This document shows positions 1 to 28,428 of a stretch of 28,428 bases of DNA, piece after piece. Positions within the stretch are counted from its first letter, which is position 1, and the number at the start of each line of letters is the position of its first letter. Below the pieces are notes generated by a model that worked only from the letters and a program-made list of their open reading frames with translations, was not told the origin of the DNA and did no database searches. The stretch lies in IMG/VR virus record IMGVR_UViG_2534682139_000012. One strand, written 5' to 3'. This DNA comes from a virus (lineage: Duplodnaviria; Heunggongvirae; Uroviricota; Caudoviricetes). The position numbers and the translations under genes are program-made.

Positions 1-6919: not shown

Positions 6920-9756
6920 GTGAGTTTGCATGGAGCTGGAATGAACCACGGCCAGCCATTGATCCGGCCAGATTTACGGAGCACAGGCAGGAAACTGAAA
7001 CCGACCTGCAACGCGCCATCCGTTACTACCTTGAGGCGGACAAAAAGGCCCGGGAAGAACAGGAAGCGAAGGAGGAAGCCTTTTTCGCACAATCCGCCAT
7101 GGGTAAAAAACTCATGGCATCCCTTGAGGAAGCCGGACAGCGTGAAAAGCTGGCACAGAGCATCATCAGTAAGCGCCGGGCAACAGAACAAGACCCGGTG
7201 GCCCGTGCCTTTGCCACACTGAAGGCGCTTCCCGTTTATCTGCGAGAACCTCTGAGCCGCCACCTCTCTTTCCTGCGCAAGAAGCAGGAAGCCGATCGTC
7301 AGAAAGGCAAAAAGAGCTGGCAGGCGGAACGCTATGCACGCGGAACCCTGCGCAAAATATTCGAACGTCTGGACCGCACCGACAGCCGCTGGCTGACACC
7401 GGGTTATCGCTCCCTTGCCGGACGCGAACGCCTGGACGATTTGCTTTACCTGCCGCAGCTCAACAAACACCAGATACAGACGCTGGCCACCATGACGGCG
7501 GCGATGTTCAGCAGCACCTTCGAAAAACTCTGCGATGGCTTTGGCGCGACTGATGGCGAACTGACCATGGATGTAACGCTGAAGGCGTATCAGATGCTGG
7601 CCCGCATGGCGTTACACCTGCACGCCATGCCTCCACATTATGACGCACTGACAACAGACAAAGACCGGAGGAACGAACCGGACACGGAGCTGCTGCCGGG
7701 CGCAATCCTTCGCCTGACCTGTGCGGAATGGTGGAAACGCAAACTGTGGCTGTTACGTTGCGAGTGGAGAGAAGAACAACTCCGCGCCGCCTGTCTGGTT
7801 TCCAGAAAAACATCACCCTATCTGAGCCAGGACGCGTTAAGCGAGTTTCGCGCACAGCGCGAGAAAACACGCGATTTCCTGAAAAGTTTTATGCTGGAAA
7901 ACGAAGACGGGTTCACGATTGATCTCGAAACAGTGTATTACGCGGGAGTAAGTAACCCGGTTCACCGTAAGGCAGAAATGATGGCCACCATGAAGGGGCT
8001 GGAACTTCTGGCCGAAGCCCGTGGCGACAAAGCGGTGTTTCTGACTGTCACCTGCCCGTCAAAATACCACGCCACAACAGAGAACGGTCATCCGAATCCC
8101 AAATGGAACGGAGCCACCATGCGCGACTCCAGCGATTACCTGGTTAACACGTTTTTTGCGGCGGTCCGCAAGAAACTGAACCGCGACGGCCTGCGCTGGT
8201 ATGGCATCCGCACGGTGGAGCCTCACCATGACGGCACCGTGCACTGGCATATGATGGTCTTTGCTCATCCGGAAGAAATCGACACCATTGTGTCCCACAC
8301 CCGCGATATTGCCATTCAGGAAGATCGTCACGAGCTGGGTGATGATATTACCCCACGCTTTAAGGCGGAGTACGTCGACGGCTCAAAAGGTACGCCAACC
8401 AGCTACATCGCCACCTACATCGGAAAGAACCTAGACAGCCGCGCCGTGGATGGCATCGACCCGAAAACGGGCAAGCCACGCGTTGACCACGAAACCGGAA
8501 AATCAATGGCCGAGAGCGTGGAACGCGCCATCGGCTGGGCGCGCCTTCACCGTGTCCGCCAGTTCCAGTTCTTTGGTATCCCCTCCCGTCAGGTGTGGCG
8601 TGAACTCCGCCGCCTTGCCAGCCAGATGGCACGCAACCCGGAAGGCCCGCAACGGCTGAAGGATGACGCAATGGATGCGGTACTCGCTGCCGCTGATGCC
8701 GGATGTTTTGCCACCTACATAGAGAAACAGGGCGGCGTACTTGTTCCACGCAAAGACTACCTGATTCGCACCGCCTACGACCTCGCAGATGAGCTGAACG
8801 ATTACGGCGAACAGAGTGTACAGATTTACGGGATCTGGTCGCCGCTCATCGGGGAATCCTCCCGTGTGTGCACGCATCCGGATAACTGGAAGCTGGTAAG
8901 ACGTAAACCGGAAGCGGAAGACAGCGCCCGCGAAAATGGTTTTGACCTTCAGGGCGGCCCTGCCGCCCCTTGGACTCGTGGCAATAACTGTCCCCGTGTA
9001 CAGGAAACGGACAACAACGGGACAGAACAGCCGGAAGAACGGCCAGCACCGTGGCCGCAGCTTCCTGACGGCGTTGATGTGGATGAATGGGTGCGCTCAC
9101 TGAAACGGCACGAACGCCGGGCGCTGATGCGTTCGCTTCGTGACAAACAGGCAAAAAACAGCAGTGATGAAATGCAGAGCTGGACACAGAGCCGCAAACA
9201 GCAGCGGCCTTTGCCTGATAACCACGAATTACTCGCTAGAGAATGGCGGGAGTCTGCTGAATCTCTCGGCCTGCATATCGGTGAACAACAAATGCAGCAC
9301 CTGTTACGGGGCGGCAGTCTGTACGTTGACGGCAGCATCATTGCACCGCAGGGATTTGAAATTGTACGCAAACCGGATACCCGCCCGGACAGCCGAATCA
9401 CGCAGCTCTGGCAGCGCCTGAGCCGTAATCACGGTGTAAGCAGCACGGAGATCCGCCATAACCCGGTCGCCAGCTATCTGGCACAGCTGGGGGCATCAGA
9501 CCCTGAAGCCGCCACACGCCTGGCATCCACACTTCAGCAGGACCAGAACACCATGAAAACACCCGTTACCGTGCTTTCTGACATGCTGCGCGCCATCCGC
9601 GACGCAGAGCACGCACAGAGAATCAGTGAAACCACTGAACGTGCCCGCCGCAAAGCAGACCTGCTGCGGGGTGGCCTGACCAGTGGAAACAAAAAACAGA
9701 CAGAAACGGGATTCACAAATCCCGTAAATGAGCAAAAAACGCGCCGCGATATATGA
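6916..9756 (+). CDS. A: P2 gpA-like rolling-circle replication initiator (HUH endonuclease), with a long C-terminal extension
   Basis: HUH-like motif VHWHMMVFAHPEE and paired tyrosines in SYIATYIGKN; the 946 aa compare with about 760 aa recalled for P2 A; start chosen at the ATG coupled to the upstream stop. Confidence 0.85.
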   Translation: MSEFAWSWNEPRPAIDPARFTEHRQETETDLQRAIRYYLEADKKAREEQEAKEEAFFAQSAMGKKLMASLEEAGQREKLAQSIISKRRATEQDPVARAFATLKALPVYLREPLSRHLSFLRKKQEADRQKGKKSWQAERYARGTLRKIFERLDRTDSRWLTPGYRSLAGRERLDDLLYLPQLNKHQIQTLATMTAAMFSSTFEKLCDGFGATDGELTMDVTLKAYQMLARMALHLHAMPPHYDALTTDKDRRNEPDTELLPGAILRLTCAEWWKRKLWLLRCEWREEQLRAACLVSRKTSPYLSQDALSEFRAQREKTRDFLKSFMLENEDGFTIDLETVYYAGVSNPVHRKAEMMATMKGLELLAEARGDKAVFLTVTCPSKYHATTENGHPNPKWNGATMRDSSDYLVNTFFAAVRKKLNRDGLRWYGIRTVEPHHDGTVHWHMMVFAHPEEIDTIVSHTRDIAIQEDRHELGDDITPRFKAEYVDGSKGTPTSYIATYIGKNLDSRAVDGIDPKTGKPRVDHETGKSMAESVERAIGWARLHRVRQFQFFGIPSRQVWRELRRLASQMARNPEGPQRLKDDAMDAVLAAADAGCFATYIEKQGGVLVPRKDYLIRTAYDLADELNDYGEQSVQIYGIWSPLIGESSRVCTHPDNWKLVRRKPEAEDSARENGFDLQGGPAAPWTRGNNCPRVQETDNNGTEQPEERPAPWPQLPDGVDVDEWVRSLKRHERRALMRSLRDKQAKNSSDEMQSWTQSRKQQRPLPDNHELLAREWRESAESLGLHIGEQQMQHLLRGGSLYVDGSIIAPQGFEIVRKPDTRPDSRITQLWQRLSRNHGVSSTEIRHNPVASYLAQLGASDPEAATRLASTLQQDQNTMKTPVTVLSDMLRAIRDAEHAQRISETTERARRKADLLRGGLTSGNKKQTETGFTNPVNEQKTRRDI

Positions 9757-9801
9757 AGCGCACACAAAACAGGCAAAAACGGGATTTCAGAATCCCGTAA
9801 A
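9704..9801. repeat. Two copies of a 20-bp palindrome ACGGGATT-N4-AATCCCGT, 73 bp apart, upstream of parM; candidate ParR-binding centromere/operator
   Basis: Copy 1 at 9706-9725 (inside the 3' end of the A gene) and copy 2 at 9779-9798 (35 bp upstream of the parM ATG); flanks are also conserved (AAACGGGATT ... CCCGTAAA). Confidence 0.5.
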
Positions 9802-9832
9802 CGATTAATTAATCAACATAAGGAAAAGCGAC

Positions 9833-10792
9833 ATGAAAATTTGTATCGACGACGGCTCCACCAACATCAAGCTGGCATGGACTGAGAACAGCGAACGCCG
9901 CAACGCCATCAGCCCGAACAGCTTCAAGTCGGAATGGTCTGCGCCGTTCGGTGGCTCGCAGCCTGCGAACTACATGCTTGATGGCGTGCGCTATGGTTTT
10001 GATCCGGTCAGCGATCGCTTTGTCCAGACGACCGACACGCAATACCAGTACAGCGATGTGAATGTAATCGCCATTCACCACGCGCTGGTCAAATCAGGCA
10101 TCACACCACAGGAGGTGGATGTGGTTGTCACCCTGCCACTGAGCGAGTATTTCGACACAAACGCACAGCCGGACATGGCCAACATCAACCGCAAAAAAGC
10201 GAACGTTATGCGCCCGGTGGAGTACCAGAACGGCGAAGCATTCACTATCCGTAACGTGCGGGTTATGCCTGAATCCATTCCGGCTGGCTTTAAGGCACTG
10301 GCTGACATGAGTCCGTTTGAATCCCTGCTGATTGTGGATTTAGGCGGAACCACGCTGGATGTGGCAAAGGTCCAGGGACAACTGGCAGGTATCAGCCAGG
10401 TGTTTTGCGATCCACACGTAGGCGTTTCCCTGATGGCCGATGCCGTACTGTCGGTGATGGCCACTAACGGTATGCGTACCAGTCACCACATCGCCAATAC
10501 CATTATCGAACATCGCCATGATGAAGCCTGGTTGCGCCAACACATCCACAATGACGCGCATTACGCCAGCCTGATGGCGGTTATTCGTGAAAAGGAAGAA
10601 ACACTGAAACAACGCGTGATCCGCGCGCTGGCGGGTTTTTCGGGTTACGGACGGGTGATGGTTGTCGGTGGCGGGGCGGAGATTGTGGCACCCGCTATCC
10701 GCGAAGCCTGCGGAGTTAATGCGACTTTCATCGCGGACGGGGTGCCACAGTTTGCTCTGGTTAATGGGCTGTACGCAATGGACAAGGAGTAA
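9833..10792 (+). CDS. parM: ParM/StbA-family actin-like segregation ATPase
   Basis: N-terminus MKICIDDGSTNIKLAW ... SPNSFKSEW ... YSDVNVIAIHHAL closely resembles plasmid R1 ParM (MLVFIDDGSTNIKLQW ... SPNSFKREW ... YSDVNVVAVHHAL). Confidence 0.85.
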   Translation: MKICIDDGSTNIKLAWTENSERRNAISPNSFKSEWSAPFGGSQPANYMLDGVRYGFDPVSDRFVQTTDTQYQYSDVNVIAIHHALVKSGITPQEVDVVVTLPLSEYFDTNAQPDMANINRKKANVMRPVEYQNGEAFTIRNVRVMPESIPAGFKALADMSPFESLLIVDLGGTTLDVAKVQGQLAGISQVFCDPHVGVSLMADAVLSVMATNGMRTSHHIANTIIEHRHDEAWLRQHIHNDAHYASLMAVIREKEETLKQRVIRALAGFSGYGRVMVVGGGAEIVAPAIREACGVNATFIADGVPQFALVNGLYAMDKE

Positions 10793-10796
10793 ACCA

Positions 10797-11108
10797 ATGA
10801 CGACACCAACCAGACGGATAAGTTTCTATCTGAAGCCCGCCGCCGTCAAGAACGAAGGCGAAGCATGCGCCTGGCTGGACAGCCTTACACCAGAAGCCCG
10901 CAAAAGCGGCCAACGTGTGGCTTTTCTGGCCGGGCTGGCACTTCTGAAAATGAATCCGGCAGAGGCTTACCGACTGGCTGCATGGGCTGATGATGAAGCG
11001 TTATCAGTGACACAAACCAGGACAGAACGCCCCGCATCACAGCCAGTATCAACCGCACAGATAACCAGTCAGATGGCCGGAAATATCCGGGCGTTATTTC
11101 CTGAATAA
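10797..11108 (+). CDS. parR: ParR-like partition adaptor (DNA-binding partner of ParM)
   Basis: MTTPTRRISFYLKPAAV ... LDSLTPEARKSGQRVAFLAGLAL resembles R1 ParR (RRTIAFKLNPD ... LDSIPQGERSRLNRAALTAGLAL); RBS AAGGAG; directly follows parM. Confidence 0.6.
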   Translation: MTTPTRRISFYLKPAAVKNEGEACAWLDSLTPEARKSGQRVAFLAGLALLKMNPAEAYRLAAWADDEALSVTQTRTERPASQPVSTAQITSQMAGNIRALFPE

Positions 11109-11171
11109 CACAACATCAGGGCGAGTTCGCCCTGCTCTCCACCTCAGAACATAAACAAGGAGAACGACTTA

Positions 11172-11507
11172 ATGAGCGAAATCAACTATCAGGCATTACG
11201 TGAACGTTATTCACCTGTGCCAGTACCGAAATGCCCTATTTGCGGCGAGGAAATGTCAATTCAGCGAATATCTGGAGCACAGGTTGTTTATGCCTGCTCC
11301 GGTTATGGTGATGATGGAGATTTCAAAATTGGCCGAACTCTTGCCGACGAACATTATGAAAAATCACACGTAACAGTGTTGGATGTCGGGATCCTGAAGT
11401 ATTGGCGCTACTTGATTGGCTGGAAACCAAAGACAACCGAATCGCTGAACTGGAAAAAATCGCCACTGACTATGCACTTAAATTCCAGAAAGCACAGGAC
11501 GCATTAA
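11172..11507 (+). CDS. Hypothetical protein with a CxxC pair (possible zinc-ribbon); may be frame-disrupted
   Basis: CPICGEEM ... YACSGYGDDG in the N-terminus; an overlapping frame (11360-11554) encodes a coiled-coil-like tail (LALLDWLETKDNRIAELEKIATDYALKFQKAQDALKYAALL) with no start codon of its own. Confidence 0.4.
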   Translation: MSEINYQALRERYSPVPVPKCPICGEEMSIQRISGAQVVYACSGYGDDGDFKIGRTLADEHYEKSHVTVLDVGILKYWRYLIGWKPKTTESLNWKKSPLTMHLNSRKHRTH

Positions 11508-11644
11508 AGTACGCCGCTTTGCTGCATAGCAGGACAGCGCAGCTAAAATACTAACTTAAAGCGGAAGATTAATACATGGTGAGTCGGGGTAATTTGTTTT
11601 TATCCCAACAAATAAACAAAAAAGTGGACTATCTCTGTAGTATC

Positions 11645-12175
11645 TTATTCAGCATCGTCTCGTGCAGTCTGTGCATACGTCACAACAACGCCCAATGCAT
11701 TAGTTTTCTTTTCAACATAGATAATATTGTCATATTCATAGTTACCATACGGATAGCAAATAAGAATATTTTTATGCAGTTCGGGATCATCAACAAACGC
11801 TCCGGAACAGCTTCTTGAACTACCAGATGTATACTCATACGGTGCAACATATGATGATGTTACTCCTGGTAAAAAATAAGTCACCATCATAAGAGGGATA
11901 ATCAGGAATATCCCTGTAAGAATGCAAGAGCCAGCATAAACCTTCAGGTATTCCGACAGTCCTTTCCAGCCACTTTGCTTCACTACCCCCCTCTTCACCA
12001 GAAACAAGGAGAAGAAAAAGGACATACCCATACTACACAAGATGTAATAATTGGATATACGCGAATTAAGATATGTAATCCTGTAGATATCTGCCCTCCA
12101 CCAGTAAAAGAGGAAAATAATCCCTAGCACTGAAACAGTCATGCAAATCAAATAAGGATATGAATCTTTCTTCAT
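11645..12175 (-). CDS. AT-rich integral membrane protein of unknown function at the P2 tin/old-equivalent position
   Basis: 176-aa ORF with three or four hydrophobic helices and a Tyr-rich C-terminal domain; markedly AT-rich and opposite in strand to the flanking phage genes. Confidence 0.6.
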   Translation of the reverse strand: MKKDSYPYLICMTVSVLGIIFLFYWWRADIYRITYLNSRISNYYILCSMGMSFFFSLFLVKRGVVKQSGWKGLSEYLKVYAGSCILTGIFLIIPLMMVTYFLPGVTSSYVAPYEYTSGSSRSCSGAFVDDPELHKNILICYPYGNYEYDNIIYVEKKTNALGVVVTYAQTARDDAE

Positions 12176-12654
12176 GTCTTGCGCCCATTAAAATTTCCCT
12201 GCTACGAACAAATTTACCATCCGTTTTTTGCGCAGAAAACAGCACGATGCACACTGCACGATAGTGCACAAATTTGCACAATTTTTTTGAACGACTTTTT
12301 GCCCTTCCGGCCCCCGTGGCGGCTGGATCCGTCAAGGATCCGTGCGTGCACAAAAAAACGCGTTTTTTCTGCGCGCAGGTGACGGGGGAACAGCCCGCGT
12401 TTCAGGGGGTAAATAGCATTCCCTGAACGATGTCGCAGAGATACAACAGAATGGCTGTATTTCTCACGCTGAGCGTGAAAAAGACGTGAGGGCTTTTGAT
12501 TTGATGGGGTGAAAGGTAAGGCCGTCAAAATCGCACTGAGACGGCGAGAACATGCAGTCAACGCGGTGGGATTGCGTAAGAGTCTGACTGTCGATGATGG
12601 CAATCAGCAGGAAAGCGTCGTGAAATTATCTGACTGATACAGGAGCTGGAGAGT

Positions 12655-12679
12655 CGGGGCATAAATTTTTTATGCCCCG
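12655..12679. other. Perfect 11-bp-stem palindrome CGGGGCATAAA-ttt-TTTATGCCCCG just downstream of the portal gene (candidate terminator or packaging-region site)
   Basis: Read directly; lies in the 530-bp intergenic region where cos is expected by P2 synteny. Confidence 0.4.
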
Positions 12680-12705
12680 GCGAAGCAGCAGACAAGCGAA
12701 GCGCG

Positions 12706-13752
12706 TCAGGATGTGGGCTGGGTGTCTAACAGTGCGTAAGGGTTAAAGCGGATCACCTCTTCCCCAAGCCAGTCATTGATGTGCTTCATGGCCTCCATGA
12801 CGGGCATCAGCTCGTTAATTGCGTAAACCCGCGCGGCCTTCTCCACATCACCAAACGCACTTTTTTCGCCCGGCATCGCCCCCATCAGTTGCGGCGGAAC
12901 GCGGTGCGCAGCCAGCACATCATCACGGGATGCCGCCTTAACATTCATGAACTCATCCTTTGCGGTGATCTGCTGGAACGGCAAAATTTGCACCCCCTCT
13001 TTGCCCCCGTTGGGCGCATGGATGAGCACGTTTTTAAACGCGCCACCACCACGCGCACCCTGTAACGTTTCTTTCAGGGAGTCCATGCTTTCGCGGTTTA
13101 CCTGCGCTGCACCGATGTAGATGATGCACCCGGCGTGGGATCCATTGTCGTAATACAGTTTTCTGAACATGTCCGCCGAATGAGACAGGCTGGCCGAGAG
13201 TAATGCGCCAAGATATTCCGGCATGCCGTAAATTTCCTGGTTAATATCCGGATTCATTAGGTGGCACACTTTGCCAGGGCGAAACTGGAACGCGTCCTTG
13301 CCATCCTGCACATACCACCATGATTCAAGATCGCTTCCGCGTCGCATGTATTTCGCCAGTGCGTGCCGTAATTTAAGCGGTTCGCCGAGCATATTGCTTC
13401 TAAGCTCAAGGAATGCGTTACCGAACACAAACCAGTCCAGCGCCAGCGCCGAGAAATCCTGCCGGGAAAGCAGCGGGTGCGGGATGTAGCAACCGAGTAA
13501 TACATTGCGCTTAAAGTAAAGCGCAGACTGATGCCAGGACGTTTGCCGGGCTGCTCTTGCCAGACCGTACCAGTCCACCGGGGTTTCATACCACCGCCCG
13601 TTATCAGCACAGTACATATTGTCCAGCAGGTCATGCCCGGTCAGGCGATAAGGACCATCAAATGTGAATGCACTGAGCGATGATTCTTTCCTGAGCGCAT
13701 CAGCGAGATCAATGCGTGAACTCATGCGCACTTTTTTATTTTTTCTGCTCAT
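12706..13752 (-). CDS. Q: P2 gpQ-like portal protein
   Basis: 348 aa, position and orientation as in P2 (Q then P leftward, next to cos); length matches P2 Q (about 344 aa). Confidence 0.85.
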   Translation of the reverse strand: MSRKNKKVRMSSRIDLADALRKESSLSAFTFDGPYRLTGHDLLDNMYCADNGRWYETPVDWYGLARAARQTSWHQSALYFKRNVLLGCYIPHPLLSRQDFSALALDWFVFGNAFLELRSNMLGEPLKLRHALAKYMRRGSDLESWWYVQDGKDAFQFRPGKVCHLMNPDINQEIYGMPEYLGALLSASLSHSADMFRKLYYDNGSHAGCIIYIGAAQVNRESMDSLKETLQGARGGGAFKNVLIHAPNGGKEGVQILPFQQITAKDEFMNVKAASRDDVLAAHRVPPQLMGAMPGEKSAFGDVEKAARVYAINELMPVMEAMKHINDWLGEEVIRFNPYALLDTQPTS

Positions 13753-15503
13753 CAGAACTCCATAACCGTGAAACGCTCGTTTTCTCCTTCGCCGCCAATC
13801 GGTTCGTTAATGACAGCAAGCATGGTTGCCCACGCAAGGTCGCCGTGGCTGATCCCCCTCGCGCGGTCCGTTTCGTAAGTGATAAAGCCGCCCGGTGTTT
13901 TCACCTTACGCACGGCGTTAAAGGCCGCGACCAGCTCGCGTTCGGCGCGATCGTATTCCCACCGTCCGGCACGCATTATTTGCAGCATTTTCAGTACCAG
14001 CGACCGTTTGGATGACAGCGTGAAGGTGTACGGAATAGCAGCAGGGAAAAACCGCTTCACTATCTGATAAACAGCCTCCCCGTTCCCGCCCGTCACATCA
14101 ATGCCGATGTGTTCCACGTTGTAGCGACGCGTGAACTCTTCAATGACTCTGGCCTGTTCTTCAAACTCCAGCCCCTGAACGCGTCGCGTCTCCACCGTTC
14201 GAAAACGGCCGCCAGGAACAGCCGGAGGAACCACCACGGACACAGCGCCGCTGTCGCCGTTGCCACTGCTGCCGTTTGCGTCATACCCAATCCATACCGG
14301 ACGATTCCCCATCGGGCGGGGAGCAAAAGGTTTCCAGTCTTTCCAGTCGTCGTATCCGTCAACACCGCAGCCAATCAGGATATTCAGGTTAAATGCCGAT
14401 TCCCCTTCGCGGACAAACTCACACATATAGAGATTGAGGAACTCGTCTTCGGTGTTTTCATCACGAATTTCGTCGATATCGGTGTGTTTCCAGCCGTGAT
14501 TAACCACATCTTCCAGCGTGACAATTTGCCGCCACGTCCGGTCAGGGCAGATAAGCCCATTATGCAGCGTTTTCCAGTCCACAGAAAAACGCTGGCGTTT
14601 ATGCGAGGCCTTTTTCTCGTTCCAGCGGTCGCCGTTCCAGTAGGCGTATGCCTCGTGCGTTTCGGTGGATGGCGTGGAGAAGTAGGTGCGCCGCAGTCCG
14701 CTGAGGGTTGCCATAGCGCCAGCCACCTTGCGCAGTTCAGCAAAGCGACTGACCCAGAAGAATTCATCAAAATAAAAATTGCCCGTATAGGACTGTGCCG
14801 ACGCAGCAGAAGTGCCGAGAAAATGCAGCTCTGCGCCGTTGGAGAGGATGATTTTATCGCCCCCTTTCAGCTCCACATCAACTTCAGCCGCGGCCTTCTG
14901 AATAATGCTTTTAAACTGGAACGCCTGACGACGCGACGCAGACAAAAAAATCTGGTTACGCTGGTAAGGTTGCGCCACATCGTCACGCAGCGCCATCAGC
15001 AGTGCTTCCTGTGCAAAATACCAGGTCGCCCCAATCTGTCGGGATTTCAGGATCATCCTGTTACGTATCCCTGCTTCCCTGCAAAGGGTCAGGGAGTCAA
15101 ACCAGCCCCGCTGATGCCACTCCAGCCTGCTGATGATTTTTTCCCGCAGTGCGGCAATCTGTTTCGGCGTGAAATGATTTTTGAGTTTTTTCGCCCGGCC
15201 TTTCTTTCCTGCGGCCATCACATCCGGCTGGCCATCATGCAGCTTTTTAAGCTGCCGGGTCAGCAGGTCTATTTCCTTAAAGTCACCGCCTGTTTTATTC
15301 TGTTTTTCAGTAAGCTGGATGAGGCGCGCATCGATGGACTGCGTGACACGCTGCACGGGTGGCGTTTCATCCCACTGGTCACGTTTTTTCCACGCATAAA
15401 TCGTGTTCGGGTTTATTCCCATCAGACGTGATATTTCTGCGGGCGGATAACCCTGCCAGTAAAGTTGCCGCGCACGCTGGCGCACAAAAGCGTCCTGAAT
15501 CAT
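13752..15503 (-). CDS. P: P2 gpP-like terminase large (ATPase) subunit
   Basis: 583 aa; N-terminal HTH-like region, then an ATPase/nuclease body; stop overlaps the Q start by 1 nt; synteny with P2. Confidence 0.85.
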   Translation of the reverse strand: MIQDAFVRQRARQLYWQGYPPAEISRLMGINPNTIYAWKKRDQWDETPPVQRVTQSIDARLIQLTEKQNKTGGDFKEIDLLTRQLKKLHDGQPDVMAAGKKGRAKKLKNHFTPKQIAALREKIISRLEWHQRGWFDSLTLCREAGIRNRMILKSRQIGATWYFAQEALLMALRDDVAQPYQRNQIFLSASRRQAFQFKSIIQKAAAEVDVELKGGDKIILSNGAELHFLGTSAASAQSYTGNFYFDEFFWVSRFAELRKVAGAMATLSGLRRTYFSTPSTETHEAYAYWNGDRWNEKKASHKRQRFSVDWKTLHNGLICPDRTWRQIVTLEDVVNHGWKHTDIDEIRDENTEDEFLNLYMCEFVREGESAFNLNILIGCGVDGYDDWKDWKPFAPRPMGNRPVWIGYDANGSSGNGDSGAVSVVVPPAVPGGRFRTVETRRVQGLEFEEQARVIEEFTRRYNVEHIGIDVTGGNGEAVYQIVKRFFPAAIPYTFTLSSKRSLVLKMLQIMRAGRWEYDRAERELVAAFNAVRKVKTPGGFITYETDRARGISHGDLAWATMLAVINEPIGGEGENERFTVMEF

Positions 15504-15657
15504 TGCTCCCCCTGAGTAATTACAGGAAGATTACCCGCGCGCGAAACTGTTCTCCTTAACCCTCTGTTCTGACTGTTTTCTTACAACAAAAGCCCTTTGT
15601 ATCAGCCTGTTACGCTTTGCCATCATGACTGAAGAACCAGTCAGAGGGGCAAAAACT

Positions 15658-16494
15658 ATGGCTAATGAAAAAAAGACATCCCGCAAAAAGTTTCGCGTGG
15701 CTGTCTCCGGATCAACTGTTGATGGCCGTGAAATCAGTCCGGTGCATCTGCGTGAAGCCGCCGAGAACTTCAACCCGGATGTTTACGCTGCCCGCGTGAA
15801 CGTTGAGCACTATCTCTCGCCATGCCCGTCAAGCGAATTTTCCGCAATGGGCGATGTCACCGCACTGAGTACGGAAGACATTACGGAAGGTCCGCTGGCC
15901 GGACGTACTGCGCTGTATGCAGAAATCGAACCGACCGAGCGCATGAAGCAGCTTGTCGCTGACGGCAAGAAAATCTATTCCAGTATCGAACTGCACCCGC
16001 AGTTCTCCGTTAACGGGCGCGCCTATCTGGTCGGGCTGGCGATGACCGACACCCCGGCAAGCCTGGGCACTGAGCGCCTGAAATTCACGGCACAGCAACG
16101 TCAGGCGGTGATGACGTTCAACAGTATCCAGGGTGAAGCACCGCTTATCTCCGAAGCCATCGAGTCTGAAATCATCGAAATGGCAGAACAACGCCAGGAA
16201 GAAGGCACCCAGTGGTTTAACCGCGTAATGGGGATTATTGGTCGTGGCCGCAAAGCGGATGACGCCAGTTTCTCCCGAATTCAGGAAGCGGTGGAAGGCG
16301 TTGCAACGTCACAGGCCGACATTATCGACCGTTTTAATGTGCTGGAAACCCGCCATCAGCAGGACCGCCAGAAAATCACGTCACTGACCACAGAGCTGAC
16401 AGCATTGAAGGAAAAACTGCGCACGCAGGACGGCGATCCGCAGAACCGCTTCACCGCAACAGGTGCAGCCTCCGACCAGCTGGCTGACTTCTGA
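15658..16494 (+). CDS. O: P2 gpO-like capsid scaffolding protein
   Basis: KKFRVAVSGSTVDGREISPVHLREAAENFNPDVYAARVNVEH and YLVGLAMTDTPASLGTE resemble P2 O; start set at the second ATG, which has an RBS. Confidence 0.85.
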   Translation: MANEKKTSRKKFRVAVSGSTVDGREISPVHLREAAENFNPDVYAARVNVEHYLSPCPSSEFSAMGDVTALSTEDITEGPLAGRTALYAEIEPTERMKQLVADGKKIYSSIELHPQFSVNGRAYLVGLAMTDTPASLGTERLKFTAQQRQAVMTFNSIQGEAPLISEAIESEIIEMAEQRQEEGTQWFNRVMGIIGRGRKADDASFSRIQEAVEGVATSQADIIDRFNVLETRHQQDRQKITSLTTELTALKEKLRTQDGDPQNRFTATGAASDQLADF

Positions 16495-16517
16495 TAAGAC
16501 AAAGGAGCAAATTTTTT

Positions 16518-17570
16518 ATGAATCTGGTGATGTCAGATATTACCCGCAACAAGCTGGGTTGCTATATGGCGCAGCAGGCGTCGCTTAATAATATTCCGGT
16601 TTCCGCACTGGTATCGCGATTTACCGTGGAACCCTCGGTGCAGCAGCGTTTTGAAAACGCCTCAAAGGAAAGCACCGAATTTACGAAAAGAATTAACGTG
16701 ATCGGCGTGACCGACCAGAAAGGCGAAAAAATCCTCCTGGACACCACCGGGCCAATTGCGCGCACGAATAGCAGTTATGACGGCATCAAACGCCGTAACC
16801 CGAATAACGTGATCGATATGAAGTCTCGTCAGTACCAGTGCGAACAGGTGAACTACGATACCTTTATTTCGTATCCACAGCTTGATACCTGGGCGGCCCA
16901 CAGCGATTTTCAGTCCCGTATCAGTACACAGATCGCCCGGCAGGTAGCGCTTGATCGCATCATGATTGGCTTTAACGGCACATCCCACGCCTACGAGTCT
17001 GATTTTCACACCAACAAGCTGCTTCAGGACGTTAACGTGGGCTGGCTGGAGCACATCAGAACCGATGCCAGCGAGCGCGTAATGAATGACGTGACGCTGA
17101 CCTCCCGCAACATGGACAACACTGTGGCGCACGCGGGTAAGTATGCGAATGCCGATGCTCTGGTACAGGATGCGCGCTCATCCCTGCTGGATGAATGGCA
17201 CAAGGAAGCTGACGACCTCGCGGTGATTATGGGGCGCAACCTGTTTAACTCGCTGCGTCTGCCCGTGCTGAACAGCATCAGCGGCCAGAATCCCAATGCG
17301 GAATTACTTGCCGGGCAGCTCATCCTGTCATCGCGCACCATTGGCGGGCTGGGCGTGTTCCTTGCGCCGTTCTTCCCGGATGCAACGATGCTGATCACCT
17401 CGTTCAACAACCTGTCGATTTACTGGCAGAAAGGTTCAATGCGTCGCCTGATGAAAGACGAACCGGAATACAACCGCATCGCCACCTACCAGTCCATCAA
17501 TGACGCTTATGTCGTTGAAGACTATGGCAAGTGCGCGATGGTCACTGGCCTGAAGTTCGCCGACAGCTAA
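16518..17570 (+). CDS. N: P2 gpN-like major capsid protein
   Basis: FTVEPSV, GEKI, YQCEQVNYD, MLITSFNNLSIYW and YVVEDY resemble P2 N; 350 aa; RBS AAGGAG. Confidence 0.9.
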   Translation: MNLVMSDITRNKLGCYMAQQASLNNIPVSALVSRFTVEPSVQQRFENASKESTEFTKRINVIGVTDQKGEKILLDTTGPIARTNSSYDGIKRRNPNNVIDMKSRQYQCEQVNYDTFISYPQLDTWAAHSDFQSRISTQIARQVALDRIMIGFNGTSHAYESDFHTNKLLQDVNVGWLEHIRTDASERVMNDVTLTSRNMDNTVAHAGKYANADALVQDARSSLLDEWHKEADDLAVIMGRNLFNSLRLPVLNSISGQNPNAELLAGQLILSSRTIGGLGVFLAPFFPDATMLITSFNNLSIYWQKGSMRRLMKDEPEYNRIATYQSINDAYVVEDYGKCAMVTGLKFADS

Positions 17571-17615
17571 TCAACTCACGGCGGGCATCATGCCCGCCTG
17601 TAACGGAGAGAAAAA

Positions 17616-18416
17616 ATGATTACTCCTGCACAGCAACACTGGCAGAACGTGATGGCACAGCGCGCAGGCCGGGCGAATGAAGGCGTGGACCACGCCGCGC
17701 GTACCGCGCATGAAGAGGTGCTGTATCGTCTGCGTCTGGCACAGGCCCGGCTTAAGGGCGTACAGGCCAGAAGCGCGAAAGCCGCCATCAAAAAAGAGTT
17801 GTTGCCGGACTTTTCCGGCTGGATTGAGGGAACGCTGGAGGCTGACGGCGGGCAACAGGATGAAGTGATTGCCACGCTGATGGTGTGGGCGATTGACTGC
17901 GGCGATCTTCCGCTTGCGCTGCGTATTGGTGCATATGTGGTCCGTCACAACCTCATCATGCCGGATAACTTTGGCCGTACTGCTGCCACGGTACTGACCG
18001 AAGAAATCTGTAACCCGGTATTGACGCAGGCTGGGACGGATGCCGACGCGGATTTGTCCACCTTTATCGAACCACTGGACACACTTTGGGAAATTATCGC
18101 CAACCAGGACATGCCGGACGAAGTGCGCGCCAAATTATGCAAGGCGTGTGCCTTTGCCCGTCGTGGCCTGACCGATGCAGACAACATGGCCTCATCACTG
18201 AAGCTGCTGCGCGAAGCGATGCACCTGAACCCGAACGCAGGTGTGAAACGCGAGATTGCAACCCTTTCCCGCGCCCTGAAAAAAGCTGATTCCGCAGCCG
18301 CACCAGAAGATGCCAGCACACCGCAGACGCAGGACGAAAGCAGCAAAAGTAAAAAGACAACGCGGAAGCCTGCAACACGAAAAACCACCGCGACGCAGAA
18401 GGCGAAGCGCGGTTAA
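17616..18416 (+). CDS. M: P2 gpM-like terminase small subunit
   Basis: Conserved MPDEVRAKL and KKELLP motifs; basic Lys/Arg/Thr-rich C-terminal tail; synteny. Confidence 0.85.
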   Translation: MITPAQQHWQNVMAQRAGRANEGVDHAARTAHEEVLYRLRLAQARLKGVQARSAKAAIKKELLPDFSGWIEGTLEADGGQQDEVIATLMVWAIDCGDLPLALRIGAYVVRHNLIMPDNFGRTAATVLTEEICNPVLTQAGTDADADLSTFIEPLDTLWEIIANQDMPDEVRAKLCKACAFARRGLTDADNMASSLKLLREAMHLNPNAGVKREIATLSRALKKADSAAAPEDASTPQTQDESSKSKKTTRKPATRKTTATQKAKRG

Positions 18417-18517
18417 CGACTGACCCCGTCAGCGGGCGGCGTGCGCGGTGTTCCGGTTTGACTCCGTGACCGTTTACACCGCGCACCCACCGCCCGATTT
18501 TTTCAGGAGTGAACCCC

Positions 18518-19012
18518 ATGAGTATGGTTGCCAGAACCAACCCCGGACCCGCAGAGGACGACATCACCGATACCGATGATGGTGATACCCGTATTTCAGC
18601 GGGTGCATTCTGGCCGGATATTGTGCTGCGTGAGCTGCGTCTGGCGATACGACTGCCGGGCCGCGTGACCACCTCCCGCCTGCTGCATACCGCCACCGGG
18701 GCCATAGCACACGTTACCCGCGAGCTGGAAGCATGGCAGCAGGAACAACAGGCGGCTGGCTATCAGACGCTGGCCGATGTTCCGGCCCCTGTAATTAACG
18801 GAGAAAGCGTCAATCTCTGGCACTGGCGCAATGCTGTTTATACCGCCACACGCGCCCTGATTCTGGAGCGTTACCGCGATGCGGACACAACGGACAAGGG
18901 CGACCGCCGGGCGGACGCACTGGATATACAGACATCGGATTTGTGGCGCGATGTGAGCTGGGCCATCTCTGACATTCTGGGACGACCGCGAATGTTTGCG
19001 GAGCTGTGCTGA
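18518..19012 (+). CDS. L: P2 gpL-like head completion protein
   Basis: LADVPA ... GES ... ERYRD ... KGDRRAD ... LWRD resemble P2 L; start chosen at the ATG 8 nt after AGGAG. Confidence 0.8.
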   Translation: MSMVARTNPGPAEDDITDTDDGDTRISAGAFWPDIVLRELRLAIRLPGRVTTSRLLHTATGAIAHVTRELEAWQQEQQAAGYQTLADVPAPVINGESVNLWHWRNAVYTATRALILERYRDADTTDKGDRRADALDIQTSDLWRDVSWAISDILGRPRMFAELC

Positions 19013-19212
19013 TGAAAGTGAAGGCACTGGAAGGCGACACCGTGGATTCGCTCTGTTTCCGGTACTACGGCACGACACAGGGCGTCACCGAAAAGGTGCT
19101 GGATGCCAACCCCGGACTCTGTCAGCAGGTATTTCTGGACGCCGGGCAGGAAGTGGAGATGCCGGAGCCGGAGAAGAAGAAACGAGAAATGATTCAGTTG
19201 TGGGGGGAGTAG
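19012..19212 (+). CDS. X: P2 gpX-like tail protein (LysM-like)
   Basis: MKVKALEGDTVDSLCFRYYGTTQGVTEKVLDANPGL resembles P2 X (MKTFALQGDTLDAICVRYYGRTEGVVETVLAANPGL). Confidence 0.8.
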   Translation: MKVKALEGDTVDSLCFRYYGTTQGVTEKVLDANPGLCQQVFLDAGQEVEMPEPEKKKREMIQLWGE

Positions 19213-19214
19213 CA

Positions 19215-19538
19215 GTGAGCACCATTCAAACAGGGATCACAGAGCAGGTTATTGCGTGGCTCTTTGACCACCTGCCAACGGTGTATGCAGTAGGCGCGGC
19301 GGTCAGCATTTCCGCGCTGATGAGTCTTTATGACGGACGAACACTGGTTCAGACCGTAACGGGATCGCTGGCGTGCGGCGTTCTTGCCATGGCCGTGGCC
19401 GGGTCGCTGCGCTTCTTCGGGATCCCTGAGGATGCAGTGACGTTTTTTGGTGCCTCAATCGGTTTTATGGGCGCAGAGAAAGCACGCGACAAGGTTATTG
19501 CAATATTTGATCGCAGGGTGAAGGAGAGGAACGAATGA
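19215..19538 (+). CDS. Putative holin (gpY position)
   Basis: About 107 aa with two or three hydrophobic helices and a charged C-terminus; GTG start after GGGGGAG; immediately upstream of the endolysin. Confidence 0.6.
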   Translation: MSTIQTGITEQVIAWLFDHLPTVYAVGAAVSISALMSLYDGRTLVQTVTGSLACGVLAMAVAGSLRFFGIPEDAVTFFGASIGFMGAEKARDKVIAIFDRRVKERNE

Positions 19539-19927
19539 GCAACACATTTAAATTCAGCAGCCGGAGCGAAAAGAATTTGCAGGGTGTAAATCCTGATCTG
19601 GTGAAAGTGACCCGACGGGCGCTGGAAATCTCGGAAGTGGATTTTGGTATCACCGAAGGATTGCGCAGTCGTTATCGTCAGAAGCAGCTCGTGACCACAG
19701 GCAAGAGCCAGACCATGAACAGTCGCCATCTCACAGGGCATGCCGTGGATGTTGTGGCTTATGTCGGCAACCAGGTGTCATGGGAATGGCCGCTGTACGA
19801 AAAAATCGCAGCAGCATTCAGACAGGCCAGCCAGGAACTGAATATTCCGGTGGAATGGGGCGGCGACTGGAAGACCCTGAAAGACGGACCGCATTTTCAG
19901 TTACCACACGGAGCCTATCCGGCATGA
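19535..19927 (+). CDS. Endolysin, peptidase M15 family (L-alanyl-D-glutamate peptidase, T5-endolysin-like)
   Basis: MSNTFKFSSRSEKNL ... VTRRALEIS ... DFGITEGLRS ... HLTGHAVDV ... WGGDW ... GPHFQL resembles T5 endolysin including its zinc-ligand His/Asp positions. Confidence 0.85.
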   Translation: MSNTFKFSSRSEKNLQGVNPDLVKVTRRALEISEVDFGITEGLRSRYRQKQLVTTGKSQTMNSRHLTGHAVDVVAYVGNQVSWEWPLYEKIAAAFRQASQELNIPVEWGGDWKTLKDGPHFQLPHGAYPA

Positions 19928-20319
19928 AGCTCTGGCCCACGCTTGGCGTCGCTTTCCTTCTGATTACATCCATGCGTCTGTCGTGGTCGCTGGGCCGGGA
20001 GAACGCCAGAAACGAAGCGCAGGCCAGCACCCTGAAAAGTACCGTCGACACACTGAATATCATCAGCGCCGGGGTACAGGATATGCAGCAGGTGCTGGCT
20101 CAGCTCCGCGCGGAAAATCAGCAACGCAATCAGGACGGAGAGGTAAGACGTGAACAGCTACGCAACGATATTGCAAAAGATGAATGCGCCCACGCTTTGC
20201 CTGACGCTCGTTTTACTGACAGGTTGCGCAGGCACGCAGAACGCGCCAGGGCCAGCGCCGTCAGTCCGGCTTATACCGCAGACGCTGACCATGCCGGTAA
20301 CGCCTCCCCCCTTCCCTGA
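19924..20319 (+). CDS. Rz-like inner-membrane spanin (LysB position)
   Basis: N-terminal TM (MKLWPTLGVAFLLITSM) followed by a coiled-coil-like region; ATGA overlap with the endolysin. Confidence 0.6.
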   Translation: MKLWPTLGVAFLLITSMRLSWSLGRENARNEAQASTLKSTVDTLNIISAGVQDMQQVLAQLRAENQQRNQDGEVRREQLRNDIAKDECAHALPDARFTDRLRRHAERARASAVSPAYTADADHAGNASPLP

Positions 20320-20461
20320 CCCACCCACATGGGGAAACCTCGGAATATGGGGCGACCGCCTTCTGGATGCACTGGAAACCTGTAACGCGGATAAACGGGC
20401 CATTGCTGAACTGGATAAGAGAATAGCCGAACTGACACACCAGACGGGAGTAACACAATGA
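20180..20461 (+). CDS. Rz1-like outer-membrane lipoprotein spanin (LysC position), overlapping the Rz-like gene in the +1 frame
   Basis: Lipobox LVLLTGC and a Pro-rich body (PVTPPPFPDPP); start could instead be 20150. Confidence 0.55.
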   Translation: MNAPTLCLTLVLLTGCAGTQNAPGPAPSVRLIPQTLTMPVTPPPFPDPPTWGNLGIWGDRLLDALETCNADKRAIAELDKRIAELTHQTGVTQ

Positions 20462-22335
20462 CCAGTAAGAACTTTGCACTGATTACAGCCATGACACAGG
20501 CTGAACTGACTCAAAAGGTGAATGAACATCTTGCGAAAGGGTGGCATCTTCAGGGGGAGACGCGGGTTGCCTACGAACCCGGCACCCCGTGGTATCTAAT
20601 GCAGGCAATGGTGGCCGATGGCACTACAGACATCTCACCTGATTCCCCCCAGCACGGCAGCGTGCCGGAGTGGTATTACGTGGTGGTACTTGCTGGTCAA
20701 TCCAATGCCATGTCATATGGTGAGGGAATGCCGCTGCCGGATTCTTACGATGCGCCCCACCCACGCATTAAGCAACTGGCCCGTCGCAACACAGTGACTC
20801 CCGGTGGTAAAGCATGCGCATTTAACGACATCATTCCGGCAGACCACTGCCTGCATGATGTTCAGGATATGAGCGCACTGAATCACCCGAATGCAGACCT
20901 GAGCAAAGGGCAGTATGGCTGTGTCGGACAGGGCTTGCATATTGCCAAACGCCTGTTGCCTTACATTCCACAGAATGCCGGGATTTTACTGGTTCCATGC
21001 TGTCGTGGTGGTTCGGCATTCACCCAGGGCGCGGAGGGGACATTCAGCGAGTCCACAGGAGCCAGTCAGGATTCGGCTCGCTGGGGTGTGGGTAAACCTT
21101 TATATCAGGACCTGATTTTGCGCACGAAGGCCGCATTGCAGAAAAACCCAAAAAACATGCTGCTGGCCGTATGCTGGATGCAGGGCGAATTTGACATGAG
21201 CGCCGCTACGTACTCACAGCAACCTCCGCTGTTTACGGCCATGCTGAAACAGTTTCGTGCGGACATTACCGAGTTTAACACGCAGTGTCATGGAGGCAGA
21301 GCGGCAAGTGTGCCATGGATTTGTGGTGACACGACGTATTACTGGAAAAACACCTACGGCACGCAGTACGACACCATTTACGGGGCGTACAAAAACAGGG
21401 AGAGCGACAACGTTTTCTTTGTGCCGTTCCTGACCGATGGTAGTGGCAACAATACCTCCACCAACGCACCAACGGAAGATCCGGATGCTGCAAGTGAGGG
21501 ATATTACGGTTCGGCATCCCGAACGAACAAAAACTGGGTATCATCAAATCGCCAGACGCATTTCAGCTCATGGGCGCGTCGTGGCATTATTCCCGATCGT
21601 ATGGCAACCGCTATTCTGAACGTAGCCGGTCGCACCTTAGCCTTCATCAGTGGTAAGGCACCGGAAATCAAACCCTCGCCCGGCGGCGACACGCCATCGG
21701 GGCCGTCTGAAGATGCATCCGTACGCACAATCTCCCTGTTGCCGACAGCCGGAGATGCTGCTGCGCAGGGCTGGAGCATTAAGAATGGCGGAATTCAGTT
21801 GTCAGAGGGTGTATTTAAGATCACCAAGCAGAGCAATAAAGCCTGGTCCCTGACGCGCCCGGTGGATGACGCAGTCTCCCTGCTGACACGGGGTGGCAGA
21901 CTGAGCTGTAAGTTTCGACTGTCAGGCGCACTGACCAACAATCAGTTCGGTCTGGGAATTTATCTGTATACCGATGTAGCGTTACCTGACGTCGTGGCGA
22001 TGACCGGGACTGGTAACCCGTTCCTGATGTCGTTCTTCACCCAGACCACAGACGGCAAACTGAATCTGATGCATCACAAGAAAGCAGGAAACACAAAGTT
22101 GGGCGAGTTCGGGAATTACAGTAACGACTGGCAGACGCTGGAGCTGGTGTTCACCGCCGGCAGTGCCACGGTTACTCCGAAACTGAATGGAGTGGCTGGC
22201 CCGGCATTCCAGGTCATAAAAGACAGTCTGACACTGGGGCTGAATGCGCTGACGTTAACTGATATCACTAAAAATGCCGCGTACGGCGTCGATATCGGCA
22301 GCCTGGTGCTGGAAATCAATAATCCCGCAGCATAA
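20458..22335 (+). CDS. NanS-like sialate O-acetylesterase family protein (SGNH/SASA domain with an N-terminal DUF1737-like domain); moron between the lysis cassette and tail genes
   Basis: N-terminus MTSKNFALITAMTQAELTQKVNEHLAKGWHLQGE; SASA-type active-site block VVVLAGQSNAMSYGEG; 625 aa; this slot is absent from canonical P2 between lysC and R. Confidence 0.65.
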   Translation: MTSKNFALITAMTQAELTQKVNEHLAKGWHLQGETRVAYEPGTPWYLMQAMVADGTTDISPDSPQHGSVPEWYYVVVLAGQSNAMSYGEGMPLPDSYDAPHPRIKQLARRNTVTPGGKACAFNDIIPADHCLHDVQDMSALNHPNADLSKGQYGCVGQGLHIAKRLLPYIPQNAGILLVPCCRGGSAFTQGAEGTFSESTGASQDSARWGVGKPLYQDLILRTKAALQKNPKNMLLAVCWMQGEFDMSAATYSQQPPLFTAMLKQFRADITEFNTQCHGGRAASVPWICGDTTYYWKNTYGTQYDTIYGAYKNRESDNVFFVPFLTDGSGNNTSTNAPTEDPDAASEGYYGSASRTNKNWVSSNRQTHFSSWARRGIIPDRMATAILNVAGRTLAFISGKAPEIKPSPGGDTPSGPSEDASVRTISLLPTAGDAAAQGWSIKNGGIQLSEGVFKITKQSNKAWSLTRPVDDAVSLLTRGGRLSCKFRLSGALTNNQFGLGIYLYTDVALPDVVAMTGTGNPFLMSFFTQTTDGKLNLMHHKKAGNTKLGEFGNYSNDWQTLELVFTAGSATVTPKLNGVAGPAFQVIKDSLTLGLNALTLTDITKNAAYGVDIGSLVLEINNPAA

Positions 22336-22358
22336 GGAAGAGCAGGAGAGCAAAACAG

Positions 22359-22826
22359 ATGCTTAAGACAAACAGTCTGCGAGAGTCCATGCTTCATGGG
22401 TGTCGGTGGTGCCAGGCTAATCCCGAGAAATTCACCATTTTCGTGGAGAGCGGCAACATTGAAACGACCGGAGAAGCGCCCTCGTTTGTTTACCGCTATC
22501 AGATGGTGATGTTTGTCATGGATTACGCCGGAGAGCTGGACGACCTCACGCTGCCGCTGCTGGCGTGGTTATCCGAAAATCAGCCACAGTTGTTGCTCAA
22601 TCCGGAGCGTAATCAGGACATCAAATTTTCTGCCGTTATCAATGACGATGACAGCGCCGATCTCCTGTTTACGCTCCCCCTGCGGGAACGCGTTCGCATC
22701 ACGCGCAACAGTCAGGGCACACCGCAGGCAGAACACCTGCCGGAGCCAAAACCCCGTCTGCCTTCTTCCGAAGGCGACTGGTCGCATGTATTCCAGGATG
22801 TGACGTGGGGTGAAAGCGATGGATAA
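22359..22826 (+). CDS. R: P2 gpR-like tail completion protein
   Basis: 155 aa, the same length as recalled for P2 R; synteny. Confidence 0.8.
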   Translation: MLKTNSLRESMLHGCRWCQANPEKFTIFVESGNIETTGEAPSFVYRYQMVMFVMDYAGELDDLTLPLLAWLSENQPQLLLNPERNQDIKFSAVINDDDSADLLFTLPLRERVRITRNSQGTPQAEHLPEPKPRLPSSEGDWSHVFQDVTWGESDG

Positions 22827-23454
22827 GGCATTCACCCGCGTGGATGAAACCTTTGAGGCTATCCGCGACAGCCTGAATCAGCAGGCCATCAATAACATCG
22901 CCAGAAAGCTGGCACAGGATTTACGTCGCGCCCAGCAGGCACGTATCCGGTCACAAAAAGCGCCGGACGGGACCGAATGGACACCACGCAGACGCCGCGT
23001 AACCCGGATACAGGAGCGCATTCGCTTTATCTGGAATAACGAAGCACGCACGCTGAAAAACTGGCATCACGACACAGGGAAATACGGGCGAACCATTACC
23101 GGGTGGGATGAGGATAAAAACAATATCCGCACGTTTTACCGGGATGACATCGACCGTTTTCTGGAAATACGCACCCGGCGCATCAACCAGGACAGCACAA
23201 AGCGCGTCCCCATGTTCGTAAAACTGCGCACCGCCCGCTACCTGAAAGCCCGTGCAGATGCTTCCGGTGTGACGGTGGGTTACAGCGGCGTGGCCGCACG
23301 TATTGCCCGCGTTCATCAGTTCGGTGAGCGCGATCAGGTTGCGCCGGGCATTTTCACCGATTACCCGGTACGTGAGCTGCTGGGTATCAGCCAGGCAGAT
23401 GAACGCCTGATTTATAACACGGTGCTGGGCCGGATTGCGGAGGCTGTACGGTGA
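22819..23454 (+). CDS. S: P2 gpS-like tail completion / virion morphogenesis protein
   Basis: MDKAFTRVDETFEAIRDSLNQ start; overlaps the R stop; longer than recalled for P2 S (about 150 aa). Confidence 0.7.
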   Translation: MDKAFTRVDETFEAIRDSLNQQAINNIARKLAQDLRRAQQARIRSQKAPDGTEWTPRRRRVTRIQERIRFIWNNEARTLKNWHHDTGKYGRTITGWDEDKNNIRTFYRDDIDRFLEIRTRRINQDSTKRVPMFVKLRTARYLKARADASGVTVGYSGVAARIARVHQFGERDQVAPGIFTDYPVRELLGISQADERLIYNTVLGRIAEAVR

Positions 23455-24032
23455 GCGCAGAACTCATGCGACTGCTGAGCAACATCATCCGCACCGGGAT
23501 TATCTCTGAAGTTGATGAGAAGTCCTGGTGCGTGCGCGTTCGCAGCGGCGAACTGGAAACAGGCTGGTTGCGCTGGAACACCACGCGCGCGGGAGCCTTC
23601 AATGTGTGGCTGCCGCCATCACCCGGCGAACAGGTGGTAATTGCCTGCATTGGCGGCAACCCGGAAACCGCCATGATAATTGGCAGCCTGTGGAGTGATG
23701 CCAGTCCGGCACCCGGCAAAAGCCTGAAAGAAATCGTGGTCAGCGCGCCGGACGGCGCGGTGTTCCGCTACGACGCGGACGCAGGCGCACTGAGTGCCAG
23801 CGGCATGAAAACGGCCACTTTGCAGGCATCCGTCAGCGTGAAACTGGATACGCCCGTCGTGGAATGCACAAACCTTCTGAAAACAGCCGAGATTGACGTC
23901 ACAAAAGGGGGAAAGATGAGCGGCAATATCACGCACAGTGGCGGCGATTTCACCTCAAACGGCATCACAGTGCATACGCATAAGCACGGTGGCGTTAAAG
24001 GTGGCAGCGATTCGACAGGAGGCCCGCAGTGA
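23451..24032 (+). CDS. V: P2 gpV-like baseplate spike/assembly protein
   Basis: IRTGII ... GEQVVIACIGG ... VECTN ... KGGKMSGNITHSGG ... SNGITVHTHKHGG resemble P2 V; GTG start overlapping the S stop. Confidence 0.85.
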   Translation: MSAELMRLLSNIIRTGIISEVDEKSWCVRVRSGELETGWLRWNTTRAGAFNVWLPPSPGEQVVIACIGGNPETAMIIGSLWSDASPAPGKSLKEIVVSAPDGAVFRYDADAGALSASGMKTATLQASVSVKLDTPVVECTNLLKTAEIDVTKGGKMSGNITHSGGDFTSNGITVHTHKHGGVKGGSDSTGGPQ

Positions 24033-24379
24033 CAACCCGCTACACAGGAATGAATCCGGACGGAACGGGAAACCTGAACGATATGGAGCACCTGAAACAG
24101 TCAGTCAGGGACATCCTGACCACCCCGCTGGCAAGCCGGGTTATGCGACGGGAATATGGCAGCCTTGTGCCTGATTTGATTGACGAACCCATGAATAACA
24201 CCACGCGTCTGCAATGCATGAGCGCTGCCGTGATTGCACTGACACGATGGGAACCCCGCATTGCCCTGGACGCCATCGACGTTGTCTGGAAGGCAGGAGG
24301 CCGCGCCGGGGTGACGCTGTCGGGCACTGTCATGCAGACCATGCAGAATGTTGAATTAACCATCACGCTGAGAGAGTAA
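24029..24379 (+). CDS. W: P2 gpW-like baseplate wedge protein (GPW/gp25 family)
   Basis: 116 aa; SVRDILTTPLASRVMRREYGSL is typical of the gp25/W family; synteny. Confidence 0.85.
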   Translation: MTTRYTGMNPDGTGNLNDMEHLKQSVRDILTTPLASRVMRREYGSLVPDLIDEPMNNTTRLQCMSAAVIALTRWEPRIALDAIDVVWKAGGRAGVTLSGTVMQTMQNVELTITLRE

Positions 24380-24382
24380 ATC

Positions 24383-25279
24383 ATGCCTGCCGTTGACCTT
24401 TCCCAGTTACCGGAACCCGCCATCATCGCGGAGCCTGACTTTGAGGCAATTCTGGCTGACACAAAGGCCATGATGATTGCGTCCTATCCCGCCGAACAGC
24501 GTGAAGCCGTTTCCGCCGCGCTGGAGCTGGAATCGGAACCCCTTAACGTTATCGCTCAAACCATGTCGTTTCGTGAAATGCTGTTACGCCAGCGGGTTAA
24601 CGAGGGCGCACGCGCCTGCATGTTAAGCCACGGTTCAGGGACAAACCTGGACAACCTCGCGGGCAATATGAACACAAAGCGCCTGGTTATCACTCCGGCA
24701 ACGGATACCACCGACGCGGTGATGGAGAGCGACACCTCGCTGAGACTGCGGGCGCAGCGGGCGTATGACGGCCTGAGTGTTGCAGGCCCGTCAGGCGCAT
24801 ACGAGTATTTTGCACGCAGCGCCAGCGGTCTGGTGCGTGATGCGCGGGCCATCAGCCCGTCTCCGGCCTGTGTGACGGTTTCCATCCTGTCCACAGAGGG
24901 CGACGGCACAGCAACGGAGGCGTTGCTTAATACCGTTCGCGCTGTTCTGAATGCAGAGGATACCCGCCCGGTGGCCGACCGCCTTACTGTACAGAGCGCC
25001 AGAATCGTGACATGGCGGCTGAATGCAAAACTGTACTTTTACCCCGGCCCGGAATCCGAACCTATTCTGGCCGCGGCGGAATCGTCGTTCAGGAAGTGGC
25101 TGTCTGAGCAGGGGCTTATCGGTCAGGACGTGGCGTTGTCAGCCATTGCTGCCGCACTGCATGTGCACGGTGTGCAACGCGTGGAGATAATCGAACCCAC
25201 ACAGAATATGGCCATCAGCGACATACAGGCGGCGCGCTGTGAGTCATTCACCATCAGCGAAGGTGGGCGTAATGAGTAA
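24383..25279 (+). CDS. J: P2 gpJ-like baseplate assembly protein
   Basis: 298 aa; synteny and length match P2 J. Confidence 0.85.
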   Translation: MPAVDLSQLPEPAIIAEPDFEAILADTKAMMIASYPAEQREAVSAALELESEPLNVIAQTMSFREMLLRQRVNEGARACMLSHGSGTNLDNLAGNMNTKRLVITPATDTTDAVMESDTSLRLRAQRAYDGLSVAGPSGAYEYFARSASGLVRDARAISPSPACVTVSILSTEGDGTATEALLNTVRAVLNAEDTRPVADRLTVQSARIVTWRLNAKLYFYPGPESEPILAAAESSFRKWLSEQGLIGQDVALSAIAAALHVHGVQRVEIIEPTQNMAISDIQAARCESFTISEGGRNE

Positions 25280-25802
25280 TTCACTGTTACCGCCATCAGC
25301 CAGCAATTTCATGCGTTGTGCCGAAGCTGTCGGAACGCGCATTACAGACATTCCGGTAGACCTCAACACGCTGTGGTCGCCGGACACCTGCCCGGTGCAT
25401 CTGCTGCCTTATCTCGCCTGGGCATTTTCCGTTGACCGCTGGGATCGCAACTGGCCGGAAGAGACAAAGCGACAGGTTATTCGTGATGCATGGCTGATAC
25501 ACCGACACAAAGGGACCATCAGCGCACTGCGCCGGGCCATTGAGCCGCTGGGATACCTCATTCGTGTGTCTGAGTGGTGGGAGTTCGGCGGAGAACCGGG
25601 AACATTTACCGTTGAAGTCGGCACGCTGGACAGTGGCGTGACGGAGGAAATGTATCTGGAAATGGAGCGGTTGATTGCTGATGCCCGCCCGGTCAGCCGC
25701 CACATGACAGGGCTGAATATCATTCAGGAGATCCCGGGGGATATTTTCGCGGCGGCAGCAACTTACGACGGTGAAGTCATTACCATTTATCCGGACGATT
25801 AA
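25272..25802 (+). CDS. I: P2 gpI-like baseplate/tail protein
   Basis: 176 aa starting [14 protein letters not shown] overlaps the J stop; synteny. Confidence 0.8.
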
Positions 25803-25804
25803 GC

Positions 25805-28075
25805 ATGAGTACCACAACACGAAAATTTAAAACCATTATCACTGATACTGGTGCCAAAAAATTAGCTCAGGCAGCCGCGCCAGATGGTAATCCTGTCCAC
25901 CTGACTCACATGGCCGTGGGCGACGGTGGCGGCACGTTGCCCACACCAGACAGTAAGCAGACCCGTCTGGTGCATGAGGTGTGGCGACATACTGTTAATC
26001 GCGTCATCCTGGACGCAACACATCAGAACCGCATTATTGCGGAGCTGGTTATTCCTCCTGAAACGGGCGGATTCTGGATCCGGGAAATTGGTGTATTTGA
26101 TGAGCACGGCGATTTGATCGCGGTGGGCAATACTGCCGAAAGTTACAAGCCAGCCGTTGCCGAAGGATCCGGACGTGCACAAACATTTCGCACCATTCTG
26201 ACCGTATCCAGCACTGCCACCGTGGCGCTTACCGTGGATAACACCATGGTTATGGCCACAGTGGATTACGTGAATGACAAACTGAAAGAACATGAACAGT
26301 CACGACGTCACCCGGACGCCTCGCTGACCGCAAAAGGCTTTGTTCAACTCAGTAGCGCCACCAACAGCACGTCTGAAGCACTGGCCGCAACGCCGAAAGC
26401 GGTCAAGGCAGCCTATGACCTTGCTAACGGGAAATATACCGCACAGGACGCCACTACAGCGCGAAAAGGCATTGTCCAGCTCAGTAGCGCCACCAACAGC
26501 GATTCAGAAACGCTGGCGGCAACACCAAAGGCGGTAAAGGCAGCCTATGACCTGGCTAACGGGAAATACACCGCACAGGATGCAACAACAGCACAGAAAG
26601 GGATAATCCAGCTAAGCAGCGCGACCAACAGCACATCTGAAACGCTTGCCGCGACACCAAAGGCAGTAAAAACAGCCTATGACAATGCTGAGAAACGTCT
26701 GCAGAAAGATCAGAACGGTGCGGATATCCCTGGCAAAGACACCTTTACGAAAAATATTGGTGCCTGCCGTGCCTTCGGTGGGTCAGTAAGCACAACAACA
26801 GGAAACTGGACGACTGCACAGTTTATCGAGTGGCTGGATTCTCAGGGAGCATTTAACCATCCATACTGGATGTGCAAGGGTTCCTGGTCTTATGGCAATA
26901 ATAAAATCATTACTGATACTGACTGCGGTAATATTCATCTCGCCGGAGCTGTCATTGAAGTAATGGGGATAAAGTCAGCGATGACGATCCGCATTACCAC
27001 ACCGACCACCTCCACTGGTGGTGGAACAACTAACGCCCAGTTTACCTATATTAATCACGGAACAGATTATTCACCTGGCTGGCGAAGGGACTATAACTCC
27101 AGAAATAAGCCAACGGCATCAGAGATCGGGGCGTTACCGTCAGGTGGAACAGCAGTATCATCAGTTAATCTGGCTTCAAAAGGTCAGGTAACCGCGCTGA
27201 CAGACAATACGCAGGGGGCAACAGGTCTTGAGTTATACGAGGTGTATAACAACGGATATCCAACAGCGTATGGAAATATCATTCACCTGAAAGGGATGAC
27301 AGCCGTTGGCGAAGGTGAGTTACTCATCGGCTGGAGTGGTACAAGCGGTGCTCATGCTCCGGCATTTATTCGTTCACGACGGGATACGACCGACGCAAAC
27401 TGGTCGCCGTGGGCGCAGCTTTACACCTCGGCTCATCCTCCTGCAGAGTTTTATCCAGTCGGTGCACCAATCCCGTGGCCATCAGATACCGTTCCGTCTG
27501 GTTATGCCCTGATGCAGGGGCAGACTTTTGACAAATCTGCCTACCCGAAACTTGCAGCCGCTTATCCGTCAGGCGTGATCCCTGATATGCGTGGCTGGAC
27601 GATTAAGGGCAAGCCCGCCAGTGGTCGTGCCGTATTGTCTCAGGAACAGGACGGCATTAAATCGCACACCCACAGCGCCAGCGTATCCAGTACGGATTTG
27701 GGTACGAAAACCACATCGTCGTTTGATTACGGGACGAAAACAACCTCACTATTTGACTATGGGACCAAAACTACCAGTAACGCCGGGAGTCACACGCATT
27801 CAATACCAACATCAGATGGTGCAAACCAGTGGGGGAAAATTCCACTGACATCTGGGCGTCTGGCAACTCAATATACATCAGCAACAACAGGTTCCTCTGG
27901 CTCACATTCTCATACTGTAGGTATTGGTTCTCATCAGCACACTGTCGGTATTGGTGCACACACGCACTCCGTTGCGATTGGCTCACATGGACACACCATC
28001 ACCGTAAACGCTGCTGGTAACGCGGAAAACACCGTCAAAAACATCGCATTTAACTATATTGTGAGGCTTGCATAA
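25805..28075 (+). CDS. H: P2 gpH-like tail fibre protein with internal repeats and a His-rich distal domain
   Basis: 756 aa; conserved N-terminal domain; three 44-aa repeats ([12 protein letters not shown] ... [12 protein letters not shown]); C-terminal HxH repeats and the ending [11 protein letters not shown]. Confidence 0.85.
26336..26700 (+). repeat. About 2.8 tandem copies of a 132-bp (44-codon) repeat inside the tail fibre gene
   Basis: Units begin at about 26336, 26468 and 26600; the protein repeats differ mainly at synonymous or conservative positions. Confidence 0.8.
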
Positions 28076-28428
28076 TGGCATTCAGAATGAGTAAACAATC
28101 ACGAACCCTCAAAATTTATAATCTGCTGGCCGGAACTAATGAATTTATTGGTGACGGTGACGCATATATTCCACCTCATACAGGTCTACCTGCAAACAGT
28201 ACCGATATTGCACCGCCAGATATTCCGGCTGGCTTCGTGGCTGTTTTCAACACTGATGAGGCATCGTGGCATCTCGTTGAAGACCATCGGGGTTATACCG
28301 TCTATGACGTGGCTTCCGGCGACGCGTTATTTATTTCTGAACTTGGCCCATTACCGGAAAATGTCACCTGGTTATCCCCGGAAGGGGAGTTTCAGAAGTG
28401 GAACGGTACATCCTGGGTGAAAGATGCA
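28075..28428 (+). CDS. G: Tail fibre assembly protein (gpG/Tfa-like), 3'-partial at the window end
   Basis: ATG overlaps the H stop (TAATG); open frame to the window end ([34 protein letters not shown] ...); position as in P2. Confidence 0.7.

Follow-up and report, generated by a model that had tools for sequence, protein, structure and literature searches.

A type II partition cassette in the backbone of P88-like P2-family prophages, with a probable role in moving extrachromosomal phage DNA

P88-like phages of the P2 family carry, as a conserved part of their backbone, a cassette that is on balance probably a functional type II (ParMRC) DNA-segregation system, its likely cargo being extrachromosomal circles of phage DNA. 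We analysed this cassette in a 28,428-nucleotide stretch of viral DNA (IMG/VR record IMGVR_UViG_2534682139_000012, hereafter the window). Roughly one complete E. coli genome in four has this plasmid-type partition motor inside an integrated prophage. No experiment on any P2-family ParMRC was found in the literature searched.

ParM and ParR are encoded directly downstream of the phage replication gene

The gpA-parM-parR tandem belongs to a P2-family prophage, in which the P2-type replication gene is followed directly on its 3' side by both partition genes:

6889-9756, + strand: gpA, P2-type rolling-circle replication endonuclease (Phage_GPA, 1.9e-131)
9833-10792, + strand: parM, actin-like ATPase of 319 residues (Pfam, PHROG and R1 ParM structure matches)
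10797-11108, + strand: parR, predicted centromere-binding adaptor of 103 residues (PF10784, 2jd3 profile match)

A sibling genome that is 100% identical across the 1.5-kb query is annotated as containing a complete P2-type prophage, and the 946-residue 'replication endonuclease' called there by PGAP would place the start of gpA near window position 6916. gpA is co-oriented with parMR and ends 76 nt before parM; no plus-strand terminator was predicted between them. The parM start is preceded at 7 nt by the ribosome-binding site AAGGA, and parR, separated by 4 nt from the parM stop, has AAGGAG 8 nt upstream. The parR start is an ATG; the mechanical list of open reading frames gives a longer, TTG-started frame from 10662.

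ParM matches the Pfam StbA_N (7.9e-82) and ParM C-terminal (1.3e-68) domains, both over their full length, as well as PHROG 691 ('partition protein'). It aligns end to end with the crystal-structure chains of R1 ParM (1mwk, E = 2e-92) at 46% identity. The first-pass annotation had named defective ATPase motifs as a finding that would refute its proposal, and alignment showed the motifs to be intact: the phosphate-1, connect, phosphate-2 and adenosine motifs of the actin-fold ATPases are all present, with DDGST at residue 6, PESIPAG at 146, DLGGTT at 169 and GGGA at 279, and these four nucleotide-binding motifs are invariant across 14 phage-borne homologues. The gene is under purifying selection (dN/dS = 0.07, 93 alleles) and its 319-residue frame is kept in 154 of 164 phage-type loci. 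In a neighbour-joining tree the phage ParMs form a single clade, with only 46-53% identity to plasmid ParMs.

ParR matches Pfam Plasmid_stab_B (PF10784, 1.6e-24) and PHROG 2515 over its full length. The best solved-structure match of a 17-homologue profile was ParR/StbB of pB171 (2jd3, E = 0.0022), a weak similarity that aligns query residues 9-75 with residues 11-76 of the chain; a single-sequence phmmer search with the phage ParR gave no match. The AlphaFold monomer model was of low confidence (pLDDT 56), so that the ribbon-helix-helix fold is predicted from sequence. The N-terminal part of the protein has an RRISFYLKP strand and helices; the linker, at about residues 65-90, is hypervariable, and the C-terminal tip, NIRALFPE, is conserved, with a motif, N-[AI]-x-x-[LMF]-F-[PG], that phage and plasmid ParRs have in common. 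The dN/dS values of these parts are 0.19, 0.86 and 0.10, respectively. To judge from these sequences, the selection pattern by domain (DNA-binding domain, linker, predicted ParM-binding tip) fits that of a working adaptor. The Pfam, PHROG, R1 and 2jd3 matches thus bear out the first-pass proposal that this P2-like prophage has true parM and parR genes immediately behind its replication gene.

Two palindromes form a candidate centromere

Two copies of a palindrome of the form ACGGGATT-N4-AATCCCGT, 73 bp apart, constitute a candidate parC:

9706-9725: candidate parC site 1, 20-bp palindrome ACGGGATTCACAAATCCCGT, inside the last gpA codons
9779-9798: candidate parC site 2, 20-bp palindrome ACGGGATTTCAGAATCCCGT, intergenic, 34 nt 5' of the parM ATG

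No other sequence in the window fits this form, even when 3 mismatches are allowed (0.14 expected), and each palindrome is embedded in a 43-nt direct repeat with a spacing of 73 nt. The YGGG-N10-CCCR site at about -126 from the parM ATG is also found in Hafnia and Plesiomonas phages. The pair at -126 and -53, with a spacing of 72-73 bp (about 7 helical turns), recurs in the E. coli lineage and in the distant Hafnia and Plesiomonas lineages, with differing flanks. A scan of IMG/VR gave 39 two-palindrome loci: all 39 contained parM and gpA, and in 38 the sites lay at most 400 nt from the parM start. The palindrome arms are kept in more than 150 E. coli-type loci; they are not measurably more conserved there than their flanks, because overall diversity is low. 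Since no sigma-70 consensus promoter was found for parMR, a role of site 2 as autoregulatory operator is proposed only as possible. The two-palindrome candidate centromere may even be a mere operator.

The minimal centromere and the undetected promoter would fit a non-functional relic of an old recombination between plasmid and phage. We regard this as highly improbable: parM dN/dS is 0.07, about 95% of the open reading frames are intact, ParR is conserved in its DNA-binding domain and tip but varies freely in its linker, and synteny persists down to 54% ParM identity. The selection pattern effectively refutes such a relic.

The cassette belongs to the backbone of a common group of phages

Of the 5426 complete E. 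coli genomes searched, 1308 (24%) carry the module, with up to three copies per genome. The window allele is an ordinary one, shared at 100% identity by 20 or more of these genomes, including O103, O45:H2 and O121 isolates. The isolated phages P88, phiSM, PhiR44_2 and Xuanwuvirus P884B11 carry it at 94-98% DNA identity; their ParMs are 95-99% identical, and the records name ParM or a partition protein. PGAP also already labels the gene ParM. Rousset et al. (2022, PMC9122126) had described a putative partition system in roughly one in four E. coli P2-like phages. The first-pass statement that such systems are not normal for P2-type phages was therefore overstated. In the common P88-like phages the cassette is part of the standard backbone and is already annotated, neither rare nor new; as the product of a genome scan it is an ordinary finding, correctly recognised, with earlier annotation and earlier mention in print.

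The order gpA-parM-parR-[variable]-portal is constant in prophages of six genera (Escherichia, Salmonella, Plesiomonas, Hafnia, Serratia and Enterobacter). At ParM identities of 54% or more, gpA lies upstream in every case, whereas at 52% or less it is absent in every case; the two neighbourhoods read in the latter group were an ICE-like element and a plasmid-like segment. The conserved block ends just after parR, within the gpA-gpQ interval:

11117-11134: GC-rich hairpin CAGGGCGAGTTCGCCCTG, a stem-loop just 3' of the parR stop, at the right-hand limit of the conserved block
12706-13752, - strand: portal gene

Homology to other P88-like phages stops at query positions 1409-1435, corresponding to window positions 11108-11134. 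In 135 loci, the sequences after parR fall into at least 23 unrelated clusters, and the variable hotspot begins only past this gene. Because gene order holds in six genera, parM evolves under constraint and at least 23 different sequences follow parR, we count parMR, on this comparative evidence, as phage backbone and not as swappable cargo.

The interval is nevertheless a known defence hotspot (PMC9122126, PMC13586616), and ORF35 of phiSM has been listed as a 'fitness' gene (PMC6456863). The module could then be an accessory or moron cargo serving host benefit, defence or exclusion, for example through ParR/parC incompatibility against plasmids or rival phages, with no role for phage DNA; with up to three copies per genome, incompatibility effects are conceivable. 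We consider this improbable. parMR is always attached to gpA and the swapping takes place after parR, no PADLOC model matches the module, its GC content (0.54-0.55) is that of the phage backbone and not of the downstream cargo (0.42-0.43), and it is conserved across genera along with the phage. Cross-reaction with resident plasmids is unlikely because of the limited identity to plasmid ParMs. What the module shares with variable cargo or defence systems is its hotspot position, and the earlier suggestion of a 'stabilisation cargo' finds no support in a syntenic backbone module under purifying selection.

The carrier phages reside in the chromosome

Among the 5426 complete E. coli genomes, 1454 module places were chromosomal and 2 were on plasmids. 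In PLSDB, 7 of 72,556 records matched the module, and one only was phage-sized: NZ_CP148288.1, a 34,461-bp circular 'plasmid' record that corresponds to an entire P88-like phage genome with int, C/cox, gpA and parMR. Other strains have the same phage type integrated, at 99.8-99.9% identity. All sampled relatives whose sequence extends to the integrase end of the prophage encode an integrase. Two sampled relatives lie in large contigs, in one of which a host gene adjoins the integrase. As the first-pass annotation had noted, int is disrupted by an IS in the window:

1-888, + strand: rve (IS3-type) transposase, abutting the truncated integrase
770-1633, - strand: truncated integrase, of whose catalytic domain positions 2-69 of 172 remain

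The alignment with the sibling prophage begins only at window position 928. Excision of this particular prophage by its own integrase is unlikely because int is broken.

These data bear on the proposal, also made by Rousset et al. (PMC9122126), that the cassette keeps the phage as a low-copy plasmid prophage like P1 and N15, in a facultative or stable phage-plasmid lifestyle. The plasmid type of the cassette and the whole P88-like genome in the circular record NZ_CP148288.1 speak for it. Chromosomal places prevail overwhelmingly, however, the search for circular relatives returned that single phage-sized record, and the same phage type is integrated elsewhere. Moreover, the sampled relatives carry integrases, and among the early open reading frames scanned, which cover part of the early region, no plasmid-type replication initiator was found, the rolling-circle gpA being the sole replication gene seen. 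Chromosomal residence, a rolling-circle gpA and the integrase set these phages apart from phage-plasmids of the P1, N15 and SSU5 type. A standing phage-plasmid lifestyle, as first suggested, is thus not supported, and we judge it unlikely.

In lysogens the candidate parC is chromosomal, and ParMs encoded in the chromosome are known from other bacteria (PMC12270681). ParM filaments pushing a chromosomal parC might then influence segregation of that region of the host chromosome. We give very little credence to this possibility, as there is no evidence of cassette expression in lysogens and synteny binds the cassette to the phage replication gene, not to any chromosomal site.

Proposed role of the cassette

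An extrachromosomal phage circle is the most likely cargo, because the phage is normally integrated and the cassette follows its rolling-circle gpA directly, in the same orientation. In the mechanism that we infer, from ParR binding and ParM filament formation to when the genes are expressed and what the phage gains, ParR dimers would bind both palindromes at the 3' end of gpA (parC), and the conserved ParR tip would capture the ends of ATP-ParM filaments. The growing filaments would then push apart the DNA molecules bearing parC. These molecules would be extrachromosomal circular phage genomes in a replicating phase, after infection or after excision, and gpA is presumed to be the source of the circles to be moved. 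Pruss and Calendar reportedly found in 1978 that P2 replication gives monomeric double-stranded circles, which are the packaging substrate. The outcome might be either that copies are kept in both daughter cells, or that replicating circles are spread for efficient replication and packaging. That the cassette might position or partition phage DNA outside the chromosome, as suggested earlier, is plausible. Besides the two-site centromere, the undetected promoter and the broken int of this particular prophage, two further considerations count against this explanation: in a short lytic cycle delivery to daughter cells brings no obvious gain, and a repressed, non-replicating circle offers a ParMRC system nothing to separate.

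More tentatively, and with the odds against it, P88-like phages may have made a pared-down ParMRC, with a two-palindrome centromere at the end of the replication gene, into a machine that positions virus genomes: it would either distribute the monomeric products of rolling-circle replication in lytic growth or carry the phage across cell divisions as a transient plasmid, ahead of integration or following excision. If true, this would mean that one of the most widespread groups of E. coli prophages can switch between an integrated and an episomal life. The 'phage cytoskeleton' idea is established for phiKZ-like phages. If the cassette acts on excised or replicating circles, this idea, which also covers CGP3, would extend to the P2 family, as would the idea, drawn from SXT/R391 ICEs, that integrative elements also partition; the candidate parC would then be a very small natural centromere for study.

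Comparison with known partition systems

The modules of P88, phiSM, PhiR44_2 and P884B11 differ in nothing of substance from the window copy. The R1 ParMRC system (ParM structures 1mwk, 4a62) has the same order parC-parM-parR, and its ParM is collinear with the phage protein over 316 residues, at the identity given above and with identical nucleotide-binding motifs. Its carrier is a low-copy plasmid, whereas that of the phage cassette is an integrating P2-family phage. The centromeres also differ. R1 parC consists of ten 11-bp direct iterons in two sets of five (PMC2241845), and R1-clade plasmid loci in the analysed set show 11-bp periodic iterons, whereas the phage repeats, upstream of parM and conserved by lineage, are only two and palindromic. 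The ParRs are organised alike, from a basic N-terminal strand (RRKIxFYLxP in the plasmid loci analysed) through two helices and the linker to a tip of the form N-A/I-x-x-hydrophobic-F at the C-terminus; the phage ParR is shorter and lacks an internal segment of the plasmid ParRs. pB171 ParR/StbB, a ribbon-helix-helix centromere binder, belongs to the same Pfam family, but its similarity to the phage ParR is weak and was detected by profile.

SrpMRC is the closest analogue for how the phage cassette probably works. SXT/R391 ICEs, while excised and replicating by rolling circle, are stabilised by it, as is a delta-sop BAC (PMC4489591). Like the phage cassette, this type II partition locus belongs to an integrated element with an HUH-type rolling-circle initiator, replication taking place only while the element is excised. 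The phage layout, with parMR following gpA closely in the same orientation and no predicted terminator between, is consistent with SrpMRC-like co-expression. The host element of SrpMRC is conjugative and not a virus. SrpM and SrpR are related to R1 ParMR only at a distance; the phage proteins stand close to the R1 family. The AlpAC/alpS system of the Corynebacterium glutamicum prophage CGP3 likewise combines, in an integrated prophage, an actin-like filament former with a DNA-binding adaptor that has specific sites. The viral DNA depends on AlpAC for efficient replication (PMC4446434) and for its transport (PMC4446434, PMC5539076). AlpC is a divergent actin-like protein of an actinobacterial prophage, with no sequence-level relation to the R1-type cassette. 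By analogy with both systems, the phage cassette most likely moves extrachromosomal circular phage genomes during gpA replication, as SrpMRC and AlpAC do for their own elements.

The cassette encodes an R1-type ParM/ParR pair

The genes and sites surrounding the partition cassette (9700-11108), in which parM and parR are co-oriented and tightly packed, are as follows.

6889-9756, upstream of parM: gpA, P2-type replication endonuclease, assigned by sequence match
9706-9725, inside the final gpA codons: palindrome site 1, perfect ACGGGATT-N4-AATCCCGT
9779-9798, between gpA and parM, 34 nt ahead of the parM ATG: palindrome site 2, perfect ACGGGATT-N4-AATCCCGT
9833-10792, plus strand: parM, 319 aa, both ParM Pfam domains matched end to end
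10797-11108, plus strand: parR, 103 aa
11117-11134: hairpin after the parR stop
11172-11507: Ead/Ea22-like N-terminal fragment, called a frameshifted pseudogene by PGAP in the sibling prophage
11645-12175, minus strand: 176-aa ORF, whose sole match is PHROG 1416 (function unknown), with no PADLOC or NCBIfam match
12706-13752, opposite strand to parMR: portal gene

The parM product matched StbA_N (7.9e-82) and the ParM C-terminal domain (1.3e-68) in Pfam, as well as PHROG 691 'partition protein'; NCBIfam gave sub-threshold matches only. It aligned with crystallised R1 ParM over 316 residues (E = 2e-92), and BLASTP put the identity at 46%. Broken ATPase motifs would have cast doubt on a functional ParM, but all four nucleotide-binding motifs are intact at the R1 positions (DDGST 6, PESIPAG 146, DLGGTT 169, GGGA 279) and do not vary among 14 aligned phage-borne homologues, the most distant at 53% identity. 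The parR gene begins 4 nt past the parM stop, with its own ribosome-binding site AAGGAG, and its product matched Plasmid_stab_B in Pfam (1.6e-24) and PHROG 2515 over its full length. A single-sequence ParR search of the PDB gave no match; with a profile of 17 homologues, the top solved-structure match was pB171 ParR/StbB (2jd3, E = 0.0022). The AlphaFold model of the ParR monomer (pLDDT 56) was too poor for a fold search; the ribbon-helix-helix strand is formed in the dimer only. Together, the Pfam, PHROG, R1 ParM and 2jd3 matches bear out the first-pass annotation of a genuine ParM/ParR pair right after the replication gene.

The cassette is common in P2-like phages

P2-type phages had been thought normally to be devoid of actin-like partition genes, a view that comparison with public genomes shows to be overstated. 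The 1.5-kb segment was matched in 1308 of 5426 complete E. coli genomes, with 22 records at 99% identity or above, and in 14 phage records at 94-98% identity, including P88, Citrobacter phage phiSM, PhiR44_2 and Xuanwuvirus P884B11. The genome of the near-identical sibling prophage (NZ_CP027388.1), identical across the query, is annotated as carrying a full P2-type prophage adjoining yecA. PGAP already names the two products 'plasmid segregation protein ParM' and 'plasmid partitioning/stability family protein', and the phiSM copy has been listed as a fitness gene (PMC6456863). Rousset et al. (2022; PMC9122126) had put the share of E. coli P2-like phages with a putative partition system at about a quarter. 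Our literature search for functional studies of ParM in P88, Xuanwuvirus or Peduoviridae returned annotation-level remarks only. The cassette is an ordinary R1-type ParMRC member, located where such cassettes normally lie in a phage lineage that is very common, and it had been annotated and remarked on before: the initial observation stands, its interpretation in part. Two loci came from Firmicutes-labelled assemblies, a 97%-identical P88-type ParM locus on a Vagococcus sp. WN89Y contig (L012) and an IncI-type enterobacterial ParM copy on a Lachnospiraceae MAG contig (L026); contamination or mis-binning of public assemblies is the most likely source of both.

parMR belongs to the phage backbone

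The gene order recurs in P2-type prophages of four further genera, running from integrase through immunity and early genes to gpA, parM and parR, then variable genes and the portal, with ParM identities of 62% in Plesiomonas, 62% in Hafnia, 58% in Serratia and 54% in Enterobacter. Among 185 loci, a gpA homologue stood upstream in every case where ParM was at least 54% identical and in none at 52% or below; the two examples of the latter whose neighbours were read lie in an ICE-like element and in a plasmid-like segment integrated in a chromosome. A neighbour-joining tree, computed without bootstrap and with distances near saturation, placed the phage ParMs in one clade beside the R1 clade. P88-like phages are homologous as far as the parR stop or the hairpin at 11117-11134; the 600 nt 3' of parR sort into at least 23 clusters unrelated to one another (135 loci). 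GC content is 0.54-0.55 across parMR, as in the phage backbone, against 0.42-0.43 in the cargo beyond. The cassette had also been proposed to be stabilisation cargo; judged by synteny across genera, backbone-like GC and unrelated sequences starting only beyond parR, it is backbone.

The low-GC (0.42-0.43) variable hotspot proper extends from 11172 to 12700 after parR, and about 530 nt ahead of the portal gene hold no annotated gene. No PADLOC model was matched by ParM, ParR or the two downstream ORFs, and the cassette was rejected as a defence system. An Rfam scan of 9000-12800, with E up to 1, gave no match. The gpA of the window is long (946-955 aa), with the Pfam GPA domain covering residues 194-518 only; its C-terminal ~240 residues match no family, and the first palindrome falls within its last ~17 codons. 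In relatives this position is taken by a gpA 785-907 aa long or by a separate ORF of 167 aa. Elsewhere, about 2 kb (20406-22400) are missing from the sibling prophage, which is otherwise 99% identical. They hold a 625-aa ORF (20458-22335) with DUF1737, SASA (sialate O-acetylesterase) and DUF6645 domains, by its domain content a NanS-p-like esterase inserted between lysis and tail genes.

Two palindromes form a candidate centromere

Both palindromes lie within 43-nt direct repeats with a spacing of 73 nt, and the window contains no further match to ACGGGATT-N4-AATCCCGT at up to three mismatches (0.14 expected). In about 155 E. coli-type loci the sites, at -126 and -53 from the ATG, are kept with single mismatches at most, and variation is mostly in the central 4-6 nt. 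Conservation of the arms is not discriminating within these loci, because diversity is low throughout. In phages of Hafnia and Plesiomonas, whose ParM is 62% identical and whose flanks are unalignable, a YGGG-N10-CCCR pair occupies the same positions relative to the ATG, spaced by 72-73 nt. Scanning IMG/VR gave 39 two-palindrome loci, every one of them with parM and gpA; 40 single matches without parM or gpA look like chance, given the 14-base pattern. One E. coli-type locus in IMG/VR has a single hybrid palindrome rather than a pair, as would be expected had recombination between the sites removed one 73-nt repeat unit.

The Serratia/Enterobacter lineage has, instead of the pair, one long inverted repeat GGGAACGAnAnAGAAAAAT upstream. 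In the P2-like prophages of this type (L007, L008, L014, L109-L112), it is a 14-20-bp inverted repeat with a ATTTTTCT core; their ParR is longer (133-134 aa) and is followed immediately by HicAB or a KAP NTPase. Upstream of parM in R1-clade plasmids there are iterons of 11-bp periodicity, which the ATTTTTCT core resembles. Palindromes could also act as terminators. They were flagged as such on the minus strand only, where no gene reads in, and the Plesiomonas stem is just 4 bp with a 10-nt loop; this reading was rejected in favour of putative protein-binding sites. The scan for a sigma-70 consensus promoter was negative. We infer that the two palindromes constitute parC, and possibly an operator too. 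This candidate centromere is unusually small and remains of interest.

ParM and the ParR tip are under purifying selection

For parM, dN/dS was 0.07 across 93 distinct E. coli-type alleles; within ParR it was 0.19 for the N-terminal domain (residues 1-64), 0.86 for the linker (residues 65-90) and 0.10 for the C-terminal tip (residues 91-103). The 319-aa parM is retained in 154 of 164 phage-type loci. The ParR tip reads N-I-R/Q-A-L/F-F-P, and the C-termini of plasmid ParRs adjoining 46-53%-identical ParMs read N-A-x-x-M/L-F-G/P. In R1, Salje and Löwe (2008) and Gayathri et al. (2012) reportedly found the ParR C-terminus to be what docks on ParM.

Two ParR allele families were found, type A as in the window and type B containing SEREACSYLDSLPASERSRAQR. 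They agree over the first ~17 codons and at the C-terminal tip, differ in the middle and are ~54-57% identical overall, and both adjoin 97-99%-identical ParM genes in many IMG/VR loci and in an E. albertii prophage (L011: ParM 99%, ParR 54% identical). This pattern suggests recombination inside parR. No co-variation of the ParR types with palindrome variants was found.

The prophages are nearly always integrated

A phage-plasmid lifestyle had been suggested for the element, and its relatives speak against it. In complete E. coli genomes, 1454 of 1456 places were chromosomal. PLSDB held seven matching records, six of them large replicons or fragments; the only phage-sized circle, NZ_CP148288.1 (L002; 34,461 bp, an E. 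coli plasmid according to its record), comprises an entire P88-like phage genome, with int, C/cox, gpA and parMR among its genes. Elsewhere this type of phage sits integrated, at 99.8-99.9% identity. Two explanations fit the circle: a replicative form assembled after excision, or an episomal prophage, which would be rare. Sampled relatives whose sequence reaches the integrase end of the prophage carry an integrase, and the rolling-circle gpA is the sole replication function seen. The element bears little resemblance to phage-plasmids of the P1 or N15 type. We consider a standing phage-plasmid lifestyle improbable; P88-like phages may pass through a rare or transient episomal state.

The integrase end of the window reads as follows.

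1-888, plus strand: IS3-family (rve) transposase ORF, abutting the integrase
770-1633, minus strand: prophage integrase, with positions 2-69 of 172 of the catalytic domain left

Disruption of int by an insertion sequence was correctly recognised, the C-terminal catalytic part being lost to the IS3-family element. The sibling has an intact 333-aa integrase, and its alignment with the window starts at 928. Because of this loss, the window prophage probably can no longer leave the chromosome, regardless of cassette activity.

Proposed role of the cassette

Interest also remains in the biology of the cassette in P2-family phages. P2 DNA is packaged from monomeric circles. The cassette lies 76 nt downstream of gpA in the same orientation, with no terminator predicted between them; given this arrangement, it would be produced together with the replication protein, at infection or induction. 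Bound to the palindromes, ParR would link DNA that bears parC to ParM filaments as these grow, in an R1-like manner, and the DNA moved would be the circular phage genomes made by gpA. The benefit would be either inheritance through cell division or spatial spreading in lytic growth. We place moderate confidence in this general mechanism, a ParMRC system acting on gpA-made phage circles. It is reasonable because two known systems provide precedents: SrpMRC of SXT/R391 ICEs stabilises the excised, rolling-circle-replicating form as well as a delta-sop BAC (PMC4489591), and AlpAC helps prophage CGP3 to replicate viral DNA efficiently (PMC4446434).

Follow-up and report, generated by a model that had tools for sequence, protein, structure and literature searches.

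The classic counterpart of the locus analysed here is the parC site of plasmid R1, which comprises ten 11-bp direct iterons (2 × 5) spanning 159 bp, each bound by one ParR dimer (PMC2241845). Our locus lies in a 28,428-nucleotide stretch of DNA (the window), which represents a P88-like (Xuanwuvirus, P2-like) E. coli prophage with the gene order gpA, parM, parR. It shares with R1/NR1 parC (ParR = StbB) the order site, parM, parR. Both sites consist of two blocks around a spacer, which in R1 contains the promoter. The distance between the blocks is near a whole number of helical turns (94 bp in R1, 73 bp in the prophage), and each site is rich in A and has a core containing CCC (AACCC in R1, AATCCC in the prophage). 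The prophage site differs from that of R1 in having two 20-bp inverted-repeat sites, that is, four half-sites, instead of an array of many direct iterons, and in residing on an integrating P2-like prophage rather than a low-copy plasmid. The plasmid pEL60 has direct-repeat blocks 73 bp apart around a TTTACA...TAATAAT element that looks, by inspection, like a promoter.

The ParR proteins of pB171 and of the pSK41 ParR–centromere complex are ribbon-helix-helix dimers of dimers, to which the prophage ParR can be likened; in pSK41, each dimer of dimers binds about 20 bp of DNA. The centromeres of these plasmids are direct-repeat arrays that build a continuous superhelical scaffold, whereas the prophage has two isolated palindromic units. 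Palindromic repeats that are bound by the cognate ParR in EMSA have been described for C. botulinum cParC, which is placed upstream of cParMR in the text of that paper and after cParR in a figure legend (PMC12270681). The C. botulinum system resembles that of the prophage in its chromosomal ParMR and its palindromic-repeat parC, but it has three palindromic repeats and is found in Firmicutes, not in a P2-like phage; a sequence relationship of its ParR to the P88-type ParR subfamily was not detectable. That ParMR-like systems can function in integrating prophages is known from AlpA/AlpC/alpS of Corynebacterium prophage CGP3, in which an actin-like filament is combined with an adaptor that binds repeats in its own promoter region; phage DNA is replicated and transported efficiently only with this system (PMC4446434, PMC5539076). 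However, the CGP3 adaptor is not homologous to ParR, and its sites are short TTAAnnG repeats, seven of them in the tested fragment. Finally, Rousset et al. (2022) reported a 'putative plasmid partitioning system' as cargo of the P2 gpA-gpQ hotspot in roughly one in four P2-like phages of E. coli (PMC9122126). This is the same cassette at the same locus; the passages searched in that paper present genes only, with speculation on plasmid maintenance, and contain no cis site, architecture or linkage to a module boundary (PMC9122126). A literature search for a prophage twin-palindrome parMR site found no paper.

parM (9833–10792, plus strand) encodes an actin-like ATPase of 319 aa with matches to Pfam StbA_N (7.9e-82) and the ParM C-terminal domain (1.3e-68). 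The product matches R1 ParM (PDB 1MWK) with E = 2e-92 and is 46% identical to an R1-type plasmid locus by tblastn. Directly downstream, parR (10797–11108, plus strand) encodes an adaptor of 103 aa (Pfam PF10784, Plasmid_stab_B, 1.6e-24). A profile built from it matches pB171 ParR (PDB 2JD3, E = 0.0026), a homologue whose N-terminal ribbon-helix-helix domain has been solved, and the N-terminal domain is 33% identical to that of R1 ParR over 61 aa. Judged by these matches, the two products are true ParM and ParR homologues. As in type II ParMRC systems (the R1/StbAB class), there is a ParM ATPase, a ParR adaptor adjoining parM and, just in front of parM, a repeated cis site that is inherited together with the genes. 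parM, parR and an Ead-like ORF share the plus strand; a PADLOC scan gave no relevant match.

The C-terminal NI-x-x-(L/F)FP motif of ParR is conserved across variants, and the N-terminal strand RRISFYLKP is unchanged even in variants with as little as 49% identity. The Hafnia and L020 lineages have preserved it via synonymous changes. Among the E. coli classes, part of the invariance of the N-terminus reflects a recombination breakpoint after codon 18 and not selection. Compared with R1 ParR, the I, F, L and P of the strand are identical and the alternating, outward-facing positions differ, a pattern that fits a different DNA specificity. An AlphaFold2 model of the ParR monomer (13-sequence alignment; mean pLDDT 56) had a disordered N-terminus in which the strand was not seen; since a monomer is unable to form the ribbon of a ribbon-helix-helix protein, the model was not used.

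A sequence-only reading of the window had drawn attention to a 20-bp palindrome, ACGGGATT-N4-AATCCCGT, present twice upstream of parM and about seven helical turns apart, and had suggested a parC-like function for it. The coordinates and the spacing were exact. Palindrome 1 (ACGGGATTCACAAATCCCGT, or ACGGGATT-CACA-AATCCCGT) occupies 9706–9725, with the conserved core GGGATT-N4-AATCCC at 9708–9723, and palindrome 2 (ACGGGATTTCAGAATCCCGT, or ACGGGATT-TCAG-AATCCCGT) occupies 9779–9798; neither is assigned to a strand. The start-to-start distance of 73 bp corresponds to ~6.95 turns at 10.5 bp per turn. Allowing up to three mismatches, these are the only two copies of the 20-mer in the window (chance expectation 0.14). 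They are also its only perfect 8/4/8 palindromes; shuffled sequences contained a mean of 0.385, and at least two in 10 of 200 shuffles. Neither half-site clusters nor more palindrome copies were found elsewhere in the window, for example near the immunity region. The flanks, which had been called conserved, are indeed so: each palindrome is part of a 43-nt direct repeat (unit 1, 9689–9731, made up of an A-rich leader, palindrome 1 and a right flank; unit 2, 9762–9804, non-coding and containing palindrome 2; no strand assigned), and the two units are 81% identical. The two copies are therefore a duplication and not independent events. The 53-bp spacer (9726–9778, plus strand) holds the gpA stop codon, TGA 9754–9756, so that palindrome 1 lies inside the gpA ORF, as had been noted. 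Between palindrome 2 and the ribosome-binding site is an AT-rich box, GATTAATTAAT (9803–9813, plus strand), which is near-invariant in 47 distinct upstream sequences plus the window.

We consider it probable that the twin palindromes are the cis-acting ParR site, a parC-like operator/centromere, of a prophage type II ParMR cassette. This reading rests on the association with parMR and on family analogy. Since each computational test able to refute it gave it support, the earlier suggestion appears sound, and so does its remark that the layout of two inverted-repeat sites is unlike the iterons of R1.

The association with parMR was examined in several collections. Counting copies in related elements, we found that 115 of 120 IMG/VR loci with an exact palindrome are P88-like gpA/parM loci. 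This concentration in one context, together with the presence of two copies in the window, is unlike REP/BIME-like or CRISPR repeats. The remaining five loci have one exact palindrome without gpA or ParM and were set aside as unrelated single hairpins. Among 59 evaluable metagenome loci, selected by ParR only, 58 have both palindromes at the same places relative to the parM ATG (−125 and −52), and palindrome 2 is present in every ParR- or ParM-selected locus with usable upstream sequence. One variant, L338, has a deletion of one unit. In 5426 complete E. coli genomes, parM was found in 1303 (~24%), O157:H7 among them. The 142-nt leader occurs at 1433 places in these genomes, parM at 1443 and the gpA 3' end at 1777; at 1431 of the 1433 places the prophage leader is chromosomal, a location that weighs against a partitioning role.

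Comparison of loci with different cargo or different Rep genes located the boundary of the module. ECN24 has a gpA that is 97% identical, carries an AAA-ATPase/S8-peptidase cargo and lacks the palindromes; its gpA alignment stops at residue 927 and is followed by a different end. Conversely, both palindromes are kept in SWHEFF_58, L047, L067, L305 and L345, where a P88-type Rep is unrelated or absent. Homology to the aligned unrelated-Rep loci (SWHEFF_58, L047 and L067) begins at about 9691. In SWHEFF_58, gpA residues 935–955 are 100% identical by tblastn despite a Rep that is 31% identical and a separate intervening ORF. The last 21 gpA codons with the stop (KKQTETGFTNPVNEQKTRRDI*, 9691–9756, plus strand) thus co-vary with the parMR module and not with the gpA body. 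On these comparisons, both palindromes are tied to the parMR cargo module rather than to gpA. Because the codons concerned (9691–9753) co-vary with the cargo, the position of palindrome 1 within gpA is literally true yet incidental.

These data bear on the possibility that the palindromes are a site for a protein other than ParR: the gpA replication nuclease, acting at an origin or at an auxiliary site, a host factor or a repressor of the phage. Inverted repeats are common targets of HUH-type Rep proteins, the P2 ori is located inside gene A, and palindrome 1 lies within the gpA 3' end; the spacing of one turn between the half-sites of a 20-bp palindrome would also be suitable for a helix-turn-helix dimer. 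We nevertheless judge such a site improbable. Neither palindrome accompanies the nearly identical gpA of ECN24, identical palindromes occur with a Rep that is only 31% identical or has a short 40% match, the window contains no additional copy or half-site cluster, and the leader follows parM in number, not the gpA 3' end. A P2-type origin or Rep site in particular was rejected comparatively, since the palindromes are missing from ECN24 despite its having the same gpA and occur in SWHEFF_58 and L047, where the Rep is 31% identical. Searching the literature for the nick sequence of the P2 ori gave nothing usable.

A tblastn search found no plasmid or phage relatives of the P88-type ParR subfamily with a different site; only P88-like elements were recovered, in 14 phage records and seven 'plasmid' records. 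The latter are mostly oversized (0.2–1.4 Mb) and apparently prophage-bearing, plus one whole-phage circle. Matches in a word-indexed protein search with ParR were confined to the same family. Genome contigs were also scanned for twin cores (GGGATT-N4-AATCCC, a gap of 47–67, and the same core again). Nearly all of the 89 loci obtained are unrelated many-copy regular arrays, possibly CRISPR, from Desulfobacterales, Poribacteria, Rufibacter and others. Three loci only are relevant, namely Salmonella, a probably contaminated 'Vagococcus' contig and L211 (known from tblastn output only), and the scan therefore says little on taxonomic spread.

A diverged copy is found in a Hafnia phage (gpA 57% identical, ParR 74%), in which the 73-bp spacing is unaltered. 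All 24 core positions, those of palindrome 1 included, are identical there, whereas the remainder of the leader is 73% identical (P about 6e-4); GATTAAT of the AT-rich box is retained. The outer stem pairs are broken without compensation, which reduces the stems to their 6-bp cores. Together with the fixed positions in the metagenome loci, this bears out the expectation that the palindromes would be conserved in homologous loci. Within E. coli, 8 and 9 of the 20 palindrome columns are variable as against 132 of 319 third-codon positions in parM, so the palindromes are roughly as variable as synonymous sites and have no conservation excess, divergence being too low. Both 12-nt cores are exact in only 35 of 78 ParM-selected loci. 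Stem pairs 4–5 of palindrome 1 are invariant in 99 distinct sequences. Across about 100 distinct sequences, compensatory (double-sided) changes numbered zero at 16 stem pairs, and the wobble-compatible strand is not the same for the two palindromes. This favours a site that acts as DNA over one that acts as RNA.

Scans for transcription signals found no sigma-70 promoter above threshold near the palindromes and no plus-strand terminator between gpA and parM. In a relaxed scan, candidates matched 7–8 of 12 positions only. One weak plus-strand candidate lies in the spacer (TGAGCA 9729–9734, 15 nt, TATATG 9750–9755), and another has its −35 at the centre of palindrome 2 (TTCAGA 9786–9791, paired with ATTAAT 9808–9813, plus strand). 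As none exceeds the threshold and the candidates are weak, parMR may be expressed by read-through from gpA.

Co-transcription of this kind is plausible, with neither a plus-strand terminator nor a clear promoter between the genes, and the palindromes could then act as plus-strand mRNA hairpins in a gpA-parM transcript, serving processing, stability or translational coupling. The 146-nt plus-strand region folds with z = −4.8, and in a plus-strand RNA the common variants of palindrome 2 would still allow G.U pairing. However, the z-score stems largely from pairing between the copies, which is automatic for a duplicated palindrome. In palindrome 1 the most frequent variant, T to C at arm position 7 (26 of 99 distinct sequences), creates a C.A mismatch on the plus strand, double-sided changes are missing at every pair, the outer pairs are lost uncompensated in Hafnia with the 6-bp cores retained, and an Rfam search gave no match. 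There is thus little likelihood that mRNA hairpins are the explanation.

Still less likely are minus-strand intrinsic terminators or insulators that stop antisense transcription into gpA from the right. A terminator scan does list both palindromes on the minus strand (ACGGGATTCTGAAATCCCGT then TTTTGCCTGT; ACGGGATTTGTGAATCCCGT then TTCTGTCTGT); each has an 8-bp hairpin and a T-rich run on that strand, and the folding energy of the hairpins is about −10 kcal/mol (z-scores −2.4 to −2.9). Yet no minus-strand gene ends at the palindromes, and other hairpins (11117–11134 and 12656–12678) lie between them and the nearest minus-strand genes. The commonest palindrome 2 variants (G.T) would be A.C mismatches in a minus-strand RNA, and the lack of compensatory changes and the short Hafnia stems count against this explanation as well. 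Equally improbable is a functionless remnant, a 43-nt duplication left at a cargo-hotspot recombination junction and linked to parMR: the tandem-like copies, the near-synonymous variability in E. coli and the existence of the L338 deletion would suit it, but cores and exact spacing were kept in Hafnia while the rest of the leader diverged, 58 of the 59 ParR-selected loci hold two copies though direct repeats invite deletion, and dyad symmetry inside both units is unexpected for a junction scar.

The cassette is a cargo of the gpA-gpQ hotspot in P88-like P2-family phages and, if the palindromes are the ParR site, as we propose, would work as follows. Each 20-bp palindrome would be bound by two ParR ribbon-helix-helix dimers (a dimer of dimers), with one dimer per GGGATT/AATCCC half-site. 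The half-site centres, 10–12 bp apart, would put the dimers on the same DNA face. The two ParR complexes would bracket or overlap the parM promoter, and ParR occupancy would repress parMR (autoregulation). The ParR–DNA complex would be the attachment point of ParM filaments on phage DNA.

Given the small number of half-sites, an operator function is better supported than a full centromere function. A helical ParR scaffold is thought to be necessary to cap the ParM filament, and full centromere activity is uncertain because the prophage site has only four half-sites, compared with the ten iterons of R1. A more speculative idea, which we find rather doubtful, is that the palindromes form a minimal centromere of two sites, through which ParMR would act on the DNA of the integrating P2-like phage itself. 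Such a centromere may move or separate excised and rolling-circle-replicating genomes after induction or infection; alternatively, in the manner of AlpACS in prophage CGP3, it may sustain a carrier state that is transient and plasmid-like.

The parMR cassette is among the commonest cargos of the P2 gpA-gpQ hotspot. Its cis site offers an experimental handle, with four mutable half-sites, a leader of 142 bp and an allele in which one unit is naturally deleted. The last 21 gpA codons are supplied by the cargo module, a case of hotspot cargo reshaping the C-terminus of a core gene. By family analogy, an R1-family ParR can apparently be combined with two inverted-repeat sites in place of a long array of iterons, and this layout bears on the number of adaptor dimers required to engage a ParM filament. 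If the two-site centromere were true, four ParR half-sites would suffice to capture ParM filaments, and an actin-like DNA-positioning machine, carried by about 24% of complete E. coli genomes, would be a common and overlooked part of coliphage biology.

The positions given for the two palindromes in the sequence-only reading are exact: ACGGGATTCACAAATCCCGT spans 9706-9725 and ACGGGATTTCAGAATCCCGT 9779-9798. The window has no other perfect 8/4/8 palindrome (shuffle mean 0.385) and, in its 28,428 bp, no further copy with up to three mismatches (0.14 expected by chance); loose half-site matches in the rest of it did not exceed chance frequency. The palindromes are not independent, because each occupies the middle of one copy of a 43-nt direct repeat (9689-9731 and 9762-9804; 81% identical, 73 bp start-to-start). 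The feature is therefore a duplicated unit consisting of an A-rich leader, the palindrome and a short right flank. Overall, we regard the twin palindromes as a probable ParR site.

The prophage is P88-like (Xuanwuvirus, Peduoviridae, P2-like). Region 9500-11200 shares 94.6-97.4% identity with phages P88, P884B11, phiSM and others, and E. coli 2011C-4251 is 100% identical across the stretches queried (9200-10300, 8900-9680 and parM). The replication gene gpA (6889-9756; Phage_GPA) is followed by parM (9833-10792), which has StbA_N and ParM C-terminal domains and matches R1 ParM structures (E = 2e-92), and by a 103-aa ORF, parR (10797-11108), which matches Plasmid_stab_B (StbB/ParR), the PHROG 'partition protein' and, by profile, the pB171 ParR structure 2JD3. 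An Ead/Ea22-like ORF, a 176-aa minus-strand ORF, cos, and minus-strand portal and terminase genes lie to the right. The locus is the gpA-gpQ cargo hotspot of Rousset et al. 2022, and parMR was already known as its cargo: that paper describes 'a putative plasmid partitioning system' occupying the hotspot in roughly one in four P2-like phages of E. coli (PMC9122126). In the accessible part of the literature, our search found no paper analysing the parMR cassette or its cis site.

Other perfect palindromes of the window are CAGGGCGAGTTCGCCCTG (11117-11134, directly after parR), AAAAAACGCGTTTTTT (12353-12368, cos region) and GGGGCATAAATTTTTTATGCCCC (12656-12678, after the portal gene), the last of which looks like a bidirectional terminator. 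The Ead/Ea22-like ORF (111 aa; region 11172-11554) aligns to just the first 63 of the 139 positions of its profile. What reads like its coiled-coil continuation is a 50-aa ORF in a different frame (11402-11554), and this copy of the gene may carry a frameshift. At the left end, a tyrosine integrase ORF (1-888, plus strand) comprises Int_N and just the initial third of the catalytic domain, and it overlaps the ORF of an IS-type transposase (770-1633, minus strand; rve, HTH_21). The integrase looks truncated by IS insertion, and this prophage copy may therefore be unable to excise.

Whether the palindromes are inherited with parMR or with gpA is the key test, which separates a ParR site from a site for gpA or an origin. 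Scanning IMG/VR for the exact palindrome yielded at least 120 loci; among those listed, 115 were gpA/parM loci of this phage type and the remaining 5 were unrelated single hairpins. As a palindrome-blind sample, we used 59 evaluable metagenome loci retrieved via ParR, scoring sites within one mismatch of the 12-nt core. In 58 of them both sites were present, at positions -125 and -52 relative to the start codon of parM, contradicting the possibility, raised in the sequence-only reading, that the palindromes are unconserved in homologous loci. The sole exception, L338 (metagenome contig ERZ894188 NODE-8, 1440-1540), is a clean one-unit deletion by recombination between the 43-nt repeats: palindrome 1 and the spacer are lost, a hybrid unit remains, and gpA would terminate in KKQAKTGFQNPVND and a stop. 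This natural one-unit allele is ready-made for asking whether one site suffices.

E. coli ECN24 carries P88-type gpA (97% identity up to residue 927) followed by ATPase/peptidase cargo; its homology to the window ends at ~9690-9700, and neither palindrome is present. Conversely, in E. coli SWHEFF_58, Rep is just 31% identical and there is an extra ORF; homology to the window starts at exactly 9691, and both palindromes are kept, there intergenic. Four further loci (L047, L067, L305 and L345) show the same pattern, with parMR and both palindromes kept while a P88-type Rep is absent or replaced by an unrelated one. Among 5426 complete E. coli genomes, the 142-nt leader (9691-9832) was found at 1433 places in 1295 genomes and parM at 1443 places in 1303, compared with 1777 places in 1578 for the gpA 3' end. 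Taken together, the ParR-retrieved loci, ECN24, the SWHEFF_58-type loci and these counts indicate that both palindromes belong to the parMR module. A site for gpA, an origin or another protein is contradicted by ECN24, SWHEFF_58 and the E. coli counts, and we consider it improbable. Since the module starts at 9691, where gpA codon 935 begins, the last 21 gpA codons (KKQTETGFTNPVNEQKTRRDI) and the stop vary together with the cargo rather than with the gpA body. Thus, one palindrome does lie inside the replication gene, but this location is incidental. In the ECN24 hotspot (L128, 4181-7457), an AAA-family ATPase and an S8-family peptidase replace parMR beside the same gpA; they look like candidate defence-type cargo.

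Conservation could be followed into a Hafnia phage, whose ParR, gpA and ParM are 74%, 57% and 94% identical to those of the window. Its sites, GCGGGATTCATGAATCCCAA and ACGGGATTTGAAAATCCCAT, are likewise 73 bp apart. The 6+6 core GGGATT-N4-AATCCC is identical at 24/24 positions, compared with 73% over the remaining leader (P ~6e-4), while neither the outer AC/GT pairs nor the 4-nt centre is constrained. Within E. coli, where divergence is too low, we obtained no signal of selection on the palindromes: in 48 different leaders (that of the window and 47 from the loci), 8/20 and 9/20 columns are variable, versus 132/319 parM third-codon positions. Both cores were exact in just 35 of 78 ParM-selected loci. 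In a genome-contig scan (L130-L218), repetition of the core motif every ~70-100 bp was common in arrays of Desulfobacterales, Poribacteria, Rufibacter, Runella and an Acidimicrobiales MAG, with as many as 106 matches (counting both strands) in an 8-kb stretch; these arrays are unrelated to the phage site and look like CRISPR or other tandem arrays.

All palindrome variants are single-base, one-sided changes, with no compensatory change at the 16 stem pairs in ~100 distinct sequences; stem pairs 4 and 5 (GG/CC) are invariant. The frequent variants form a wobble on the minus strand only for palindrome 1 (C.A) and on the plus strand only for palindrome 2 (G.T). One-sided, uncompensated and strand-split, the variants are therefore unlike a conserved RNA hairpin on either strand and like degenerate protein half-sites. 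Plus-strand mRNA hairpins would be possible if gpA and parM are co-transcribed, yet the most frequent variant of palindrome 1 disrupts a pair, covariation is zero and there is no Rfam match; we consider them as improbable as a site for gpA, an origin or another protein. Slightly less probable still are minus-strand terminators: although a terminator scan lists both palindromes on that strand, the strand has no gene end at this site and has other hairpins upstream of it, and neither the variant pattern nor the Hafnia stems keep the helix. Conservation in Hafnia and the persistence of two copies prone to deletion contradict a functionless junction duplication, which is no likelier than such terminators.

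The N-terminal 61 residues of ParR are 33% identical to R1 ParR. At least 54 distinct ParR sequences occur in the IMG/VR loci, with identities down to 49%, whereas ParM there is 95-100% identical; all variants share N-terminal RRISFYLKP and C-terminal NI-x-x-(L/F)FP. Codon analysis showed that the first 18 parR codons are DNA-identical among E. coli classes and then diverge abruptly. This indicates a recombination breakpoint, so N-terminal invariance among these classes reflects linkage and is no proof of selection. RRISFYLKP is retained via synonymous changes in the Hafnia and L020 lineages. Compared with R1 ParR, the strand keeps I, F, L, P and R6 and differs at alternate positions (T/R, R/T, S/A, Y/K, K/N). 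Because alternate strand residues point to DNA in the ribbon-helix-helix fold, this pattern would fit a changed DNA specificity relative to R1 ParR.

The parR genes are mosaic (window 10797-11108; loci L346, L069, L009, L020, L125). E. coli 'class B' parR has window-identical DNA for 18 codons and then ~52% protein identity, beside a parM of 97-99%, which implies a recurrent recombination breakpoint just past the DNA-binding strand. Two forms also exist of the C-terminal peptide, the presumed ParM contact (AGNIRALFPE and KKNIQAFFPK), though ParM does not differ. In the Hafnia MAG contigs (L125/L126), the high ParM identity despite divergent gpA and ParR reflects either unusually strong ParM constraint or recent exchange of the module's left part between distant P2-like phages.

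In R1-type parC, as retrieved, A-rich 11-bp direct iterons with ACCC ends form two blocks at a distance of 94 bp. The published layout (PMC2241845) is consistent with this: 2 x 5 iterons flank a promoter spacer of 39 bp, each iteron takes one ParR dimer and the complex is U-shaped. In IncL/M pEL60, direct repeats of the GTATTTTTCT type form blocks at a distance of 73 bp, on either side of a TTTACA...TAATAAT that by inspection resembles a promoter. The phage site resembles both in position, two-block layout, whole-turn phasing and A-rich, CCC-containing sequence (AATCCC versus AACCC). As the sequence-only reading had pointed out, it differs from the direct repeats of R1 parC: the half-sites are inverted, and there are four instead of ten. 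ParR binding to palindromic repeats was shown for C. botulinum cParC (PMC12270681). The phage locus is of the ParMRC family by its proteins, whereas its site architecture departs from the family-defining iteron array.

In pSK41, a ParR dimer of dimers occupies 20 bp. Two phage ParR dimers might bind each palindrome on the same DNA face, and the two complexes, seven turns apart, would bracket or overlap the parM promoter. Occupancy would then autorepress parMR and offer an attachment point for ParM filaments. A promoter scan of the region found none; a relaxed scan gave two weak candidates, TTCAGA(9786)-16-ATTAAT(9808), whose -35 lies at the centre of palindrome 2 (Hafnia counterpart TTGAAA-15-AATAAA), and TGAGCA(9729)-15-TATATG(9750), which abuts palindrome 1 (Hafnia counterpart TGAACA-16-TATAAG). 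A bound palindrome would occlude either. There is no plus-strand terminator after gpA, so read-through into parMR from the early operon is possible. Operator function is more secure than centromere function.

The leader is chromosomal at 1431 of its 1433 E. coli places. Plasmid-like maintenance has been suggested by Rousset et al. (PMC9122126). Relevant to a possible plasmid state supported by parMR, a complete 34,461-bp P88-like genome from a cat E. coli isolate was deposited as a circular non-mobilisable 'plasmid' (NZ_CP148288.1, pZ1323PEC0009-2; intact integrase, cox, gpA, parM, parR and late genes); the circle may represent excised or episomal phage DNA, or have arisen as a by-product of assembly. 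The precedent of CGP3 AlpACS suggests that parMR may serve to position replicating phage DNA.

Follow-up and report, generated by a model that had tools for sequence, protein, structure and literature searches.

P2-like prophages have a cos-proximal hotspot that is proven to harbour anti-phage systems, and one of its commonest cargoes is an uncharacterised membrane protein. The hotspot was defined as the gpA-gpQ interval, and several of its cargoes were shown to be anti-phage; partition genes and cytolethal distending toxin are examples of its non-defence cargo (Rousset et al. 2022, PMC9122126). A gene for this membrane protein is found in the 28,428-nt stretch of caudoviral DNA analysed here (IMG/VR record IMGVR_UViG_2534682139_000012; the whole stretch is termed the window). 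A first-pass annotation placed the gene at the equivalent of the P2 tin/old locus, and proposed that it is horizontally acquired cargo with a candidate exclusion or abortive-infection function. The question is therefore what this gene does, and how far its position speaks for phage defence. If the product blocks phage entry, it would represent a new and very common exclusion family, which bears on host range in phage therapy and on the competition between prophages; if it does not, hotspot position alone does not make a defence gene. The present analysis gives solid grounds for a mobile cargo gene exchanged between P2-like and lambdoid phages, catalogued but uncharacterised; an anti-phage role is plausible.

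The cargo gene and its cassette

The replication endonuclease gene repA (6889-9756) is followed by the gene for ParM (9833-10792), the gene for ParR (Plasmid_stab_B, ending at 11108), a frameshifted Ead/Ea22-like remnant (11172-11554) and then the cargo gene on the minus strand. A conserved region of about 450 bp lies between the cargo gene and the portal gene (12706-13752, minus strand), and the large terminase gene is also on the minus strand. The position between the replication/partition genes and the cos-portal (Q) side was thus correctly recognised in the first-pass annotation, and the locus is the gpA-gpQ hotspot named above. The features of the region are as follows.

11172..11554, plus strand: Ead/Ea22-like gene remnant (Pfam Ead_Ea22, E=4e-14; flagged as a pseudogene in RefSeq)
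11545..12252, minus strand: mobile, moron-like cassette (megablast breakpoints, junction alignments and homology to phage 434)
11645..12175, minus strand: cargo gene (open reading frame; 100% DNA identity to annotated E. coli chromosomes; phrog_1416 match; AlphaFold models)
11648..11872, minus strand: predicted C-terminal domain, aa 102-176 (75 aa), a five-stranded small beta-barrel with Cys123 and Cys140
12211..12219, minus strand: candidate extended -10 element, sense strand TGGTAAATT, proposed from TGnTAA conservation
12248..12281, minus strand: phased TGCAC / TTGTGCA repeats, with copies at 12248, 12255, 12265 and 12275
12253..12312, no strand assigned: stretch common to the Xuanwuvirus relatives whatever their cargo (alignments)
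12378..12396, no strand assigned: possible cos core, GGTGACGGGGGAACAGCCC, proposed from reading the sequence

The sole long open reading frame of the interval (11645..12175, minus strand) encodes a 176-aa protein beginning with MKKDSYPYL. The product is identical to RefSeq WP_000711113, which is annotated as 'hypothetical'. Its start is fixed at MKKDSYPYL, because the window allele has an in-frame stop codon upstream of it. The single opposite-strand gene of 176 aa described earlier therefore exists; the boundary of 11576 that was given with it belongs to an antisense 80-aa ORF and not to the cargo gene. The gene had also been called strongly AT-rich, and this agrees with its GC content of 38.6% (GC3 0.395), compared with a window mean of 0.526 and with values of 0.54-0.57 (GC3 0.50-0.65) in repA, parM, parR, portal and terL. 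The possible cos core lies between the cargo gene and the portal gene, and agrees with the P2 cohesive end at 13 of 19 positions. A perfect hairpin (GGGGCATAAA/TTTATGCCCC) was also observed at 12654-12676, directly 3' of the portal stop codon; a T-run is missing from both of its strands, and the hairpin was not called by the terminator scan.

The closest isolated phages to the window are the P88-like Xuanwuviruses. The 1-kb region of the cargo gene is 100% identical in the chromosomes of Shiga-toxin-producing E. coli (STEC) strains of O103, O45 and O121, and the host element in those chromosomes is a P2-family prophage integrated beside yecA.

Comparison by megablast with 16 related phage records showed that the flanks match in all of them at 92-99% identity, while the window positions from about 11542 to 12253 are uncovered in each (16/16). 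The gene is therefore not core, but variable prophage cargo. The left junction was located at about 11543-11545 by alignment with P88_4B11, and the right junction at 12252/12253 by alignment with P88 and Chuche. No opposite-strand gene is present at the cargo site of P88; whereas Chuche carries a different opposite-strand cargo at the same site. The cassette is about 710 bp long and consists of the gene with about 77 bp upstream and about 100 bp downstream. The Ead/Ea22-like gene next to it is frameshifted and its 3' end is truncated by the cassette; in P88_4B11 the same gene is intact (197 aa). This remnant belongs to a lambdoid-type family. The cargo gene is present or absent between otherwise collinear relatives and deviates in base composition, two of the marks of a moron, an independently transcribed cargo cassette in a phage genome; composition and cassette structure together indicate horizontal acquisition, as had been proposed. 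The flanks are present in 1188 of 5426 complete E. coli genomes, and only 62 of these 1188 carry the whole region.

Predicted protein and upstream region

The AlphaFold model of the protein has three helices (residues 5-33, 38-61 and 69-101) followed by a beta domain. In the Kyte-Doolittle hydropathy analysis, the first and the third helix pass 1.6, and the second averages about 1.5. Model and hydropathy thus both predict a multi-pass membrane protein, in line with the first reading of the gene. When the C-terminal domain was modelled alone, a five-stranded barrel was obtained with a pLDDT of 89. This domain had been singled out as Tyr-rich, and tyrosine does make up 12.0% of it; however, the enrichment is not special to the domain, since tyrosine reaches 9.9% in the membrane part and 10.8% overall.

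Comparison of 26 homologues, with identities down to 23%, showed that Cys123, Cys140 and Gly162 are invariant; Trp26, Gly125, Ile137 and Lys156 are nearly invariant. The two cysteines flank a beta-hairpin in the model, which fits a periplasmic disulfide. The topology, predicted by eye from the sequence, is probably N-in (cytoplasm) and C-out, because Lys and Arg cluster at the N-terminus and in the 61-78 loop. Only about 25 residues would face the cytoplasm in this topology. The dN/dS ratio against the phage 434 allele is 0.10 overall, 0.12 for the membrane part and 0.07 for the C-terminal domain; against a Salmonella allele it is 0.15. These ratios show that the gene is a functional protein-coding one. 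Its product is predicted to be a small inner-membrane protein with a periplasm-facing domain, under purifying selection.

The region upstream of the gene was described earlier as holding four TGCACA repeats within 36 bp. A repeat cluster is indeed present and is non-random, as 0.15% of simulated 28-kb Markov sequences contained at least four TGCAC in 40 bp; its composition is three TGCACA copies (12248, 12265 and 12275) and one TGCACG (12255), within 33 bp. A T7/A7 tract (12283-12289) adjoins the repeats, and the sense strand reads A7 and then phased TTGTGCA-like heptamers. The repeats might be an operator specific to the cargo gene, although we consider this doubtful. Besides being non-random, the copies recur with a phase of about 10 bp, some 53-74 nt upstream of the predicted transcription start. 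P2-like prophages of Salmonella and Enterobacter also keep them upstream of their homologues, including one Salmonella locus in which two genes separate the repeats from cos. However, P88 and Chuche, with no or other cargo at this site, retain the three distal copies unchanged, the upstream region of phage 434 has only one copy intact, and no similar cluster of the TTGTGCA heptamer was found elsewhere in the window, the immunity region included. The fact that three of the four persist independently of the cargo argues against a cargo-specific operator.

Alternatively, the repeats could mark a recombination junction, serve in packaging as an element beside cos, or weakly terminate the rightward early operon. 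The plus strand of the repeat region reads as a weak terminator-like hairpin. A packaging role is possible because the P2 and P4 clones in the tables of Rousset et al. 2022 (PMC9122126) likewise have TGCA-rich repeats on the flanks of cos. Ogr-type TGT-N12-ACA and CRP-type sites were also looked for by eye in the repeats, and the matches were only partial.

Closer to the gene, the TGnTAA of the candidate extended -10 element is the same in all seven upstream regions compared (E. coli, Salmonella, Enterobacter and phage 434), and a weak -35-like TTTTCT is found at 12234-12239. The consensus scan of the region called no sigma-70 promoter, and the candidate at 12211-12219 was likewise passed over. 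No site was called directly 3' of the cargo stop codon in the terminator scan; its sole minus-strand match (11515-11498) falls within the ead remnant, past the left junction and about 130 nt 3' of the stop codon. The predicted RNA fold downstream of the gene is no better than shuffles (z=-0.82). Between the portal operon and the cargo gene, no strong terminator was found by the consensus scan.

Relatives of the protein and movement of the gene

Among the PHROG families, the protein matches phrog_1416 (E=2.6e-45 over aa 90-175), whose function is unknown, and no other. Pfam and NCBIfam scans of the protein gave only noise, and so did the Pfam scan of the 26 homologues. No match was obtained in the PDB with single-sequence or profile searches, in BFVD with Foldseek at E<0.28, or among virulence and immunity families. 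The defence-system search did not support the proposed anti-phage function, as 0 families of PADLOC-DB v2 were matched at E<=1. A literature search by accession and family name returned no paper, experimental or other, on this family.

The family and its location have nevertheless been published as an unannotated entry, and the novelty is limited in this respect. Rousset et al. 2022 (PMC9122126) list WP_000711113 as 'hypothetical' in Table S5A, alongside ParM/ParR (StbA / Plasmid_stab_B) genes. In their curated Table S5B, system 4 is a '3 TM' protein with 470 loci, the fourth commonest gpA-gpQ cargo; the system 4 protein is absent from the table of tested systems in the same paper. The window protein is 57% identical to system 4 (E=3e-62). 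It shares with system 4 and phrog_1416 the three helices, the C-terminal domain with two cysteines, the gpA-gpQ locus and the orientation; whereas the window gene is a different allele, on a P88-like backbone with parMR.

A profile search against 1.84 billion representative proteins found 57 clusters, nearly all with the same architecture of about 170 aa. The giant 3074-aa metagenomic repeat protein P0103 was matched through 11 short repeats with paired cysteines, and was set aside; its score is probably inflated by the repeats and of low information. Homologues lie between portal and gpA, in the same orientation, in different P2-like prophages of Salmonella (65% and 55% identical), Enterobacter (56%) and E. 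coli (a second allele, 57%). The Providencia homologue (24% identity) is located between the antiterminator Q gene and the holin gene of a lambdoid prophage. In Escherichia, Salmonella, Enterobacter and Providencia, the examined copies all occupy cargo sites of temperate phages.

In some Salmonella loci, small genes (81 or 123 aa, then 119 aa) precede the 3TM gene. Such small co-directional genes were observed between cos and the 3TM gene in two Salmonella P2-like prophages, at 7284-7888 of L007 and 7106-7836 of L012, and a box ('GGTCAAAAAAA') is duplicated at the insertion point. The 119-aa protein has weak HAD/phosphatase-like PHROG matches (E about 1e-9). Because these loci carry a weakly HAD-like gene upstream, a link to the anti-T7 'hydrolase + 3TM' system of Rousset et al. 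was considered; it was rejected, as the two 3TM proteins are unrelated (E=69).

Full-length copies are also found in lambdoid phages. Phages 434 (CPT_434B_36), 2B8 and mEp332 encode a 'putative membrane protein' that is 79% aa-identical to the window protein; its N-terminus was extended by the annotators, unlike the window start at MKKDSYPYL. These copies lie between xis and exo of the lambdoid siphovirus, on the strand opposite to the pL operon. The DNA identity between the window and 434 is 78% in the ORF, 76% in about 135 nt upstream and 66% in about 100 nt downstream. With synonymous sites in the ORF close to saturation (dS 1.2), this conservation of the flanks exceeds what neutral divergence would leave. 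The upstream edge of the 434 copy carries about 60 bp homologous to 12253-12312 (about 75% identity), the stretch that the Xuanwuvirus relatives have in common whatever their cargo, which suggests that a P2-like hotspot was the source of the lambdoid copy.

Lambdoid prophages at the ybhC attachment site, among them those of O157:H7, commonly carry the 434-type allele. By blastn, a copy was found in 999 of the 5426 complete E. coli genomes (~18%), and O157:H7 as well as O103, O45 and O121 STEC are among the carriers. The window allele (>=99% identity) is present in 77 of the 999 genomes, and 918 are in the band of 60-80% identity, which includes the approximately 78%-identical 434-type allele. 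As the family is abundant and the cassette is a simple single unit of 0.7 kb, the gene is a worthwhile and cheap experimental target.

Full-length relatives with 33-48% identity occur outside phages in Serratia, Klebsiella, Pantoea, Erwinia, Phytobacter and Kosakonia. The Pantoea homologues are on plasmids of about 540 kb, and those of Erwinia, Phytobacter and Kosakonia are chromosomal. Given these ordinary chromosomal and megaplasmid contexts, the family is not exclusively phage defence cargo. The homologue is directly downstream of ptsG in three Serratia genomes (L031, L035 and L040), and in Klebsiella sp. R390 (L037) it is divergent from an adjoining BglF-like PTS EIIBCA gene. Two of about six independent non-phage contexts thus adjoin Glc-family PTS permease genes. 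This adjacency may be a functional link or a coincidence; it is a speculative and weak lead, noticed post hoc in the gene neighbourhoods.

Possible functions of the protein

The window protein can be compared with several known systems. The P2 genes old and tin have the same cos-adjacent position as the window cargo, and old is likewise transcribed leftward from the cos side; the proteins are unrelated. No ATPase/TOPRIM or other Old/Tin domain was found in the window protein by Pfam or PADLOC; and Old and Tin are cytoplasmic, whereas the window protein is predicted to be membrane-embedded. P22 SieA is the closest candidate for a functional analogue: it is also encoded by a single prophage cargo gene, has 162-164 aa with three predicted helices, and is located in the inner membrane. 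SieA blocks DNA injection, and of the two proteins it is SieA for which exclusion has been shown. No homology between them was detected (BLASTP E=3.1; hhalign profile-sequence probability 0.2%), and the SieA motif FxRYPxEAxxFNK is absent from the window protein. Moreover, the conserved C-terminal motif of SieA is predicted to be cytoplasmic; whereas the conserved domain of the window protein is predicted to be periplasmic. HK97 gp15, T4 Imm and DicB are other small phage or prophage proteins that block phage DNA at the inner-membrane entry step; none of them was matched, phrog_1416 being the only hit of the PHROG search.

The reading that we tentatively favour is superinfection exclusion, a SieA-like block of genome entry at the inner membrane. 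The cargo protein would be expressed in the lysogen from a promoter of its own and would sit in the inner membrane, with its N-terminus in the cytoplasm, three helices, and the 75-residue disulfide-bonded beta-barrel in the periplasm. The periplasmic domain would then block genome delivery by incoming phages, by binding either the phage ejection/tape-measure apparatus or the host inner-membrane entry port. P22 SieA, T4 Imm and HK97 gp15 would be its functional analogues. Expression in the lysogen, periplasmic location, anti-phage effect and target are all parts that we infer. The entry block is preferred because of the hotspot position, the single-gene SieA-like format and the lack of a cytoplasmic sensing module, the cytoplasmic portion being too small for a sensor domain. 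Further points in its favour are the recurrence at the same hotspot, the movement among phage cargo sites, the conserved cassette flanks, the purifying selection, the three helices with a confident beta domain, and the invariant cysteines that fit an oxidising compartment. Against it count the missing SieA homology and PADLOC match, the high conservation of the periplasmic domain, the non-phage relatives, the non-defence cargo of the hotspot, and the failure of the scans to call a consensus sigma-70 promoter or a convincing terminator.

The non-phage relatives also bear on a second reading, in which the protein has an envelope or lysogenic-conversion role unrelated to phage defence and is carried as a benefit to the lysogen. 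It might, for example, modulate a transporter in the host inner membrane, help the cell to tolerate envelope stress, or confer immunity to a toxin that acts in the periplasm. Homologues of the same architecture (33-48% identity) reside at fixed non-prophage loci in Serratia, Klebsiella and others, and the periplasmic domain is strongly conserved (dN/dS 0.07). Such conservation, the highest in the protein, is more readily expected of a housekeeping role or a fixed host partner than of an arms race with phage proteins, and the hotspot is known to accommodate non-defence cargo. On the other hand, all the copies examined in Escherichia, Salmonella, Enterobacter and Providencia are in temperate-phage cargo sites, the gene is enriched where many of the cargoes tested so far are anti-phage, and it matches no known virulence or immunity family. 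With relatives on chromosomes and a periplasmic domain under such strong conservation, an envelope role of this kind is possible and nearly as likely as the entry block. In a more specific form of the entry block, the family would be a widespread and hitherto unrecognised class of single-gene exclusion proteins, whose helix-anchored barrel occludes a PTS EIIC-type port (PtsG or ManYZ-like) or a docked phage conduit. ManYZ is an inner-membrane entry factor for lambda and 434, and PtsG for HK97; the PTS-permease link of the window family consists of gene neighbourhood in the Serratia and Klebsiella relatives. Port occlusion would also explain why these relatives are found beside PTS permease genes, but we regard it as improbable.

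The abortive-infection function suggested in the first-pass annotation, and a role late in the lytic cycle, are both less likely than the entry block or the envelope role. As an abortive-infection effector, the protein would depolarise or permeabilise the cell on sensing infection, and kill the host before phages are released. The defence systems of these hotspots often use membrane proteins as effectors, and a single small multi-pass protein would suit this task; but no partner sensor gene is present in the window, the gene stands alone in several contexts, a sensing module is not apparent in the approximately 25 cytoplasmic residues, the prediction places the conserved globular part in the periplasm, and PADLOC gave no match, so that we rate this as the least probable of the readings. 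Only slightly better placed is a late accessory function, in which the protein would not be expressed in the lysogen and would tune lysis timing, or shield infected cells or progeny against secondary adsorption and injection. In all three phage contexts, the gene points in the direction of late transcription (downstream of terL-portal in P2-like prophages, on the strand opposite to pL in 434, and between Q and holin in Providencia), and the portal operon is not separated from it by a strong terminator in the consensus scan. However, it is dispensable and highly variable among close relatives, it has its own conserved upstream element, and its chromosomal relatives have no phage lysis genes nearby; a late lytic role is thus unlikely.

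Other cargo-like genes were observed in the window and in a related prophage. A 625-aa ORF at 20458-22335 (plus strand) contains DUF1737, SASA (sialate O-acetylesterase-like) and DUF6645 domains, presumably the NanS-p-type architecture of lambdoid and Stx prophages of EHEC. It sits between the lysis and tail genes of the P2-like prophage, and is absent at the equivalent place in strain 2011C-4251; this suggests a second cargo site. A 115-aa DUF2511 gene and a gene of 216 aa without a family match, located at 1639-2666 (minus strand) near the integrase end, may be a further cargo-like pair. In the prophage of strain 2011C-4251, which is of the same type (L003, 35407-35979), a further moron-like serine O-acetyltransferase gene is found on the opposite strand in the interval between the tail-fibre assembly and tail genes.

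Follow-up and report, generated by a model that had tools for sequence, protein, structure and literature searches.

A probable cos site of a P88-type P2-like prophage in the gap beyond the portal gene Q

The viral DNA analysed here, a stretch of 28,428 nt referred to as the window, is by its DNA matches and gene content a P88/Xuanwuvirus-type P2-like prophage, and its positions 12254-12420 very probably constitute the cos site, a diverged relative of the site of P2, 186 and P4. This region occupies the position of cos in the P2 family, carries a conserved arrangement of TGCAC boxes and is shared with a P4-like satellite. To judge from that arrangement, which is the same as in the mapped sites, the cos of the gap is an ordinary and expected element of the P2 family, and the general understanding of P2-family packaging is left unchanged. 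A previous sequence-only reading had placed cos just past the 3' end of Q, a proposal that was borne out by the P2 synteny, the box layout and the satellite sharing. The features of the gap and its surroundings are collected in Table 1.

Table 1. Features of the gap and of the neighbouring genes. Variability is the fraction of sequences off the majority base per column among 71 distinct relatives.
Feature	Position	Strand	Variability	Remarks
176-aa membrane-protein cargo gene	11645-12175	-		
Variable cargo DNA, outside cos	12176-12253	-	0.585	Upstream of the 176-aa membrane-protein gene
Probable cos region as a whole	12254-12420	+		Conserved island common to helper phages and satellite
TGCAC boxes	12248, 12255, 12265, 12275, 12347	+		
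Distal triple TGCAC boxes and T-run	12255-12290	+	0.055	Boxes at 12255, 12265 and 12275; 10-bp phasing
GC-rich lineage-specific spacer	12291-12346	.	0.221	CCGGCC/GGCTGG stem 12307-12326; contains the GGATCCGT direct repeat
Proximal TGCAC box and A-tract	12347-12358	+	0.041	Counterpart of the TGCAT opening the P2/P4 55-bp core
16-nt perfect palindrome AAAAAACGCGTTTTTT (A6CGCGT6)	12353-12368	.		Lineage-specific spacer, proximal box to nick
Palindrome centre and T-arm (right half)			0.292	
Left flank of putative top-strand nick, GCGCGCA	12371-12377	+	0.010	
Putative 19-nt cohesive end GGTGACGGGGGAACAGCCC	12378-12396	+		Putative boundaries, about ±2-3 nt
Right flank of cos (GCGTTTCAGGGGGTAAATAGCATT)	12397-12420	+	0.199	Common with satellite; indels among close relatives
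Downstream DNA			0.268	
42-codon ORF, GTG start, not cos	12509-12637	+		Hypothetical in P88_4B11 annotation
11-bp-stem hairpin	12655-12665 / 12669-12679	.		Between convergent Q and small ORF
Portal gene Q	12706-13752	-		Pfam Phage_portal; 47% identical to P2 gpQ
Terminase large subunit P (gpP-like)	13752-15503	-		ORF map, Pfam, P2 proteins
O, N, M, L	Right of P	+		ORF map, Pfam, P2 protein comparison
gpM-like terminase small subunit	17616-18416	+		

Genomic context and conservation of the region

The gene order of the window was that of P2, with a replication gene, the partition and cargo genes, the gap and then Q, P, O, N and M. The partition genes, assigned from the ORF map, Pfam and comparison with P2 proteins, were of the ParM/StbB type and came between the replication gene and the cargo genes. 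The gap was bordered on one side by the cargo region and on the other by the 3' end of Q, and Q and P are read away from it, which is the position of cos in the P2 family. At the DNA level the nearest phage records were those of the P88/Xuanwuvirus group, which showed 93-98% identity from about 12253 rightwards in blastn searches of phage records. In the P88-type records examined, cos was apparently unannotated.

The DNA of positions 12240-12470 was retrieved from 1,148 of 5,426 complete E. coli genomes (about 20%), including copies 100% identical to the window. Positions 12335-12425 were 98-99% identical by blastn to two phages known to be active, the inducible P88 and the spontaneously active PhiSM (PMC5285337; PMC6456863). 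These identities bear on the alternative that cos lies elsewhere in the window, or that the prophage is packaging-defective and the region a relic. Such an explanation could draw on the fact that the similarity of the putative 19-nt end to known ends is not significant when taken alone and that the termini are predicted from sequence. We consider it extremely improbable, since the box layout was present at no other place in the window, the position fits P2 synteny, the same DNA is carried unchanged by other E. coli genomes and almost unchanged by active phages, and the head and packaging proteins, 37-47% identical to their P2 counterparts, are encoded by intact ORFs. P88-type prophages are a very common group in E. 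coli, and a probable packaging site has now been placed in them.

Comparison with relatives delimited the region as a conserved island that separates variable cargo DNA, to its left, from lineage-specific DNA, to its right. The similarity to P88-like phages started abruptly at 12252-12256 in about 70 of the 84 related IMG/VR loci, and divergent IMG/VR lineages were conserved, until the Q gene, only from 12256/12266 to 12399/12423. The right-hand boundary of the defence/cargo hotspot was set at 12253/12254. In the Peduoviridae of Klebsiella and Enterobacter, blastn recovered no stretch other than 12366-12399. That 12375-12393 do not vary in the IMG/VR set follows by construction, since these bases were the search pattern, and positions 12371-12374, outside that pattern, still varied by only 0.01. 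Identity to the prophage AST19 dropped from about 93% to roughly 60% (an estimate by eye) at 12398, beside the putative 19-nt end, which would fit a cos that serves as a recombination joint. A role of this kind has been proposed for the adjacent hotspot (PMC9122126).

A locus of E. coli NCTC9082 (L010) was recognised as a P4-like satellite and not a phage. It shared with the prophage only positions 12254-12420 of the window, at 79.5% identity, and carried Icd-like, alpha-type primase, integrase and ogr/Delta-like genes together with a gpN-like capsid gene of its own, while the 12-kb locus showed neither a terminase nor a portal gene. P2 and P4 have only the cos core in common (PMC9122126) and, by analogy with that pair, the sharing of this DNA alone between helper and satellite is a hallmark of a P2-family cos site. 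A matched satellite lineage was thus identified for the P88-type cos. About 56 genomes of E. coli contained the satellite; among the 40 of them that were listed, 27 carried a further cos-like place against about 20% of all genomes, a comparison in which clonal relatedness is uncontrolled.

The TGCAC boxes and the putative nick

Five TGCAC boxes were detected on the top strand, four of which read TGCACA, in agreement with the TGCACA repeats of the sequence-only reading. When chance levels were evaluated by Markov-1 randomisations of the 530-nt region, at least five TGCAC within 105 nt were obtained in 0 of 3000 randomisations (0.17 expected; Poisson probability about 1e-6). The positions of the boxes were compared by anchoring the P88-type sequences at GCGCGCA/GGTGACGGGGG, where the slash marks the putative nick, and P2, 186, PsP3 and P4 at their annotated (experimental) nicks. 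The boxes started at -123, -113, -103 and -31 in the window, P88_4B11, the satellite, AST19 and phiT5282H. The corresponding TGCAT boxes started at -123, -111, -101 and -29 in P2, at -124, -111, -101 and -29 in 186 and P4, and at -120, -111, -101 and -29 in PsP3, so that the window and all four of these phages and satellites have a phased set of three TGCAY boxes some 100-125 nt to the left of the nick. All P88-type sequences had the proximal box at -31, and P2, 186, P4, PsP3 and an intermediate sequence (L011, see below) had it at -29; the distance from TGCAY to CGGGG was 36 nt in both the P88 and the P2 types.

The window contained the complete four-box layout a single time and none of 300 randomised windows contained it, and among the 71 distinct relatives the boxes varied by 0.04-0.055 per column compared with 0.22-0.29 in the spacers. 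On this comparative evidence the TGCAC boxes are a conserved signal of the site. Being phased and locked in position, they are also the best candidates for a terminase-binding subsite, and by analogy with the mapped sites the distal triple would be a terminase-recognition subsite.

Boxes of this kind might also serve to control the transcription of the leftward cargo genes, in which case only the core at about 12371-12400 would be cos. In P2 the old-tin mRNA starts at 33424/33426 and runs leftward and the TGCAT boxes are at about 33452-33478, so that the promoter overlaps the boxes; the window has a cargo gene running leftward from 12175, and a copy of the distal boxes travelled with that cargo gene into phage 434. 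In phage 434, however, two of the three boxes are decayed. The positions of the boxes were moreover constant whatever the left neighbour, be it a + strand integrase in the satellite, a + strand psu in P4 or + strand genes in P88_4B11 and phiT5282H, and the distance from box to nick was kept within about 2-3 nt across genera, which a promoter of variable cargo would not need. Since, in addition, no sigma-70-like promoter was called in 12000-12900, control of cargo transcription is an unlikely function of the boxes, and a role within cos is preferred.

Directly right of the palindrome we found a stretch that had been overlooked in the sequence-only reading, GGTGACGGGGGAACAGCCC, a putative diverged homologue of the P2 cohesive end. 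The preceding heptamer GCGCGCA was present in every P88-type sequence examined except phiT5282H (GTGCGCA) and aligned with GCGGGCG of P2 and P4 and GTGGGCA of 186, directly 5' of their annotated nicks. The alignment of GGTGACGGGGGAACAGCCC with the P2/P4 end GGCGAGGCGGGGAAAGCAC was obtained via the L011 intermediate. Taken alone, the match to the P2 end (13 of 19 positions) is at chance level, being reached at six places in the window including this one. Local alignment with the P2 55-bp core was not significant, and a Hamming search across the window with the P2, 186 and phiRSA1 end sequences was not discriminating, so that 19-mer similarity alone was dropped as evidence. Because of this chance level, the assignment was based on the layout of the boxes, the DNA shared with the satellite and the intermediate sequence. 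Blastn of the region and of the 91-nt core against phage records returned no link to P2, 186 or P4. The expectation of a packaging site divergent from that of P2 was supported, and the alignment with the P2 and 186 cos regions that had been proposed as a check yielded matching boxes but neither a blastn link nor a meaningful 19-mer identity.

The intermediate was provided by a prophage of E. coli 23CRST028 (L011), in which P88-type boxes were followed by GCGCGCA/GGCGAGGCGGGGGAGCAAG/CGCGCGCAAA. Its 55-nt core matched P2 at 39 of 55 positions without gaps, its end matched the P2 end at 15 of 19 positions by eye, and its right flank CGCGCGCAAA was that of P4. Judged by these matches, L011 bridges the P88 and P2 cos types. 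The "55-bp core" of P2/P4 (Ziermann & Calendar 1990, cited in PMC9122126 and PMC5694545) extends from the TGCAT box to GCGCGC just past the cohesive end. A corresponding core of about 55 bp was found in the window, with TGCAC at -31 and GCGCGCA at -7 to -1, shifted by 2 nt with respect to P2.

Since the boxes are 2 nt further out than those of P2, the left nick may be at 12376 instead of 12378. On the other side, the active phage P88_4B11 has lost 6 nt at the junction between the 3' part of the 19-mer and the right flank, so that the right nick, and hence the overhang length, is provisional. Owing to the box offset and this deletion, the nick positions are good to about ±2-3 nt. Among the blastn matches of the region and core, no phage record began or ended at the candidate nick; no IMG/VR contig ended there either, in a search whose nick-spanning pattern could not catch contigs starting at that point. 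In the literature searched no virion-end mapping was found for any P88-type/Xuanwuvirus phage, and literature searches on P2 cos substructure found nothing.

Two other placements were considered and rejected. The start of LR595891, which corresponds to window position 12300, is not a mapped end, as its nt 1 was chosen by the authors with respect to reference genomes after circular assembly (PMC6969025). A cos at 12325-12351 (GGATCCGT...GTGCAC), suggested by a GC hairpin resembling the CCGCCC..GGGCGG of P2, was set aside in view of the satellite, L011 and the box spacing.

For cleavage, the exact nicks and the protein that would read the boxes, we rely on the homology with P2, 186 and P4. After excision and replication, the gpM-like/gpP-like terminase would recognise cos, most likely via the phased TGCAC boxes at -123, -113, -103 and -31. 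Staggered nicks flanking the G-rich core GGTGACGGGGGAACAGCCC (about 12378-12396), the left one after GCGCGCA, would then produce 5' cohesive ends of about 19 nt, and the genome would be packaged through the Q portal. The 167 bp of positions 12254-12420 form a fragment that could be tested in the construction of P88-type cosmids or transducing particles.

The palindrome, the spacer and the remainder of the gap

The four features flagged by the sequence-only reading, namely a palindrome, a direct repeat, the TGCAC repeats and a hairpin, were all real, two of them with coordinates off by 3-4 nt. The 16-nt perfect palindrome, noted at about 12350-12365, was located at 12353-12368, and the GGATCCGT-caa-GGATCCGT direct repeat, noted at about 12321-12339, at 12325-12343, while the 11-bp-stem hairpin was exactly at 12655-12679 as given. 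Under the same randomisations, the probability of a 16-nt palindrome was about 0.01 within the region and about 0.37 somewhere in the 28-kb window, that of an 8-nt direct repeat within 20 nt about 0.12, which is not significant, and that of an 11-bp perfect stem about 0.002. The hairpin and the TGCAC cluster clearly exceed chance, the palindrome exceeds it moderately and the direct repeat does not exceed it.

The flagged palindrome, repeat and hairpin might instead be packaging signals in their own right, which would make the site a novel cos or pac unrelated to that of P2. The palindrome is indeed hardly expected by chance in 530 nt, is located directly left of the putative nick and is enclosed by a longer imperfect inverted repeat (12343-12357 / 12363-12377). 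This reading is nevertheless very unlikely, as the satellite and those relatives from Enterobacter and Klebsiella that have the same core retain neither the palindrome nor the GGATCCGT repeat. In the satellite, phiT5282H, Klebsiella phages and divergent IMG/VR loci both were replaced by unrelated sequence with the 31-nt spacing retained, and lineages in which boxes, spacing and core are preserved had them in degenerate form or not at all. The palindrome was imperfect in AST19 and even in the active phage P88_4B11, and across the 71 relatives the variability of the island was highest in the columns into which palindrome and repeat fall. As for the hairpin at 12655, it is outside the DNA shared with the satellite.

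Among the features listed as cos signals, the TGCAC repeats with their conserved layout were therefore retained and the palindrome, the repeat and the hairpin were not. Conservation of the palindromes among relatives, the lack of which had been named beforehand as a refutation, was not observed, while the location of cos in the gap was upheld. Judged by these comparisons, the palindrome and the GGATCCGT repeat are a lineage-specific, dispensable-looking spacer of the probable P2-type cos, and the conserved elements (boxes and core) can be told apart from it.

Outside the island, the 530-nt gap comprised the cargo upstream DNA (12176-12253), a spacer with an ORF (12421-12654) and the hairpin (12655-12679). 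The cargo upstream DNA and the 5' end of the cargo gene were 79% identical to the b-region of the lambdoid phage 434, a phage to which P2-type packaging does not apply. Positions 12421-12654 were specific to the E. coli P88 lineage, and the 42-codon ORF that they contain means that the gap is not strictly ORF-free. Of 33 distinct versions of this ORF, 26 were intact, and amino-acid changes were numerous; it was missing from the satellite and from distant relatives and gave no match in Pfam or PHROGs. In some relatives an insertion of about 585 nt was present between 12633 and 12643. It echoes the insertion hotspot that has been reported between cosL and the Q homologue in phiRSA1 (PMC5694545).

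The hairpin was located 26 nt past the Q stop codon and 259 nt right of the 19-mer, outside the conserved island. Folding of its RNA gave a stable stem for either strand, with -24 kcal/mol (z = -3.8) for the minus and -30.7 kcal/mol (z = -5.1) for the plus strand. Its position is that of P2 tQ and 186 tW, which sit 5-8 nt past the portal genes. A U-tail was found on neither strand and the terminator scan made no call on it, and in Rfam nothing scored above threshold, the only match, on the hairpin, being a sub-threshold one to gyrA (22 bits against a gathering score of 45). The hairpin is a terminator-like stem after Q and not a canonical intrinsic terminator, and it may pause or stop transcription or stabilise mRNA. 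One "terminator" call was spurious, being formed by two TGCAC boxes.

Comparison with known cos systems

In lambda, cos (cosQ-cosN-cosB) combines a nicking site with adjacent repeated terminase-binding elements; the ends are 12 nt long, an R-site/IHF organisation is present and packaging starts from concatemers, whereas P2 packages from circular monomers. Lambda cos is a functional analogue only and bears no sequence relationship to the cos of the window.

Closer to the present site are those of two phages of other hosts. The mapped end of the Ralstonia phage phiRSA1, GGTGAGGCGGGGTCCAAC, begins with GGTGAGGCGGGG (PMC5694545), and thus with GGTGA...GGGG as in the window, while the host and the flanks differ; extra ORFs are present between its cosL and the Q homologue (PMC5694545). 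The record of the Pseudomonas phage phiCTX shows cosR, the repeats R3-R6 and an IHF-binding site around cos, so that short repeats flank cos as they do in the window. The phiCTX arrangement TGCAGAAAAAGAGG...TTTAGAGCGGA/GGCGTGGCGGGGGG, 29 nt from the nick, resembles TGCACAAAAAAACGCG...CTGCGCGCA/GGTGACGGGGG of the window, and TGCAGAAAAAG is placed at -29, that is TGCAGAAAAAG...AGCGGA/GGCGTGGCGGGGGG, a spacing as in P2. Unlike the window, phiCTX has CGCAGAAAG / TGCAG as repeat sequence, and its annotated cohesive end spans 21 nt.

The P88-type cos might tentatively be regarded as a separate packaging-specificity class within the P2 family. Such a class would combine the same phased TGCAY layout, perhaps a code for terminase recognition that is common to the whole family and extends to phiCTX, with a shifted and diverged nicking core. 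It would also have P4-like satellites of its own that, unlike P4, carry their own gpN-type capsid protein, with helper and satellite cos co-varying and cos serving as a joint at which the adjacent defence/cargo hotspot is shuffled.

With respect to the sites of P2, 186, PsP3 and P4, the boxes of the window read TGCAC and not TGCAT and are 2 nt further from the aligned nick. The putative cohesive end is only 13/19 identical to that of P2 and escapes blastn. Left of the nick, P2 has the GC hairpin CCGCCC..GGGCGG, in place of which the window has an A-tract/T-tract segment, and the right flank is without the YGCGCGC of P2, 186 and P4. The distance from the 19-mer end to the Q stop codon is 309 nt, against 167 nt in P2, and the ends of the window site are predicted from sequence. 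As in P2, 186, PsP3 and P4, which have 19-nt 5' cohesive ends, the site has the cargo hotspot on one side and the 3' end of the portal gene on the other and shows a G-rich core of the form GG(C/T)GA..CGGGG..A.AGC, the left nick flank GCG.GC(G/A), one TGCAY about 30 nt left of the nick and the phased triple beyond it; as in P2 and P4, helper and satellite have the site in common.

DNA flanking cos

The inverted repeat on the right of the putative cohesive end returned an RNA fold z value of -3.6, and in P88_4B11, an active P88-type phage, a T-to-C change makes its stem longer. Comparison with the window showed that the repeat is absent from L010, a satellite locus. The AST19 locus (L009) is a degraded P2-like prophage in which IS421 has inserted and the replication and terminase genes are truncated. 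In its alignment with the window, identity drops from about 93% to roughly 60%, the latter value judged by eye, directly past the putative cohesive-end sequence, and this abrupt change suggests a recombination joint at cos.

Features of the window and of the compared loci
Feature	Record	Coordinates	Strand	Remarks
Inverted repeat TTCAGGG-N12-CCCTGAA	window	12401-12427		adjoins putative cohesive end on right
Region aligned to window 12254-12398	L009 (E. coli AST19)	6001-6145		
Cargo membrane-protein gene	window	11645-12175	minus	phrog_1416
Stretch matched to window 12100-12312	L015 (phage 434, OL657226.1)	1501-1713		
42-codon ORF, GTG start	window	12509-12637	+	between cos and Q
ParM (StbA_N/ParM_N) and Plasmid_stab_B-type protein	window	9833-11108		immediately 3' of replication gene
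Satellite locus L010	NZ_LR134080.1	4007155-4019321		E. coli NCTC9082
cos-like DNA	L010	6001-6167		
Capsid gene	L010	7731-9002		

Cargo DNA and partition module

The cargo gene and its upstream DNA share 79% identity with the b-region of the lambdoid phages 434, mEp332 and 2B8, whose copy of this DNA contains decayed distal cos boxes. The occurrence of the gene together with these boxes in a lambdoid b-region suggests that it travelled, with some of the DNA on the left of cos attached, between a lambdoid phage and a P2-like hotspot.

On the other side of cos, the putative 42-codon ORF is unbroken in 26 of the 33 distinct versions, with numerous amino-acid changes, and its product returned no family match. 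In some relatives (L049 and the phage records H11-H14) about 585-650 bp of extra DNA is inserted at window position 12633-12643, between this small ORF and the hairpin proximal to the portal gene Q; the site, lying between cos and Q, would form a second small slot for cargo.

The ParM and Plasmid_stab_B-type pair is an actin-type partition module within a P2-like prophage, and the annotations of P88_4B11 and of the AST19 remnant list it as well.

A P4-like satellite with a P88-type cos

The P88-type cos (GGTGACGGGGGAACAGCAC) is also present in the P4-like satellite L010. This element occurs in about 56 complete E. coli genomes, frequently in the same genome as a P88-like prophage. The L010 locus showed neither a terminase gene nor a portal gene. 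Its capsid gene, preceded upstream by a gene for a 236-aa protein, encodes a gpN-type major capsid protein of 423 aa, which shows 35% identity to the window gpN and bears a 118-aa N-terminal extension. L010 thereby differs from P4, which is without a gpN-type major capsid gene of its own.

Follow-up and report, generated by a model that had tools for sequence, protein, structure and literature searches.

Why does a P2-like prophage carry a sialate esterase gene between its lysis cassette and its tail genes, where phage P2 has none, and what would the product do there? The question arises from a 28,428-nucleotide viral stretch (IMG/VR record IMGVR_UViG_2534682139_000012), referred to here as the window. 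The gene, at 20458..22335 on the + strand, is an uninterrupted open reading frame running from the ATG at 20458 to the TAA at 22333–22335 (625 residues plus stop), and Pfam, PHROG and PDB matches mark it as a predicted NanS-p-family sialate O-acetylesterase gene.

A three-module product

The 625-residue product is matched over its full length by phrog_143 of PHROG (E=0), with no match in NCBIfam or PADLOC, and contains three modules: DUF1737, an SASA/SGNH esterase and a DUF6645 lectin-like domain. An earlier note, made from the sequence, had described a NanS-like protein with DUF1737 and SASA regions; Pfam places both above cut-off, and the esterase motif that the note quoted, VVVLAGQSNAMSYGEG, is located at residues 75–90. 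The DUF6645 domain is absent from that note.

The SGNH/SASA esterase domain spans residues 69–388 (20662..21621, +), as delimited by motif positions and by the match to the solved NanS structure, PDB 3PT5 (E=1.7e-125, 57.5% identity over 320 residues), with the Pfam SASA match covering residues 75–271 (44.3 bits, cut-off 24.8). Its conserved blocks, GQSNA (80–84), RGGSAF (183–188), MQGEFD (241–246) and RQTHFS (365–370), contain Ser82, Gly185, Gln242/Glu244 and His368, and alignment showed the catalytic-block residues to be invariant across eight diverse homologues. Of the Ser/His/Asp triad that the note had expected, the catalytic serine (Ser82, 20701–20703, +) and histidine (His368, 21559–21561, +) are present and invariant, but the Asp is a misfit, NanS itself having no Block V Asp according to a published table of the 3PT5 catalytic blocks, a secondary source. 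The sequence supports a catalytic SGNH/SASA domain that is intact and carries a Ser82/His368 dyad.

Residues 430–625 (21745..22332, +) form a predicted lectin-like jelly-roll domain: residues 430–622 match PDB 6YP6, the C-terminal domain of phi24B vb_24B_21 (E=1.7e-29), and Pfam DUF6645 is found at residues 476–586 (70.2 bits, E=2.1e-19), the lectin-like jelly-roll description of the NanS-p C-terminal domain being taken from the literature. The dN/dS ratio of the esterase and lectin body is 0.16–0.20. At the N-terminus of the 625-residue protein we found no hydrophobic signal-like stretch (maximum 12-residue hydropathy 1.15), in keeping with the absence of a signal peptide.

The combination of an SASA/SGNH domain bearing the Ser, Gly, QGE and His blocks with DUF1737 and DUF6645 is that of the NanS-p family. 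The family's usual setting, the lambdoid late region between Q/stx and holin, is not found here, the gene lying between lysC and gpR of a P2-like element; genomic position is, however, a matter of context for the family, not of biochemistry. Chromosomal NanS, defined as single-domain, exported and belonging to the nan regulon, is not matched by a three-domain, 625-residue protein encoded in a prophage late operon. We consider it very likely that the predicted product is a NanS-p-family sialate 9-O-acetylesterase.

The gene is 100% identical to positions 965829–967706 of EC958 (EC958_RS04675, WP_000202148.1). It is very probably EC958_1029 of the ST131 prophage Phi1, because its identity to the Phi4 copy is 82.4%, compared with the 82.7% published for EC958_1029. 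Overexpression of EC958_1029, the sole functional test of that gene, left motility unaffected.

Integration into the late operon

Upstream of the esterase gene lie gpL, gpX, a holin, an M15 endolysin, LysB and LysC, and downstream gpR, gpS and gpV, in agreement with the placement between lysis cassette and tail genes given in the earlier note. The immediate left neighbour is lysC (20201..20461, +; Pfam LysC, EC958 annotation), an Rz1-like o-spanin gene embedded in lysB. Read directly from the sequence, the junction (20446..20461, +) holds a Shine-Dalgarno element, GGGAG at 20446–20450, 7 nt upstream of the ATG at 20458, which in turn overlaps the lysC stop TGA at 20459–20461; translational coupling of the esterase gene to lysC is supported by this sequence arrangement. 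On the right, the tail completion gene gpR (22359..22826, +; Pfam P2_Phage_GpR, E=1.4e-38) starts 23 nt after the esterase gene with its own Shine-Dalgarno element, AGGAGAG at 22344–22350.

The slot is indeed empty in P2, as had been stated, with lysC overlapping R there, and synteny comparison shows no gene there in P88 or other members of Xuanwuvirus either. In alignments with P88, the last ~16 codons of lysC (from ~20413) and the first ~60 nt of gpR diverge, which we read as the two edges of an inserted or replaced segment, the left one at ~20413 and the right one at ~22420.

The gene had also been called a moron, a term that in its strict sense does not apply, since the gene lacks a promoter and a terminator of its own, no compositional break sets it apart and its start codon runs into the stop codon of lysC. 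Promoter-like and terminator-like sites at the gene do not exceed their frequency in shuffled sequence, no + strand terminator flanks it, and GC content is 0.52–0.56 inside the gene compared with 0.55–0.60 around it. A search of positions 20000–22800 against Rfam gave no RNA family, and no meaningful flanking repeats or target-site duplications were seen at the gene.

The best explanation of this arrangement is that the gene forms part of the late transcription unit, of the P2 'O-operon' type, in a P88-like prophage (Xuanwuvirus, Peduoviridae). The lysC, R and S genes of phage P2 share a single operon, and lambdoid nanS-p genes are induced together with the late genes, the description of related enzymes as late-expressed genes of lambdoid (Stx) prophages being correct. 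Late expression and release at lysis are likely: the gene would be expressed only upon prophage induction, and the protein would leave the cell at phage lysis.

A distinct front module on a shared body

The N-terminal DUF1737 module, which we term D-type, occupies residues 1–55 (20458..20622, +) and is a putative capsid-docking or oligomerisation domain; the Pfam PF08410 (DUF1737) match covers residues 4–53 (28.8 bits, cut-off 24, E=1.1e-6). It is joined to the esterase by a Ser/Pro/Asp-rich linker, TTDISPDSPQHGS, at residues 56–68 (20623..20661, +), delimited by alignment. The D-type is only 29–31% identical to A-type anchors, gives no BLAST alignment with the B or C anchor types, and has a loop, YEPGTPWY (residues 39–46), that is 4–5 residues longer than in the lambdoid types. 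A tblastn search of 50,697 phage records returned three records only, all identical, phmmer against 1.84 billion representatives gave 10 matches, and a word-index protein search with the N-terminal 72 residues found near-identical fragments only. No D-type was detected in other species by a species-representative genome scan of pattern-limited sensitivity. Judged by these comparisons, the D-type is a separate DUF1737 type, confined to P2-like contexts, and its dN/dS of 0.063 relative to the L014 allele indicates that it is under strong purifying selection.

Among 5,426 complete E. coli genomes, the site is filled in 367 and empty in 688, meaning that ~65% of those with a P88-like lysis cassette have no esterase gene; the occupied junction is at least 99% identical across the 367 genomes. 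Carriage in a P2 context amounts to ~7% (381/5,426, comprising 367 P88-type and 14 L198-type). Wherever the D-type gene was found, lysC lies directly upstream (33/33 loci), and P2-type gpN accompanies it in all 31 loci having enough flank. Four D-type copies are truncated (218–286 residues), and the gene is therefore dispensable. Records named 'vB_EcoM-569R5', '705R2' and 'Entero_P88' were considered as virion evidence and set aside, because they are prophages predicted in silico in draft assemblies, take in host genes and break off within the esterase gene.

The slot holds a D-type esterase in a second P2-like lineage as well, one that is deeply diverged, and this speaks against reading the locus as a one-off transfer. 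Relative to the window, identity in this lineage is 57–65% for the D-type, ~62% for gpN, 66–70% for the esterase and 31–37% for the C-terminal domain.

Behind the anchor, residues ~69–625 resemble lambdoid alleles (~85% nucleotide identity). In a sliding comparison with the phage 434 gene, nucleotide identity is 0.4–0.5 before position 20668 and 0.72–1.0 from there onward, placing the mosaic boundary at ~20665, by the linker. In EC958, the Phi1 and Phi4 copies are near-identical over residues ~352–600; in the P2-context alleles L010 and L014, a central stretch matches a lambdoid allele at ~100% identity; and hybrid loci between P2-like and lambdoid copies occur. We propose that repeated gene conversion with lambdoid nanS-p copies resident on the same chromosome homogenises the esterase and lectin body, and that the D-type anchor would remain with the P2-type backbone. 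The exchange between phage families suggested in the earlier note accordingly stands for the body and fails for the DUF1737 module, which is separate and found only in P2-like contexts.

Possible capsid docking and biological role

What the D-type might do is suggested by an unreviewed 2026 preprint, which reports that phi24B gp84 is a virion protein whose DUF1737 domain (residues 2–57) docks the esterase on the phi24B capsid, forming a hexamer in the hexon pores, at the face-centre hexons of the T=9 shell only. In this type of capsid decoration the anchor loop presents an aromatic 'tooth', Tyr42 in phi24B. The D-type loop has three aromatic residues, Tyr39, Trp45 and Tyr46, whose alignment to Tyr42 is uncertain because of the 4–5-residue insertion; a single-sequence AF2 model of residues 1–71 was unusable (mean pLDDT 54). 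By analogy with gp84, the D-type may dock the enzyme, probably as an oligomer, on the hexons of the P2-type capsid, a reading that we hold tentatively and place a little below even; the candidate partner would be gpN, the P2-family major capsid protein (16518..17570, +; EC958 annotation), and the phage particle would thereby carry a mucin-binding, mucin-modifying enzyme. Against the analogy, P2-type heads are T=7 and are not known to have a face-centre hexon of the T=9 kind. The P4 protein Psu is a decoration protein that binds the gpN hexamers of P2/P4-type capsids.

Comparing anchor types with head types across lambdoid phages, we found anchor B with head H2 in 7/8 loci and with H4 once, and anchor C with H3 in 7/7; anchor A occurs with H1 in 38 loci, with H4 in 12 (two unrelated head modules) and with H3 in one. 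A strict one-to-one fit of anchor to head was rejected once the fourth head module, H4, was included, because A spans H1, H4 and H3 and B once accompanies H4. The indirect evidence on docking is mixed: anchors D, B and C each track one head type (B nearly so), and A does not. Common descent and homology-limited gene conversion can by themselves account for the D-type accompanying P2 heads, binding being unneeded. Descent of the D-type from a stand-alone P2 decoration protein was also considered and found no support, since the nearest stand-alone DUF1737 proteins (P0016–P0018) either come from short contigs or have unrelated surroundings that are not P2-like. Their position outside P2-like contexts is, separately, a point against docking. 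More tentatively still than docking itself, DUF1737 could be a swappable module for capsid docking whose versions are adapted to the head family; the D-type would be the P2-like version, displaying a mucin-sialate esterase and a lectin on a P2-type myovirus head.

Taken as a whole, the explanation that we favour, and think moderately probable, is a three-module NanS-p esterase encoded in the late operon, released at lysis, docked to capsids through the D-type and shaped by gene conversion of its body. The released enzyme would de-O-acetylate mucin-bound Neu5,9Ac2 or free sialic acid, so that surviving sister lysogens could use or cleave the sialic acid; for NanS-p proteins, activity and growth benefit are documented, in the form of growth on Neu5,9Ac2 and mucin de-O-acetylation. 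This established model would be enough if the protein were purely soluble cargo feeding sister cells, with DUF1737 serving folding or oligomerisation, free of contact with the P2-type capsid, and with the D-type P2-specific through common descent alone, too diverged to recombine with lambdoid copies. The promiscuity of anchor A across head types and the existence of truncated copies are in keeping with this account, as is a mosaic boundary exactly where lambdoid homology begins, which homology-limited gene conversion predicts. It sits less easily with the strong purifying selection on the D-type, with its retention across a deep split among P2-like phages over which the other two domains vary freely, with the capsid binding of the homologous phi24B domain and with the near head-specificity of anchors B and C, and we regard it as plausible, though rather less than probable.

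Neither of two further explanations fares as well. The presence of the gene among virion and lysis genes and its frequency in the extra-intestinal lineage ST131 might point to an infection aid, in which a virion-borne or lysis-released esterase would de-O-acetylate bacterial surface polysaccharides, such as O-antigen or the O-acetylated polysialic K1 capsule, and expose the receptor of the P2-like phage, an idea raised as a hypothesis for NanS-p in the literature. The enzyme's 57% identity to NanS, which is sialate-specific, speaks against it, and the absence of the gene from about two-thirds of genomes with a P88-like cassette argues against a basic adsorption role; we hold this explanation to be very improbable. 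A neutral passenger, left behind by recombination between prophages in one host and without any selected function for the P2-like phage, would suit the gene conversion, the hybrid loci and the truncated copies; it is scarcely credible given the intact reading frame, the near-identical occupied junction in 367 genomes, dN/dS well below 1 in body and anchor alike, the precise operon integration and the filling of the same slot in a second, old P2-like lineage.

NanS-p esterases have so far been studied almost only as Shiga-toxin phage cargo in EHEC. Our analysis indicates that such an enzyme also belongs, as a fixed and selected component, to prophages of the P2 family (Phi1 of the pandemic ST131 clone among them), that in this context it has a lineage-specific front module, and that the esterase body common to both settings serves as a bridge over which unrelated prophages on one chromosome recombine. 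Were docking true, the account of metabolic benefit to the lysogen would need an added virion-level role in mucus, swaps among the D, A, B and C anchors would offer a simple genetic system for targeting enzymes to phage heads, and a natural scaffold for capsid display would be suggested. Docking would also constitute a second kind of gpN-capsid decoration besides Psu and, more broadly, would point to 'anchor plus swappable enzyme' as a general scheme, phage families trading the enzyme body freely and the anchor staying with the capsid.

The closest known relatives are the lambdoid/Stx NanS-p proteins (phage 434 CPT_434_71, EC958_1546 and the Stx1a-phage 'yjhS'), which share the DUF1737, SASA and DUF6645 order, the same catalytic blocks and 80–82% identity overall (~85–95% over residues 69–625), and whose genes likewise belong to a late operon and adjoin a lysis cassette. 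They differ in the N-terminal module, the shorter-looped counterpart of the D-type, and in their host phage, which is lambdoid, whereas that of the window gene is a myovirus of the P2 family; the window gene follows the spanin genes and precedes tail gene R, whereas the lambdoid gene lies between Q/stx and holin, and the phage 434 gene has annotated flanking terminators, whereas the window gene has none and is coupled to lysC. With the 933W-type NanS-p of phi24B (gp84, vb_24B_21), the window protein shares the domain order and the DUF1737 fold family, an esterase 67% identical and a homologous C-terminal domain (E=1.7e-29), but the anchors are unrelated at the BLAST level. Phi24B is a T=9 podovirus with its anchor on face-centre hexons, and virion association and self-cleavage have been demonstrated for phi24B only. 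Chromosomal NanS (YjhS, PDB 3PT5), which has an export signal and is a member of the nan regulon, shares identical catalytic blocks with the window esterase; it is a single domain of ~330 residues, whereas the window protein is phage-encoded, has two extra domains and lacks a hydrophobic N-terminus. For an accessory decoration protein at the centres of P2-type gpN hexons, P4 Psu offers a precedent, and with it a lead, although Psu carries no enzyme.

Sequence and operon setting of the esterase gene

The esterase gene runs, as the earlier note had placed it, from an ATG at 20458 to a TAA at 22335 on the + strand and encodes 625 aa. The DUF1737 and SASA domains proposed there were both recovered by profile search above the curated Pfam cut-offs (residues 4–53 and 75–271), together with a domain absent from that note, DUF6645 (residues 476–586, likewise above its cut-off). 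PHROG family phrog_143 is matched over the full length (E=0), and NCBIfam and PADLOC searches of the protein gave no match. Residues 69–388 align to the solved chromosomal NanS/YjhS, 3PT5 (E=1.7e-125, 57.5% identity over 320 aa), and residues 430–622 to PDB 6YP6 (E=1.7e-29), the lectin-like jelly-roll C-terminal domain of phi24B vb_24B_21. The published block table for 3PT5 comprises GQSNA (nucleophile Ser19), RGGSAF, MQGEFD and R-x-S-H301-FS; the window esterase carries GQSNA at residues 80–84 (nucleophile Ser82), RGGSAF at 183–188, MQGEFD at 241–246 and RQTHFS at 365–370 (His368), and these catalytic-block residues do not vary among eight aligned homologues that together cover every anchor type. 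Of the catalytic Ser/His/Asp expected earlier, Ser82 and His368 are thus in place and the Asp is not to be expected, since NanS itself lacks a Block V Asp, a main-chain oxygen filling that role. No hydrophobic stretch resembling a signal sequence is present at the N-terminus, and purifying selection acts on the esterase and lectin body (dN/dS 0.16–0.20 versus lambdoid alleles). The domain matches, intact catalytic blocks and purifying selection therefore identify the protein as an intact NanS-p; for enzymes of this family, de-O-acetylation of Neu5,9Ac2 and of mucin glycans and support of lysogen growth have been demonstrated. Judged from its sequence, we are confident that the gene would encode a sialate O-acetylesterase of NanS-p type that is functional and is expressed along with the late genes of the P2-type cluster.

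Its neighbours form a P2-type late cluster, with gpL, gpX, the holin, an M15 endolysin and LysB with embedded LysC directly upstream, and gpR, gpS, gpV, W, J, I and the tail fibre gene downstream, in these orders. In phage P2 lysC overlaps R, leaving the slot empty as previously claimed; the same holds for P88 and other Xuanwuvirus phages, whose flanks match at ~96% in two pieces with the esterase gene missing. Homology to P88 ends within the 3' part of lysC (~20412) and restarts within the 5' part of gpR (~22420), and the module therefore travelled among P2-like phages with short flanking gene ends. The esterase start codon shares bases with the stop codon of lysC (ATGA), with a GGGAG Shine-Dalgarno sequence 7 nt upstream, and gpR begins only 23 nt after the esterase stop, its own Shine-Dalgarno sequence lying in that gap. 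Sites resembling promoters or terminators did not exceed their frequency in shuffled sequence, and the gene is not bracketed by any; its GC content does not depart from that of its neighbours. It is thus an operon-embedded late gene, and the label "moron", implying an autonomous unit, does not fit. As lysC, R and S of P2 belong to one late operon ending after S, we infer from this arrangement, and from how lambdoid nanS-p behaves, that the esterase would be expressed on induction and leave at lysis.

Distribution and state of the carrier prophages

Window 20000–22800 is 100% identical to Phi1, the P2-like prophage carried by EC958, JJ1887 and other ST131 strains. ST131 is not the source of the window as a whole, whose integrase/immunity arm (1–3400) is unlike that of Phi1 (integrases only 35% identical) and agrees at 98–100% with P2-like prophages found in STEC of serotypes O145:H28 and O103:H2; the same late module therefore sits on different early and integration modules. 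At the protein level the esterase is 82.4% identical to EC958_1546, its counterpart in the lambdoid prophage Phi4, in agreement with the 82.7% published for EC958_1029, very probably the Phi1 esterase; that gene, whose overexpression from a clone left motility unaffected in an earlier study, is the one literature mention of a sequence present in hundreds of genomes and annotated solely as "DUF6645 domain-containing protein". In the literature that could be searched, no account of a P2-like prophage with NanS-p, or of a separate class of anchor, came to light.

The occupied lysC/anchor junction occurs in 367 of 5,426 complete E. coli genomes, always at ≥99% identity, and the empty lysC/gpR junction in 688. 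Only 3 of 347 phage records with the esterase core are P2-like (ON470599, ON470623 and PV468777; survey loci L175 and L002), and these are in-silico prophage calls that break inside the esterase gene; the "phage genomes" contain the host genes focA, pflB and dmsABC. Record ends within the esterase gene probably reflect contig breaks due to a multi-copy gene. Four P2-context copies (L179, L185, L190 and L191) are shortened to 218–286 aa by premature stops with locus length unchanged; a minority of prophages carry the gene in a decaying state.

Several further features of the prophages were observed. At window 1–888 (+) and 770–1633 (−), an IS3-family element (rve transposase, ALIL frameshift pseudoknot at 1–72) is inserted in the 3' end of the integrase gene. 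Alignment of the integrase with an intact P2-type one of 330 aa stops at residue ~234, and this copy is probably unable to excise because the catalytic C-terminus is missing. Between replication gene A and the portal gene lies a plasmid-type partition pair (9833–10792 and 10662–11108), ParM/StbA and a Plasmid_stab_B (ParR-like) protein, which hints at a possible extrachromosomal maintenance stage. The early region holds Rfam matches above the gathering score (5973–6047 and 6083–6170) to the isrK Hfq-binding sRNA and to C4 antisense RNA, a P1/P7-type immunity RNA. Beyond the window, in EC958 Phi1, the tail gene resembling gpD (L004:36525–37378) is annotated as an 801-nt VgrG/Pvc8-family CDS beside an incomplete fragment, and Phi1 may itself be defective.

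Exchange of the enzyme body and descent of the D-type module

Nucleotide identity to the phage 434 gene is 0.4–0.5 up to ~20660 and 0.72–1.0 from 20668 on. The exchange between phage families proposed in the earlier note accordingly holds for the body (~69–625), 85–90% identical to the 434 protein and close to lambdoid alleles, but not for the first ~68 residues, which are only weakly similar. The copies in EC958 of Phi1 and of Phi4, a prophage with an H4-type head (window 20458–22335 versus L174:13189–15042), are almost identical over ~352–600 and differ elsewhere, which indicates recent gene conversion between co-resident prophages, and two alleles (L010 and L014) carry a lambdoid central tract. 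As read from these alignments, the enzyme body is traded with lambdoid copies, unlike the D-type module. Hybrid loci were also seen, one kind (L012/L013, also L176) with P2-type genes and a D-type anchor on the left and lambdoid head genes on the right, and a reciprocal kind (L020/L033) with lambdoid genes and an A-type anchor on the left and gpR/S/V on the right; they are either real inter-prophage recombination or inversion via the common esterase gene, or assembly chimeras at the repeat.

The N-terminal 72 aa matched only three identical records among 50,697 phage genomes and only 10 proteins among 1.84 billion representatives. A dedicated search yielded 33 D-type loci, all with lysC directly upstream, with P2-type gpN in 31/31 having enough flank and gpR downstream in 22/24. 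Among them is a second, deeply diverged P2-like lineage (L195–L201), one form of which occurs in 14 complete E. coli genomes; its gpN is 61–71% identical to that of the window, its endolysin is of lysozyme type, and a 642–656-aa protein occupies the same slot (anchor 57–65%, esterase only 66–70% and C-terminal domain only 31–37% identical). Between two alleles with a synonymous divergence of ~0.3, the module has a dN/dS of 0.063, indicating purifying selection. Retention in a diverged lineage and this low ratio thus mark the D-type as an old, conserved, P2-lineage-specific protein part.

Anchor type, head type and possible capsid docking

According to a 2026 preprint, the NanS-p homologue gp84 of phi24B is a virion protein, whose DUF1737 (residues 2–57) forms a hexamer in the face-centre hexon pores of the T=9 capsid, held by a loop tyrosine, and whose enzyme domains are later cleaved off. 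We therefore examined anchor type against head type in 160 IMG/VR loci around NanS-p homologues, in which the anchor segment sorts into four types: A (for example phage 434, SPVAITPYTLMQA), B (phi24B, SALISTAGYGAEFIQP), C (L101, GPFSSYTDDGAALIQA) and D (the window, ETRVAYEPGTPWYLMQAM). The helix at aa 1–33 is nearly identical across A, B and C. Counted by head genes in the flanks, the loci not being mutually independent, anchor A accompanies lambda-like heads (H1) in 38 loci, H4 in 12 and H3 in 1, with P2 genes on one side only in 2 hybrid loci; anchor B accompanies phi24B-like heads (H2) in 7 and H4 in 1; anchor C, H3 in 7; and anchor D, P2 gpN in 10 and in 1 further, hybrid locus. The link between anchor and head is strong yet not one-to-one.

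By analogy with gp84, the D-type DUF1737 might dock the esterase on the P2-type capsid, a possibility that we advance tentatively. The main alternative is a soluble cargo freed at lysis, the D-type being P2-specific by descent alone and too diverged to recombine with lambdoid copies. The promiscuity of anchor A across head types argues for soluble cargo, as do the truncation of some D-type copies and the fact that the closest stand-alone DUF1737 proteins lie outside P2 contexts. P2 heads, moreover, are T=7, without a face-centre hexon, which also speaks for soluble cargo. As for docking, the P4 protein Psu binds gpN hexons, showing that such capsids can bear decoration proteins.

Follow-up and report, generated by a model that had tools for sequence, protein, structure and literature searches.

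The open reading frame that follows the baseplate genes in the 28,428-nucleotide stretch of DNA analysed here (the window) is very probably the gene for the trimeric tail fibre of a temperate, P2-like myovirus, a fibre composed of exchangeable modules that ends in a metal-binding needle of the T4 and lambda type and is accompanied by a Tfa chaperone. This fibre is an already annotated, ordinary member of a well-studied family, and the feature itself is known. The RefSeq entry WP_000108490.1 ('phage tail protein') matches the gene product at 100% identity over its full length; finished E. coli genomes with a copy at 100% identity number at least 19, including several labelled O103, O45 or O121, and 183 finished genomes carry 80% or more of the gene; and the exact 756-amino-acid protein is encoded on at least 1000 contigs. 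The homology that links T4 gp37, lambda Stf and temperate-phage fibres was recognized as early as the 1980s, and a structure of the iron-binding needle became available in 2010. The gene, annotated in thousands of assemblies, matters little for discovery; only the arithmetic of its metal ladder and an uncharacterised head allele are mildly new.

The window contains a P2-like prophage. Near the left end, Pfam recognizes a replication gene A of the P2 type, and this is followed by open reading frames whose sizes and arrangement match expectations for head and lysis genes of the P2 type. Between positions 19500 and 22900, an identical stretch carries RefSeq annotations for an M15 peptidase, a DUF2570 protein and LysC. 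From position 22359 onwards, Pfam matches identify gpR, gpS, the spike gpV, gpW, gpJ and gpI, and the fibre open reading frame comes directly next. Baseplate_J and Tail_P2_I lie immediately upstream of the fibre gene, which is the position of gpH after gpJ and gpI in P2 (Peduoviridae). A previous inspection of the letters and open reading frames, hereafter the sequence-only reading, had called the gene a tail fibre, and this identity is upheld by the Pfam N-terminal domain, the fibre repeats, the Collar domain, matches to PHROG tail-fibre families and the location after gpR-S-V-W-J-I. The features discussed below are collected in Table 1.

Table 1. Features of the tail-fibre gene and of the chaperone gene that follows it, with positions given in the coordinates of the window.
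Feature	Residues (aa)	Coordinates	Strand	Basis
Tail-fibre gene in the gpH position		25805-28075	+	Complete ORF, 756 aa
N-terminal baseplate-attachment domain, P2-family type	6-153	25820-26263	+	PF12571 Phage_tail_fib, E 6.8e-54
Three tandem 44-aa (132-nt) units	173-216, 217-260, 261-304	26321-26716	+	TRF; PF03406 x3
Shaft domain homologous to phage Mu S/S' fibre	293-450	26681-27154	+	PDB 8ju3, domain E 1.5e-68
Collar domain	549-619	27449-27661	+	PF07484 at aa 553-600, E 3.8e-12
Ascending needle strand, HxH at 621-623 and 663-665	620-665	27662-27799	+	60% identity to T4 gp37 stem 882-931
Three 10-aa (30-nt) DxGTKTTSxF repeats within the ascending strand	GTKTTS at 633, 643, 653	27695-27784	+	Repeat search, spacing 30
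Predicted distal tip (head), likely receptor-binding surface	666-693	27800-27883	+	Boundaries taken from the T4 stem (PMC6957217)
Descending needle strand	694-739	27884-28021	+	63% identity to T4 960-1009
Four 9-aa (27-nt) GxHxHTVGI units	HxH at 701, 710, 719, 728	27899-28006	+	Repeat search
Conserved C-terminal 17 aa		28022-28072	+	16/17 identical to T4 gp37 (94%)
tfa, tail fibre assembly chaperone, first 118 of 192 codons inside the window		28075-28428	+	PF02413 Caudo_TAP

Judged by its sequence relationships, the fibre consists of successive modules that have different relatives. The gene shares with P2 gpH its position after gpJ and gpI, its N-terminal domain, its repeats and its proximal shaft (residues 1-442, 71% identity), and the DNA for the N-terminal domain is 92% identical to that of fibres from P2-like phages and P88/Xuanwuvirus. 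The record used for P2 gpH contains no HxH and no GTK motifs, and both the distal half of that protein and its chaperone gpG belong to a different type; the alignment of gpG with the Tfa protein described below is limited to the last 73 residues (48%). Residues 186-756 are instead 82% identical to lambdoid Stf proteins such as that of PhiR26_1, and nucleotides 660-2271 of the gene, the tip region excepted, are ~97% identical to the Stf genes of some lambdoid phages (PhiR26_1, mEp460). The Mu-like shaft domain lies within this segment and is likewise common to lambdoid Stf at ~97% DNA identity. Directly ahead of the needle, the Collar domain scores 46.4 bits (cut-off 24) and is 82% identical to residues 811-881 of T4 gp37. 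The GC content is 57-60% in the baseplate genes and drops to 45-50% in the distal fibre and tfa, which is consistent with a composite origin. The distal fibre and Tfa both resemble those of lambda and T4 and thus constitute a module of the lambda/T4 type on a fibre base of the P2 type. The term 'mosaic' used in the sequence-only reading is therefore apt, given that separate segments match P2 gpH, lambdoid Stf, Mu S/S' and T4 gp37 and that GC content declines along the gene. Exchange of this module has been described before, in that the C-terminus of T4 g37 together with g38 is regarded as lambda-derived (PMC3157838), and the last ~215 residues belong to a receptor-binding-protein family that the tail fibres of over 200 phages have in common (PMC9659904). 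Pfam matches to Gp34_trimer (E 0.007), TPR and ARM all fell below their own cut-offs and were discarded.

The 132-bp repeat, estimated at about 2.8 copies from the letters, is recovered by three approaches. TRF reports a period of 132 with 2.7 copies at 26332-26683 (82% matches, zero indels), and a repeat search at 132-nucleotide spacing gives 84% and 75% identity to copy 1 for copies 2 and 3, respectively. At the protein level, the Phage_fiber_2 model (PF03406), which describes a repeat of ~42 residues, matches three stretches with 206 bits, well above its gathering score of 22 (E 3.6e-62).

The match of residues 247-450 to the Mu chains 5yvq and 8ju3 also suggested an invertible switch of the Mu/P1/e14 type (Gin/Cin/Pin), such as that of the S/S' fibres with U/U' in Mu and P1. 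This candidate was rejected. The crossover core AAACCnnGGTTT was not found within the 28,428-nucleotide window when up to one mismatch was permitted, and a second, inverted copy of the tip or the chaperone is likewise missing downstream in the identical prophage of CP027388. What follows tfa in that prophage is an acetyltransferase gene and tail genes, not an invertase.

Residues 549-756 match the crystallized needle of T4 gp37 (PDB 2XGF, residues 785-1026) with an E value of 6.4e-78 and 65% identity (BLASTP), and residues 550-756 are 66% identical to lambda orf-314, the distal half of Stf. The sequence-only reading had noted that the HxH motifs resemble those of the T4 long-tail-fibre tip, and the relationship proves to be stronger than a likeness, as the two regions are clearly homologous. 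The D11 domain of T4 comprises a stem (882-931 plus 960-1009) and a tip subdomain (932-959) whose surface binds LPS and OmpC, and the needle contains seven irons that are coordinated by histidines; the changes H929A and H931A are lethal (PMC6957217). T4 gp37 carries exactly seven HxH motifs in this region, at 883, 915, 929, 966, 980, 989 and 998, so that one motif corresponds to one iron. The four motifs of the GxHxHTVGI units align with T4 H966/968, 980/982, 989/991 and 998/1000. The C-terminal 17 residues are nearly invariant in all six relatives that were aligned.

Two details of the repeats required correction. The GTKTTS repeats do number three as initially described, although their period is 30 nucleotides (10 residues) rather than 27 (9 residues); the shorter period belongs to the GxHxHTVGI units of the HxH stretch. 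The peptide quoted for the HxH stretch was exact and corresponds to residues 699-734, and the count derived from it was incomplete because two more motifs lie on the ascending strand, bringing the total to six.

T4 gp37 and the fibre described here share the collar (82%), the stems (60-63%), the last 17 residues (94%), the placement of HxH motifs on both strands and a chaperone gene immediately downstream. They differ in the numbers of their motifs, since T4 has seven HxH and two GTKTTS units and the present fibre has six and three. The T4 stems are each ~4 residues longer and its head is unrelated (14% identity), and the T4 tip is borne on a jointed gp34-35-36-37 fibre, whereas the tip described here is carried on a P2-type N-terminus. 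The Stf (orf-401/orf-314) and Tfa (orf-194) of lambda (Ur-lambda) are also close relatives, and Stf likewise has three GTK units and the same merged HxH positions from 0 to 42 (see below). However, lambda Stf has two additional rungs (eight HxH in total) and a much larger head insertion, joins a siphovirus tail via a different N-terminus, and uses OmpC as its receptor. In the P1-like phage Ro157c2YLVW, the tip and the Tfa are 79% and 92% identical, respectively, to those of the present prophage.

To compare the positions of the histidines, each tip was treated as a hairpin with the T4 stem boundaries, and the motifs of both strands were placed on one axis on which the first outward HxH is set to 0 and the last return HxH to +8. 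The merged positions are 0, 8, 17, 26, 32, 40 and 46 for the seven motifs of T4; 0, 8, 17, 26, 35, 42, 49 and 56 for the eight motifs of lambda; and 0, 8, 17, 26, 35 and 42 for the six motifs of the present fibre. The spacings in the latter are thus an even 7-9 residues when both strands are combined, and its pattern is that of lambda minus the two most distal sites. Among 133 representatives of the family, 98% of the merged spacings are 6-10 residues long at a register offset of 7-8, compared with ~44% at offsets below 4 or above 10. This rule indicates that, across the family, the histidines are arranged like the evenly spaced rungs of a ladder, a pattern to which the present fibre conforms. 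The same representatives have 3-10 HxH motifs per tip (mode 7) and 0-5 GTK units (mode 2).

The changes in length are also balanced. The ascending stem is 4 residues shorter than that of T4, as are the head and descending stem taken together, which fits a head of unchanged length (28 residues) between two equally shortened strands. Moreover, T4 has a site at +32 on its outward strand, whereas the fibre described here has one at +35 on its return strand. At the height of +35, the outward strands of this fibre and of lambda carry the third GTKTTS unit, and the site comes from the return strand.

We infer from these homologies and motif positions how the fibre might work. The P2-family N-terminal domain would anchor the fibre to the baseplate, and the three Phage_fiber_2 units together with the shaft common to Mu S' and lambdoid Stf would determine its length. 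The last 208 residues would form a receptor-binding tip of the T4 gp37/lambda Stf type, proceeding from collar to needle to small head. Each chain is expected to run outward along the needle (residues 620-665), form the 28-residue head (666-693) and return (694-739), such that the three chains of a trimer would produce a six-stranded needle. At each HxH, the three chains would contribute six histidines that octahedrally bind one metal, which is iron in T4, on the three-fold axis. Six evenly spaced metal sites are therefore predicted for the hairpin needle by this analysis, and ions at the axial positions of the six motifs would rivet the three chains together. Finally, a lambda-type Tfa would fold the tip, and the head subdomain would contact an outer-membrane receptor.

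An AlphaFold2 model of the monomer (residues 540-756, built on a 5-sequence alignment) has a mean pLDDT of 37 and a pTM of 0.17, and is almost devoid of secondary structure. A poor monomer model is expected for an intertwined, metal-bound trimer. Because this model is uninformative, the proposed metal binding and head boundaries rest on homology and arithmetic.

Together, the ladder and the head suggest a joint reading that we put forward as a tentative proposal, and one that we judge somewhat more apt to fail than to hold in full. In its first part, the needle evolves as a ladder of interchangeable rungs. With modest confidence, we propose that segments of ~14 residues are added to or lost from the ascending and descending strands in a matched manner, that a metal site at a given height can be furnished by either strand (as may be the case for the outward site of T4 at +32 and the return site of the present fibre at +35), and that tips can hold from 3 to 10 metal sites while their spacing stays at 6-9 residues. 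No statement of such a rule was found in the literature covered, which did not extend to the original 2XGF paper. In its second part, the head recognizes a receptor other than OmpC or the LPS core. The head and the T4 tip subdomain (932-959) are equal in length (28 residues) and share only 14% identity, and the T4 residues that are critical for binding LPS and OmpC are, except for two histidines, not conserved. We had considered assigning a receptor by identity to a characterized phage with the same tip. This approach was dropped because, for the isolated phages in the collection, identity over the length of the tip does not exceed 79%.

The chaperone gene begins within the stop codon of the fibre gene (TAATG at 28073-28077), and is probably translationally coupled to it. 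Lambda Tfa and T4 gp38 show 87% and 27% identity, respectively, to the complete 192-residue Tfa, which was taken from the identical prophage of CP027388. Trimer assembly of Stf is aided by lambda Tfa (PMC7291167), and expression of the T4 needle requires gp38 and gp57A (PMC6957217).

Comparison with relatives was used to assess the proposal that tandem repeats are hotspots for length variation and host-range switching. Among syntenic P2-like prophages of finished genomes, the 44-residue unit is present in two copies in JNE151685 and FORC_069, in three in CP027388 and in four in CP056613; the present fibre has three. Identical repeat numbers in all relatives would have spoken against the sequence-only reading, and the differences observed (2-4 copies) favour it with regard to length variation. 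Among near-identical proteins, three variants of 712 residues lack exactly one 44-residue unit and reveal two different junctions. The three-copy form nevertheless dominates by far, and 106 of 117 clusters of near-identical proteins of at least 700 residues have the same architecture as the present fibre (three 44-residue units, three GTK repeats and six HxH motifs). This comparison does not show a link from the repeats to host-range switching: in the part that binds the receptor in T4, relatives differ in a unique 28-residue head cassette and not in the repeats. The fibres of JNE151685, FORC_069 and CP056613 carry another cassette (NIPVGHTGAGNGVSAG...), which is also present in a P1-like phage, while the collar, the KSHTHSAS box and the C-terminus are retained. 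On a broader scale, a search with the tip retrieved 264 clusters at E <= 1e-30 from a library of 1.84 billion representative proteins and 705 records from the phage collection.

Two proteins, P0111 and P0116, were rejected as proof of a tip swap on an identical shaft, since the draft contigs that encode them may be assembly chimeras joined across the shared shaft. Just past the fibre and Tfa genes, the P2-like genes of these contigs give way to the P1 genes LydB and DarA or to an invertase of the Pin type accompanied by YnaE and YnaM, which we take to be Rac-prophage genes. Finished genomes were used in their place.

These observations bear on several other explanations for the repeats and the tip. 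The least plausible is that the histidine-rich stretch is a chance, low-complexity or generic metal-scavenging segment without a structural role, a notion that its repetitive appearance, and nothing else, brings to mind. We consider this notion refuted: the number of HxH motifs exceeds chance, as 10,000 shuffles of the protein yielded a mean of 0.87 and never more than five, the stretch is homologous residue by residue to the solved needle, and the HxH register is conserved in the 133 family representatives. It is also very unlikely that the repeats serve as a contingency device in which frequent slippage or recombination at the 132-, 30- and 27-bp repeats switches host range at a high rate. 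The variable copy number of the 44-residue unit among syntenic prophages and the ranges of GTK and HxH counts among family tips would fit such a device, and Tetart and colleagues (1996, cited in PMC3157838) reportedly found that duplications of a small gp37 segment can expand the host range of T4. However, copies of the 132-bp repeat that are only 75-84% identical are poor substrates for frequent slippage, one architecture prevails among the protein clusters and the exact three-copy protein recurs on its many contigs, and the shaft repeats are distant from the receptor-binding head. In addition, the numbers of GTK and HxH units should be constrained by the need for the ascending and descending strands to stay matched.

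A different division of labour at the tip, in which Tfa stays on the finished fibre and recognizes the receptor as the adhesin or as a part of it, in place of the head, also appears unlikely. Lambda Tfa is reported to be part of the mature virion (PMC7291167, citing Hendrix and Duda 1992), and the close similarity of the present Tfa to the lambda protein lends this possibility some weight. On the other hand, direct binding to LPS and OmpC has been observed for the purified T4 gp37 needle, and this binding is lost when point mutations are introduced into the gp37 tip (PMC6957217). Furthermore, the part of the fibre that is hypervariable among relatives is the head, whereas Tfa proteins remain 87-92% identical in lambda, PhiR26_1 and Ro157c2 despite strongly different tip regions. 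We therefore favour the head as the surface that would contact the receptor.

The fibre offers a clean natural example of a conserved scaffold (the collar, the HxH ladder, the C-terminal 17 residues and a lambda-type Tfa) built around a small exchangeable head. Re-targeting of phage-derived particles makes use of this very design; the practical value of the fibre is modest. The head allele described here is absent from the isolated phages in the collection and is common in prophages of E. coli labelled O103, O45 and O121, and its receptor could thus be of interest to engineers who target those strains.

A serine O-acetyltransferase gene travels together with the module formed by the fibre and its chaperone gene tfa. 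In the E. coli prophage with the identical tail fibre (CP027388), this gene lies directly after tfa, where P2 has its Z/fun cargo locus. It is also found behind the fibre in the finished genomes JNE151685 and FORC_069, and a 190-aa unannotated gene occupies the corresponding place after the fibre in CP056613 and in one P1-like phage.

Near-identical fibres that carry other tips were found on two draft contigs. Just past the fibre and Tfa genes of these contigs, the P2-like genes give way either to LydB and DarA, which are P1 genes, or to a Pin-type invertase accompanied by YnaE and YnaM, the latter two being Rac-prophage genes. These arrangements are either real recombinants between prophages or assembly chimeras formed across shared shaft sequence.

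Features discussed, with their coordinates
Feature	Location	Strand	Details
Replication gene A	window 6889-9756	+	product of 955 aa
Esterase-like ORF, 625 aa	window 20458-22335	+	domain matches: DUF1737, SASA sialate O-acetylesterase, DUF6645
Baseplate spike gpV	window 23451-24032	+	matches to Pfam Phage_spike and 'GpV Apex'
Serine O-acetyltransferase gene	L001 (identical prophage) 8893-9465	opposite to tfa	just past the right end of the window
Near-identical fibre, other tip	L008 (draft contig) 5881-8259		
Near-identical fibre, other tip	L009 (draft contig) 5965-8292		

Another gene that looks like cargo (a moron) is the SASA-domain ORF, which is flanked by the lysis genes and gpR, an unusual position for P2. 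Its product is similar to the NanS-p esterases of Stx prophages. The CP027388 prophage has no gene at this position; many other finished E. coli genomes do have the identical insertion, 373 of them carrying at least 80% of window 19500-22900.

The product of replication gene A appears to carry extra N- or C-terminal sequence relative to P2 gpA, because the P2 protein is approximately 760 aa in length, versus the longer product encoded in the window. The Phage_GPA domain spans only residues 194-518 of this product.

Beside the tail fibre, a second HxH-type motif of the same virion is evident at the end of gpV, whose C-terminus reads ...ITVHTHKHGGVKGG. The P2 spike is iron-loaded, according to a report cited in PMC7291167.

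The T4 record that served for comparison (OL964745.1) is a mutant clone, with H in place of Y at gp37 position 953 (ISHRAGG, versus ISYRAGG in the gp37 tip structure 2XGF). Residue 953 is among the OmpC-patch residues listed for gp37 (PMC6957217). The HxH count is unaffected by H953 in this record.
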